DNA of 64,000 bases from Alloascoidea hylecoeti (GCA_001600815.1 BCKZ01000010.1:327527-391526), one strand, 5' to 3'; counted from the first letter of the stretch, positions 1-64,000 are shown. The notes: generated by a model from the sequence alone, not told the origin. Program-made: numbers and translations.

Positions 1-1188
1 TGTGAATACTCGTGATTCCAACTCTTCTAATACCTGAGTTAATAAACCTTCTACTGTTGTAAATCTACCACCTAATGTACCTGTTTGTAAATCAAGATTT
101 AATTCAGGTACTTTTAATGCACAAGTTTCTGATTTTAAGATATCACGAGTTAAATCATCTGCATCTTCAACAAATAAAGTGGTTCTTTGACCCTTTTCTG
201 GAATAGCTCCACCAGTTTTAACTTCATTTGATTTATAACCACAATGTTCACAAGATGTATTCATAATAATAACATCTTTAAAATGTGGAATCTTTACTGG
301 TTTCATATGAGTTTCACAGGATTTGTAACAAGTAGGACATGTTGCTGTAAATGTTTGAACCTCATTTGTGAAATTCTCAATTTCTGAAGCGTCAGATAAG
401 AAACCAGTTGAGATTGGTTTTGGATCCTCTTTGGCTTGTCTTTCTTGGATTTCTCTTTTCTTCTCTTGTATTTCATGTTGTGCTAAGACATCAGCCGAAA
501 GTAACCCAAGTAAAACATTTTGTTCTCCCGTTCTAGCGTACTCATGATGGGACCACTTCACTGATGAATCTTGTGGCATAAATTCAATCCATGAATTTCC
601 AGAAGGGTCATCAACAGTAACTGTGATGGGTAAAATTCCTTCCTTTGCATCAATTGTATCCTGTATTTTGTCTAGGACTTGGTTGATTTGCCCATATAAT
701 TCTGGGTTTAGATGTTGACGAACAAGTTGATCACTTTTCAAATCCTCAGAAATTGTACTTAATAAACCTTCAACAGTAGTTAATTGTCCCTTTTTTGGTG
801 GAATTTCAATATCTAATTCAACAAATTTAACAGCACAATAATCAGATTTAATAACTTGTCTATTAAAATCCTCTTTCTTTTCAACTTTAAATGTATATTT
901 TGATCCTTTTTCTTGGATTTCTCCGGCAGGTTGAATTTCTGAATTTTTAAATCCACAATGTGTACAATAAAAAGACATTATAACAACCTCTCTAAAATAT
1001 GGAATTCGAGTAAGTAATAATCGAGTTATGCCATTTTCATGACAATTCATACATAATGATTCAATTTCTTGGACAGCATGTCCTTCAGCATCTTGTGCTC
1101 CCGTTTGTGTAAGTCCTTGATCATCAGTTGTATCATATTCTTGTGCTGTTTCACCAACTGTTTTAAAAAAGTCTTGATTATCAGTCAT
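1..1188 (-). CDS. ZPR1: Zinc-finger protein ZPR1 (3' end runs off the window)
   Basis: Manual translation from ATG at 1188: MTDNQDFF...VQEIESLCMNCHENGITRLLLTRIPYFREVVIMSFYCTHCGFKNSEIQPAGEIQEKG. A second finger follows (TFTATCPTC...IPHFKDVIIMNTSCEHCGYKSNEVKTGG). Absent from the ORF track because no stop codon lies in the window. Confidence 0.96.
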   Translation of the reverse strand, partial: MTDNQDFFKTVGETAQEYDTTDDQGLTQTGAQDAEGHAVQEIESLCMNCHENGITRLLLTRIPYFREVVIMSFYCTHCGFKNSEIQPAGEIQEKGSKYTFKVEKKEDFNRQVIKSDYCAVKFVELDIEIPPKKGQLTTVEGLLSTISEDLKSDQLVRQHLNPELYGQINQVLDKIQDTIDAKEGILPITVTVDDPSGNSWIEFMPQDSSVKWSHHEYARTGEQNVLLGLLSADVLAQHEIQEKKREIQERQAKEDPKPISTGFLSDASEIENFTNEVQTFTATCPTCYKSCETHMKPVKIPHFKDVIIMNTSCEHCGYKSNEVKTGGAIPEKGQRTTLFVEDADDLTRDILKSETCALKVPELNLDLQTGTLGGRFTTVEGLLTQVLEELESRVFT

Positions 1189-1442
1189 TTTAATATAAGT
1201 ATGAGATTTAATACTTTCGTTGATCTTTATCTTGGTTTAAAATTTTGATTTGTAATTAGTAATAGCTTTGATTTAAGAAGTTGAATAATATTAATTATAA
1301 CCGTCTATAGTGCAATATTAATAAATAAAAGTAATGTTTGGAAAAAAGTTAATTGATTATATCTTATATCACTCAGATCTAGAATTTTTTTTTCAGTTTT
1401 ACTTTTTCAATTAATACTAGAAACCACTAGAAAATTCATAGA

Positions 1443-1450
1443 TTACCCGG
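1443..1450. promoter_or_regulatory. Reb1-type site TTACCCGG in the ZPR1/TSC2 divergent intergenic region
   Basis: Exact match to the Reb1 consensus. The same 8-mer lies upstream of the REX2-like gene (28116-28123) and POT1 (31442-31449). Confidence 0.4.
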
Positions 1451-2048
1451 ATATGATACTGTAATTTTAATATTTGTATGGGGATTAAATAAGATCTCAA
1501 GATTTACTCCATTTACTAGCTTAAAGCAGCTTAAATATGAACATTGAACACGAACAGGAATTAGTCCGTATCCCTGCAGACAGGTGTGTCTATTATATAG
1601 ATCTTCGCGTACGGAAATATATACTTGAAAGAGCATTATTGTTGCGTTTTCTGCAAAACTGCGCGAATTCACAAACACGAACATACCCGGTCCTTTAGTT
1701 TATCCGTTGGATAAGCAGACCAGATAAGTCAATTCTCCATATTCCACATCTAATCAGAGAGTTTAATAAGTTCATGAGAGGGTTTGCCATGAACCGTAGC
1801 TAGAGAAGCCCCAACCTTACGTTACCCGCCCATTACCTTGGAAGGTAAAATATCAAAATAGTTTAAGATGCAACTTATTTTTCACCCCCACTTTCTTCGA
1901 TTAATTAAACAACTTGCCCCTAGGCCTACATATAAAGATATCTGACCTCCTTTGTTTGCTTTTAATAACCCTGTATACTGTTTTATGTCTCTTCTTCTGT
2001 CATCCAACCGCAGTTGAAACTTTTCTCCCTTCTCCCTAAAGTTCAGAT

Positions 2049-5000
2049 ATGCCCTCAGATAAAAAAAGGACAACTACAACTGAAAATGGCCCTTCTTCAA
2101 AGTTCGCCAGTGTTTTCAAATCAATAACAAAATCCTTTAAAGGCGCTGCAACAACCTCGACCTCGACGCCGGTAGTGGTTCCGATAAATCCAATTGTGGT
2201 TGGTGGTGCAACAGACCAACTTCAGCTCTATGAAATTTTAAGATCAAACTTACCCATTAACCAAAGAGCAGCTGCTGCAGCCTCACTATCACAATCGATC
2301 GAGAAGTTCAGTCTTTCTTCAGTTCCTGAACTTTGGTATGCTGCCAGGGATATGATTCATCCAACTGTGGCACCATCAATACGACGAACATGCCTAAAAC
2401 TTTTAAATGTTTGTATAAAGTATGATGATCTAGCTAGTGATTCATCTCAGATGGCTTACTACGATGATATTGTCACCAACATAAATCAAAATGATATTGA
2501 ATTAGATTTTGACTGGTTTTTAATAGTTTTAAAATCATTAACGAAAGATGGACGACATATTAATGTATTTTGTATTTCTGATATTGCTCCGTTTGCTGAA
2601 GTACTAAACAATTGGCTTGAATTGATAAATATTCAAGAAGACCAAATATCAACAATCAAACAGAATAGACGTCAACAACATTATGAACCATGCTTGGAAA
2701 ATATGATAAAATATGTGTCCAATTGCTTGAAACTAAACTTTGGTGCCTTTAATGACGCCGAGATTTCCAATCTTTTATCAACAATTCTAGACATAGCAAA
2801 AAGCACAACAGAAAAAACTATTCTTCTTGCATGTATAAAAACTATCAACATTACTCTAGTTTATGGCTCATTACCTATAGAATTATTATACGCAACTCTG
2901 GAAATAGTATGTGGTGCATCAACTATAGATGATGAGCTACAGAAAACTTGCTGGGATCTTACAATGCTATTAGCAAAAGGTAACATATCTTCCTTAACAA
3001 TAGCAACAATTTTAGGTATCATTAGCAGCGATCGACAACAGAATGGTCAATCAGTGAAATCGGCCAGTACTATTCCGCCCAATACAAATGCTATTATAGG
3101 TGCTATCAAATTCATTCAAGAAATATTCTCATCACAAGCATCAGATGGAAATCGTATACATATAGATATCCATTTATCAGCAGTTTTAACTGCATTTATA
3201 CAAACATTAGATAATGAATCTGAAAAAATTGATTATCAGATCATTTCAACATTATATTATTTATTAACAAACGAAGCAACACTGAAATTTTTTAAATTTG
3301 AACATTGGTATATAAAAGCTTATTCTCCATTAGTGATGTTTGAAATATGTGCAAGAAATTGTCCAAAACCTGATAGAGTTTCAACTCTTAGTCCGAGAAT
3401 ATCAAGTATAGATGATTCATTGAGACAACCTGCAAGTGAATTAACTTCTAGTTTTGTTGCAATATACAATAATATTTTTTCCCTTCTTCGAAAACTTTAT
3501 ATAAAAAATGCATTTCCAGGAATAAATAAAAAACTTATGGAGTTTTATTGTCAAATGGCTGATTTTATTGATGATGAAACATCTCTATTAATTATAACTT
3601 ATTATGAAGAACAAAATTTATGTATTCCATTCTGTCCTGAATGGAAAGATAATTGCAGTACATTATTATGGAATTTCTATTTAGATGATTCAAGAAGTAC
3701 TGAAGTTCGTTTAAAAGTATTAGATACTTTAAAAAATGCTTATGATCTTTCAAAAGGTATATGTGATGAAAATGATGTTGAATTATTAATCTCACATTTA
3801 TTTTATGAAGCAACACGAGAGAAAGATAAATTAGTATTTGGTAAAGTATTGGAATATTTTGTGCAGATTAGTGTTGAGACATCTTCAAAAGTTTTCAAAG
3901 AATTAATCGCATTTTTTAATAGTATACTTATATCTGAACATCCACAGCAACCCCCAAAAAGGAGAAGTATTGTTTCATTAGGATCACTCTCTGGTGGTTT
4001 AAAACCAATGTCATCAAAAACTGAATACCCACAATCTACGATAACTACTGACTTAGGTATCAATCATTATGAACGTGCTGATGATGTTGTCAAAAAATTA
4101 TGTAGGATCTTTGTTTTAACAATGCATACTGATGGTGATAAGGCAAAATTTTTATATGATTCATTAATAACTGTTTGTGAAACGGCTATATCTACTAATA
4201 AAAGTGTGATATTTGTTGATTGTGCTCGATTATTCACCAGATTATTTGTAACTACTGATGGTGCTTTTTATTTAAATGAATTTATGGATATGGAAGGTGT
4301 TTCTGCTGCTGTTGGTAGGAATTTGAAAGTTGACTCAGAATTTGCAATCAAGAACCCAGAAGCAACATGGTGGTATCCTCAAGAAATCGAATTTATCAAA
4401 CCAGAAGATTTTGGTAAAACTTCAAAGGAGTTATTTCTTGTTTCTAATAACAAAAATTCAGATCTTTCAGAGAAAGAAAGTTTAAGTGAGACTAGTAATG
4501 GAAATGATTTATTTAAAAAAGATTTTAAATTTGCAACTCCAGCTCAGTCACCAAGATATTCTTCAACTGATTCTCCTTCTCGCTCTTCAAATTTCGTTCA
4601 ATCTAATCAACAAATCCCCCAAAGAAGTGAAATTGAAATATCAAAATGGTTAGGAATTATCATAAGAATTATTGAAAATGGTGCTAATTGGGAAATCTAT
4701 TCATTCATTTGGGCTCATTTATGTCCTCAATTACTTAATGTAGGTCTATTTAAAAATTGTACTGCACAAATTCTAAGGTTACGACAATTAATGTGTGATC
4801 AGTTAACTATAAAATTACCAAATGTTGAATTACCAAAAGATATATCAAAAGGAGATATTCATGTTGCTATAGTTCGAACAATGTCACCGTTAATTGCTTA
4901 TCATTCTCTTTTCACAAAAAAAGATGAAGATGCAATTGTTAAATCTATAATATTTGCATTAACTTCATGGGAAAAAACTGCAATTCCTTGTATTCATTGT

Positions 5001-6977
5001 TTAAATGTTTGTTGTTATGAATTTCCTTTATCAATTAAGAAATTTATAGCACCATTATTCACTCAATTTCAAACAAGAATATCAAGTCCTTATACAAGTG
5101 CACACATTTTAGAATTGTTATTGGCATTAGTTTATATTCCATCATTAACTGCAAATTTTACATTTGATGAATTTAAAAGAGTTTTTGGAATGTCATTTAA
5201 ATTCATTCAATATGCTCATGATATGCAAATGTCTCAACTTTCAAATCCAAATTCCACTCCAGCTTCATCAAATTCTAAAGTATTTCCAAGTTGTAGTGAT
5301 ACAACAGAAGCTGAATATATTCCATCCACGTTAAATTTGAAATATGTTCCACCTGCAATGTCTCAATACTTACTCACATTATCATATGATTTAATTTCAA
5401 GTTGGTTTTTACAAATGAGACAAGATGAGAGGAAACAGATTGCTCCATACTTAATACGAAACTTAACTAAACTGTCAAATAATGTGATTGATGAGACAGG
5501 TAAAATAATAGATATTAGTGAACAAAATATGGTCTTCATTGATCTGTTATCTCGTTTTTCTTACTCTGATTTGGATTTAAGATCAACTTCTGGTTTGGAT
5601 ATAACTACTAAATTCGGTAAAGACAGACCTGTAGTGACAAAACAATGGATTTATGGAACGAGTGTTGTAACTATTGCTACTGATACTTCAAGTGGTGATT
5701 CAGTTATTGTCATTCGTCGTCCTACTGGGATTGCGGTGTTTGAGTTAAAACCAGATCCTTTGATGATACCATCCTGGGTCCAAGAGATTATAAGACCAAC
5801 TTCAGCTGTCAATGAAGTTACTAATATGCTTTCTTCAGCTCCTGTATTTACACCAAATTATATGATGTTACAATTGATGTTTCCAACTGATCCCACAAAT
5901 AATTTCAAACCTATTCCCTTACCTGATGATGCAGCCACATCAAGAGCTGTATCAACAATTGACAGAACACCAATTGTTGGATTTCATAAAGTTGGAATTA
6001 TTTATATAGGGCCTGGTCAAGTAAAAGAAACTGAAATTTTAAGAAATACTACCGGATCTCGAGCATATCGTAAGTTTCTTTCAAGACTTGGACGTCTTGT
6101 TAAATTATCCAACAATAAAAATATTTATTCTGGTGGTTTGGATACAGAAAATGATATTGATGGAGAATTCGCATACTTTTGGGATAACAAAATAACCCAA
6201 TTAATCTTCCATACGGTAACAATGATGCCCAATCCAAAAGGAGATTATGATCCAGGATTTGCTATGAAGAAAAGACACATTGGTAATAATTATGTCAATA
6301 TTTACTTCAACGAATCCGGGTTAGCTTTTGATTTCAATACCATTAAATCCCAATTTAATTTCATTAATATAATAATTTATCCACATACCCGGGCATCAGG
6401 TTCTCTTGGAACTTTTCTCGATCAAGAAAATAATTCCTCTTCTGAAGATCTGCTACAAAAATCGTATGTTGTTAAAGTTCTAAGACGGGCAGGATCAAAC
6501 ATTCCTGCTATTTTTGCAGCTACTCATTTTAAAATTGTATCTGAAGAGAATTTATCAATGTTTGTTCGAAATATTGCTTTGGTAGCAAGTATATTTTCAA
6601 ATGTATGGCATACAAATGGTGAATATACCTCAAATTGGAAGCATCGTATGATTCAAATCAAAACATTGAAAGATCGTGCTGTTCAAAATAATCTAAATCA
6701 TTCTACAGTTAATTCTGCGTCTGGTAATAATCATAATAATATTCATTCTTCATTATTCCCAAGAAATAGTCAGAATAATACTCAATCAGAAGATACAACA
6801 AAATCATTTCTGGATCAATTAACTGGTTCTAATTCCGATTTAAGTTCGAATTCAGTAGGAAGATCATCAAGTAAACATGATAACAGAAATAATCATGATT
6901 CAAATAATTATTTCTATGATGATGATAGTAATGATGATAGTGTTATTAAAAACATTGAATTTGTTTCCTTTACTTAA
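2049..6977 (+). CDS. TSC2: Tuberin (TSC2), Rheb GTPase-activating protein
   Basis: 1642 aa. Helical N-terminal region; C-terminal Rap-GAP motifs FHKVGIIYIGPGQ..ETEILRN, GGLD, QLIFHTVTMMP and KKRHIGNNYVNIYFNE. Confidence 0.93.
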   Translation: MPSDKKRTTTTENGPSSKFASVFKSITKSFKGAATTSTSTPVVVPINPIVVGGATDQLQLYEILRSNLPINQRAAAAASLSQSIEKFSLSSVPELWYAARDMIHPTVAPSIRRTCLKLLNVCIKYDDLASDSSQMAYYDDIVTNINQNDIELDFDWFLIVLKSLTKDGRHINVFCISDIAPFAEVLNNWLELINIQEDQISTIKQNRRQQHYEPCLENMIKYVSNCLKLNFGAFNDAEISNLLSTILDIAKSTTEKTILLACIKTINITLVYGSLPIELLYATLEIVCGASTIDDELQKTCWDLTMLLAKGNISSLTIATILGIISSDRQQNGQSVKSASTIPPNTNAIIGAIKFIQEIFSSQASDGNRIHIDIHLSAVLTAFIQTLDNESEKIDYQIISTLYYLLTNEATLKFFKFEHWYIKAYSPLVMFEICARNCPKPDRVSTLSPRISSIDDSLRQPASELTSSFVAIYNNIFSLLRKLYIKNAFPGINKKLMEFYCQMADFIDDETSLLIITYYEEQNLCIPFCPEWKDNCSTLLWNFYLDDSRSTEVRLKVLDTLKNAYDLSKGICDENDVELLISHLFYEATREKDKLVFGKVLEYFVQISVETSSKVFKELIAFFNSILISEHPQQPPKRRSIVSLGSLSGGLKPMSSKTEYPQSTITTDLGINHYERADDVVKKLCRIFVLTMHTDGDKAKFLYDSLITVCETAISTNKSVIFVDCARLFTRLFVTTDGAFYLNEFMDMEGVSAAVGRNLKVDSEFAIKNPEATWWYPQEIEFIKPEDFGKTSKELFLVSNNKNSDLSEKESLSETSNGNDLFKKDFKFATPAQSPRYSSTDSPSRSSNFVQSNQQIPQRSEIEISKWLGIIIRIIENGANWEIYSFIWAHLCPQLLNVGLFKNCTAQILRLRQLMCDQLTIKLPNVELPKDISKGDIHVAIVRTMSPLIAYHSLFTKKDEDAIVKSIIFALTSWEKTAIPCIHCLNVCCYEFPLSIKKFIAPLFTQFQTRISSPYTSAHILELLLALVYIPSLTANFTFDEFKRVFGMSFKFIQYAHDMQMSQLSNPNSTPASSNSKVFPSCSDTTEAEYIPSTLNLKYVPPAMSQYLLTLSYDLISSWFLQMRQDERKQIAPYLIRNLTKLSNNVIDETGKIIDISEQNMVFIDLLSRFSYSDLDLRSTSGLDITTKFGKDRPVVTKQWIYGTSVVTIATDTSSGDSVIVIRRPTGIAVFELKPDPLMIPSWVQEIIRPTSAVNEVTNMLSSAPVFTPNYMMLQLMFPTDPTNNFKPIPLPDDAATSRAVSTIDRTPIVGFHKVGIIYIGPGQVKETEILRNTTGSRAYRKFLSRLGRLVKLSNNKNIYSGGLDTENDIDGEFAYFWDNKITQLIFHTVTMMPNPKGDYDPGFAMKKRHIGNNYVNIYFNESGLAFDFNTIKSQFNFINIIIYPHTRASGSLGTFLDQENNSSSEDLLQKSYVVKVLRRAGSNIPAIFAATHFKIVSEENLSMFVRNIALVASIFSNVWHTNGEYTSNWKHRMIQIKTLKDRAVQNNLNHSTVNSASGNNHNNIHSSLFPRNSQNNTQSEDTTKSFLDQLTGSNSDLSSNSVGRSSSKHDNRNNHDSNNYFYDDDSNDDSVIKNIEFVSFT

Positions 6978-7972
6978 AATTTAAATATTCTTTGTTTTCC
7001 TTAACTTAATTAATAAAAACTTTTTGTTTCTTTTTTTTTTCTTTTACCATTATATTAACTTGTTTCTTTTGATGTGATAATTTTTTTTCTTCTTTTAGTT
7101 TGATGAATTGAAGACGTTGGAGCATAATACTTAACGGCTATATATTTTATAATCAAGATTATTTATCATTATAAAAATGATATTTTTAATTTACTATAAT
7201 TATTGATGCGACGCTTTACTTATCGATCTCATCACTTTACTCATAATAAACGTTAACTGTGAACCACGATCTACTTGTGGTATTGTATATTTCAATGTTT
7301 GTTGTAGCAACCACTGTGGGTTACTTGTAGGTGGTAAACATATCCTGGAATACAACAGATCTAGACGAGAGAACTCTCTGTTTCCACTTTTAAAGATTTT
7401 CATAACCTTAATTATTGGTATTAGTGAGTGTGTCGATGATTGAATTGCCCGTTTCAAAATTTAAAGTTGTCATATCAGAATCATTTTTTTTTTATTAGAA
7501 AGGAATGACTACATATACATAAGATATATGTTTATATAAAGTATTTGTACTTTAAAGTTAATTGTTTCAATATGAAATTATAGTAGTTACAATGAAAAAT
7601 GAATGCAAAATAACCTATATATATATATCAGAAATCTTAATATTAATCTTAATATTATTAATAACCCATAGCTTTAACAAGAGAATTTAATTATCTTGAA
7701 CATTGATATAAATATTAAAGTTACTAGAATGAATAGGACTTGACAAATTCTGATTAAAAAAAGATATATAAGATGGTGTATAATTCTGATTAGTCAACCA
7801 GCACAGAGGTACTTTATATTTTTTTAGTCTTCAACATTGTTCTTGCTTTATTGGTAATATGTGCATATGCATATGAATATTAAAGGTCACCCGGCTTTTG
7901 TGTGCCAATATATTTATCTTTACACTCCACACTTTATGATTTATAATACTTTATTGTGAATATCCTTTAAAA

Positions 7973-8992
7973 ATGTCAACCTCAATACAAAATTGCTTGA
8001 AAAATCCCCCACTTGAACAAATAAATAGCCCTCTTACAGCTGCCAGCCATTATATTCATACCTGGATTTCATTATACTCTTCAAATATCAAATTAAATAA
8101 ACCCGAATCAATTCTCTCTTCTAGTTTAATTGTTTTAAACTATTTCAATGGCATATCAATCACTTTATCAATCATACGTGGAACACGAGTATCAATAGTT
8201 TTAACTCTTGATGATTCCTCTGAATCTTTGTTAATACCACTTGATGAATTGATTAATGAAGGTGAATTATCAAAAGATGGAAAACCTGTGGATATTGAAA
8301 AGTTATATACCAAAAATGTTGAAAATATTGATAGAAAATTGTTATCAAAATTTGGTTCTTTACTAACAGGGATAAATAATGAGTTTACTAATCCCTCTAA
8401 TGTTAGAGATATTAATGAAGAAGAAGATGTGGTTTTATCTAAAATTAACAAACCAAGTTTGGATTTGCCATCCACAAGTAATTCAACCCAAACTTCTCAA
8501 ACTTATGATGATATGCCTCAATTCGAGAACTATGATAGGGTTCCTGAAAACAATTTTCATATTCCAACAAGTTTAAGAAGTGATAGAGATGAAAGATTTC
8601 CTTCTATCGGTGATAATGATCTGAACCCACCAGGTGTTCCAACAAACCCATCAATGACACCTTTTCATCCTTTAGGTGGTTATCCAAATCAAACCCCTAA
8701 CGGTATGATTCCTGGCCCTGATCATCCAATTTTTGGTGCAGGAGCTCCTTCTTCTAATCGGTATATTAGACATGATCCACCTTTTCCTGATTCAGAAGAC
8801 TGGAGTGGTGCAAGAATCCCAGATGGCTCTAATGGGTTGGGAGGAATTGGTCCAGCTCAAGGAAGAGGACCACCTGGATTTGGCGGTCCTGGATTTGGCG
8901 GTCCTGGATTTGGTGGTCCTGGATTTGGTGGATCTGGATTTGGTGGGTCTGGATCTGGATTTGGAGGTCCTGGAATGGGTGGGTTTATTTAA
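7973..8992 (+). CDS. FUB1: PI31-family proteasome regulator (FUB1-like)
   Basis: Pro/Gly-rich C-terminal half with IGDNDLNPPG, GMIPGPDHPIFG and RHDPPFP motifs, GGPGF repeats and a C-terminal GFI (HbYX-like) end. Confidence 0.75.
   Translation: MSTSIQNCLKNPPLEQINSPLTAASHYIHTWISLYSSNIKLNKPESILSSSLIVLNYFNGISITLSIIRGTRVSIVLTLDDSSESLLIPLDELINEGELSKDGKPVDIEKLYTKNVENIDRKLLSKFGSLLTGINNEFTNPSNVRDINEEEDVVLSKINKPSLDLPSTSNSTQTSQTYDDMPQFENYDRVPENNFHIPTSLRSDRDERFPSIGDNDLNPPGVPTNPSMTPFHPLGGYPNQTPNGMIPGPDHPIFGAGAPSSNRYIRHDPPFPDSEDWSGARIPDGSNGLGGIGPAQGRGPPGFGGPGFGGPGFGGPGFGGSGFGGSGSGFGGPGMGGFI
8873..8974 (+). repeat. 15-bp coding tandem repeat (PGFGG)n
   Basis: cctggatttggcggt-type units repeated about 6 times with degeneration. 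Confidence 0.85.
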
Positions 8993-9567
8993 ATCTATTT
9001 GGCATGTGTTGCTTTACAAAATGCTTATGATCTGATGACTGAAACAAGAAACCATTTTTCTTGGTGATTATATAAACGTATACGTATAATATATTTATTA
9101 AATATTTGGTGATTTTAAATGATAATTTGAACTAAATCTATTAAAGGTTATGAATATTCAGTATTAATATGAAATATGCAGGGAATTCCTCTTTGCTGGT
9201 TGATCAATCAGAATTGAGAACACCTGCATAACCATATCTTATAATTATGAATACATATTAACATGGGCATGTTATTATATTCTAAAGGATTATTATTACT
9301 ATGCTAAAGATTTTTATACAATTAATATGCTATGCATATATATCAATAAAAAATAATTAAACTTGCAAGTCTCTCAAATATAAATTGATATAGTAGACTA
9401 TCAGGTGTATTTTTATAATCATTGTAAAGTAAATATATGCGTCGAAAATATTGAGACATTAGAACCAATCCATTTTATAACAAAGAGTATCAATTCTTCT
9501 CCAAAAACAAGGGGTATACATGTTAAGCATATAATTTGTAGGTCTAAACTATATAAAGTAGTTAGTA

Positions 9568-10352
9568 ATTTTAAATGGTTAGAGGAGAAACCGAGTTGTT
9601 CAAACTATGTCAACTATCAAGGGTGATCACACCTCGTCCTAATATAATTCTATTTTCACCAGAGATGATACCCAAAAGATATAACAAATCAACTAGATAT
9701 TTAGTAAATCCTTTGAAGTTCAGTACCAGAGACCATTGATGACAAATTCATACCATCATAGGAATGTCCAAATCATCTTTAAACACCTATAAGGGTTTAA
9801 TGGAATACCCTATAGCATATAGGATCCGGAAAGTTACAAAGGATATGATATTATTGATGATAATACGAAATTTGATTCTGAGGGCCCTTTAATATTGAAT
9901 GGCTTTAGTGATAGTAAACTTGGTTACAAAGAGGATACTAACAATTGGAATATGTGGATAGCCCACTACGATCCAAAAACGGATAAAACCATTTATGAAG
10001 GAGTTTTAAGCATTGAAATATCCTCCTTTACTTCTGATTTAGTTCCGAATTTTGCATCCTGTAACGTATCAAGATCTTATGATGTGGAATTTAGAATTGG
10101 GTTAAAACCTCAATTGAAAGTATCGAACATAAATATATTCAAAAGAACATTAAGGAAAATACAAGCTATTATAAGTGGTTCTAATACCAACAACAACAAT
10201 ATCGATCTAGTTGAATCAAAAATAATATTATAATTCATTTTATACAAACTTTGATTTGAGAGTCCCTTTTGACATCGTATTAAATGCAAGGGCTGATACT
10301 TCATTTCCGTATGCTTTTTAGGAAGACAAAATCTTGAATAGTTGTATATAAT
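9568..10352 (+). repeat. Copy 1 of a near-identical direct repeat (3' part of the Bul1/arrestin-like relic)
   Basis: Matches 13808-14644 except an 11-bp deletion, a 42-bp deletion, a 1-bp insertion and one substitution that I could see. The identical 112-aa ORF occurs in both copies. Confidence 0.95.
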
Positions 10353-11277
10353 TCTTGACTCAAATTATCTTCTCTTCTTACTCCTATTATTTTTTTTATT
10401 ATTATGTTTCACTTTCATCAAAATTTAAACAATCTTCTATTAGATTTTAATAATACCGATGTCCTCGTTAGTATTGATCATCTAGGTCTTAATAAACGTA
10501 TTAAATGAATCATCAATTAATATGGATTCTTTTAATCAAGAGTTTGAAAGTGAAGATAATTTCAATAATTAATTACAATTGCCACTATAACGATTATAAT
10601 CATATTGCAATTGAATTACCAATCAGCTACAAAGCTATTCTAATATTATTGCAACTATCAATGAAAAAGATGATTTAATGTCGTATAATTAATAAAATAA
10701 TATTAAATGGTATCGATGAGTATACCAATAAAGAATAAAGCTGTCATAACTAGCCTTATAAACGAATACGATACAAATGTATATTATTGCACTCTGCGAA
10801 TTGGCCTTAGTCCCAAGTTCAAAGATTATATATATCAACGAATTATATTATAAAAAGAGAAGTGCGCGGAAATTTTAGTCATACTTGACGATTTTATTTG
10901 TATTTTTCATAAAGGCCTAATCTATCCTAGGGGGCCATAATATTAGTATTAATATAATATGTGCTCTTTATTAAGTAAACTAGGTGGATTACGATCGGGT
11001 ATGGAAAAATATATATTCACAGGGTTGAATCCTAAACCTATATCTATAAAGTTATATCTTTTAATGAATTTTAATAATTTGGTGAAGGTCACAGAATGTG
11101 GCAGTATTCCGGCCGTAGTGGAAAGAAATTTTAAAGGCTATGCCAACAACTGATAATGACTTTGTAATATATTAATTAATGCTCACCATATAATATACCC
11201 TATCTGTAGCCGTAATATATTTCTTCTTCCATTTCCTCCTTATTTTAAATTAACCATTATTAACATCATCCATAATC

Positions 11278-11853
11278 ATGGGAAATTGTAACTCTAAACG
11301 AATCAAAGACGAGGGGGATCCACCACCTTACGATTGGAATAATCAGCCTGTATATGCATCTTCCAATAATGATTCACTGTCAACTCCAGCTCTAATCACT
11401 CCAACTGAAGTTAACAACGCAGTTTTCAGTATCAGAGCAGAATTATTGATTAAAAACAATCCGGGTGATTCTGAGAAATGGTCTGAGCCAAGAATCTGTA
11501 TCATAAAATTTATCAAAAATATAAATGGAACATGTTCTCTTAAAGCACTTGATATTAATACTTCAGAGGTTTTATTAAATCATTTTATAGCACCAGAATA
11601 TCAAGTTTCAACTGTCACTTCAGATTATTTTAAATTACACGAGTCTTCAAATTTAGATAATAACTGGGGTAGGTATCGAACTTATACAGTTACTAGAGAT
11701 TCTGACTTAAAAGGATTGAGCAATTTATTAGCCTTGAAAATTGGTTTAATTTTTGGATCTATAATGAACGGTGAAAATTTTAGAAAAGAATTCAAAAATC
11801 AACAAAAGGTAAATAAAAGGATTGAAGGTAGGAATAATTTTAAAGAATATTGA
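11278..11853 (+). CDS. Divergent RanBP1/Yrb1-like (PH-fold) domain protein with N-terminal acylation signal and PPPY motif
   Basis: Intact 191-aa ORF starting MGNCNSK, with DPPPYD. Segments VFSIRAELL, KFIKN, NHFIAPEY and FGSIMNGENFRKEFKNQQKVNK are colinear with remembered yeast Yrb1 segments LYKVRAKLF, KFLKN, NHIIAPEY and [22 protein letters not shown]. Confidence 0.7.
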   Translation: MGNCNSKRIKDEGDPPPYDWNNQPVYASSNNDSLSTPALITPTEVNNAVFSIRAELLIKNNPGDSEKWSEPRICIIKFIKNINGTCSLKALDINTSEVLLNHFIAPEYQVSTVTSDYFKLHESSNLDNNWGRYRTYTVTRDSDLKGLSNLLALKIGLIFGSIMNGENFRKEFKNQQKVNKRIEGRNNFKEY

Positions 11854-13083
11854 TGGTCATGATTAGATATATTTATTTTATTTCTAGATCCTGATAAATA
11901 ACTATTGATGTGACAATCAAATAGCTATAAGTGTATAATATAACTTATAATTACTAGTACTACATAGTATATTGAATAAAGTAAATTTCAGTGTCAGTAT
12001 AGAGTTATTGATTGATTAAAAATAATCCAGAGGACTCAGTTATTGGAGTCTAGAGTATGAAGCTTAAGTAACAAAAGTTTCTTCTAATTATTTCATTTAA
12101 TTTGATTCTTATAAGAGCCAGATAGAAATCGTGTTTCTGCACTCACCAGAAATTGTAACTTTAAGAAATGAAAGTCTTTGAATCAAAATGAAATGTTTAT
12201 AAATTATAATTATACATTTTATAAATATTAATATGATGTCAAAGAAGAGGAGAATTGGTCAACCAGTACAACGAATTCGACTTTCCCATTGCATTTTTTC
12301 CATCTACATAATATAACAAATAGACTTAAATATCCTTTAAAAATTTATAATTTAATCAATTCAATTCTTAACATATACAGGTTATCTCCATCTTTGTATA
12401 CATATGATAGAACACGATTTATTAAATTGACTTTTGAATCCTTAATTTTAAGATCTTAATTCTAATCCCTAATTTTACCTGCGACAAAGCAATGTTTACA
12501 TCAAAAGTCTTCAAAGACATCGATCCTCAACTAGCTCCAGCTAAACTTTTCAAGTCAGAGATCAACAAAACAAATTGTTTCAACTGATTCTACTAGTATT
12601 GTTACTTATAAATCGTAAATGGATACTTCACAACCTGCTATGGATCAAACTTTGTCTATCACCTTTGACTGTACTACTCATATAACTACATTACAGGTTG
12701 CTATTTCAACAATGCTTATTGACGACAAAACGAATAAAACTTATACCAGCGTGTGTGAAACTAATATTATATACCTTATTTTAGAGTTCGTAGTTATTAG
12801 GTTCTCTTAAGTAAATAAAACTCCCGAGTTGTTTTTATGTTTTCACAAATTGTTTGCTGCAAAATAAATTGTACAAGTTAAGCAGGACAATCAGCTATAT
12901 ATTAATCACGTTGACTGTTCACAACGAACAATGGAAATTATAATCTTTATTCTACTATTAGCCTAAGAATGATTCAGCGATTAAGAAATTGATATTAATA
13001 TAAGATATATTAATAATACAACGGTCTATCTAAGTATATACATATATTAAGCTTATATTTGAAATGAGGTGATCCTGAATTAG

Positions 13084-14525
13084 ATGATCGCTGGTGAAAG
13101 ATTAACCATTAATTCAAGGAATAACCATCTTTTTTTTTACATCACATCAGATATCGATGGGGGTAATGAATGTAAGTGTTATATACCCCAGTAGAATGTA
13201 CGAAAACGCAGGGACAAAGAGAATTTTACGAGATTGCGATAGTTCTTTATACATGCGTACTCTCCACATAACAAGACTTCACAGGAATCATCCCCGAATT
13301 TTGAATTAAAATTATCGCGTTCGAAAAAACTTTCTACAGAAACTGATGGTCACAATATTAGTATTGCTTTAGCTGGTAAGATATATAGGATACATTTTAG
13401 CTTTGTTATTCCAGAGAAATTATCGGAGCCATATCTTGATAACCAGCTTCATATACGTTTACCTCCCACTTTTAAGTTTAAATGGGATATGTAGATAGAG
13501 GCGAATTTATTAAAGTTAGCAACACTTATTATATTGAAGCCAGATTCGAAAATTATTCTACAGTTGCTGATCGGTTTGGAGAGACAGAACGAACCAGCCG
13601 AGTCAATAAAGGGAATTTTATTCCTTCAAAATAATCCCTTCATATCCTGTACTTTCCTCTTTCATGCTACAGTAATATCTCGATAAGACTGAATATATAT
13701 CGGCAGACGATATATATGATAATAAGAATTCAAACGATAGCATGAAATTTAAAAATACTCACTTCATAGATTCTAAAACAGGACAGTTATATTATATTTA
13801 TATAAACATTTTAAATGGTTAGAGGAGAAACCGAGTTGTTCGATCAGGAATCAAACTATGTCAACTATCAAGGTGATCACACCTCGTCCTAATATAATTC
13901 TATTTTCACCAGAGATGATACCCAAAAGATATTATGACCTTTCTTTGAAATATAAAGTTGATCAGAAAAGATATAACAAATCAACTAAATATTTAGTAAA
14001 TCCTTTGAAGTTCAGTACCAGAGACCATTGATGACAAATTCATACCATCATAGGAATGTCCAAATCATCTTTAAACACCTATAAGGGTTTAATGGAATAC
14101 CCTATAGCATATAGGATCCGGAAAGTTACAAAGGATATGATATTATTGATGATAATACGAAATTTGATTCTGAGGGCCCTTTAATATTGAATGGCTTTAG
14201 TGATAGTAAACTTGGTTACAAAGAGGATACTAACAATTGGAATATGTGGATAGCCCACTACGATCCAAAAACGGATAAAACCATTTATGAAGGAGTTTTA
14301 AGCATTGAAATATCCTCCTTTACTTCTGATTTAGTTCCGAATTTTGCATCCTGTAACGTATCAAGATCTTATGATGTGGAATTTAGAATTGGGTTAAAAC
14401 CTCAATTGAAAGTATCGAACATAAATATATTCAAAAGAACATTAAGGAAAATACAAGCTATTATAAGTGGTTCTAATACCAACAACAACAATATCGATCT
14501 AGTTGAATCAAAAATAATATTATAA
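13084..14525 (+). pseudogene. Decayed Bul1/alpha-arrestin-like gene
   Basis: Fragments AGKIYRIHFSFVIPEKLSEPYLDNQLHIRLPPTF (13372-13473; Bul1_N-like Y..F.F.IP..L......H..LPP[ST]F), FKIIPSY (linker, shifted frame) and LVPNFASCNVSRSYDVEFRI (Bul1_C-like). Several in-frame stops and frameshifts. Boundaries approximate. Confidence 0.55.
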
Positions 14526-14644
14526 TTCATTTTATACAAACTTTGATTTGAGAGTCCCTTTTGACATCGTATTAAATGCAAGGGCTGATACTTCATTTCC
14601 GTATGCTTTTTAGGAAGACAAAATCTTGAATAGTTGTATATAAT
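13808..14644 (+). repeat. Copy 2 (longer) of the direct repeat
   Basis: 837 bp versus 785 bp for copy 1; the difference of 52 equals 42+11-1. Confidence 0.95.
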
Positions 14645-15937
14645 CCAAACTATGATCATTGAAATATGAAACGATTGGTTATCTGAATGTGCTATGATCA
14701 TCTTTATTATATGTTGTTATATCGATATAGGTAACGGTGTTATGTTGTAGTAATGTTAGATTTGTGATCGAAGTTACATTTAAATGTCTGATTTATAGTA
14801 TGTGTAATTTTTTGTTGCATGGAATATTAATTATAAGATCCCCACAACCACTATAATTTATACAACAAACTACGACCTCCCTTAATTCCAGTCTATACGA
14901 TAATATTTACAAACTCAGACTTCTTTATGTCATAAATATTTTAAGGTTCCAAGGCCTAGCTAGCTCGACTTTCGGCCTATTTTCTCTGACCTAGATCATG
15001 TAGGTGTGGTGCCCGAAAAACGAAGTAAGTTTAATCTTGACTACAAGTGGAGAGATGAATACCCTCTATCAAGAATAATCAATAACTAATCCAAAAAAGA
15101 AGAGTTCTCTCCAATGATATCACGACTCTTCTTTTCTTCTTATCTGGTAACTTCTGATCAAAACCATAAATGAATTCTATGGGAATATACTCTAGTGAAA
15201 ATGCTTTTTTTACAAAGTACTAAAGTAGTATCATATATGACAAAAATTATCAATTAATATAAAAAAATGTAAATGATACTATAATAGTTAATCTTTTTTA
15301 GGTGTATTATGATCAATAATAAAATTTTAGTAGATAAACGAGAGAAAAACGATCAAAGTTGAAGAATAAAAGTTGAAGAATAAAAGTTGAATAAAAAGAG
15401 GGGAAAAAAAAGAGAGGCCTATATTTAATGAATAATAACTAGATTTTAAGAAAAAAAATCTAAAAGATATCTTGAGGAAAGATATACTTGACAATCACTA
15501 TATACAAATAAAATAAAATAGAATAATAAAAATAAGTATAAACATAAAGTAACAAACCATATAAATAAACATAAACATTCAATAATTGAAATTGAAAATT
15601 ATTAAATGATTATTATTTATGAAATGTTATTTGTAAGTTTGTTAAAAAAAAAAAAAAAAAAGAAGATTTTTAAATGGATTGATTAGCTCAAGTATAAAAA
15701 AACTCATGTGTTAAAAATAATTCAATTGCAAAGATTGCAAAAGTATTAAATGAACAAATAACACAATGTATTTACAATATAAATAAATTATATTCAAAGG
15801 GGAGGCAAATTTCAACTATAATTTTAAAGCAATAGAAAAAAGTGTAGAAAGAATGAATAGCATAGATGTAAAATTTAAAGCTAGTATGAAGAAAAAAAAA
15901 AAAAAAAGATATTTTGAGATGATTAAAAGTGAAAAGG

Positions 15938-16462
15938 TTAATTCAAATCATCCAAAGAATTAACCAATTTTTCAATAGATTGAATATTTTTTCCTAAAGT
16001 TGGAGCTAAAATAGTTTCATCTTTCCCACTTGAATCATTAGTTACATCAATTATTTCGGGAGGATTTAAATCATTTAAATATTTTAAATATAATTTAACA
16101 TTAAAAACTAATTCATTTCTTTTTTTAGTTTTTGTATTTTCAATTAATTTTTGCATTACATAATTTGCAAATTGATCATTAATTAATTCAATTAATGGCA
16201 TTGATAAATTTAATTCAATTTCTTCATCATTATTATATTGTATAAAAACATTATCATTTAAATTTTTCCTTTTTAATACAGTATCAATAATTTTTTCTCG
16301 ATCATCATTTGTACCATAAATTATACATTTTTCAACAACATTTGAAGCATATTTATGTTTTGAAAAATTTAAGATTGATTTTAAAACAATATTTGTAATT
16401 GTTTTAACTTCATCTTTTTCAATTTCAATTTCAATTTCATTTTCATTTTTATTTTCATTAAT

Positions 16463-16494
<32 letters not shown>

Positions 16495-18322
16495 GAATAA
16501 TATGTTGAATAACATAATTACCAAATTGATCTTGAATTAAATAAAATATAAATTTCATTAATTCATTTAATATTTCAATTTTAATATCAATTGTTGAAAA
16601 TTCTAATAATCTTTGTATAACTCTACAACCATAAGAATGAGTTGCTAATTTATAATAATGACCTTTTAAAAAAAAATGAATAAATTTTAAATTTTCAAAT
16701 GGTAATTTTTCAATTAATTTTTGTATAACATGATTACCATTTTGATCTAATACTAAGGTCATTATATCATCTTTATTATTTAATTCTTTTATAATTTTTA
16801 AAATTGATTGAATTGATAAATATTCAATTGATTTTTGAATAACTCGACATCCATACATTTGTAATGATAATTCTTTAATTTTTCCAAACATTTCATTTAA
16901 TAATTTTAATTTAATTTCTTCTGGAGCAAATTGAAAAAATTTTTGAATTATATAATTTCCAAATACATCAATCATTAATTTTGATATATCATTTGATAAT
17001 TCATTATATAAAATTGTAATATCTTTTGGAGATGCATTTGTTAATTCTTGTTGAATAAATCTTGAACCATGTTGATCATAACTAAATTCAACGAAAAAAC
17101 CTTTAAAATCCATTAATTTATAATTTTTATTTTTCATATTACTACGAAATTCTTCTAATTTTGGACTTCTATAAATATGTTTTGCATTTTTAGAATTTTT
17201 TTTAGATTTATTTCGAATTGTTTCAGGAGTTTTATCATTATCATCTTTTTGTTTTTTATTGTTATTTTTCTTAGCCATCATTATAATTTCTGAATTTTTC
17301 TTTTCACTTTCTTTTTGTTGTTGTTGTTGTTGTTGTTGCTGCTGTTGTGCTAAAGGAGTGAAAGAAGGGGCAAATGGTTTAATTTGTTGTCTTCCGGGAG
17401 TTGAATTATTATTATTTGTAGTATTTGGAAATTGAAAATGATTCATATTTAAACCAACATGACCAGGGAAAGGGGATATTGGAGGCATAATATTAAAACC
17501 TGAATAAGCTCCAGTTGTAACAGGTGTATAAGGAGTTGAATTCATAGGTTTAAAATCTAAATCATCTTCACCATCACTAATAGCAAATTCCGTATTATTG
17601 TTATAGATTTCAGAAGTTGACATTCCAAATAATCTAGCTGATTGTAACCAATTTGGAGATTTATAAGTCTGTTGTTCTCTTGTTGAAGTTGGTAAAAAAG
17701 GATTAAAAGTATTTGTATTTGTGTTTGTATTTGAATTATTAGGTATAAAACTGCCACTACTAATATCAGAGGAGAAAGAGGATCTTGAAGCTGGCTCAGT
17801 AAACGAAAAAGCATGTTGATTTGAGAGCTGGTTTGAATGTTGATTTATCATATCATATGAACTAACTGGGGCTAAAGTTGCTTTTGAAATGGTCGAGCTA
17901 TTTGTGAGTTGGGATTTAAAAGAATCAGAAGAAGAAGAACCGGTTGAAGTACCAGTTATGTTTAACTCTTCAATTAACGAACGTCTACGGATTCTTTCTG
18001 AAGGAGTTGAATTTGTTTTCGTAGACATAAATTCCACGTCTTTCGTTGCCTCCACTAGGCTTGAAAACCGGTCCAGGAAGCCCCTTCCGCCGGTGGTCGT
18101 GCCGGCAGTGGTGCCAAACGACACGCCGCCTCCCGAGGCAGCCAGGAAGCGGTCCGCACCCAGCAGCGGATTGCTGACCGAACTCAAGCTGGAGAAAAGA
18201 GAGTTGTCGATGGACTGGGAAGCTGTGTAGGGGACGTCCATATACCCGGAGATGGTGACGGAGCCGTTGACGGAGCCGTCGATGGCGGTGATGGAGCCGT
18301 GGCGGGAGGTCGGCAGGGACAT
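15938..18322 (-). CDS. PUF3: Pumilio-family RNA-binding protein Puf3
   Basis: RSPKLEEFR leader, then eight PUF repeats with recognition helices SRFIQ, NYIIQ, CRVIQ, NHVIQ, CRVIQ, NYVIQ, SNVVE, NYVMQ (canonical Puf3/Pumilio set). Low-complexity N-terminus with polyQ. Confidence 0.9.
16463..16492. repeat. (TGA)10 microsatellite encoding poly-Ser inside the PUF domain
   Basis: Direct reading; lies between PUF repeats 6 and 7. Confidence 0.9.
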
Positions 18323-18915
18323 CGCACTGGAGGGTGGTGGGACTGAGGTTCTGATGGGGGCCCAAATGGGAGCCCAAATAGGGTCGGAGAGAGAGCCGAC
18401 AGCTGGAAACAGGCAGGGTTAGCAGGGTTCAACGCAGATTATACGTGGCTCAGAACATACACAATCGGTGCGACTCGTCCGCTTGAAATTGGTCTGAGAA
18501 GCCGGCGGACATGGAGAATCGAAGGGAAATGGGAATTAAGGTGACGTGAAGTAAAACCAAGTAGCAGCGCTGGTGTCAAGTGGTGTGTGGCGCAATGGCA
18601 CGGCCCAGCACCTCAAATGGCACACGCGCACACGCTCCCAAACGGCCGCCCCGAAGTGCGGGCAGGCGGCACGCCACATGAAGTGGCAAACACCCGCACA
18701 CCCCTCCCTAGGCGTCATTTCCAAAAAAGTCCAATTCTCCTCTCCCAAATTTGCTGTTTATTTGCGCTGTTTTAACCGGCTCTGCGACTATTTTCCATTT
18801 TGTGTGACGTTTCTTCTGGTTTTGGCCCTTCGGAGTGGATAAAACCACCATTTCAGCCTCCAAAACGTCTTTTTGACCTTCTCAAACCTTGAAATCGTCC
18901 AGAATATCCATAAAA
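18323..18915. promoter_or_regulatory. GC-rich bidirectional promoter region between PUF3 and KNS1
   Basis: About 590 bp between divergent ATGs; visibly much more GC-rich than any other intergenic region in the window. Confidence 0.65.
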
Positions 18916-20760
18916 ATGTCTTCAACGACGGCCAACAGAAACCGGAACTCTGAATTACACACTCCACGATCAATGGACTTCGATTTCCCTCTGGGCTCCG
19001 TCGTCAACATGAATCTATATCAGCAACCCACTTTTGGTTACAATAACCATTTCCAACAACAGCAACAACAGCAGCAGCAGCAGCAGCAGCAAATAAAATC
19101 GTCCCATTCAGGCTCCATGGAATCAATGGGCTCGTTTTCGTCCATCACTGCCCCTTCGTCGGGTATGGAAAACACAAACACTCCTAGAAAATGTAAAAAA
19201 GATAAAAAACCAAATTGGAATGAGTTTTATAAAAATGGCTTCCCACAGGAAGTTATTGTTATCGATGAAGATGATGCTGGTGATAACTATACTTCAACTC
19301 AACCTCTTGATTCTCCTTCTTTTTCCAACTTACACCCTTCAATCATACAGACCTTGGTACAGACGCCAGCTGTTCAACCTAAAAGAATCACAAGACAAAG
19401 AACAAGAACAAGCACAAGAACTAGAAAACGTGAACCTGATCCTGAACCTATTGAAGATAACAAGAAACAAACAAAGCGAAGGAAAACAACAAAACAATTA
19501 TCAACAACAACTATCAAGCAACTACCTGAAGGTTTAGTAACATATAAACCTACCACCCGTTTCAACACAACAAATAAAATATCTGATATTCCAATCCCAA
19601 TAATTCAAGATATTAATTTTAAATCTCCTGAAGAATATGATGATAAAGATGGTCATTATAAAATTGATGAAAATTCAAATTTTGCTGATCGTTATATTAT
19701 TAAAAAATTATTAGGTCAAGGAACTTTTGGTAAAGTTATTTCTGCATTTGATAAAATTTCTAAAAAAAATGTTGCAATTAAAATTATTAGATCAATTCAA
19801 AAATATCGTGATGCATCAAAGATTGAAATTAGAATCTTATCAACTTTATTTAAAAATGATTCAAATAATAATTATAACTGTATTCATTTAAAAAGATGTT
19901 TTGATTATAGAAAACATATTTGTATCGTTACTGATTTATTAGGAGTTTCTGTATTTGATTTTTTAAAATCAAATAATTATTTACCATTTTGTGGTTCTCA
20001 TATACAATCAATGTCAAAACAATTAATTAGATCAGTTTGTTTTTTACATGATTTAAATTTAATTCATACTGATTTAAAACCTGAAAATATTTTATTAGTT
20101 TCAAGTGATTCAAATAAAATTCCTTACACTCCAACAATTAAACGAAAAAATCAACCTGAAAGATTTAAAAAATTATTAAAAAATACTTCAATTTGTTTAA
20201 TTGATTTTGGTTCTGCAATATTTGAAGATGAATATCATTCTTCAGTTGTTTCAACACGTCATTATAGAGCTCCTGAAATTGTTTTAGGTACTGGTTGGAA
20301 TCATCAATGTGATATGTGGTCAATTGGTTGTATATTAGTTGAATTATTTACTGGTGATGCTTTATTTCAAACTCATGATAATTTAGAACATTTAGCATTA
20401 ATGGAAACTATATTATCAAATAAAATTGATTTAAAATTAATTGATCAATGTTATCAAAATAAAACAATTGGCTTACAATATTTTAGAAATGGTACTTATG
20501 ATTTGAATTATCCAAATGATGAAACTTCAAAAAAATCTTTAAAATTAGTTAAATCAACAAAATCATTAGATGGTATATTTAATTCAAGATTAAGAGGAAT
20601 GTCAATTGCTGATAAAAAATTTTATCATTTAATGCTTGATTTAATTAAAAAATTATTAGTTTTTGATCCCTTAAAAAGAATTAGTGCAAAAGAAGCCTTA
20701 AAACATGAATGGTTTAATATGGGAATTGATGATGAAGGTATAAAAGAAAGGAATCTTTAA
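18916..20760 (+). CDS. KNS1: LAMMER/CLK dual-specificity protein kinase
   Basis: DDKDGHY, LGQGTFGKV, HTDLKPENIL, DFGSA, STRHYRAPE and EHLALME motifs. First in-frame ATG is at 18916 (the ORF-track start at 18889 is TTG). Confidence 0.93.
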   Translation: MSSTTANRNRNSELHTPRSMDFDFPLGSVVNMNLYQQPTFGYNNHFQQQQQQQQQQQQQIKSSHSGSMESMGSFSSITAPSSGMENTNTPRKCKKDKKPNWNEFYKNGFPQEVIVIDEDDAGDNYTSTQPLDSPSFSNLHPSIIQTLVQTPAVQPKRITRQRTRTSTRTRKREPDPEPIEDNKKQTKRRKTTKQLSTTTIKQLPEGLVTYKPTTRFNTTNKISDIPIPIIQDINFKSPEEYDDKDGHYKIDENSNFADRYIIKKLLGQGTFGKVISAFDKISKKNVAIKIIRSIQKYRDASKIEIRILSTLFKNDSNNNYNCIHLKRCFDYRKHICIVTDLLGVSVFDFLKSNNYLPFCGSHIQSMSKQLIRSVCFLHDLNLIHTDLKPENILLVSSDSNKIPYTPTIKRKNQPERFKKLLKNTSICLIDFGSAIFEDEYHSSVVSTRHYRAPEIVLGTGWNHQCDMWSIGCILVELFTGDALFQTHDNLEHLALMETILSNKIDLKLIDQCYQNKTIGLQYFRNGTYDLNYPNDETSKKSLKLVKSTKSLDGIFNSRLRGMSIADKKFYHLMLDLIKKLLVFDPLKRISAKEALKHEWFNMGIDDEGIKERNL

Positions 20761-23041
20761 TATCCTTTTTATTATTTTTTATTTGTTTCATTTATTTCAT
20801 GGATTATTTATTCATTCATTCATTCATTCACACACTCACTTATTCACTCATCTATACAACTTTTTTTTTTATATATATAATAATTTTATACTTGTGATTT
20901 TACCTTATAATTATCTTTTACTTTTATTTTGATGTTGTTTTATGGTTTAATAACTTGTTTTGTTAATTTAATTGCTATTTTTTTTTTCTGTTTATTTACT
21001 TTTAATTTGCTTTCTTTTTTATAATAATATCCCATCACAAGCTTAGAATTCAAAAGCTTAAAAATCAAAAAAATATATCTAATAATTTATTGATATAAAT
21101 CACTTAAATATATGAAGTCAGAGATACATTCTATGTCTATTATATCTTTTACATTCTTTTATATTTTTTACAATTGTTTTTGCTATTTGAACGATTTTGA
21201 TTTGAATTAATTACTATTAACATGAAGAAAAAAAAAAATTCGAAGAATATAATTGTACATGTCTATTTTATAATATAACTCATTTATTATATTATATATA
21301 TATGTATACCATATATCTTACTTTCATTAGAAGGTTTGTGAATGTTGATCATCGGATATCTTGTTTATATCATATCATATATCACGTTTTTGATCATATG
21401 TTTATATTTGTACATGATGGAGTGGTTGGGTTCAAACATGAAAACCGTTTACTTTTTTTTGTTTTTGCTATAAAAAATTTCATTTTATATATGAATTTGT
21501 AATCTGGATTGATTGGGGAAGTACAGAATTATAATCTAGAATTTTGGGTTTTTTGGTTGTGCATGTAGCTAATAGAGCAATATTAATAATATTGCTTTTG
21601 ATTTTGATTTTGAAATTTTTTTTTTTTTTGATAATCTTGATTTATTATACTTTTGATATTGATATATTTTGATAATTTCACTTCTCTTTTTATTGTAATT
21701 TTTTATATGATTAATTTATTATTGATTTATATCAAAGCTTAAGATGCTATTTTATATTTCCATTTTTATATCTTAACATTAACCTACAATTCCCGATTAA
21801 ATATAATGTATAATTATCATAAATAATAATATATCTGGAGTACATTTATTTGGTTTCATCATTATAGTTTTACTTTTATTATTATTGATTGCTACATATT
21901 ACAATTGCAAGTCTTGATTCATGTTTATACCGTATTAAATTTTTCTTTCTAACCTTGAGAGTAATAATAATAATATCCTTGAAAAAATGTTAAGTGGGCC
22001 TTCACTTTTTAGCTATAAGTTTAATAATTATTATAACTTGATGATCCATTAGTAATTGTAAAATCACTATGATTTGCAGTTCTATTTTTGAATCGGAAGA
22101 AGTTCCCATTTTTAGTATATTTAAACCCGGTAAACACTTCAAATTGGACATTGCCGGACTAATGTTTAAATTTGCAATTGTACTCAAGACAAATACAGGA
22201 ATGCTTCCTTCCACGATTGTAAATAGCATGAAGGCTACAAACTAGTACTATATAAGTCTAGTCTCCTCGTGGCACCACCAGACTAACCATCTTCTTCGCG
22301 TCCTTCGGTTACATGTAAAGCTAATTAAGTATTATTTTGAATATTTGCTGCATTTTAATGTATCTAGGACCCTTTATTACCTCTTTATTCTATCGTATAT
22401 GCACTCGTATAATTAATTAGAATATTATCTTAGATCTTAGTATCATCCTACAGATTAGAATTAATCTCCAAAAGAGAAGTATATTCCTCAATTTTTGTAC
22501 CTCTTTGGTTACTTGTAGGTAACAATGTTGTATCATAAATCTAGACTTAATTTTAAGGTTTAGGCTTTGACCTAATAGGTCTTGTTGGCACATATAATAT
22601 TCATTTAATTGGTTGATTTTCTTTAACATCTAAACCACGTTTTTGCCCACGTAATTAAATATAAATTATAGAAAGTATAGCATTATTCATGACTAGCTTG
22701 TAAACTGATATTGACACTTGCAATTCCAATTGAAAGAAAACATAATATTAATGATTGATGATTAGCCTCAAGTCTTTAAATTGGAAAATATAATTGGACT
22801 ATTATATATTGAGGCCTAGGTATTTTATTTTTATTGTTTATAATTAAGTCAAAAAACATGTTATTAAAGTAAATTGCTATTAAAAGAGTTCCAAATATTT
22901 GAAGAAAAAATGCTGTAAGTGAAAGAAGTAATTATGTAAAAAAAAAAAAAAATATCAAAAATTAATACTCAGTAAAAAAGTAAACAAATTATAGTTATAG
23001 CTGTAAATATAACGTGCAAATAGTATTCAGCTGATCTACAA

Positions 23042-25201
23042 TTAAAAAATAGAGACAACGGCACAGCTTACTACACTTATAATTATGCTTAAAACTCTAT
23101 TTTTAAAGGTCAAGGATGAGGCAGAGGAGGACGATTTTGTGGCAATTGTAAATAATGAGCTCGAGGAATATGAAGTTGTAAAGGTTTTAACTGAACTTGT
23201 AGTAGTTGAGATCGAGGTAGAAGATAAATAAGTTGTAGTTGTAGATAAAATTGAGGAAGAAGAAGCCGTTGAAGCAGAGGATATAGAAGATGTGGTTTCA
23301 ATTGGAGTAGTGATTAATGAGCTCGAGGTAGATGTAGATGTTTCAACTGTACTCGTAGTAGTTGAGATCGAGGCAGAAGAAGAAGAAGAAGTTGTGGTTT
23401 CAAATAAAATAGATGACACAGAAGACGTAGTTTCAATTGAGATAGAAGGGGGTGTATACGTCGAAGAAGATGTGGTATCAATTGAAGTAGTAAATAATGA
23501 GCTCGAGGTAGAAGATGTAAAAGTTTCAATTGTACTTGTAGTAGTTGGGATTGAGATAGAAGAAGTTATGGTTGCAAATAAAATAGATGTAGTTTCAATT
23601 GGAGTGGTAGTAGAAGAGTAAGTAGATGTGGTTTCAACTAGGGTGGTAGTAACAGAAGAAGTAGATGTAGTTTCAATTGTACTTGTAGTAGTTGGGATTG
23701 AGATAGAAGAAGTTATGGTTGCAAATAAAATAGATGTAGTTTCAATTGGAGTGGTAGTAGAAGAGTAAGTAGATGTGGTTTCAACTAGGGTGGTAGTAAC
23801 AGAAGAAGTAGATGTAGTTTCAATTGTACTTGTAGTAGTTGGGATTGAGATAGAAGAAGTTATGGTTGCAAATAAAATAGATGTAGTTTCAATTGGAGTG
23901 GTAGTAGAAGAGTAAGTAGATGTGGTTTCAACTAGGGTGGTAGTAACAGAAGAAGTAGATGTAGTATATGTATTATCTGATTTTTGACTTGGAGAACCAA
24001 GAATTTCAATATCAGCAGATGATCCAAATTTAGCCTGTGCCAAAGATATTTTATAATTATCCAAATCAAAGAGAGCATATGCACTTCTAAGGAAGGAATC
24101 ACCCAAAACAACTCTATCATTATGTGAATTAAAAATTGCAAGTACATTAATCTGTTCACCATTAACGATATATGGAGTCCCATCAGTTAATTTCGTAGGA
24201 ATCAAAAAGTTATCAATTGGAACCTTTATTGAAAGACTATTGAAGTTGAATAGTAAGTTGTCTACCTTTAAAGCTGATTTTGTGACTATGTAATTAGCTA
24301 AGTGATTATCATATGTGGCACCTAGGGATGTGACGAAATTTTGAAAGACTCCGGTAGGGACGTATAAACCAGTAGTTCCAGAATCAACGACAGCATATGT
24401 GGAGCTATCTAAGATATTGTTTCCATTATCAAATGCATTAATGGAATCAATTTGAACTTGTAAATGGCTTCTTACAGTTTGACCAGGAACTGGGACAACA
24501 TCCAATTCAACCAAAGATCCTTCATATTTCCCATGATCAATTGCACCAAATAAAAGTGTTCCTGTTGAATCACTTGGACCATTTAAAAAGATTGAAAATG
24601 CTTTTACATTAATAAGACCATTATCAACCAATGATGAAACTAAATTGGGATATTTTTGAGGTGCTGATTCAAGATCAGGAAATCCAAGACCCAAAATTCC
24701 CTTGGCACCATTCACATTTGTTGCAACTCCAAATTGAAAATTATTTAATGTAGCAGAACCAATTGAAAGAGTATCAGTAACCCAATCTCCTGTTGCCTTG
24801 ACTCCTCCTACAAACCTAGCATTAAAATCCAAGTTTAGTTTATTATAACTTGATGAAGAATCGGTATTAAAAGTTCCGTAGTCATTTGAGCCATGGTTAT
24901 TGCTTCCAATAACCCAAGTATCAGATGATCCAGTATCAATGGATAACCTTACCTTCTGTGAAGAAGATCCAAGTTCAACCGTAGCAGCATAAAAGTTATT
25001 TTCATTTTCTAAGATAATACCCATTGAATTTCTCTTATATTTGGAAAATGCAAATTCATCATTAACGTCCAAAAGTTTTTCTTTTTTAAATGTAAGAGAA
25101 ATCGGCTCTTGTTGATTAGTTGATAGATATGCACCTTTATCACAATTGACAATTGGAAAAAAAGAAATAAAGCTTACTGCAAGCTTAAATGATAATTTCA
25201 T
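23042..25201 (-). CDS. Secreted, probably GPI-anchored aspartic protease (yapsin/SAP-like)
   Basis: Signal peptide, KR pro-site, catalytic DTGSSD and DSGTT, GILGLG, LGDSFLRSAY, Ser/Thr-rich stalk and hydrophobic C-terminal tail. Confidence 0.92.
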   Translation of the reverse strand: MKLSFKLAVSFISFFPIVNCDKGAYLSTNQQEPISLTFKKEKLLDVNDEFAFSKYKRNSMGIILENENNFYAATVELGSSSQKVRLSIDTGSSDTWVIGSNNHGSNDYGTFNTDSSSSYNKLNLDFNARFVGGVKATGDWVTDTLSIGSATLNNFQFGVATNVNGAKGILGLGFPDLESAPQKYPNLVSSLVDNGLINVKAFSIFLNGPSDSTGTLLFGAIDHGKYEGSLVELDVVPVPGQTVRSHLQVQIDSINAFDNGNNILDSSTYAVVDSGTTGLYVPTGVFQNFVTSLGATYDNHLANYIVTKSALKVDNLLFNFNSLSIKVPIDNFLIPTKLTDGTPYIVNGEQINVLAIFNSHNDRVVLGDSFLRSAYALFDLDNYKISLAQAKFGSSADIEILGSPSQKSDNTYTTSTSSVTTTLVETTSTYSSTTTPIETTSILFATITSSISIPTTTSTIETTSTSSVTTTLVETTSTYSSTTTPIETTSILFATITSSISIPTTTSTIETTSTSSVTTTLVETTSTYSSTTTPIETTSILFATITSSISIPTTTSTIETFTSSTSSSLFTTSIDTTSSSTYTPPSISIETTSSVSSILFETTTSSSSSASISTTTSTVETSTSTSSSLITTPIETTSSISSASTASSSSILSTTTTYLSSTSISTTTSSVKTFTTSYSSSSLFTIATKSSSSASSLTFKNRVLSIIISVVSCAVVSIF
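23523..23965 (-). repeat. Three 147-bp (49-aa) coding tandem repeats in the protease stalk
   Basis: Unit starts at 23523, 23670 and 23817 (period 147); copies look identical. Unit TTSTSSVTTTLVETTSTYSSTTTPIETTSILFATITSSISIPTTTSTIE. Confidence 0.95.
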
Positions 25202-26489
25202 TTTTGTTTTTTACCCTGATCTTAAGAAACTGAAAATGTTTATTGGGATGTAATATTTGTGTTAAATTAATTAAAAAAAAATGTAAATGATTAAGATCCT
25301 TTACCATTATATAGATTCGCTAAAATTATATATTAGATTAATTGTTTCGTGAAAATATATAAATCGAATATCAACTGCTTCGTGGTTGTTTTGAGTGAAG
25401 GACTGTTCTATTTGTAATATGCATATGCATGCGAATTAATACTGAGCCGCGTTTAATTTTGTTTGCAATAAGTTCCAGTTTTAAGGTTTCATCTATAATC
25501 AATATATCATATATCACCTTCAAGCTACTAGCTTTGACAATGCACATCTCGCTAGTCAGAATTTCCGTCACCAGAAAGTTGACTTCTTGGAAATGTATGA
25601 TAAGTGTTTAAACCAGGCATTGATATCAAAAAACATACCTTCTCGTTTCAAATAACAGATATATCACCATTCAATCCAGAAGATGTCTTGAAGTGCAGTG
25701 ACAAACCCAAACAAAACTAAACTGATTGAATACACGTCTATTGCATAAAAAGAACTGACTAAAGATGATGAAGTGATTGGTTGATTTTGTGGAAGAACAT
25801 TTGATTTCATTATGAATTATAACTTATAATTGTGTCATATTGGCGCTACTTCATAGAGGTGCCAAAGCCTCTCGGAGTACGAAATCTACTAGAGAGCCTG
25901 AATGTGCCATCCTCTAGCGTTAATTAAGGCTTGAGAATGATTTCCAAGTACCTATTCTTAACATTGACGAAATCGTGGAAATGGTGAATTATGGGAAGAA
26001 CATATAAAATATTTCACCTGGTGAGAAACTCCAAGGATTTCTAAAATCTGTAAAGCATTAACAATCAGAATCTCCCGTGTCTCACCAAACATATGTGCAT
26101 CTTATATAAACAACAAATAATTTTGTTGAATATTAAATAATGTTTTAGTTTTTGTATTTCTTGTGGTGCCTAGCTATCTTCACACATACATGAAATCAAA
26201 AACTTTTGGAGTTTATTTTTACTTGGGCCTAGGAGATAATTGCAAGAATCTTTGGTTCCTTTTTAATCCACACAATTAGTTCAGATTTACCCTCACTTAC
26301 GTATATAATTATTAATTAAAGCGTTTAGTTCAAGCCCCAGTTCATCTGCTCCCTTTATAATGATAATAGGTAATAGTGGCCTTTTAAAAATTTGCTGTCA
26401 TCATAATCAATTTCGTATTCAAACTTCTCAAAAATAATATAAGTCTTATATCGAGGTTATATATACCATTGAACTCAAAATATTTCTTC

Positions 26490-27683
26490 CTAATGAATTA
26501 AATAATTCTCAGTGTACCATCTTAATTCATCGATACTTTCCAAAATATCATCCTTTGCTCTATGTTTCCCACTCTTTTTTGGTCTTTGTTTCATCAATTG
26601 TATATTATGTCTTAATCCAATTTCATTTAATGAACTAACATCAATCATTCTTGGTCCCAATAATAATGAAGTTTTGGGCAGATCTCTATCAATGAATGAT
26701 CTATCATACCAGATACTACTACCCGCCAGGACCAAACTTCTATTAATGATTTTTGAGCATGTTGGGAAAATTAATTTGTTAATATAATTTGAAAGCAATT
26801 CATCAGCTTTACTAATTGTAATTGAAGAATCTTGTTCTTTACATTTTTGAGTTAAACCTGATTTACCATGATGATTTCTTGCCCAATAATCCATTTTTGA
26901 AAGTGTTGAATCAGATTGATAAATGATAAGGTTAAAGCCTGATTCTTCAATTAAAGTTAAGTCCTTTGTTGTTAGGAAACAACTTATCTCCAATATAACA
27001 TCTGATTTTTTATCTAAACCAGTTGTTTCTAGATCAATCCAAACTATTGATCTTGGATATTTTGCAGGATACTTTGAGGCCAACGATCTATATTTCTGTT
27101 CAGGATAGTTTGCAGATGGTTTCAAAGGTGTATTTTCTGATGGAGGAGCTGAGGGTTCACCAAGGTTTGCCATTGAATTTAGTTCCGGAGTTGAATCAGC
27201 GGTCACAAAGGAGTCATAATGATCTTCATCAATATTACCATTAGGAATTATTTTAGTTTCCTTCAAATTCTCAGAAAAATCTTCAGCTGCAGGTTCTTCT
27301 CCAATCAATATTGTAAAACTTTTTTTAGCTTTAGTTTTATGCTTACTAGCATCATCTTTATCATCAGTAACGGTATTATTGATGTTTAAGATATCAACTA
27401 AATTTGGTGCCTGAGCTTGAAAATCAGCTTCCTCTTCTTCTTTTTCCAATAACTTCAATTCACTCATCATAGCATTAATTTCATCTTCATCTTCGTATAA
27501 TTCATCGTCAATGTCATATGTATCAACTAATGATGTTTCATTCTTAGCTTCGATCACTTCCACTTTTTTGCCATCAACATCAATAATTTGTGGGACATGA
27601 TCATCAAGCCATTTATTTAAATTTTCAAGCTTTGTATCAAAAAGATTAGATAATCGTTGGAAATCATCATCGGTGAGAGTCAT
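26490..27683 (-). CDS. Oligoribonuclease (Orn/REX2-like DEDDh exonuclease) with about 200-aa acidic N-terminal extension
   Basis: IVWIDLETTGLD, ILEISCFLT, MDYWARNHHGKSGL, LAGSSIWYDRSFI, MIDVSSL and HRAKDDILESIDELRWY motifs. Confidence 0.85.
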   Translation of the reverse strand: MTLTDDDFQRLSNLFDTKLENLNKWLDDHVPQIIDVDGKKVEVIEAKNETSLVDTYDIDDELYEDEDEINAMMSELKLLEKEEEEADFQAQAPNLVDILNINNTVTDDKDDASKHKTKAKKSFTILIGEEPAAEDFSENLKETKIIPNGNIDEDHYDSFVTADSTPELNSMANLGEPSAPPSENTPLKPSANYPEQKYRSLASKYPAKYPRSIVWIDLETTGLDKKSDVILEISCFLTTKDLTLIEESGFNLIIYQSDSTLSKMDYWARNHHGKSGLTQKCKEQDSSITISKADELLSNYINKLIFPTCSKIINRSLVLAGSSIWYDRSFIDRDLPKTSLLLGPRMIDVSSLNEIGLRHNIQLMKQRPKKSGKHRAKDDILESIDELRWYTENYLIH

Positions 27684-28240
27684 TTTATGAATATAAATTT
27701 GATGTATCAGTTAGTAAATTATGTTCAGGTGAACTTTATATGATAAAGGGGATGATCATGTGCACAATATGTATATGCATATGCATTTATGCAGTTACTA
27801 CTATCAGTATTGTAGCTTTGATATATCTTTTAATATAAATTGTATTATAGTTAGCTTCAGTTAGGAATACTGAACTGTCATGACACACTGAGGACGATAC
27901 GTAGATATTGTAACACAAGGTAACACAATAATGTTTGTATAACACAACCTATAAAATCTAGATGTTTTATTGAGAAAACATATAATATTCTATATAAAGT
28001 ATATGCGTAATATACAGCACAGACTCAAATATACTTAAGATGCTCAAAGCATCAGTATATGCAATAATGCAATAATGCAACTTCCTATTGATTATGTCTT
28101 ACATATCTTTTGTCATTACCCGGATGTTACGGGTGATCCTCCCTCATCAAATTGCACCAATACTACTATGAAATAGTATGAATACATGTTATCGTACAAA
28201 AAACAGTAAACTACACATGTTTTTTTCATCGATTTAAGTA

Positions 28241-28795
28241 TTGCTAATTGGTTTATTTTCAATAAGTGGATGTGTTCATTTTGAAAATATTATTGATGAT
28301 TTAACGCTTACTGTTAATAATGAAAAGTATTCAATTCCAACAATAAGAGAGATAACCATTTTATCTGATTCATCAATTAAGATTGATCCTAAAGTCTTAG
28401 AGCTTAGTTATTTTGGGAAATGATTAAATTAAGTAATTGAAGACGACATCAATTTAATCGCTAGAGTCCAAAAGTGGGAAATCGACCGACATTTAGAATA
28501 CAGCTTGACTCAATCTAAAACACGTATATAAATAAATAATTTGTGTATTCCCACAAAAGAAAGAAGTAAATAAGATGAAATTGTTGAATCAAGTAGCCCG
28601 ATTAGAACAACTGCTAATAGTCGTCTTCCTCAATTTGAAGAATTCAAATCTGAGATCAATTAGAAGTTCGATGATCTCTCACAGAAATTTGACAAATTAT
28701 TGGAAATGTTTACAACATTAATAAACGCTGAAAAAGATATGGATGAACCAGATTTAAACCTCATTAAATCTGACTTTTCTCACAGCTGTAGGTAA
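28241..28795 (+). pseudogene. Decayed reading frame of unknown family
   Basis: 184 codons readable in one frame with five internal stops and protein-like composition, including a heptad-like end (FEEFKSEIN*KFDDLSQKFDKLLEMF). Confidence 0.35.
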
Positions 28796-30091
28796 TAATA
28801 CTATATCTATATCTATATTGAATTCGAACTATAGTAAAAATGTATGTGAGTATTACCTTAGATTACTTTTAAATGACCTACAAACTCAATTGATATTGTA
28901 TTGTAACAAATTCAGTTTGAATTTGCTTTTCCTTTGATTAGAGCTCAATAAGTATTAATTATTATAATTGTTTCAATTACATTAATTGAATATAAATACT
29001 CTATATAGAAATTATGAATCTAAAAGTATAATGCTATACGTATAAAGAGCTCGAGAGTTGAATCCTATTTATAACTATTAATTAAGGAATATATTCGAAT
29101 GTATACAGCGCTTAAACTATGTAGTTGATACATTGCAATTGAGATCAAGAATAAGAGAAATATGGAAAGGAAATCAGATTGATCATGCATAAGAGTCTTA
29201 TAGTTACAATAGGGGATTAAAATTGAAAAAGTTATAAGACAGCAGGAATGCTCACAGGAATATGAAGAATAGACCCTAGCACTTGGAAAGGCATAAAAAT
29301 TGAGCAAAAATGAAAGGAAAAGATAGTATATAGAAACTAGCGATTTTATTGTATCAGCTCGCTAAATAATTTCTCATATTTTGCCCAAAAGATAATGCAT
29401 CATGTTCCCGAATAGTTTTTAAAAGAACGGCCGAATATTAGTGTGAGCGCTATAGTTATCAAAAAGAGCCCTATATATCTTAAATGGGCGGAAAAACTTT
29501 GTTATTAATTAATAATTAATTTGATAAATTAACTAAATTAATATTATAAATTGTGAAAATATATCCAATACTTTATAATTTTAAGCATTTCTTTTAAATC
29601 TTTGAGTTGCTTATGACATAATTATACATCCGTATCTCTGTCAAAAACACACACAATTGTAAATAATTTTAGATACATACATCAATATTATAATAATATT
29701 CGAAGAATCACCAGAAAAATATGAGACATGGAAAATATAGATAGCTGTTAAATGAGACATGCTAACAATATTTTCACATTTTTTTCAAATTCATAAACGC
29801 AATAGCTTGAAAACATCTATTTACAGCTGCTTATTAATATTCTTGCTAATTACAATTAATGCCAATTTAAACAATAAAATTTTAGCTACGTGGTTAATAC
29901 TGGTTATATTACACAGTGTTAACTGTTAAGTGAAAAAAGGATCCTGAAAAACATATAGATAGCTTGATACAGTTATAGATAGAGGAAGAAACTCATGAAA
30001 TCATCTTACTCATTCATTATCTATGTAACATATATCAAGTATTTATAGTTATAAATAAAATACATAATTCATCCTTTCTGTAGCATCCTTT

Positions 30092-31339
30092 TTATTCGAG
30101 AACGATCAAACTAGCAGCTCCCATACCAGTACCAATACACATGGAAGTAACACCAATCTTTTTATTAGTTTTCTTTAATTCATTAATTAATGTTGCATAC
30201 TGTCTAGCACCAGTTGCACCCAATGGATGACCAATTGCAATTGCACCACCATTTGGATTAACTTTATTTATATCAATACCAACATGTTCAATTGAGAATA
30301 AACATTGTGCAGAGAAGGCTTCGTTAATTTCATACACATCGACATCATCTTTTGAAATCCCAACTTTATTAAGAAGCTTTGGAATTGCGTATGCTGGACC
30401 AACACCCATAAGCTCTGGTGGAACACCAACGATTGTGGTTTCAATGTATTTAGCAACGATTGGTAAGCCGAGTTTTTCAGCGGTTGATCTTTTGGCTAAT
30501 AAAACAGCACCTGCACCATCAGAAATTTGAGAAGCATTACCAGCATGAGTAGTACCAGTCTTACTAAAAGCAGGTCTTAGTTTAGATAAAGATTCAACAG
30601 TTGTGTTTGGTCTGGCACCTTCATCATTGGCAACAACGATTTCTTTCTCATTTCCATCTTTATCGGTCCATTTAACCTTTAATGGAATAATCTCATCTTT
30701 GAATCTACCCTCGGCAATGGCCTTTACAGCTTTTTGATAAGAAGCAGCAGCAAATTCATCCTGTTGTCTTCTTGAAATTGAATACTTGGCGGCAATATTT
30801 TCATTAGTAATACCCATTGGAATAAGACATTTTGTAGATTCGCTATTTTCGTTTAAATAATCATCAAAAGGCGTAACCGAGTTAGGTCCGTAGTGGTTAG
30901 TCATAGATTCAACACCAGCAGCCAAACCAATTTCAATTTGACCAACTGAAATTTTATTAGCAATGTCATTAATGGCCATTAAACCAGATGAGCACTGTCT
31001 GTTAACTGCTTGGAATGGGGCGGTATAAGGAATACCGGCAGCTAAAGCAGCAGCTCTATGATCTGTGGCACCAGCACCGGCATTCAAGACGTTTCCAACG
31101 ACAACATCTTCAATAAGCTTAGGATCGATATTGGTTCTTTCTAATAACCCTTGGAACAATAAACCGAGAATCTTAGCGGAGGAGGTATCTTTAAATCCAC
31201 CTTTACCACCTTTGGCGTGGGCTGTTCTGTAAGCAGCCACAATGACTACATCATCTGGGGTTTTCTGCGAGACAGACTCGACACCAGCACTTGTTTTATT
31301 TGCTGATAATTGGTTTGATAAGCTTGAGATTCTTTCCAT
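30092..31339 (-). CDS. POT1: Peroxisomal 3-ketoacyl-CoA thiolase
   Basis: PTS2-like RISSLSNQL; NRQCSSGL, GNASQISDGA, EINEAF, GHPLGATG and SMCIGTGMGAA motifs. Confidence 0.95.
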   Translation of the reverse strand: MERISSLSNQLSANKTSAGVESVSQKTPDDVVIVAAYRTAHAKGGKGGFKDTSSAKILGLLFQGLLERTNIDPKLIEDVVVGNVLNAGAGATDHRAAALAAGIPYTAPFQAVNRQCSSGLMAINDIANKISVGQIEIGLAAGVESMTNHYGPNSVTPFDDYLNENSESTKCLIPMGITNENIAAKYSISRRQQDEFAAASYQKAVKAIAEGRFKDEIIPLKVKWTDKDGNEKEIVVANDEGARPNTTVESLSKLRPAFSKTGTTHAGNASQISDGAGAVLLAKRSTAEKLGLPIVAKYIETTIVGVPPELMGVGPAYAIPKLLNKVGISKDDVDVYEINEAFSAQCLFSIEHVGIDINKVNPNGGAIAIGHPLGATGARQYATLINELKKTNKKIGVTSMCIGTGMGAASLIVLE

Positions 31340-31441
31340 TTTTAAAAAATAAAATTTGTTTATATGAATTAGGGATAAAATTAAACAAAAAGAAATATTT
31401 GGAAATGCTTCTCTTTATATAGGATGGATTGGAATATTTCG

Positions 31442-31476
31442 TTACCCGGCCGTATTATTCACATGTAAATGCGGGG
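31442..31476. promoter_or_regulatory. Reb1-type site plus Mig1-type GC box upstream of POT1
   Basis: TTACCCGG at 31442-31449; AT-rich flank plus GCGGGG at 31471-31476; TATA-like element between them and the ATG. Confidence 0.4.
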
Positions 31477-32226
31477 TGGATCTCGCGAACATCAATGATT
31501 TCCGAATCTGATGGGGTACATACATATGTATAGTGATAGTGTAATCGTCTTTTTGTGGCTTGTGATGTTTTACTATGGGAATTTTAAAACCTTAACACTA
31601 GGATTTGCTGTCAGATTCGGAACTTCTCTTTACTTCGAATTTATTGCTTACTACATATAGGCCCTATATATATTGTTTATAATATGTAACCACTTAAAAT
31701 GGTATATCGCTAAAGAAATGTGAATTATTTTGCTTTCTGGACCTGAACTTTAGTTTTGACATAATATATATATATTTTGATGACCTTACTGGAAGCCGAA
31801 AGGAATTCCCCACAATTGTAAACTCGAAGGCATTTACAGCCGGTGAAATCCAAAATCTTCAGGCACCCTCCCAGATGAATTATACGGCAATACAGTACTA
31901 TGACCCGTCATTGAATACCCTACCAGGCCTTAAACTGTTCTTAAAATAATGCATAATATCCCGAAGATTATATTAATGAAAATTTAAACCCACGCAAAGT
32001 ACTCCAGCCATATCGAGTCTGGGAGGTGCACCCTCCAAAAAAATAACAATTTATAAACAACTACCAAATACTCCACAAAACCCCAAACCATTTCTAAAAT
32101 GGTGTATAGTGTTCCGTAGAGTTTACAATGGCTGGTTATAATATTGGAATTCTTTTGATGGGTGTCACAAAAATGAAGTGACGAGCCCAAGCTTGTCACT
32201 CTGTACGTGTACCGACTATACTGGTA

Positions 32227-32483
32227 CAGTTTTTCCACTCTGAATTCGCCACTTTCGAGAGCCATTTTCGTCACAGATGTACGTGTTTTCGGCCTCGCGA
32301 AATTAACTTCGGTCTACATAATGTCGAAATATGTGTCAAGCATATGACGAACTGAAGTAAATCAGAATAACGAAAATGTGGTCACACAAAAATCGAATTA
32401 TTAAATTTCACGATGCCGAAAACACACATACATTTGTGACTAAAATGGCTTTCGAAAGTGGTGAATTCAAAGAGGGAGAGCTG
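32227..32483. mobile_element. MITE-like non-autonomous DNA transposon (Tc1/mariner/pogo type)
   Basis: About 80-bp terminal inverted repeats (32227-32306 and 32401-32483, about 80% identical), both beginning CAG and flanked by TA (32225-6, 32484-5). No transposase. Confidence 0.7.
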
Positions 32484-33750
32484 TACATGCTATTGAACTT
32501 TGAAGTCAGCTCCTCAAACGTATTCAAGGGGATAGTATTTACAATCCTCAGTATTTAATTTAATTTCCTTTCAGAAAGTGTTTTAGGCTCTTTTTTTCCA
32601 GGAGGTATAATATCGGAAAAGATGTTGAGATATTTCTTTACAATGACCACACAGTCGAAGAGATAATTATATTAAAACTTCTACCTAATTCAGCAAATTA
32701 GAAACAAATTTACTCGGATTAGATACTTTATTTCGGTTAGTAGGTTGTGATTTCTTTCAGTCCCTGAAAAGAACATTTAAAAGCATCGCAAATTTCCTAA
32801 ATATAGGTATAATGTCGATAAATTTGGACCAAAATGTTATCTGTTATACCCAACTAAACCATGATATATTTTTGGACCAATATTTAGGGACTTTAATAAA
32901 ATTGACCAATTGCAATTTGCAGTTGCCATGACAAGCCACTCAATAATATCCAGTTATTCACTACATTACATTTCTGAAATTAATGTGGCTATGTTCAATA
33001 CCTCAAATAAATACCTTATTACATCGTGTGTTTTGAAAGCTCTTTGGCACAATTGCAAGCTTATATTATATATGAACTAAATCTAGAATCCGAAGCGGGC
33101 TCTAAATTTTTGAAAAATGTTGTAGATGTTCAACGCTGTTAACGCGTTGAAATTTGAACTGATGCATATATATGCAATAGCTCACCTGGACACGTATAAA
33201 CATCACAGCCTTACCAGAAAAACAAACACCAAACAGGCGGAACACATCTTCACCAAAGTCAGACACACTGCTATCGATACAAAATCAACTATGCTGATCA
33301 AAGCCATATATAAGTTGTGTGTTTAATTTGGTTATTTATAAAGATTGAATTGAATATACGCATGCATGTTTTTATTTTCGATAAAATATTTAAGACTCAA
33401 CAACAGAATTCGAAGAAATAAATGGCTGGCAGCAGATTGTTCATAATTATAATTAATTTGGTACCTTGCCGTTATAAGCATAATAAATCAATTGCTATCT
33501 ACTATTTTATGCCCGAATTGCCAAATTTAACACAGCACTGAAGCAGTGATAATTTTTGAAACCATCTTTAATTGAATAACCCACCTCTTTAATTATTTGA
33601 ATTCTTTTATTATATAAAAAGATTGACCCTTGTTAATGGTTTCTATCTTTTGCTTCGCTTCTCCTTTCTTCTTTTAATTTTCTTATACCAACATAACTGA
33701 CTCTCTCGTTTTAATACTTTTTAACTGTAACATAACTTATAGTTATCAAC

Positions 33751-34848
33751 ATGGCGAACCTTACTTTAAACTTTGATGTCAAAAAATATCAGAAAATCAA
33801 TCTCTATGTCTTATCCATTAGATTTCTAGAGTTTTTCTTTGCAGGCCTTATTATGGGTCTCTGCTGCTATCACATACAAACTGCCCGAGCGTTCCACAGA
33901 AGAGTATTAGGGGGTATAATTTTCTTGTTAATCCTTTCCATTTTCTCGATCCTCACCCTTTTTGCTTACTGTTTCAATATTTTCAGAAAACTTCTTTGGT
34001 TATTTTGGTGGGATTTTGCACTATTTTTAGTTTGGATTATTGCTTACTTTTGGTTCTGGGATGTTGTTTCACCATTAACGTGCCATAGAAGAAACGCAAA
34101 TCCTTTCGCAGGAAACTCATGTCAAAGAAATCAATCGATCCTTATATTCTCAGTTGTTGAAGGTTGTCTTTGGTTATTAACAGCTTTAATTGGACTTTAT
34201 GAACTCTATAAGGCATATAAAGCTGAAAAACAGGCTGCTGCTCAATTTTCTGCTGCCGCCAGTGAACCAGGTCCAGAAATGTCACTTGTTACACCAGTGA
34301 CATATTATCCACCTCAAACACATTCTCATAATAGACCAATATCACAAACAATGAGTATCAGCACAAGCGGTCCTGGTGATACATATATAAGCCGAACAAC
34401 AACAGATGCTCGTTCAAACTTTAGTGGCGATACAAAACGAAACAGCATTTCGCCAAGTCGTCACCATTCACTTTCTGAACCTCGAAAGAGTTTCATTAGT
34501 GATAGTAAACACAGCCATTATGACAGCCGTGCACCATCAGAATACACAGAACAAACTTATACACATCATAGCCATATATCACCTGAAAAGCATACTTTAT
34601 TGAGCAAACCATCCAAAAGTAGAAAGAGCAGTCACAGTCATAGAAGCTCATCTAATCACCATAGAAGTTCTAGTAGCGGTGGAAGAACAAATAGTAGAAC
34701 TCATAGCAGGAGTCACAGGACTGAAGATGATGAAGAGAAGGTAAGAAGAAATCTTAATAATAGTAATAGTAGCACAACAACTTCTGGTGATTCAGAGCAA
34801 ACAGCATTCTTAGCAAATCAAAGTTCACCCCCGAAATCAAAGAGATAA
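33751..34848 (+). CDS. Four-transmembrane MARVEL-like membrane protein with Ser/His-rich cytosolic tail
   Basis: IRFLEFFFAGLIMGL first helix, DFALFLVWI third helix, two loop cysteines, four hydrophobic segments, then a disordered tail. Confidence 0.7.
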   Translation: MANLTLNFDVKKYQKINLYVLSIRFLEFFFAGLIMGLCCYHIQTARAFHRRVLGGIIFLLILSIFSILTLFAYCFNIFRKLLWLFWWDFALFLVWIIAYFWFWDVVSPLTCHRRNANPFAGNSCQRNQSILIFSVVEGCLWLLTALIGLYELYKAYKAEKQAAAQFSAAASEPGPEMSLVTPVTYYPPQTHSHNRPISQTMSISTSGPGDTYISRTTTDARSNFSGDTKRNSISPSRHHSLSEPRKSFISDSKHSHYDSRAPSEYTEQTYTHHSHISPEKHTLLSKPSKSRKSSHSHRSSSNHHRSSSSGGRTNSRTHSRSHRTEDDEEKVRRNLNNSNSSTTTSGDSEQTAFLANQSSPPKSKR

Positions 34849-37238
34849 CTTTAATGAAAAGTGTTATTTTCTATGAATAATGCACAATTTAATACATAAT
34901 TACTACTGGTGTTTATAAATCTGTTAATGTTTTGCTGTTTGTTTGTTTTTGAGCCGAAGATTGGAATAAAAGCTGATATATTATATTATATTTGATATTG
35001 TAATTATAAATTATAATTTAAGAAAGTATATTAACAAATGTTTTTTTCCCCAATAGAAACCTTTCACATCAATGGTTCACGATTATTTCGTCCCACATGA
35101 TCGTAATTGATATTAACAAACGATATTAATATTATTTACTCCGGCTTAACTTAACTTTTGATTTAAACAGTTATAAGAAATTATATCTACACTCGGTTTA
35201 CAACAAGATAATTATGATCATAATATACTATAATGATACGATAACACTAAAAAATATAATTTTCTTTTCATTTTATAATTATTTTCCATTTTTTTTATTG
35301 CAATAATTGATAACTATAATTCATCTTATTATTGAAAATGTTCATATTAATTATTATCATGACTTACTACTATGTTTATCTATCTAGTTATTTACTAGCT
35401 TATATTTTTTGCGCTTTAGATAATAATTATCTTGTTGAAATTATGATTAATACTCAGTCTATATTATATATTTTATATGTTGGGATAAAAATAGAATCAT
35501 TGCACTATTTAACTTAGATTTATAAATTGATGTATATTGCAAATCATATTAGTAAATGTTAATTATGCATAGGCTCTATATTTCCCCAAATGTGGCCGAA
35601 ATTAGATGGATTGACATTACATAATAAGGTTATATTGTCTTTCAGCCGTTCTACTTCCTGCAGTTACAGTTCTTAATTATTAATTATAATTAGGATTCTC
35701 TATTTCTAAGATCGATATCCTATAGCTATTATATTTGGCGTTTGAGTACCAAAGCTATTCTATTACTGGTCATCCAATCTGTCGTTTATGAATATTTTAA
35801 AATGTCAAAATTTCAAAGCAACCTTCTATTAAGTCTGTAATACTTGTGTATCTTCCAATTTAATTAATGCTGAAGAGATTATACTCGTATCGCAAGTCCT
35901 TCTAATATAGGACTCTGCCCACATTTTCTTTTGCTTCTCCGTCAGTACCCCCACAACTAGAGTTTATCATGGTTCTTTTTGAATTTGCGACTTCATTGGT
36001 TTCTAAGGTATAATAATGGCTTACCAACTTCTATACCTCTTTTCGAGAGTCTCTCCTCCAGAGAATTATAGATAATAATAGATATTTTATTTTTTATTTT
36101 TCTACTGATAAGTTGTCTTTAATTGTGGCAAGAACATTGACTGTAAAACATACGAAGAATAATCTATATAGAGCATTATTTTTTCTCTTTACAAAGACAT
36201 GATTCAATATTGCTTTCATCATCATCAAAAATAATATTCATTTTTCGGAGTTTTAGTTTGTAGAAAGAGAATACGATGTGATTAACCTCTCAATTATAAT
36301 TTTATGTTAAGTTTTTCCCAATCTTAGAAGTTGTATAAAACCAAGCGGATGCTGGAGTTGAATCTGAAAGAAATCCAATATCAATCAGCTTGATCTCCTT
36401 TAGAAATTGATATATGGGATGCAGCAGAAATGGATCACCTTGTAGTAAGCAATTCGCTTTTATTTATTTCCTTTAATTTATTTTCTGACGGACCGAGGAC
36501 AATTTTGGAATAAGCGCCTATTGTTACTAGTTTCATCCATACAATAAATGGTACTAATTTTGACAATGATTTTGTTTCTTAATCCTTTCATAAATTACAT
36601 GTAACTTGCGAATTTCATCTGAAGTGGTATACCGGGTATGCTTCAACCATCCGAACAATAATGGAAATTACGCATGGATTTCTTACCAATGGAACAAAAT
36701 GCTTCCTAAGCGCTTAATCATCACCATTTAGACTTAGAATACGATTTGCATTTTTTTTCACAGAGACATGGGAAGGAAGAAAACCTTCTGGATCTTCTCT
36801 AAGACTCGGTTCTGTCAGATTTATAGGGAGTTATTCTTTATAGAAGTTGATCGCGATGACTTACAGGAAGAATATAGAACTAGTACCTGATCAATTAAAG
36901 GTAAAAATCTATACTTATAAGTATGGTAAAATATATTTATTACGTATATAGAAATTACTTGGTGGGAAAACCATACAATGTATAGAATCAAAGCCATAGA
37001 ATGTTATAATCAAATAATTTTTTTTTTAACTTTTCATATATTTTCCAATTAAATTATATAACTAGAAACTATGTAAATTCTGAGGAAATCTCTACTATAT
37101 ATAGTGAAATAAAGACCTCTCTTTGTATTCTTCTTATTTTTGTGTATTCTTGACACTCTTCTTTAAATAACATTGGAAAATTGACGGGTGTATGGGATTC
37201 AAACATGATCATCTACCCGTTTCAGGACGGTATCATTG

Positions 37239-37319
37239 GGCACTATGGCCGAGCGGTTAAGGCGAAAGATTAGAAATCTTTTGGGATTTCCCGCGCAGGT
37301 TCGAGTCCTGCTGGTGTCG
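37239..37319 (+). tRNA. tRNA-Ser(AGA)
   Basis: Acceptor GGCACTA/TGGTGTC plus G discriminator, A-box TGGCCGAGCGG, anticodon arm AAAGA-TTAGAAA-TCTTT, long variable arm GGGATTTCCC, T-arm GCAGG-TTCGAGT-CCTGC, downstream T-run. Confidence 0.97.
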
Positions 37320-37778
37320 AAAAATTTTTACATTCTCCAAATTATGTTTTTTTTTACGTCTTTTTAACCTGAGCAGGGGATAAACAAATAAATGCCGACT
37401 TATTCTTACAAAAGATAATCATAACAACTTACTTTTATATGTATGTTTGCAATTATGGAGCAGAAATTCTAAGTAGGTCTGGTTGGTACTTAACATGTTA
37501 TTAAATTGAACAATAAATATTGTGGGAACATGCTGTGCCAAAAAATAGAATAAGGACCATAAGGTACATGTTATGATATTTTGGTGATAAATATAATAAA
37601 TCTAAGATACTTTATCAGCTGACTAATATACGAACTTTTTTGACGAGTTAAGTTGCTTTTTTCGGTTTGGTGCTACATAAAAAAAATAGATACATCCATA
37701 TATCTCATATCATTTCGTTTCACCTCCTCTTTTTCTCTGTTCATTTTCATTTTCTCGATTTTTTACTCAGTCCATCAA

Positions 37779-39178
37779 ATGAAGTTATTCTCAAAGATCC
37801 TGCCATTTTCCTACCTTGCCACTCTATTACTAACTTCTTTCGCTGTTGTTATCCCTTCCGGAGATCTCATCGCGGCATTTAGTGAGTCTGCATCACACCC
37901 ACTGCAACTGGAAAGTCCGGATGCTTCGCTTACGGCTATCAAAAACGAAAAGGCATCATTCCCAATTCTCGACAAGTTTCATCTATCCTACTCCAACGTA
38001 TGTGCTATTAAATACAGTATATCCGCTTATTTGGTACTAACTTTTTTTATAAATAGGATTTTCAAATTGACTATTATAAACCAACAGCTATTAGACAACT
38101 AATTCTCGGTTCCCAATCAGAAGAAGTTTCGGTCCAAGTAGTTAGAGTCGAATCGGTGCTTGATGAAAATTCGCAATCCGTTTTAGTTCATTTGATTTCT
38201 AAATATGAATATTCTTTTAATATTACTAATGCAGTTTCAATTTCACAACAAATTTTAAAGGATTCTTTACTTTCAGATGAAAAGATTATTGGTACCTCAT
38301 TATTAGTTAATTTGGATCCAATTAGAACTAAAGCATCAAACGTTAGAAGGTACCCAAATTATTTTAATCATCTTTTACTTGGGGGTAATAATCAAGATTC
38401 AGAAGAAAAGAAATTAATTCTTGAAAATGTTATACAAATTTTAGAATCGAATTCAGGTGATGTGACTACTTCTTTCACAGCCGAATTCGATTTCCTGCAA
38501 AATGAAATTATTGAAAGAAGTGGGAAATTTAAAATTCTTTTCAATAATGATAAAAAATCAAATGAATTAAAACAAACTGGTCTATTTAAGGTTGAAACTG
38601 GTGAGTTAGAACAATCAAATAATCATAATTTAAATATTAAGATAAATTTACCATTTATGACATTTAATGGTAAAGTTTTACCAACACCATATGAATCAAC
38701 AAATCAACCTTCTTCAAACGCTTTAAATATGTCTTCATTATTTGGTAGCATTGATTCAGCGTCTTATAAGAAATGCTTTTTTGATTTTTTACATCAATAT
38801 TATAGAACCGATTCATCTGCTAAAAATAAAGATGATGCTATGTTTGAAACATTAACTAAAAAACTAAAACTTTCTGATCAAGTAGTTACAATCATTCTAG
38901 GTACCGCTCCATTTTTCTTAATGGCTGTTGGATTTGGAATATTTGTTATATTTTTTAGTGTTATGGCTGTCGATTTTTATCAATATGCTCTAAGAAGAAG
39001 AGAAATTACACAGGAACATAATGAAAAGAAACTATTATATCTTGTTCATGATGATATATTGAAATGCTCAAATAATGAAACTGTATTATCCACTTATCTG
39101 GAGAAATCAATTGATCCTGATCTTGAAACAGGTTATAATCATCACTATAATTATGAAGATGAAGATGAAAAATATTAG
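37779..39178 (+). CDS. Two-exon type I membrane protein of unknown function (446 aa)
   Basis: Exon 1 37779-37997 (MKLFSKILPFSYLATLLLTSFA signal peptide) splices in frame to exon 2 38057-39178, which includes the 38156 ORF. One transmembrane segment near the C-terminus. Confidence 0.85.
37998..38056 (+). other. 59-nt spliceosomal intron
   Basis: GTATGT donor, TACTAAC branch point at 38035-38041, T-run, TAG acceptor; phase 0, restores the frame. Confidence 0.9.
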
Positions 39179-42100
39179 TAGTTCTTCATAATGATTATTG
39201 ATTGTTAAATAACTAAATGTTATTGCTTATTTGCTTGTTGTTACCTTTTCCCTACTTTTTTTCCTTTGGTTTTTATATGTTTTGCTTTGTGATCTGATTG
39301 ATAAATCAATTGACTAACTGGTATATTTGCTGATTATGGTTATGTATACCAATTGCTGGATTAAATCGTTAACACACACATTAAGAATCTTGAATTCCTT
39401 TTGAGTTCCAGCCTTCTTATTACGATCGCCATTATTGGTGAACTTTACTCCTTGAAGTTATACATATCTGTCATTTATTATATTATTTGTTGTTTATCAT
39501 AAAGTATTTTATATTATCGCATTTATATATTCTTTTTAAATATATTACATATCCTATATAAATATAACTCCACTATACACCTATATTCAAAATATAAATG
39601 TTTATTATTTGGTACAGCTGTCTAAAATTCAATTGAATAGATCAAGAAGCGTACGCGCGCGTATGGTATTTATTCTTAATTTAGGCCAATTTATGTAGTC
39701 GGATGTAAGATGACTAAATATTAGGCCATGTTGACAATTTATTTTCGATCCCATGTTAACTTTTAGTAATATAATTAAACCAATTCAAAGTGGTCGAATA
39801 ATTAGTTAATTTAGTACCAAAAAGATGGTAATAATGGCCGAATATTTCTTCGTCATTATGCCTAAAATTAGTGGAATATATATAAACGCCGTAACAGTAT
39901 AATACAGGTGAAAAAATATAACAGTAATCTATAGGTCTAACTATTTGTTTAACTTTTGTGTTAGATCATATAACTATTTGACTGACTACGGCTTACTTTC
40001 GGATTCATATGGTAAATTAAAGGCTACTTCACATCGGAGATATTCAATACAGCAATGGCAATGTATTGGTATATCGTTCAAAAGCGCCTGTGAGGTTTCG
40101 GTAAATGGTTGAATAGCCAATCACCAGAAGATGAATATCTTCAACTGGTGTAATTATATTTTTAGATCCTAGAGTGATTGGTGGTATAGTTACCCCTATA
40201 ATTATTCGTGTTTGTGCTATCAATATATGTCTCTAATACAATCCAGCAAATATCCTATATGTTTGTCTCATCACGTAAAGTGCATAGTGACAATATAACT
40301 GGCTATGTGTAAGGCTAACATGCAAGCGAAAGAATTGAATTAATTTTGTGTAAAAACAGCATCTTACATCTCCAACTGTAATATGATTCAAATTATAATG
40401 TTCAGATCCACAAATTATTACAACTATTGTTAGGCACGAGTAATTATATAATGATGATATTTTGCCTACTACTTACATGTATATATGATTATAGCAATGA
40501 ATATTTGGATCTAAAAGTTTCCAAGGCTAGCAATGTGAACATTCTCTGTACTTTATTACTACTTCGTAAATAATTAATATAGCTATATTTTTACTAACAG
40601 CTTTTCTTTGTGAATCTATATCGGTACAGTAAACATAAGCTTAAGATCCTTTGTTTTCGACGTTAAAATAGGAACAATATTATGATCACTATAGATACCT
40701 ATGGATTCTAAGCCTACGTACAATATACCTGTATAAACGTAATTTTTTATTAAAACCCACAAAGCAATTTTTCGAAAGATCGTATAAGCTTATAACTAAT
40801 TAATATTAATTCAGTTAGTATTAAGGAGAAATCACTTTAAGAGCATATTCTCTTATAACCTTCAAGCTTTTCAGCATAAACCTTTCCTTATTTTCTTAAG
40901 GGTATCAACCGTATCATAGCCTCTCTTAGCTAACTCAAAGAATCCGAGCTAAAGAAAGAGATCGACACAGTAGTGCTTATATAGAGCCAGAGCTATAATC
41001 TCTGAGAATTCACACCTAAGCTCACACATATGTCGCGATCGGGAATCTCTCTATAAGTTACGTATGCATGTGCAACTAGTGTAATCCACCCCAGTTGGGC
41101 CCCACGTGGGCCGGTAGAAATGTAGGCATTATATCTGCAGAACGATCACACTACAATGTCCAACAATATGATTGCAAAATAATCCCTTTACCATGCTGGT
41201 ACTACGAATGCATGTATATTTGGTTAAATACCGGCAATTTCAGTACGTATTAAGGTTATTATATATAGCAAATAAGCTTAAATGGAAACTGAGCTTAAGG
41301 TGATTTATAATTACGTTCAGCAATTTCGATGGTTCAGCATTATATTTTATACTTTATTATTTGGTATATATCCATCTTTTGTGTTAATTATTAAGCTTAT
41401 AAGTTAATGGAAGAATTGAATATTGATGATAATGATGAAATGTCGTGCTTTGCGGAGCTAATCGCATGCATTCCACATCTCTTATACATCAATATCCGCT
41501 CTTTATGTTCTGAATTATAATTATTAGCCCAAATGAGCGTTTCTAATCAAAACTTAATTTTATAAGTAACGATGGCTCAAGACTGAATGTAAAACTTGCA
41601 GTATCGGCGCTGTATCAATACAGAGAGTTCTGATTTTTACACCAATCATGATGTCTCCTAAAATTGAAATTGCATATAAAAAACTTCCATTATTTAACGT
41701 AGTTGTAAGACATAACAGTGCAGCTGAGACTACAAATAGTACAAAAGGTTTAAATTTTCAATTGGAAATCGTTTGATGGTCTCAAATTATATTTTTAGTT
41801 ATCCTTTAAAATTTTCAAAGGTAAGCTGATATTTCATCGATATCCGATGACTTCGTGTCTCCTGGAATGATCATAATTAACTTTATATTAGGGGCTGGAT
41901 ATAGCTATAATTATAAGGGAAAATCAAAGGAGTTCAAATTCCACTTTAATTCTTCTATCATCAATTAACATACTAATTAGGTCTACTAATAGTCTTACAA
42001 CTTAGGTATATATGGCTTATATTGGAAATTTGTAATTGTAAATACATCTGAATATTCTCCTCTTTCGAATTCTGGAACATAAATGAATGAATTAGATACT

Positions 42101-43324
42101 ATATTTTGCTTTAGCTTCTTTTCAAAACTTAAATACCTACATTATTGTAAATGTATATGTTAAACTCACAAAATATGGTATGCGTCACTGAAAATGAACA
42201 ATTTTTGGGAAGATTAGATAATTTCTACATCCTTCACGCAAAATGTGACCACAACACTTCATTTATATATTAAAGATGACAGAAGGTAGAAAAATGGTAG
42301 GTGTAAATTTTGTCCCTTTGGATTAATTTTCGTACTTCTTTGTCAAATTTTATGGCCTTATTTATTAGCTATGTAGACCTCCAGATTTCATGGGCTCACA
42401 AATAGTGTCACCACTGTCACGTCCATGCAGATGCATAACAGCAATAAAACTTACCTCATCCCGGTGAATGCATGCATACTCACTGTGATATATTTCCTTA
42501 TAAAGTAATCATAACAGTTGCATGCATACTACTAGAGACCAAAATTTTGGGAGTAAAAAAGTTGTTCCTTTTCAGTGACGTACACCATATATAAATTAAC
42601 CTTTGCAATTGGCTATAAGCGCCGTGTCTTGAGCTTTTCTCCTTTTCAGGCGAATTTTTTCGCCGCACTTCTATTTTTGAGGAAAAAACCCTCGGAAGTT
42701 TTAAAGTCATTACAATTTTGCTTGATTAATAATATACTTTGTCAAAGTTTGACAGCAATTTATATTATACAATTCTTCCATGATATCCTTTTTGCTTTTA
42801 AACATTTCATTTCTATATTTAGATTTGCCACAGATTCTAAGAGTGCAAATAGAGTGTATATATTTCATATAATACTATAACTATAAGTTAAGGTTGCAAC
42901 ATGGGAAAAACTATACTCTAATTAATAATATATTACATATTTACAGTCTCGGAAATATATTCTGGATCCCGCGGGCCTCGACATATATCATGCATTTATC
43001 ATGCATATATCAAGCGTTTCGCTCCATCCTAACAGCTAAAGATTAAGGGCCGTAACGCATTCATGCATATTTAAACACAATAGCATACAACTTTAAAAAT
43101 ACAAATAGGCGATGATGCTCGTTTCCCATGTCCAGTATGATGTGGCTTACTCTTTTTTTTCTTTTTTTTTCCTTTCTCCTTTTTTCCTTATCCTTTGTCT
43201 TTGTTTCTTGAAAATAGTTATTGGTATTAGTTAGCCGTTTCGTTTGATTTATTCAAAAATTTCTACAAAATTGTAAACCAACTATAATATATACCGGTAT
43301 ATATTTTATTTCTTGTTCTTGTTA

Positions 43325-45787
43325 ATGACCATGCCTAAAGACAATCAGAGGCATCCATCCCCAATAACCATTGATACGCCAAGATCATCACCAGCAATCA
43401 GGCCACTAGATCCCGAAAACCAATCGATTTCAGATGTTTGTAGCTCGTTGACAATCGATAGTCCTAAAATCCCGGACTCACTACAAGATCCGTCTGAAAA
43501 TACCGATATCGACATCAATAGAGAAGTCACAATCACTGCAACACCAGCTCGAACGATCAAAAGGTTGCAAGATAGAGATTCAGGCGAAACGGTAACACCA
43601 CCTCTTCATACCCCAGCGGCAAATGTTTCAGTTTCAAGACCGGTTGATAATGCTTTATCACAAATTCAAAAATCTTCCCAAGAACAACCCAAACTGCCAC
43701 CAAAAAATTCAACCCTCTCCAACAACGAAATATCAGAAACTTCCGACAATGAAAATCCTGTAAAAGTAGAATCATCTTCCAATTCTTCTGAAGCCGGGAA
43801 GAATGGGAAGAAGAATGATACTTTAAGTCCTGAAAAAATTCAAACAGGGACTAATTCCCAATCTAGTTCTAGTTCGGTTTCAAATTCACCACAACCTTCT
43901 CTAGAAGCAGCCCCGTTTGCAGCTACTACTACAAAATCAAATGCATCATTTATAAAAGATTCAGTCCAAAATATAGTAGCCGAAAACGGTATACCTGTTT
44001 GTAAAAACTGCAAAACTTCAACAACACCTTTATGGAGACGTGATGAACAGGGAAATGTCCTTTGTAATGCATGTGGTTTGTTTCTTAAATTGCATGCCAG
44101 AAATCGTCCAATTAGTTTAAAAACTGATACTATAAAAAGTCGCAATAGAGTCAAACATCATCATAATCACCCAAATGATAAACAAAGACAACAACAGCAG
44201 CAGCAGCAACAACAACAGCAAGCGTTACAACAAGCACCTCCTGAGATGAATTTAGATGAAGTACGGAAATTAATTACAGTTGTAGATGCAGGAGTTGTCC
44301 CAAGTAGAAAAAGAAGAGATGGTCAGACACTTAAATTTTCACCAAATACTCCAAGCACTTCAACTATGGTTAGTGGAGCTATGATCAACAAAACAATTCA
44401 ACCCTTTACTCTTCCACAACCTCAACCTACAATTCAAATGGTACCAATAAATATAGGACTACCACAACAAGTATTGCCCTTCACAGAGGCACAACCAAAT
44501 AGCTTCATAGTTAATGCTCAAGGTGTCCTTCCTATTCATCCAGCTCAAATGGTTAATTGTAGATCTGGATCTCAAACCCCGCAGAATGGACTTGGAGATC
44601 ATTCTCTTTCAGCTTTATCTTATGCCGTCCAACAACAACAACAATTACAAGAACAGCAGCAACATATTCAGCAACAACGAAATATCCAAAGTCAATCAGA
44701 TCAATCTCAACAAGCTAAAATACATCAAGAACAACTACACACACTACCTACACCAACAACGACGGGAAACACTTTTCAAAGCCCAAAATTGAAGAAAATA
44801 ACATCACCATTAACATTAAATGGTGAAAGTGGAAATAATTCACAGGAATATGGAAGACAAAATGAAGAATCTCAACCTCAACATCCCCCTTCATCGGGAC
44901 CTGGAACTGTTTTAGAGAGCTTAACCGCCTATCAAGAACAGTCCTATCAGCAATATCAAGTCTCTTCCAAAGCCCATTTGACACCATTATTGCCTGCAAA
45001 TTCCGGTAAACATTTACCATCTATTTCTTCTGCATCATCAGTTCATTCTCCAGCTTTGTTATCTACCCGATCGCCAGGTCTACCGCCTATTAGCGTTATG
45101 GGACAACATCATATGCATGGAATTGTTTCATCCCCATCATTTGGTCCTCAGTTTTCATTAAATTCTGCCCAACAAGCCTCTCAATTTCAATCACAATCGT
45201 CAGCTACGAAGACTCCTGTTACAACACAACCCCTCAAATCTGCGCAAACCGTAGATTCTCCATCTAGATCGGTAGATATGGAGCGAAATCATTCCGGGAC
45301 AGGAAGAACAAAAGTAAGGTCACATTCGAATACCAACACAAATACAAATACAAGCATAAGTACAGACACAAATGCTGATACAACTGAAAATTCTAATGAA
45401 AAGAAGCTTCTTGAGCAGATCACTAAATTAAAAACCAGAGTTTTTGAATTAGAACTTGTTAATGATTTATACCGAACAAAAATAACAGAATTGGAAGCAT
45501 TAGAATCAGGTGCAAAACGTCGTGAATTGGTAATGAGAAAAAGATTAGAAGATTTATCGTTATTACCCAAAGAATTAGCTAGTTATGATTCATCTGATAA
45601 TATACCTTTATACAATTATGAGATCCGAGAACGAGAATCGTTGAATAAAAATTCAAATAATTCAATTTCAAGAAGGATTAATAGAGATATAGAAGAAAGA
45701 AGTTCTACCTCAAGTTCAGGGATAGGATCAGTTAGAACAAGTGATGGGTTTGAGGATCTTAATTCTTCTAAAAAAATTAGAAGATGA
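43325..45787 (+). CDS. GZF3: GATA-type transcription factor, Gzf3/Dal80/AreB family
   Basis: [32 protein letters not shown]...[15 protein letters not shown] finger plus C-terminal zipper [15 protein letters not shown]. First ATG at 43325 (alternative 43331). Confidence 0.85.
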
Positions 45788-47426
45788 TTGAAAACTTAAA
45801 TGTTTAAATTTATGTTATAATTAAATGGAATACGTTCATATTGACGATAAGGTAACTAAAAGTTTTTATATTATGTTGATTTCATTTTCCTTAATTATAT
45901 TAACACCTTTATTTATAAAATCATTTTTGTAAGGATATATGAAACAGGTGACAATTTTACATTATATTATTTCAATTAATCTGGATCATAAGTATAGAGT
46001 AGATATTTTGAACTATAGATTGAGTTCCATGTACATATTTCAACCCTTTTATAATTATGGTCCTTTATAGATATATTTTATGTATTTTAACATTTATAAT
46101 TAAATTTACTGCCAATGTATTTTATTTGTAGAATTGTGCATATATTACTAGCTCACTATAGTAAGTCAATCGCGTCATCTAAATTTTAAGCCTTTTTCAG
46201 TTTCTGGGCAATTTTTGGTATGAAGTTCAGTATAAGTTTTGCAGGGCAATTTTGAGATGATTTTCTGTCCTAGTTGGTCAACATAAGAAATCATTCCTAC
46301 ATCCCACTTTCCCCACTTTTCTATTAACATTTTAGATAATTATAATTCGCTCACCTCAATATTTCTTATATCCAATTTTACAAAAATGTTATCCAAGAAC
46401 TTTCGAGAAATGTGCCTTTTATTATAATTTTATGGGTATGAGGTGTTTTACTGTAGGTCCAATAGGAAAAACAAACATATGCAAGATTTGTGTATATATG
46501 TATGTGTATGCATAGATCATGACAATTCTATGTCGCGATCCCAAGCTCTAGAGGAATATCGGTATTACTATTTTTTACCACTAGTTTAAACGGTTTCAAT
46601 ATTAATATCTGTGCATAGGTCTTGATAAATTTTAAGATATCTGAGGTGTTAGTTATCATATGATTATCAAGCTAAGTTAACTAAAATATAAAAGAAACTA
46701 AATAATCTTTTTTTTTCTTTGTGACTCTCTAATACCTATATTAGTATATTTTTTGTTATTTTTAAAGCTATATATAAGTATACTGTGATAAATCAACCTA
46801 GGCAACCCCAAAAAATAAAATCTTTAGACAGCCCCGCTATATTGTATTATTCTCTCGTGATATTTATATGGATTACCCCACTAGGTTACAAGTAGATTCA
46901 TAAGGATATACCTAATGTTTCATTAGCTGAATGATTATTATAAGCAAAGAATGCAAAATACATGATGAATTGAAAGGCTACATCAACAATCAACATCTGA
47001 CATTTTTGTTTCTACATAACTAAGTTTTTTTTGCTTGACTAGTGTATAATTGTGGCAGTCTTTTGACTAACTATATGTTATAGAGAACTCAATTTCCGTA
47101 TAATTAAAATCATTAGATTTAGCCTTGCGATGTGGGTATAATTAAGCCATAAATGCCAAGAGATTCGATCTCAAACACACGTTTAAATTCACCATTAATT
47201 AAAATATGTTTATTTTCACTAAAAAGCTTATATAATAGTAAGCTCTTGGGATTCGTTTTTTGCATAGACGGTGTAAAATGTTTGCGACTGCGCGGACATT
47301 CAACTCTTATTCTGCGAAACTGTATTTGTCATGATTGCTTTGCAATGCAAAAGTAGAAAGGGTGTGTGGATGTAAATATCCAATCTATTTGAACTCACTA
47401 GAAAAGTTCCCAGACCTGCAAAACCA

Positions 47427-50243
47427 ATGACTTCCCTGGCTCATCTACACTCTTCGGGCACATCGTCAACGGACAAGAACACCATCAAACGACGGCCAGT
47501 TGCTTGCACGTACTGCCATACCCTCAAAGTCAGATGTATTCCATCAGATCCACAAGACCCTAAGTCAGAATGCGTGCGATGTGCCAAGTCGGGTCGTGAT
47601 TGTGTAATATTACCTAGTCGCCGAAAACGACAGAAGCCCGACCCAGAAATGCAAAGCCAGAAAATAGCAGAACTGGAACAAAAAATTCAGCAACTTTCTT
47701 CAACTTTGAAATTCTACAATGCACCGCAAAATACAAACACACCGGATCCAAGGTCGGTTCATCCGCATTTGGCTCAGCCGTTGATTCAGCCCTTGCGTCC
47801 CGAATACGGCGCTCTTAAAACGAATTACAGTTTAAGCTCAGCCGTTGCACAGACTCCTCCAATTCCACCAACAATCCCTCTCGTGAGATCTTTCACCGCT
47901 CCTGAGTTTAATAACCCTTTAATTCCAAGTCCTCGCATCCATTCGCCAACGGTATTATACACACCTACACCAGGTTCTAATGGCAGTGTTGTTGATTCTG
48001 AAATAAATGCTGTTGAAGAATTAGAAACTCTTAACAGAGTTAGCAATAGACTGACTCATTTCTCCAAGATACGCATGAATACAATCCTAGCTCCAGATGA
48101 AGTCCCCACAAATGATTCAGATCCTCAATTTGGAAACACACATGGACATAAAAACCTTAAAAAAGTTATTGGACCGATCATATCAGAAGAAGATTCAAGA
48201 AGCCGATTTGAAGGATTTTTAACATTACATAAAATCTTACCTATATTCAATTTGAAAGATGTAACCTATGAAGAATTAAAACAAAAATACCCAATTTTAC
48301 TGCTGTCAATATTGACAGTTACAAGCATTACTGAGCATTCAACTACGTCTTCAACTGATGAAAGTGTTCGGATTAATTTAAAAATTGAATCAACTGCGTA
48401 TGAGTCACTTACTTATGAATTGTTAATTGTTGGTTCAAAATCCTTGGAATTGTTACAGTCAATGATATTATTGGGTACTTGGTATAATTCTGCTGAATCT
48501 TTTCATCATAGGAGATATCATTATTTAATTGGTTTATCTGTTACCTTAGCTGCAGATCTAGGACTCACAACAAAGGCCTTTTCATCAAATAACCATTTTG
48601 AAACTCCATTGAGAAGTATATCATTAATAAATGATCCAAACTCAAAAGATAATAGAAGACTAATTCTAGCTTTATATTGTTCAACATTAAATATTTCAGT
48701 TGCATTAAGAAGACCTTTATATGTTTCATGGTCAAAATACGTTGATGAATGTTGTGATATTTTAGGATCTGATGATTCATCTCCAGATGAAATAAAAATT
48801 GTTGCCTTAGCAAGAATAAGTCATGTTTTGGAACGAGTTTACAGATTATTACATATGCCATCAGATACATTGTCCAAATCACCGACCATGGCAGGGTCGT
48901 TATTACTTGGTCTATCAGAGGATGAGATTTTTGATATGATTATTACATTGAAGCAAGAGATTGAAGTAGTTAACCAGAAGCTATCATCACCATCTTGGCC
49001 TGATAAAGTATCATTATTACCAGTACTATCATATTCCCATTCTGTCAGAGCTTTTTTATATGAACCTTATTTAATGAAATTAATAACAAGGGATTTTAGA
49101 AGATCATCTATAAATATTGGGCCTGCAGTAAAAGGTTATAATTTCTCTGAAGCTTATGAAAATTCAGTAGCAAATTATCCAGGTTCAACACATCCAAGCA
49201 TTAATATAAATGGAGATAACCATAACAATGGAAATGAAAATGGACATGGAAATACAAATTCAGCTGATCCAGTTAGTCCATTGATAATGAATAATGTTTT
49301 GGAATGTGCCTCAGCATGTTATGATGCCTTGAATACATTTTTATTGATAACAACAGAGAACTTATCACGTCTACCAATTATTTTTTCATGTCGAATAATT
49401 TATATCTGCGGTATGGCCTTAAGATTAAGATATTTGGCATTATTAGTACCTTCATTAGCACTAGTCAGGTCATCAATTTTAGAAAAAGTACCAATGAAAT
49501 TTATTCATAGAATACAAGATTTATTACACAAGGCTCATGAATTGAATCCTCATGCTTTCTTTCTATGCAAACTTAGTATTTTATTATCTTTATTTCGAAG
49601 AAGTTATGCAAGTAAGATTGAAGGATTTGATCCAGATGAGTTAAAACCAAACACAAATGATCAACAACTGCAAGGTGATAATCAATCAATTAATATTGCC
49701 AAACCAGAACCTAAAAAGGATACAGGTAAGAAATCACCTCTAGCAATGTTATCGAATGTTGCTGAATCAATACCTTATAGAATGATGACAACTAACCCAA
49801 GCGCTCCAAATAATATTTCGTTAAATATCCACAATCTAATAGGACAGATGACAATGCCAATGCCCAATCAAATGGGGAATTTTAATTTGCCTCCCCCTAT
49901 AATGGCAAATACTTCTAATATTCCTTCTGCTGTTATTACTTTACCTCCATATTCTGAAGCAGCTTTAGCAAGTAATAATCTAAACCCTACAATCAGTTCA
50001 TCTACAAATGGTGCTACTAATAATACTAACACTGGATTACCTCCAAATAATAATATTAGTAACGGTAGTTTTTATGTTGATTTACCACAGGAATTGTCAA
50101 ATAATTTTTTCCCACAGGCTAATATGTACGAACCAGTTTATAGAGATCCCGTTGAATGGGCATTTAATGAAGACTTTTGGGATGACTTTCTAATGAGCGC
50201 TTCAACTATAAATGGTTGGGAAAATGTTAGATTTAACAATTAA
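47427..50243 (+). CDS. WAR1: Zn(II)2Cys6 transcription factor, War1-like
   Basis: RRPVACTYCHTLKVRCIPSDPQDPKSECVRCAKSGRDC cluster resembles War1; middle homology region and acidic C-terminal activation segment. Confidence 0.75.
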   Translation: MTSLAHLHSSGTSSTDKNTIKRRPVACTYCHTLKVRCIPSDPQDPKSECVRCAKSGRDCVILPSRRKRQKPDPEMQSQKIAELEQKIQQLSSTLKFYNAPQNTNTPDPRSVHPHLAQPLIQPLRPEYGALKTNYSLSSAVAQTPPIPPTIPLVRSFTAPEFNNPLIPSPRIHSPTVLYTPTPGSNGSVVDSEINAVEELETLNRVSNRLTHFSKIRMNTILAPDEVPTNDSDPQFGNTHGHKNLKKVIGPIISEEDSRSRFEGFLTLHKILPIFNLKDVTYEELKQKYPILLLSILTVTSITEHSTTSSTDESVRINLKIESTAYESLTYELLIVGSKSLELLQSMILLGTWYNSAESFHHRRYHYLIGLSVTLAADLGLTTKAFSSNNHFETPLRSISLINDPNSKDNRRLILALYCSTLNISVALRRPLYVSWSKYVDECCDILGSDDSSPDEIKIVALARISHVLERVYRLLHMPSDTLSKSPTMAGSLLLGLSEDEIFDMIITLKQEIEVVNQKLSSPSWPDKVSLLPVLSYSHSVRAFLYEPYLMKLITRDFRRSSINIGPAVKGYNFSEAYENSVANYPGSTHPSININGDNHNNGNENGHGNTNSADPVSPLIMNNVLECASACYDALNTFLLITTENLSRLPIIFSCRIIYICGMALRLRYLALLVPSLALVRSSILEKVPMKFIHRIQDLLHKAHELNPHAFFLCKLSILLSLFRRSYASKIEGFDPDELKPNTNDQQLQGDNQSINIAKPEPKKDTGKKSPLAMLSNVAESIPYRMMTTNPSAPNNISLNIHNLIGQMTMPMPNQMGNFNLPPPIMANTSNIPSAVITLPPYSEAALASNNLNPTISSSTNGATNNTNTGLPPNNNISNGSFYVDLPQELSNNFFPQANMYEPVYRDPVEWAFNEDFWDDFLMSASTINGWENVRFNN

Positions 50244-50252
50244 TAAGCATAT

Positions 50253-50338
50253 CGTGACTAATCGTTACTAATGATTACAAACCAGTTTTGATTACTACTA
50301 AAAAATTATAATATCATGGATGAATAATGATTACATAA
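50253..50338. promoter_or_regulatory. Yap1-type response elements upstream of nitroreductase copy 1
   Basis: TGACTAA at 50255-61 and TTACTAA at 50265-71; GAATAATGATTACATAA at 50322-38 is shared exactly with the copy 3 promoter (59608-59624). Confidence 0.6.
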
Positions 50339-50491
50339 AACGTTTGAAGGATTAATATTCAAAACATTCGAATTCGTTATAATTCGAATTTTAGGCCAGG
50401 ACAATAGGTATATAAACTGGATGATTTCCCTTTAATTATTATCATTGTTTTTATTATACAGTAATTACCATATCCAGAATTATAACTAAGT

Positions 50492-51082
50492 ATGTCTACT
50501 TCAAATTTAGCACCAATTGTTTCCAGAAGATCTATCTACAATCTTGAGTCTACTTCTAAGGTCTCAAAAGCCCAAATTGAATCAATTGTTAAAACAATTG
50601 TTAAGAATACACCAACACCTTTCAATATTCAATCGGTTCGTGCTTTGATCCTAACTGAAGAAAAGGCTACTGCATTATGGTCTTCTGTTATTAGTCAAGC
50701 ATCCTCCACTCCAAATTACCCAATTCCTGTTTCAAAATTCGAAATCTTCAAAAAGGCCCATGGTACGGTTATCTTCTTTGATGATTTGAAACCAGTCAAT
50801 GGATTGACCCAAAATGCCCCTGAAATCTTTACTCAACAAGTTCCCATTTGGGCGGCTAATTCCAATGGATTCGCTCAGATTTCCACCTGGACAGAATTTG
50901 AACGCGAAGGACTTGGTGCTAATTTACAACATTATAATGATTTTGTTTCAAAAGCTATTAAGGATTTAGGATTTAAAGTTCCGGAAGATTGGGAAGTTAG
51001 AGCTGAATTAGTTTTTGGGGATGTTGGATCTCCAGCGGCTGCAAAGACCTTTACAGAAGAGGAAACTGTTCTTGTTTTGTAA
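50492..51082 (+). CDS. Nitroreductase, Frm2/Hbn1 family (copy 1)
   Basis: RRSIYNL, PTPFNIQSVRA, GTVIFFDD, GLGANLQHYN and AELVFG motifs. Confidence 0.9.
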   Translation: MSTSNLAPIVSRRSIYNLESTSKVSKAQIESIVKTIVKNTPTPFNIQSVRALILTEEKATALWSSVISQASSTPNYPIPVSKFEIFKKAHGTVIFFDDLKPVNGLTQNAPEIFTQQVPIWAANSNGFAQISTWTEFEREGLGANLQHYNDFVSKAIKDLGFKVPEDWEVRAELVFGDVGSPAAAKTFTEEETVLVL

Positions 51083-53748
51083 TTTTAGTCTATGATTATA
51101 TATGTTCTACAATAAAGTAGAATAAAAAGTTATATATCCGTGAATTTTAATAAAAGTTATCAATTACAATATATATATATATTGCACATAGATCGCGAGG
51201 CCCAATATGAAATTGCTCGGATGCGTTGAAAAATAATTCGTCCGACTTGAGGAATAAACAGTTGGTAATATATGTAAAGAAAACAATTAGACTAAACTAT
51301 ACCGTACATAAATGGTACTATTTTTTAGCCTAATCTATGAAACATTGGACCAAGAATATGTGTACACAGTTATTAAATACAGCTAACAAAATAGTGCCAT
51401 ATATTTCTGGATCTTTCGGTTCTTCATTCTCTAAAGGTTAACTCTACAATACGTACACTTGTTAACTCAAATATAGAAGTCTGACTTTAATTACAAAAAT
51501 AGTAGAATGAATCACAAAATTGTGAGGTCCGGATATACTTGATTCATCAATTTTACGACTAGTATACTTTTGCGCAAATAAATTCAACAAAGTAGAATCT
51601 GCAACGGGAGAAGAAAGTGAATCAAAAATGTCAAATTTGAAATGTATCAGTGATCTTACTATTGACATTGAGTGTATGGAAAGTCAAAAACATCCTAGAA
51701 ATTAGGCGGATGCTTTAAGAAATAGAATTTTTTGGACAATTTTAGAAAGGAATTTATTCTAACAGAAAAGATATTTTTTAACTATGGGCAAGTGCTCATT
51801 TACTTAAAAGTCACTAATACTTTTACACGATCACATTTGTTAACTACTGCTCCTACAACATCCCCAATTTCAAGAGCGTCTACTAAATCAACTACCTCCG
51901 CCGATTCATCAAAAATGAAAACTGGAATAGTAAGTAAAAGGATTGGTGCTGTCAAGAAGATTTCGCATTTGAAGTGTTACCAACAGCCAATGATTGAAAT
52001 ATAAGGCCAATTCATGATAAAACTAAGCCATTGACGAAATTCAAGCAATGACAATTTTCGTTTATCCTTGTCTGAATACTACAATGAGTAGTCTCGTAGC
52101 ATTTCTGCTGTAGGTGGTTCGTCATTCAGCAATATAGCCCAAAACAGTGACTGTATTAATAGACCAATATGCAAGATCAAGAGCTTGAACTTGTAAAGGA
52201 AATTATCTTTAGAAGATCGGATAAAGTTCGTTAGAAGGTCATTGTTACAATTAATTTAGTTAATGAACACACGAGTAACCAATACAAGAATATTAGAAAC
52301 CACAGCATTATTTTGAACGAACCAGCTGGAGGAAGTGGACGCAGTAGACATTCTTGAAGTTGTTGCAAGAGCAGTATACGCGTAGTTAAAATTGTGGTCG
52401 TGTAAAAAAAGTATCTGTGAGTAATCTGTGAGGAGAGCGAATGAATATATTATGAAGGGTGTGTGTCTCTATTTATAATATATGAAGCCCTAAACCTTAT
52501 AAGACCATAGTTTATATATATAGACATAATGTAATTCCTTTTAATAGAATCTAAAAAAAAATACTTTTGACTATTCCAATCATGTATTCCCAAGTGATAA
52601 CCAATATAAAATGGAAAATCGAACGAGATTTGTAAATATTAATGAATTATTATCTATTTATATGTAGTATCAATAAGAAAATTTAGCCTCTTTAGCGGGG
52701 CTATAAATATCAAATGTTTTATAGTACTAAAAAGATCTGTATAGTTGGTGATATCATTTGTTGAGTTTCCATTGATTGATACTTTCAGATCTAGTGCTTC
52801 GTCATTTGAACCATTATTATTAGAATTTGAAGTATATTCATTAAAGAATCATTCGAAGGCTTATTACATAAATATGAACAATTATAACATAACTTTAATT
52901 TACTATTTTCATCACGACAAGTTATATCAGTGCTATGGTCTATTTATAGATACATATAACATAGTTTCTATTCTAGCGCCAAGGGTGATTCTCTTTATCT
53001 TTAAAAATCTCATATTTTTGTTTTTGTAGTTATATAAATATCTTTATTATATATTGAGAGTACACCAATTCAAATTAAAATATCAATTGCCATTGCAGTT
53101 CTAAACTAATTTTGTAATACACCACCACTTTATTTCGGTCACATTTTGAACTAAATTTTGATCATTCCCTTCACTAATTACCTTTTCTATACTATAGTTA
53201 TAATATATGTGTTATCCGACTAGAGTAATACATTTTATAAAATCTTAATTAGTGAAGGGGATGGCCAACAATTTGGTTCAAAAGGTGGCCTAAATTGAGT
53301 GGAATGGTTGTATAGTACAGGTCCACATTCTAAACCCTATACTCTTTTAAAAAAAAGAGCAGACTCAGTGAATCGGAACTACACTGTTAGGTTATGTCAA
53401 TACATAGATAGAGAAAGATTTAGTAGATTAAGTATATTTTGGTTACAACTTAAGGAATTATTCTCCTTCTCTTTATGAACAGGATCTCTGGGTAATCTCA
53501 AACGTAGTCCATCTTCATTGTCTTCGTAACCTTAAGCTAGTGATACCTTGTCCTTGACTCCTTGCGTTATCGTACAGCCTAGATATTCAACATATAATTA
53601 TTGCAGCTTATCGTTCTACACTATAATCATCTAAAGTTATATTTATGGTTATTTATAATTTTACAAATATCAAAGTTTCTACTATAAGTTATTAAATATA
53701 TAAATACAAAAATAATTAAAATACCGGTAGTAAAGATGTAAATTAAAA

Positions 53749-54339
53749 TCACAAAACAAGAACAGTTTCCTCTTCTATAAAGGTCTTTGCAGCCGCTGGA
53801 GATCCAACATCCCCAAAAACTAATTCAGCTCTAACTTCCCAATCTTCCGGAACTTTAAATCCTAAATCCTTAATAGCTTTTGAAACAAAATCATTATAAT
53901 GTTGTAAATTAGCACCAAGTCCTTCGCGTTCAAATTCTGTCCAGGTGGAAATTTGAGCGAATCCATTGGAATTAGCCGCCCAAATGGGAACTTGTTGAGT
54001 AAAGATTTCAGGGGCATTTTGGGTCAATCCAGTGACTGGTTTCAAATCATCAAAGAAGATAACCGTACCATAGGCATTTTTGAACACATCGAATCTTGAA
54101 ACAGGAACTGGAAAATTTGGAGTGGAGGTTACTTGACTAATAACATTGGTCCATAACGCTTCGGATTTGTCTGCAGTTAAAACCAAGGCACGAACTGATT
54201 GAATATTGAAAGGTGTTGGTGTATTCTTAACAATTGTTTTAACAATTGATTCAATTTGGGCTTTTGGGACCTTAGAAGTAGACTTAAGCTGGTAGATGGA
54301 TCTTCTGGAAACAATTGGTGCTAAAATTGAAGTAGACAT
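53749..54339 (-). CDS. Nitroreductase, Frm2/Hbn1 family (copy 2, inverted relative to copy 1)
   Basis: Same motifs; the 3' half is nearly identical in DNA to copy 1. Confidence 0.9.
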   Translation of the reverse strand: MSTSILAPIVSRRSIYQLKSTSKVPKAQIESIVKTIVKNTPTPFNIQSVRALVLTADKSEALWTNVISQVTSTPNFPVPVSRFDVFKNAYGTVIFFDDLKPVTGLTQNAPEIFTQQVPIWAANSNGFAQISTWTEFEREGLGANLQHYNDFVSKAIKDLGFKVPEDWEVRAELVFGDVGSPAAAKTFIEEETVLVL

Positions 54340-54477
54340 ATTTGGCTGTAATTCTGGATATAGAAATTATGAATAGAAACACAGGGAAACCACCGAGTTT
54401 ATATATTCGCGTATATTATATCAATCAAATTATGCTTTTGGATACAATAAGATATCTTCTAGTAATCAATTCGTATT

Positions 54478-54507
54478 ATTAGTAACGATTAGTAACGATT
54501 AGTAACG
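54478..54507. promoter_or_regulatory. Three tandem Yap1-type sites upstream of nitroreductase copy 2
   Basis: (ATTAGTAACG)x3; TTAGTAA at 54479, 54489 and 54499. Confidence 0.65.
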
Positions 54508-56173
54508 CCATGTTTATTATATTACTATCCGCATTAACGCCCGCTAAGCCCGCGACCAGGAAAATGGATTATTCCAGTTGGGCTGATTTCCTATAAGGTT
54601 TATATCTAAAACGAATAATGATAAGACATCCTACGGGATCGGCCTTCATTGAAACTGAGAGGAGTCAATGACGAGAGAAATCTTTTTATAGCATCATTTA
54701 CAAATATCTCACTAGATCCCTCTTCCCAATCAATATTGGAGCCATCAGACTTAATTATCCCCACAAATTTCATTTGTATTTGAAGTAATTTGTTCCTTGT
54801 GTCTGATTTTCTGGATGAAAGCTTATAGGTATAATTTTATCGCAATTGTCGGAAACAATTCGACAATTAATTCATGGAATGAAAATCACCACGGTTTAAT
54901 TGCTCACATTAATTTTTCGTGGTCATCTGGAAAACCAGTTCCATCATAGATTGTAATTACTACTATAATTAAAGTTGTCAGTGAATTAATTAACAAATTA
55001 GTTAATGTTAACTATGAAGGTCTAGAATATGGTGGTAATATGATTGAATCAGAATTATTTATCGTTATAGCGACTGGTACTTTTGAGTTAAGATTTCAAT
55101 ATTCCTCTGTTGATTGGACATTTGCATTAAAATTGTGTTTGTCAATGTTAACATGTATTGTCGAATCGGAGTGGAGGGCCAGTGGAGGCCAATTGCAAGC
55201 TTAAGGTTCCAAAATTAACTTTTTTCAATATTGTAATTCCATAGATTTCATTTTCCATGCCTTTTTTCTCTAATTGCAGTAAATCCAGTTTCTTATCCAA
55301 TTTGGGAAATATATAGCTAGTTACAACGTTGTTTTCTTCAAAAGGGTTCTTGGATGGTCTTTGTTTTCTTCTAATTGAACTTTACACCCAGACCATCAAA
55401 TATTTTAAAGGAAGAAACTTTTACAATCTTCAGCATCTGCTTCACTGCCCCTCTGGTGAATTATGTAGGGTTTCTCATTCGAGGAGGGGTTACATCAGAA
55501 GAGATTTTAGCATATTTCTTCACTGTGAACCGCATAGTTGAAGAGTTAATATTAAGACTTCTGCCTATTTTGGGAGTTGATAAGACATACTTACTCGCAT
55601 TACATGTTTCAATCTGCCTCATTGATTGTAATTTCTTTTATATACATGTATTTATGAAGATGGGTCATTTTAGAGGGTCTCTAAAAACAAAAGCTTAAGT
55701 TCAATCGGAGCCCGGGTGTATATTCCATAAAAGAGGATTCATATCACAGACCAGCGCTTATTTGTTTTGGAAAGTAGGAATTGATTATCATTATTAGCTT
55801 CATTGCGATCCTTAATTCTCAAGTAAATGATTCATCGTGTAAAAAAAAAATGGTTAATTAGTGGAAATTCCAATTAAATTGACCATTAAATATTCCAATT
55901 GAAGCCAGGTTATATTGCGAAATGCCCTCATGTCTAATGAGCCATATATAGTAAAAAAACTTCTAACTTAAATATTTGCGATTTAAAGAATCAGACTATA
56001 GTAATAATAGTATAATTACAACACTAATTTGATGATTAATTTATGCTACGCGTACATGACCCGTGGAACCGAATTCGAAGAAATAAAAGAAATAAGGAGA
56101 TCTCCAGCGGGCCCGCCGAGGAGCGATAGATTTGCTGACTTCCAGAGTTATTGAATTCGAAGAATCAGGAGGA

Positions 56174-56241
56174 TAACCCTAAGTTTATGAACTACATGTA
56201 GGGTAAGGGTGTATGGGTGTGCTCATACTCAAAACTTTTCA
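56174..56241. promoter_or_regulatory. Cluster of Tbf1-like, Rap1-like and RRPE-like motifs
   Basis: TAACCCTAA at 56174-82; GGGTGTATGGGTGT (reverse complement ACACCCATACACCC) at 56207-20; AAAACTTTTCA at 56231-41. Confidence 0.4.
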
Positions 56242-56854
56242 TTCACTTTCTTCTTCTTTTTTCTTATTATTTTATAAGAGTTATAAGAATGTTTATGGGC
56301 ATGTTACTCCCTTAAAAGGAATAAACAACCAATCGCTCATAAACTGATACTACTACTCTTAGATTGAATACTGAGAACATATTCTCCATTTTTGTTCCTT
56401 CTATATTAGGTCTTTTTTATATCTTTTTGAAATTTCTTTTGGAGTTTCTTGAGGTTTTAACGGATTTTTTATAGACTTGAGAAAAGTGAATATGGTGAAG
56501 AAACTTTGTGACATAAAAGAATATTATTAACAGATCAATAAACGTCGAGGACATGAGTTCATAGTTATATAATATATGTATATTACTTAACATTTTCAAT
56601 CACACCTGATTGTTACAATACAAGAAAGGCTCTTGGAAATTCGAGCACTTTAGCGTGTACAACTGATGAAAGTTGGCTTGGTCTAAAAGTTGAATACTTC
56701 GTAAGCCTTACAGCCGTGAATTGTTATCGTATGTATTCACAGTTTCGACCAGTAGCTTCTTTAAATTAACACTATGGAGAGAGAGAATTAATATTTGTCG
56801 GTAAAGTAAAGTATGAATTAAAGAGTACTTCTAAAAGTTCTCACTCAGTTCTCT

Positions 56855-57557
56855 TCATTGGGCAATAGGTGCATGAACCTTTCTTTTAGACCCACCTTCC
56901 TTTTTATCATGCTTTTCTTCTTTCGCCTTCTTCTTGCTCCCTTCCTGATTTCTTTTCAAATTTTCCTCTTTTATTTTGCCTCTTTTGAATTATTCTCTTC
57001 TTTCTTGATCTCTCCATATTTATTGACATCATCTTCAACAATCTCTTGGATTTTAGGAGGAAGATATGGATGTATATGATAGTTGATTAAGATAATGAAG
57101 ATATACCGCTGATTTCTCATAAAGCTCATTGCAAAACGACTTATCATCAAACGGACGATAAATATAGTTACCACTTAGATTGATAGGGTAAAAAACCAGC
57201 AACAACAAAACTAACCTTTTCTCTAGAGTTAATAAATAATTCTAAGTTTTTTTGAAGTTGAATTTTGGGATTGAGTGTACAAATAACAAAGCTAGAAATG
57301 CCATCATATGTATCTAACCGATTCTTATCGCCATCATCACTGTTTGAGTGACTATCACTATCGGCCTTTCTTAAGACAGGCAAACTCGTCATTATAATTC
57401 TCAAAGTAGAAGGAGATTTTTCATCATCAATGGGGTTATCCAAATTAATAGCCGCCAGAGTAATTCTAATAGATATAGGGATTTCATCACCAATGGTCTT
57501 AAGTTCATAAGGAGGAAGTTTAAGGTTATATATAACGAGGGGATCAAGATTAGAGAG
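56855..57557 (-). pseudogene. FPR3: FPR3/FPR4 nucleolar FKBP pseudogene (nucleoplasmin-like domain only)
   Basis: SNLDPLVIYNLKLPPY..IPISIRITLAAIN..PSTLRII..FVICTLNPKIQLQKNLEL..VSFVVAG, then after a +1 frameshift YPINLSGNYIYRPFDD. The expected ATG reads CTC; further frameshifts follow; no PPIase domain seen. Confidence 0.8.
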
Positions 57558-58090
57558 TTGGTGAAGAGTAGAAGAAAGAAAAGATGAGGAGGAAGAAAAG
57601 AAGAAATTTTGGACATTTAATAGCAGACTCAAATTCCCAAAATCTTCAAGGGTTGAGGATGCCTTTAGGGCTCAATCTTCGCCTTCTGTGCCTCTCTCAT
57701 TAGTTTTTTTAACTTTTACATACAGCATTACATTGCTTGTGCCATGAGATCAAGCGTGTCTCCGAATTCAGCACTTTTATCTGATTCAGACATTAATACA
57801 ATTTTTCTTTGTATATATCCTATATTTTCTGTATATGCATATTAATCCCTCTAATGCTCTATCTACAACTGAACCGAAAAAAAAATATGGTGGTAGTGCG
57901 ACTATAAATGGTTTTGGATAAAAGTATATTATGGTCGATTTACAGATCTAGAATAGACAAAGTGAAGCCAAGAAACCTTTTTAATTTATTAACGGGAAAC
58001 ATTTAAAGCTTGAAAGAGAAAATTTTGATAAGATGAAATGATTTTGTGTGTATCTTATTTACTAATCTAATTTTTATAAGAACAATAAAA

Positions 58091-59062
58091 TTAAAATTTG
58101 ATGGCACTATCCAAATCATTTGCCAAAAGGAAATCTCCACCAGCTTCAGCGATTTGTTTCCAAATAGAATTTCTAGTTTGTATAGGCCAATCAGGGAACC
58201 CCCAATATCTTGTTTTTATACCTAAAGAATGAGCTTTTTCAATTTGTTTTTTTATAATTTCTAATCCTGTTTCATTTAAACCATTTAGATTTGGTTTTCC
58301 AACTTCATCAATTAAATTTGTTGATGCAATTGGACTTACTTTTGATGAGAAAGTTGAATTTAATGATGATAATGGAGCATCAAAGAAATAATCTCTTGTT
58401 GATTGTTCAAGAATATAGTTTAATGGTGTATTTCCTGTTCCAATGACAGTTACTTGTTTAGTTGTTACAACATTTTTATTAAATTCAGTAAGGTATCCCT
58501 TTTCCCTTAATGGTTGTAATTCTTCAATCACTTTAAGCCATGTACTTAATCCATCAGTTTTAACATCAATCCATAAATATATTGTTTCTAAACCATTTGA
58601 ATCAAATAAACCATGAGTAGCAGAGCTAAGATTATACTGTTTTGTGAAATTCTCAATTGTTTTATTGGTTATTAAACGATGATCAGGATTATTGATATTA
58701 TAAAGTGAATCAATTATTGGATTAATATAAAGTTTATCCAATGTTCTATCTTCTGTTAAAGTATAAGGATTATGACCTACATATAAAGTATCATTTATAA
58801 GCCATACGTCAGCTTCAATACTTTGGACACCTCTTTCGATTGCATCATAAAAAGGTCTTTCTCTCCAATAATCATTATGTGAATGAATTTGTCGAACAGG
58901 CACTCCTTCTGTACAACCAGGGTATTTGGTGCTCCCAGTATAACTGTTTTTACTATCATCAATTTTAAGGGGGATACTGGTTGAGTTTACATTGGTTAAC
59001 TTTAAGTATAGATAAATAATAGCAAAACAAATGAAAACTTCAACAATTCTCATTCTTACCAT
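58091..59062 (-). CDS. AIM6: Aim6-like PLC-like phosphodiesterase family protein
   Basis: N-terminal hydrophobic anchor; HSHNDYWRERPF, SIEADVW, LYVGH, WIDVKT, VIGTGNTP, FFDAPL and TRYWG motifs. First ATG at 59062. Confidence 0.85.
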   Translation of the reverse strand: MVRMRIVEVFICFAIIYLYLKLTNVNSTSIPLKIDDSKNSYTGSTKYPGCTEGVPVRQIHSHNDYWRERPFYDAIERGVQSIEADVWLINDTLYVGHNPYTLTEDRTLDKLYINPIIDSLYNINNPDHRLITNKTIENFTKQYNLSSATHGLFDSNGLETIYLWIDVKTDGLSTWLKVIEELQPLREKGYLTEFNKNVVTTKQVTVIGTGNTPLNYILEQSTRDYFFDAPLSSLNSTFSSKVSPIASTNLIDEVGKPNLNGLNETGLEIIKKQIEKAHSLGIKTRYWGFPDWPIQTRNSIWKQIAEAGGDFLLANDLDSAIKF

Positions 59063-59204
59063 GATCTTAAAAATTGAATAACTAACAATTCTGGTATAAT
59101 TTAATCTTTGGACTCTTAGGAGAAAAAAGCAGCACAGCACCTAATCGCGAATATTCTGGATGTCAACCAGCTATCACGTGGCTCTGTGTTAGAGTTAGCT
59201 CAAA

Positions 59205-59433
59205 CAAAAACGACGTTAGCTTTAATGCACAACCAGGAAACAATAAATACACTACTTGCAGGAACACCAAACACTTTTAGGAACACCAAAATCTTAGGAT
59301 TTCACCCTCTTAGGGTCCACGTATCGCATTTTCTCGTAGGATTTAGGGCAGGGGAGGTTTCCCTCCGTGTATGTGTGTGCGTGAGTGGTGTCTGTGTTAG
59401 GCTGTACGTGCATTAAAGCTAACGTAGTTTTTG
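59205..59433. repeat. Foldback element with 26-bp inverted repeats
   Basis: CAAAAACGACGTTAGCTTTAATGCAC (59205-59230) versus the reverse complement of 59408-59433: 25 of 26 identical. Degenerate gapped extension outward. Confidence 0.8.
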
Positions 59434-59722
59434 AAAATATTTGAGGTTCTCAGATCCACGATCCTATTATTATCATATATAAATTATGTTAGAGCCCATA
59501 GTTCTCTTCCCTATTTCTCCTGTGTGATCATTGTCTAACCTCACTTGTAGATATAGGTATACCATCGTTGAAACTCGTGAGATTATAACAATAAGGTTAA
59601 TATTGACGAATAATGATTACATAACATGTGGGAAGAAAATTACTTAATCTTAATATTTATATATAAATAACTTAATTCGATGGCTTTTACCATCAACTTT
59701 CTACTACACTGTTTAACCAATT

Positions 59723-60313
59723 ATGTCTACTTCGTTCTTAACCCCAATTCTCAACAGAAGAAGTATTTACAATCTGAAGTCTACCTCAAAATTATCAAAA
59801 ACTGAAATTGAATCAATTGTTAGATCAATCGTTATAAACGCTCCAACTTCTTTCAACATCCAATCGGTTCGTGCTTTGATCCTAACTGAAGAAAAGGCCA
59901 GTGCATTATGGTCTTCTGTTATCAGTCAAGTATCCTCCACTCCAAATTACCCGGTTCCTGTTTCAAAATTCGAAAGGTTCAAAAATGCCTATGGCACGGT
60001 TATCTTCTTTGATGATTTGAAACCAATCAATGAATTGACCCAAAAATCCAACAGAATCTTTACTGAACAAGTTCCCATTTGGGCGGCTAATTCCAATGGA
60101 TTCGCTCAAATTTCGATCTGGTCAGCATTGGAAAGTGAAGGACTCGGTGCCAATTTACAACATTACAATGATTTTGTTTCAAAAGCTATTAAGGATTTAG
60201 GATTTAAAGTTCCAGAATATTGGGTTGTTAGAGCTGAATTAGTTTTTGGCGATGTTGAATCTCCACCAGGTGATAAAACTTTTATTAAAGAAGAATCCGT
60301 GATTGTTTTGTAA
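59723..60313 (+). CDS. Nitroreductase, Frm2/Hbn1 family (copy 3, most divergent)
   Basis: RRSIYNL, PTSFNIQSVRA and GLGANLQHYN motifs; 196 aa like the other two. Confidence 0.9.
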   Translation: MSTSFLTPILNRRSIYNLKSTSKLSKTEIESIVRSIVINAPTSFNIQSVRALILTEEKASALWSSVISQVSSTPNYPVPVSKFERFKNAYGTVIFFDDLKPINELTQKSNRIFTEQVPIWAANSNGFAQISIWSALESEGLGANLQHYNDFVSKAIKDLGFKVPEYWVVRAELVFGDVESPPGDKTFIKEESVIVL

Positions 60314-60403
60314 TATACATATCTTTATATTAAAATGCCTACTTATAGATTTATAAACACCAATGAATAAATCTCAGTATATTTAAGATATAGTTATTTA
60401 TAT

Positions 60404-62017
60404 TTATTCATCAACATTTCCAATCGCTTTAGCTAATTCAGCCAATTCGGTTGCATTATGAGAATCTAATAAAGAAATATCATCCCATTCAGGAGCGCTA
60501 AACCCATTCAACATGTAATATTTTGGAACACAACTACAATGTTTAAAACCAACGTCATTTAATTCATTTTCACATAAACATTGGTTTGTCAATTGTGTGT
60601 TTAAATCATGTGGACAAGTATAAAAAGGGCTATGAAAATAACCAATATCATCGAAATAATGAAGTTCACTTCTTTTTAAAAAGATAGAAGCAGCTATTGA
60701 ATGAACAGGCGCATCTCCCCATCTTTCGTAAAAGAATCCTCCGGCTTGATCTAAATAATTGAAATAATCTTGATATTGTTTTGATCTCCAAAAATCCAAA
60801 TCTGCAACTTCAAAATTTGACCAAAAATGACATAAACTATATGAATCCCCATCATCATCAGTCATTAAACGAAATAAGTTACCTTTTTCATTGTCATTAT
60901 TATCAAACCCATGAGACGAAGAAGATTTTAATTCATCTAAATAATGAGGATAATATGCTGATAGAAACTCTTTTGTAGTTTTCCATAATGTTGGAATTGT
61001 TTCTGGAATTTCTAATAATAACATTGTAAAACCATATTTTTTCTTATTTTCATTCATAAATTTAAAAATATCATATTTTAAAGAACAAAATATTTTAACA
61101 TTTGGTTCAATTCTCCAATAGTATTTAAATTGATTCATTAATGGATGTCTCCAAAAAAACCCCGATTGATATCTGCACATATGTCTATAAGAAACTGAAC
61201 CACCATATTTTATACCATTACTTTCCATTTTAAAGATACTTTTTTTGATTTTGTTTTCATCTAACCATTCAGGATATGACCACTGAGATGTTGGTACTTT
61301 ACCATAATATACTTGGCCTGAACATAATGAAGCAGTTTTTAATTTGAATTCTGGTGTAAAATCTTTATCATTTAAAAAAACCCATGAATAATGAAAATTA
61401 TGGTTAAATCGATCTTCAATTATTTGTATTGAAGATAATATAGCATCAAGTTCTGAGTTTCGAACTAATGAAACAAATGTAGCATTTTCTCTAAAGTTGT
61501 ATGAATCATAACTAGTGTCATTACTTGCAATAAAATCAGCCTCTTTTAATGGAATTAATGTTTGTGTACCATCTTTATTTGTTTTTAGTTTAAATTCTGG
61601 GGCATTATATACCATTTTTGATGAATTCATTAATGCTTGCTTTTTTTCTATTATTTCATTAAATTGTTTTTCATATTTCTGGTTGGTTTCTTGAATATCA
61701 GCTAAAGATTTATCATCGTTGTCATTTTTAACATCGATACCATTTTTTAAAAATTCCAGTGATGATTCGATTTTTTTATTTATTCCTTCTTCCCATTCAT
61801 TCAATTTAAGTAGATCGTCACCATCAAAAGCTGTATCCTCAAGAAGTGAACTTTGTGATGAAGGTATATTTTTTATATCCGTTGATTGTGAATCTGAAGA
61901 GGAACTTGTAGAAGAATATGTGAGTATTAATGCTATTATTATTAGTAATAAAAGTGTTGATAAAGTTCTAGTTGATGAGTGGCTACCGACACGATTTATG
62001 GACCTAACTCTAACCAT
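60404..62017 (-). CDS. GT15 alpha-1,2-mannosyltransferase (KRE2/MNT1/KTR family)
   Basis: Type II anchor and stem; RENATFVSLVRN, SYRHMCRYQSGFF, YYWRIEP, CHFWSNFEVADL and GGFFYERWGDAPVHSIA motifs. Confidence 0.93.
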   Translation of the reverse strand: MVRVRSINRVGSHSSTRTLSTLLLLIIIALILTYSSTSSSSDSQSTDIKNIPSSQSSLLEDTAFDGDDLLKLNEWEEGINKKIESSLEFLKNGIDVKNDNDDKSLADIQETNQKYEKQFNEIIEKKQALMNSSKMVYNAPEFKLKTNKDGTQTLIPLKEADFIASNDTSYDSYNFRENATFVSLVRNSELDAILSSIQIIEDRFNHNFHYSWVFLNDKDFTPEFKLKTASLCSGQVYYGKVPTSQWSYPEWLDENKIKKSIFKMESNGIKYGGSVSYRHMCRYQSGFFWRHPLMNQFKYYWRIEPNVKIFCSLKYDIFKFMNENKKKYGFTMLLLEIPETIPTLWKTTKEFLSAYYPHYLDELKSSSSHGFDNNDNEKGNLFRLMTDDDGDSYSLCHFWSNFEVADLDFWRSKQYQDYFNYLDQAGGFFYERWGDAPVHSIAASIFLKRSELHYFDDIGYFHSPFYTCPHDLNTQLTNQCLCENELNDVGFKHCSCVPKYYMLNGFSAPEWDDISLLDSHNATELAELAKAIGNVDE

Positions 62018-62316
62018 AATGGTTCATAATATAGATGGGTATCAAAATTTTAACAGTCTAAGGGGATATAAAAACCGAAAGTTATAAATAATGAAGTTTC
62101 AAGTCTACTTGTGTATGTAAAACCGGTACCTCGGAAGGGAGGAAAATTAAATATATGTACTTCCTTCATGACTGCAACAAACGGCATCCCTAGATCTAAG
62201 CCATCTGACAAACTTAGCCAAAGCCGACAACTCCATAAATAAAATTTTATATAGGACCGACCATCTAACTTCTATTATCTATACGATTATGCTAATTTAT
62301 TTACTTATTTATTTGT

Positions 62317-63756
62317 CTATTTATTAACTCCAGGAACATTATAGTTATTTATCTCATAATATTTCGGAACACAGCTAAAGTCAGTAAAAGCGATATCCTT
62401 ATTTGCTGAATCACATAAACAGTTATTCTCCAATTTTATCGCCGGATCTCTTGGACATGTAAACATCGGTGGATGGTAGTAACCAAAATCAGTAAAATAG
62501 TGAACCTCATCTCGTTTTAAAAAAATAGAAGCGGCTATTGAATGAACAGGCGCATCTCCCCATCGTTCATAAAAAAATCCACCTGCTTTATCTAAATAGT
62601 TGAAATATTCCTGATATTGTTTAGATCTCCAAAAATCCAAATCTGCAACTTCAAAATTTGACCAAAAATGACATAAATTGAAAGAACGTCCATTATCATC
62701 CGATATAAATTGTAATAAATTATCAAAATTTTGAGGATTTTTTAAATAATCTGGATAATTTGACATCAAAAATTCTCTTGTTGTTCTCCATAAAGTTTTA
62801 ATTGTTTGTGGATATTCTAATATTGAAATTGTAAAACTATATTTTTTCTTAAATTCTCTCATAAATTTAAAAATATCATATTTCAAATCACAATAAATTT
62901 TAACGTTTGGTTCAACTCTCCAATAATATTTAAATTGATTCATTAATGGATGTCTCCAAAAAAATCCTGACTGGTATCTACACATATGCCTATATGATAA
63001 TGAATCACCATAAATAACACCAGCACCTGTCATTTTTTTCATACAACTTTTAACCTTAGGTTTATCTAACCAGTCTGGTATACTCCATTCACTTGATTTG
63101 TCTATTTTCCCATAAAATACTTGTCCGGAACATAATGTCGCAGTTCTTAATTTAAATTCTGATGTGAATGGCTCATCGTTTAAAAAAACCCATGGATAGT
63201 GGAAATTCTTATTGAATCGATCTTCAAATATCCTTATTGATGATAATATTGAATCAAGCTCTGAATTCCTGACTAAAGAAACAAATGTAGCATTTTCTCT
63301 TGTTGTAAAATCCACATTGATACTATTAGTACTATTACTGTCATCTGTATCAAACAATGGAACAAATTTTGATGAACCATCATTATTTATAGATAATCTA
63401 TATTCAGGTGTATTATATTTAATCAAAAAATCTTTTTGTTTTAATTTCAAAACTTTCTCAAATTCTTTTTCATACCGTTGTTCTAATAAAAGTTCCAACT
63501 CCTCTTTTTCAACATCAGACATGTCTTTTAACCTTATTTCATCTTCTTTCTTTTTATTTGTTAAGTATTTCCATTTTAATAGTTCACTCTGAACCATATT
63601 ATATTCTGAAAGGTCTTTGGTTGTACCTGATGAACCATTAACAGCATAATAAATTGTTGTTATTATGATGAAAATAATCGATATGAAGAATAATGAAAAG
63701 AGTAGTTGATAGCATTTGTTCGCCTGAGGACGATGTGAAGATCTCACCCTAACCAT
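62317..63756 (-). CDS. GT15 alpha-1,2-mannosyltransferase (KRE2/MNT1/KTR family), tandem paralogue
   Basis: Same GT15 motifs; both paralogues begin MVRVRS. Confidence 0.93.
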   Translation of the reverse strand: MVRVRSSHRPQANKCYQLLFSLFFISIIFIIITTIYYAVNGSSGTTKDLSEYNMVQSELLKWKYLTNKKKEDEIRLKDMSDVEKEELELLLEQRYEKEFEKVLKLKQKDFLIKYNTPEYRLSINNDGSSKFVPLFDTDDSNSTNSINVDFTTRENATFVSLVRNSELDSILSSIRIFEDRFNKNFHYPWVFLNDEPFTSEFKLRTATLCSGQVFYGKIDKSSEWSIPDWLDKPKVKSCMKKMTGAGVIYGDSLSYRHMCRYQSGFFWRHPLMNQFKYYWRVEPNVKIYCDLKYDIFKFMREFKKKYSFTISILEYPQTIKTLWRTTREFLMSNYPDYLKNPQNFDNLLQFISDDNGRSFNLCHFWSNFEVADLDFWRSKQYQEYFNYLDKAGGFFYERWGDAPVHSIAASIFLKRDEVHYFTDFGYYHPPMFTCPRDPAIKLENNCLCDSANKDIAFTDFSCVPKYYEINNYNVPGVNK

Positions 63757-64000
63757 AACGATGTTAATATGAGTTTAAGACTATATGGTGAAAATAGGGG
63801 AAAGGAAAAACTGAGAATTGAATAATTTCATGGAATTCTCGGGAGGAGCAGAAATCTCACTTCAATGGAGCACGTGAACTACAACAGAAAAGAGGATATA
63901 AAATGGATGAAAGAAGATAAAACAGGGTAGAAGCGATCAATGTCACTGTTAGGAATAATCTGAGGGTCGTGATTAGTAAATCTTTATGTAACACCCTCAC

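Follow-up and report, generated by a model that had tools for sequence, protein, structure and literature searches.

A single intact gene in a gene-poor interval

The window, meaning the entire 64,000-nucleotide stretch of DNA analysed, lies inside a chromosome of a budding-yeast-like genome that is rich in AT. The neighbouring genes encode ZPR1, a tuberin/Rap-GAP protein, a PI31-like protein, a PUF protein, a kinase and an aspartyl protease, together with a thiolase, nitroreductases and Glyco_transf_15 mannosyltransferases. All are ordinary yeast genes. Between the PI31-like gene, on one side, and the PUF gene, on the other, lie 7 kb that are gene-poor. Here, an intact open reading frame of 191 amino acids, followed by a stop codon, occupies positions 11278..11853 on the forward strand (+). 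No other open reading frame of at least 150 amino acids was found between positions 8992 and 15938. The surrounding 7 kb also contain pseudogene-like debris and a 785-bp duplication.

An in-frame stop codon is present 8 codons upstream of the ATG. Hence, barring a spliced-on upstream exon, Met-Gly is the N-terminus of the protein. The GC content of the open reading frame (0.31) and its GC3 (0.22) are both within the values seen in 17 large neighbouring open reading frames, for which GC3 is 0.15–0.30. A single CTG codon occurs at residue 34, inside a variable linker. Direct translation agrees with the initial annotation, which had described an intact 191-residue frame, a start reading MGNCNSK, and PPPY at residues 15–18. 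Homologue searches place the whole open reading frame in a RanBD-derived, lineage-restricted family, as a member of the subfamily that we call A.

RanBD ancestry of the domain

Residues 47–185 (11416..11832, +) correspond to a predicted PH-like domain, in which seven strands are followed by a helix near the C-terminus (residues 162–185). Our assignment of this domain to a RanBD origin draws on phmmer, hhalign, and AlphaFold2 models compared using Foldseek. The Pfam model Ran_BP1 (PF00638) aligned to residues 44–115 with 15 bits (E 0.032), below the gathering cut-off of 23.2; the paralogue P0003 does have a precomputed PF00638 match. When an alignment of 13 family rows was compared with an alignment of 45 Yrb1 orthologues, using hhalign, the two matched over 121 columns, with a probability of 97.5% and an E value of 5e-12. 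The Ran_BP1 relationship initially put forward is below threshold in Pfam and holds in profile comparison. A phmmer search of all PDB chains returned 7 distinct Yrb1 sequences, with E values from 4.8e-6 to 8e-6, aligned to residues 43–181; the eighth and final match (E 0.86) is noise. Together, the phmmer and hhalign results bear out the proposal that the domain is colinear with Yrb1/RanBP1. In a tblastn comparison with the open reading frame, the canonical Yrb1-like protein P0009 was 30% identical over 171 amino acids.

The sequence blocks common to Yrb1 and the window protein are RA at the first strand, W..E, NH.IAPEY and, in the last helix, FG..N...F..EF..Q..NK. Best retained, according to the phmmer alignment and a comparison of conserved positions, is NHFIAPEY (residues 101–108, 11578..11601, +). 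The last block reads FGS..NGENFRKEF..QQKVNK and spans residues 159–180.

With a family-only alignment of 4 rows, AlphaFold2 did not predict the fold (pLDDT 40). An alignment of 118 rows, of which 106 were Yrb1 orthologues, gave a mean pLDDT of 64.6, with the seven strands and the helix described above. In this model, blocks within residues 71–110 scored 84–91, blocks within residues 161–180 scored 89–92, and residues 1–45 scored below 50. The best Foldseek matches in the PDB were Yrb1/RanBP1 chains (E 4.6e-7, target TM 0.70–0.75), although the alignment behind the model is mostly Yrb1 and the fold match is, hence, partly circular. Next came RanBP2 RanBDs and EVH1 domains. EVH1 and RanBD clusters also headed an atlas feature search, with scores of at most 0.85, which we treat only as a lead. 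It is the sequence statistics, rather than the fold match, that establish the RanBD ancestry of the domain.

A fast-evolving family with two subfamilies

The open reading frame belongs to a family of 13 related sequences, itself included, in two subfamilies. Subfamily A (n = 6) comprises the open reading frame itself, P0001, P0002, P0003, and the fragments P0004 and P0017. Subfamily B (n = 7) comprises P0005, P0006, P0007, P0014, P0015, P0016 and P0018, which are 30–41% identical to the window protein. Briefly, a word-indexed search, with 66 candidates, recovered three relatives: P0001 (99% identity), P0002 (82%) and P0003 (64%). An exhaustive profile search of 1.84 billion representatives returned 11 proteins at E ≤0.001. 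Five were family members (P0001 and P0004–P0007) and six were other proteins. One of these six was the canonical Yrb1-like P0009; the other five are 1400–4074 amino acids long, with 3–5 matched stretches each. A further search, with a profile of 8 rows and 1632 candidates, yielded 11 proteins, all of which belong to the family. Metagenome scans with subfamily-A and subfamily-B queries detected no relatives, and tblastn detected no paralogues elsewhere in the 64-kb window.

Every database member is a single-sequence cluster, and the source is 'ncbi' for all eleven that have listed sources, P0004 being the one without. The database relatives are probably from one species, so motif conservation among them covers little evolutionary time. 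In a tree of five family rows and 44 Yrb1 orthologues, the family formed one group (SH-aLRT 99). The branch leading to it measured 2.6 + 7.4 changes per column, compared with a median of 0.16 for Yrb1 end branches, and is too long for the point of origin within the Yrb1 tree to be told. We conclude that the family is lineage-restricted, fast-evolving and, so far, seen in one organism only. The initial annotation had proposed a YRB1-derived duplicate. Derivation from a RanBD stands, on the phmmer and hhalign evidence, but the idea of a lone copy does not; the gene is one of 13, many of them truncated. Among the 12 database relatives, at least 7 (P0004, P0006, P0007 and P0015–P0018) are fragments or have internal deletions. 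So many truncated relatives fit a decaying family as well as one that is used.

Both subfamilies share a feature that Yrb1 lacks. As initially described for the region before the last strands, there is an insertion; the window protein has approximately 17 extra residues, compared to Yrb1, between APEY and FGS. The insertion begins with DYFKLHES (residues 116–123, 11623..11646, +), which Yrb1 lacks. Residues F118-K119-L120 are invariant in 8 of 8 aligned members across both subfamilies, and the longer form DYFKLP is invariant in all 6 subfamily-B rows. In our reading, DYFKL may represent a YxxPhi-like form.

An N-terminal module seen only in subfamily A

The protein starts MGNCNSKRIKDEGDPPPY, in which the relevant residues are M1 G2 N3 C4 N5 S6 K7 and P15 P16 P17 Y18. 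The rule for N-myristoylation is Met-Gly, a small uncharged residue at position 3, a Ser/Thr-type residue at position 6, and no Pro at position 7. In MGNCNSK (11278..11298, +), Gly2, Asn3, Ser6 and Lys7 fit this consensus. A Cys beside a myristoyl-Gly is a usual palmitoylation site, as in RNF11 (PMC7697665), and Cys4 is a candidate. Further along is DPPPY (residues 14–18, 11317..11331, +), containing a PPxY (PY) motif such as the WW domains of Rsp5/Nedd4 bind. PPPY at residues 15–18 also matches the pattern [LP]PxY, and the segment has a pLDDT below 50, so it is probably disordered. A variable linker, rich in Ser, Asn and Thr, follows (residues 19–46, 11332..11415, +); it too has a pLDDT below 50 and is conserved more poorly.

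Five subfamily-A N-termini are available for comparison. They read MGNCNSK (in two cases), MGNCCSS, MGGNNSK and MGSYNSK, with D.G.DPPPY after each. Judged by sequence, 5 of the 5 fit the myristoylation rule. Likewise, MG, Ser6 and DPPPY occur in every one, and are retained at whole-protein identities down to 64%. Comparison with P0003 shows 13 identical columns of 19 over residues 1–18, versus 14 of 29 in the linker. Cys4 is present in 3 of the 5 N-termini. Hence, palmitoylation is not a family-wide feature.

The initial annotation had called for a check on whether relatives retain Gly2, Cys4 and PPPY. Gly2 and DPPPY, and also Ser6, are retained in all five available N-termini of subfamily A; Cys4 is absent from two of the five. 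Nor is the module family-wide, since an MG start or PPPY was found in none of the 7 subfamily-B models. Two of those models start inside strand 1 (MRAE.. and MRAK..), so their true starts are uncertain. A protein atlas search, with residues 1–46 as the query, gave no usable match.

Paralogues in one organism and selection on the gene

Four DNA runs contain the stretch: two that may be its source, one from a second sample (a second strain) of the organism, and one from a wood-decay metagenome. Sequences of the last two were mapped to positions 10200–13950. Both runs cover 30 of the 30 bins. Depth increases about threefold over 11334–11711 only, which is the coding core. For the metagenome, depth was 28–34 in this interval versus 8.7–12 in the flanks; the equivalent values for the second sample were 17–22.5 and 8.4–11. 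Extra contigs over 11334–11711 match at 88–91%, and loose contig ends contain sequence of the P0003 type (NSKPTNDKGN) and of the subfamily-B type (LDEDYVYQRY). Given the raised depth, the extra contigs and the loose ends, the relatives are paralogues within one organism.

Two contigs, covering 11416–11602 and 11574–11851, were used to gauge selection. Among the differences listed, 13 of 13 non-synonymous changes equal P0002 residues. Rough dN/dS values were derived from the difference totals of each contig, less the minimum number of non-synonymous changes implied by P0002, the 82% paralogue. Across codons 47–108 there are 17 differences, 11 non-synonymous and 6 synonymous (dN/dS ~0.44). Across codons 100–191 there are 27, of which 12 are non-synonymous and 15 synonymous (dN/dS ~0.16). 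These rough values indicate purifying selection.

Could the gene nevertheless be a functionless, decaying duplicate, with a frame left open by chance or youth and N-terminal motifs that have no role? The fragments and deletions counted above among the database relatives, and the extreme length of the family branch, are what such decay would produce. The pseudogene-like debris and the 785-bp duplication nearby point the same way, and no RNA run is among those listed as containing the stretch. Two metatranscriptome runs compared with it yielded nothing, which speaks neither for nor against expression. Yet four full-length subfamily-A proteins have kept open frames at 64–99% identity, and dN/dS is, roughly, 0.16–0.44. 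Furthermore, residues 1–18 are kept better than the linker in P0003, and F118-K119-L120 has not changed in any of the eight aligned members. We consider decay unlikely. The open reading frame is, probably, a real and constrained gene of RanBD origin.

Loss of features that contact Ran

Passages of one study divide the contacts between RanBDs and Ran into three classes: those of an HFEPVV N-terminal extension, those that link the C-terminal tail of Ran to basic RBD residues, and salt bridges between EWKER and the effector loop (PMC3045386). In alignments, the site of the effector-loop-binding EWKER is occupied by KWSEP (residues 67–71, 11476..11490, +). The phmmer alignment to Yrb1 chains places WKERGTG opposite WSEPRIC, so that EWKERGxGD becomes KWSEPRICI; this confirms the degenerate signature, WSEPR in place of WKERG, reported at the outset. 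Instead of EWKER, all subfamily-A members have KWSEP and subfamily B has KWS[ND]P. Similarly, MRRDKTLK is replaced by ALDINTSE (LMRRDKTLK aligns with ALDINTSEV), and the Trp of SWVY is Tyr in the window protein. The His-Phe of HFEPVV is absent upstream of strand 1, where the region reads SLSTPALITPTEVNN.

These changes are part of a wider divergence. We defined near-invariant positions as those with conservation of 90% or more across the RanBD portion of 45 Yrb1 orthologues. The window protein keeps 22 of 71 such positions and its paralogues keep 16 to 25. Retained features are Arg53-Ala54, Trp68, Glu70, Asn101-His102, Tyr108 and the C-terminal helix motif FGS..F.KEF. Note that the weak Ran binding of RanBP3 is ascribed, in the same study, to the milder change SWVER (PMC3045386). 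Since all three classes of contact are altered in the window protein, we infer that high-affinity Ran-GTP binding has been lost or deeply changed.

It is possible to imagine, instead, a lipid-anchored RanBD that still binds, captures or regulates Ran-GTP at a membrane, and that uses PPPY for turnover only. The predicted RanBD fold and the colinearity have been kept, as have the residues just listed, and weak Ran binding persists in RanBP3 and other RanBDs whose EWKER is degenerate (PMC3045386). However, all three contact classes have changed at once (KWSEP, no HFEPVV, ALDINTSE), and 49 of the 71 near-invariant Yrb1 positions differ. A role in binding Ran is, to our minds, distinctly unlikely. 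The RanBP3/Yrb2-type proteins, which combine low affinity for Ran with degenerate forms of EWKER and of the N-terminal HFEPVV (PMC3045386), keep most G-domain and linker contacts and act in nuclear export. The window protein goes well beyond them in divergence, and it has candidate membrane and PY signals in addition.

Direct repeats either side of the gene

Self-comparison of the window identified two direct repeats, R1 (9568..10352, +) and R2 (13808..14644, +). We describe these as context; a link to the gene is not implied. The repeats are 4.3 kb apart, with the 191-residue gene between them, and are 99.85% identical over 679 nt. Their first parts, of 115 nt in R1 and 125 nt in R2, are 90.5% identical over 126 aligned columns, R2 having two small insertions relative to R1. 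The repeats start TTTTAAATGG and end TATATAAT, with no TG..CA. Their outer flanks differ (GTAAT versus CCAAA), so there is no target-site duplication. Depth over the repeats is about twice that of the flanks in the two DNA runs; hence, there are only two copies. Between R1 and R2 we found no reverse transcriptase, integrase, gag/pol or other element open reading frame. We therefore rejected the interpretation of the repeats as LTRs, or as parts of a mobile element.

Each repeat contains a 136-codon open frame with a weak match to Bul1_C (E 7e-4, 19.5 bits versus a cut-off of 24.2). Any tie between this match and Rsp5 biology may be coincidence. A longer arrestin-like pseudogene upstream of R2 was also considered and is not supported. 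There are four open pieces in 13243–14522, and only the piece in the repeat matches Bul1_C, weakly.

The repeats bear on a third explanation, in which the gene is cargo of a mobile or selfish element, or encodes a structural protein of one, such as a Gag- or matrix-like budding protein, with the repeats as element ends. The family is multicopy, with fragments, the 785-bp repeats flank the gene, and a myristoylated Gly2 with a PPPY late domain typifies arenavirus Z proteins (PMC11658702, PMC6163595). The repeats themselves speak against it: they lack TG/CA ends, the 5 outer bases differ, only two copies exist, and what lies between them encodes no element protein. Moreover, the contigs derived from paralogues match the coding core, 11334–11711, and not the flanks. 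An element origin is thus highly improbable. Least probable of all is an EVH1-like proline-peptide binder, with the N-terminal PPPY as its own auto-inhibitory ligand or that of a partner: Foldseek does match the EVH1 domains of Homer and Mena (E 3e-6 to 1e-4), and EVH1-type clusters came first in the atlas feature search (0.85, a lead only), but the PH-like fold is common to RanBDs and EVH1 domains, sequence homology points to Yrb1, and the aromatic residue needed by EVH1 ligands (FPPPP, PPxxF) is not conserved around PPPY in P0002.

Comparison with known proteins

In nuclear transport, RanBDs are regarded as soluble components that are highly conserved. Full-text searches of the openly available literature found no description of a lipid-anchored RanBD or of a YRB1-derived family. 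As the initial annotation suspected, these searches gave no description of the architecture; for the N-terminal module, a close analogue is known in RNF11. We conclude that the window protein has an architecture new to the RanBD family, and that it comes from a lineage-restricted gene family with no earlier description. This family has diverged beyond the spread among all sampled Saccharomycotina Yrb1 orthologues. It appears to have left the Ran role, multiplied and acquired two short signals, which would direct it to membranes and Rsp5. To our knowledge, there is no lipid-anchored Rsp5 adaptor with a RanBD, and the literature searches returned none.

RNF11, an animal RING-H2 protein, is the closest known analogue of the module. 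As described in parts of one account, it has a myristoyl group on Gly2, a palmitoyl group on Cys4 and a PPxY motif binding WW domains of NEDD4-family HECT ligases, and is found at endosomal and Golgi membranes (PMC7697665). It acts as a substrate, adaptor or inhibitor of these ligases and, if expressed in yeast, is probably ubiquitinated by Rsp5 (PMC7697665). In the window protein, the order of Gly2, Cys4 and PPPY is the same. Unlike RNF11, with its RING-H2 domain, it gave the weak Ran_BP1 match alone in Pfam, with no RING match at E values up to 10, and Cys4 varies within the yeast family. Hence, the window protein is an analogue rather than a member. Since there is no sequence homology to RNF11, the resemblance is convergent.

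Two other groups of proteins are similar in part. Yeast Rsp5 adaptors, including the ARTs/Bul1, Sna3, Rcr1 and Ear1/Ssh4, use PPxY motifs to recruit Rsp5 to membranes, according to sections of the relevant reports (PMC2171029, PMC7401822, PMC9282857). Unlike the window protein, these are arrestin-fold or transmembrane proteins. Arenavirus Z and retroviral Gag proteins combine a myristoylated Gly2 with PPPY, and so recruit Nedd4-family ligases for budding (PMC11658702, PMC6163595, in part). However, they are viral, have other folds, and there is no sign of a viral or retroelement context around the gene.

A possible membrane-anchored partner of Rsp5

In our best explanation, the gene descends from YRB1, whose product is an essential Ran cofactor, by way of a lineage-restricted family that evolves very fast. 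The RanBD fold is kept, as predicted, the motifs that hold Ran-GTP are gone, and a short, probably disordered N-terminus has been added in front. In the mechanism that we propose, removal of the initiator Met would allow myristoylation of Gly2. In this paralogue, Cys4 may be palmitoylated too, which would hold the protein at the cytosolic side of a membrane. PPPY, being exposed, would then dock to WW domains of Rsp5, a Nedd4-family ligase; PPXY proteins are bound by Rsp5 WW domains, as described in part of one report (PMC2171029). Two outcomes can be envisaged. The protein could be a membrane-resident recruiter of Rsp5, in which the ex-RanBD and the new DYFKLP loop pick a partner or cargo. Alternatively, the window protein could itself be ubiquitinated and sorted.

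We put at about even the chance that this is a membrane-anchored protein docking Rsp5 via PPPY, in the manner of the N-terminal half of RNF11, with the ex-RanBD as a new binding module. For the narrower statement, that the window protein is lipid-anchored and binds Rsp5, we see the odds as evenly balanced. That it is an adaptor in the strict sense is less likely than not. The same pair of signals drives budding by arenavirus Z, so a role in sorting or budding is the bolder variant. Accordingly worded, this would be a young, YRB1-born family, one branch of which may have made a viral-matrix-like or RNF11-like module, consisting of myristoyl-Gly and PPPY, with or without palmitoyl-Cys, from the N-terminal segment of Yrb1. 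The encoded protein, lipid-anchored, would recruit Rsp5, or would serve in vesicle sorting or budding, with its partner chosen by the former GTPase-binding PH-like domain and the DYFKLP loop. We regard this version as more doubtful still.

If the signals work, the gene is a compact natural case of short linear motifs re-purposing a housekeeping fold, and its product would be a lipid-anchored PY protein of a type new to fungi. If they do not, this is an ordinary family of fast-decaying duplicates.

Finally, there are hints of where the module came from. At the N-terminus, where Yrb1 has an acidic, FG-like part, the window protein has MGNCNSK...DPPPY. In a combined alignment, MGNC.. lies opposite the conserved 'MFGGKK' block of Yrb1, and DPPPY is near 'EEPDVHFEP', although alignment of low-complexity N-terminal sequence to Yrb1 is unreliable. 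That the module was remodelled from Yrb1's own N-terminus is speculation. The bolder reading as a whole, if right, would document the de novo assembly of a membrane and ubiquitin-ligase targeting module on a housekeeping fold. The spacing is similar in the two proteins; strand 1 is preceded by 46 residues in the window protein and 50 in Yrb1.

Paralogues of the RanBD-derived gene and its flanking repeats

Contig depth was approximately threefold at window positions 11334-11711, the core of the 191-aa ORF (11278..11853, + strand), and this increase was confined to the core. This was seen in two DNA runs: X3, from a wood-decay metagenome, and X4, from a second sample of the same organism. In both, loose contig ends at these positions read as the sequence of other members of the RanBD-derived family. 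Hence, one organism carries several paralogues of the ORF, with unlike flanks.

The ORF is located between two direct repeat copies, R1 (9568-10352; 785 bp) and R2 (13808-14644; 837 bp). These are spaced by 4.3 kb, start to start, and are 99.85% identical across 679 nt. An open frame of 136 codons lies in each copy and matches Bul1_C (arrestin-like Rsp5 adaptor) below threshold. Neither LTR ends nor a target-site duplication were found at R1 and R2. The direct repeat may have arisen by segmental duplication.

Other features of the window

A sharp GC island (~18050-18720; 58-63% GC in 200-nt windows, versus 20-30% in the surrounding region) covers the minus-strand PUF gene at its 5' end, together with the intergenic stretch ahead of the kinase gene. 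The island has no Rfam match. In the aspartyl protease gene (23042-25201, - strand), 147-nt tandem repeats, comprising three identical 150-nt copies and older copies, occupy positions 23174-23965, within the portion that codes for the C-terminal half of the protein.

Three nitroreductase-family paralogues, each of 196 aa, lie within 10 kb: 50492-51082 (+), 53749-54339 (-), and 59723-60313 (+). Of these, the first and second are paired in inverted orientation and share 92.7% nucleotide identity. Finally, two Glyco_transf_15 (KTR/MNT-type) alpha-1,2-mannosyltransferase genes (60404-62017 and 62317-63756, both - strand) are arranged in tandem, with 79-89% core identity.
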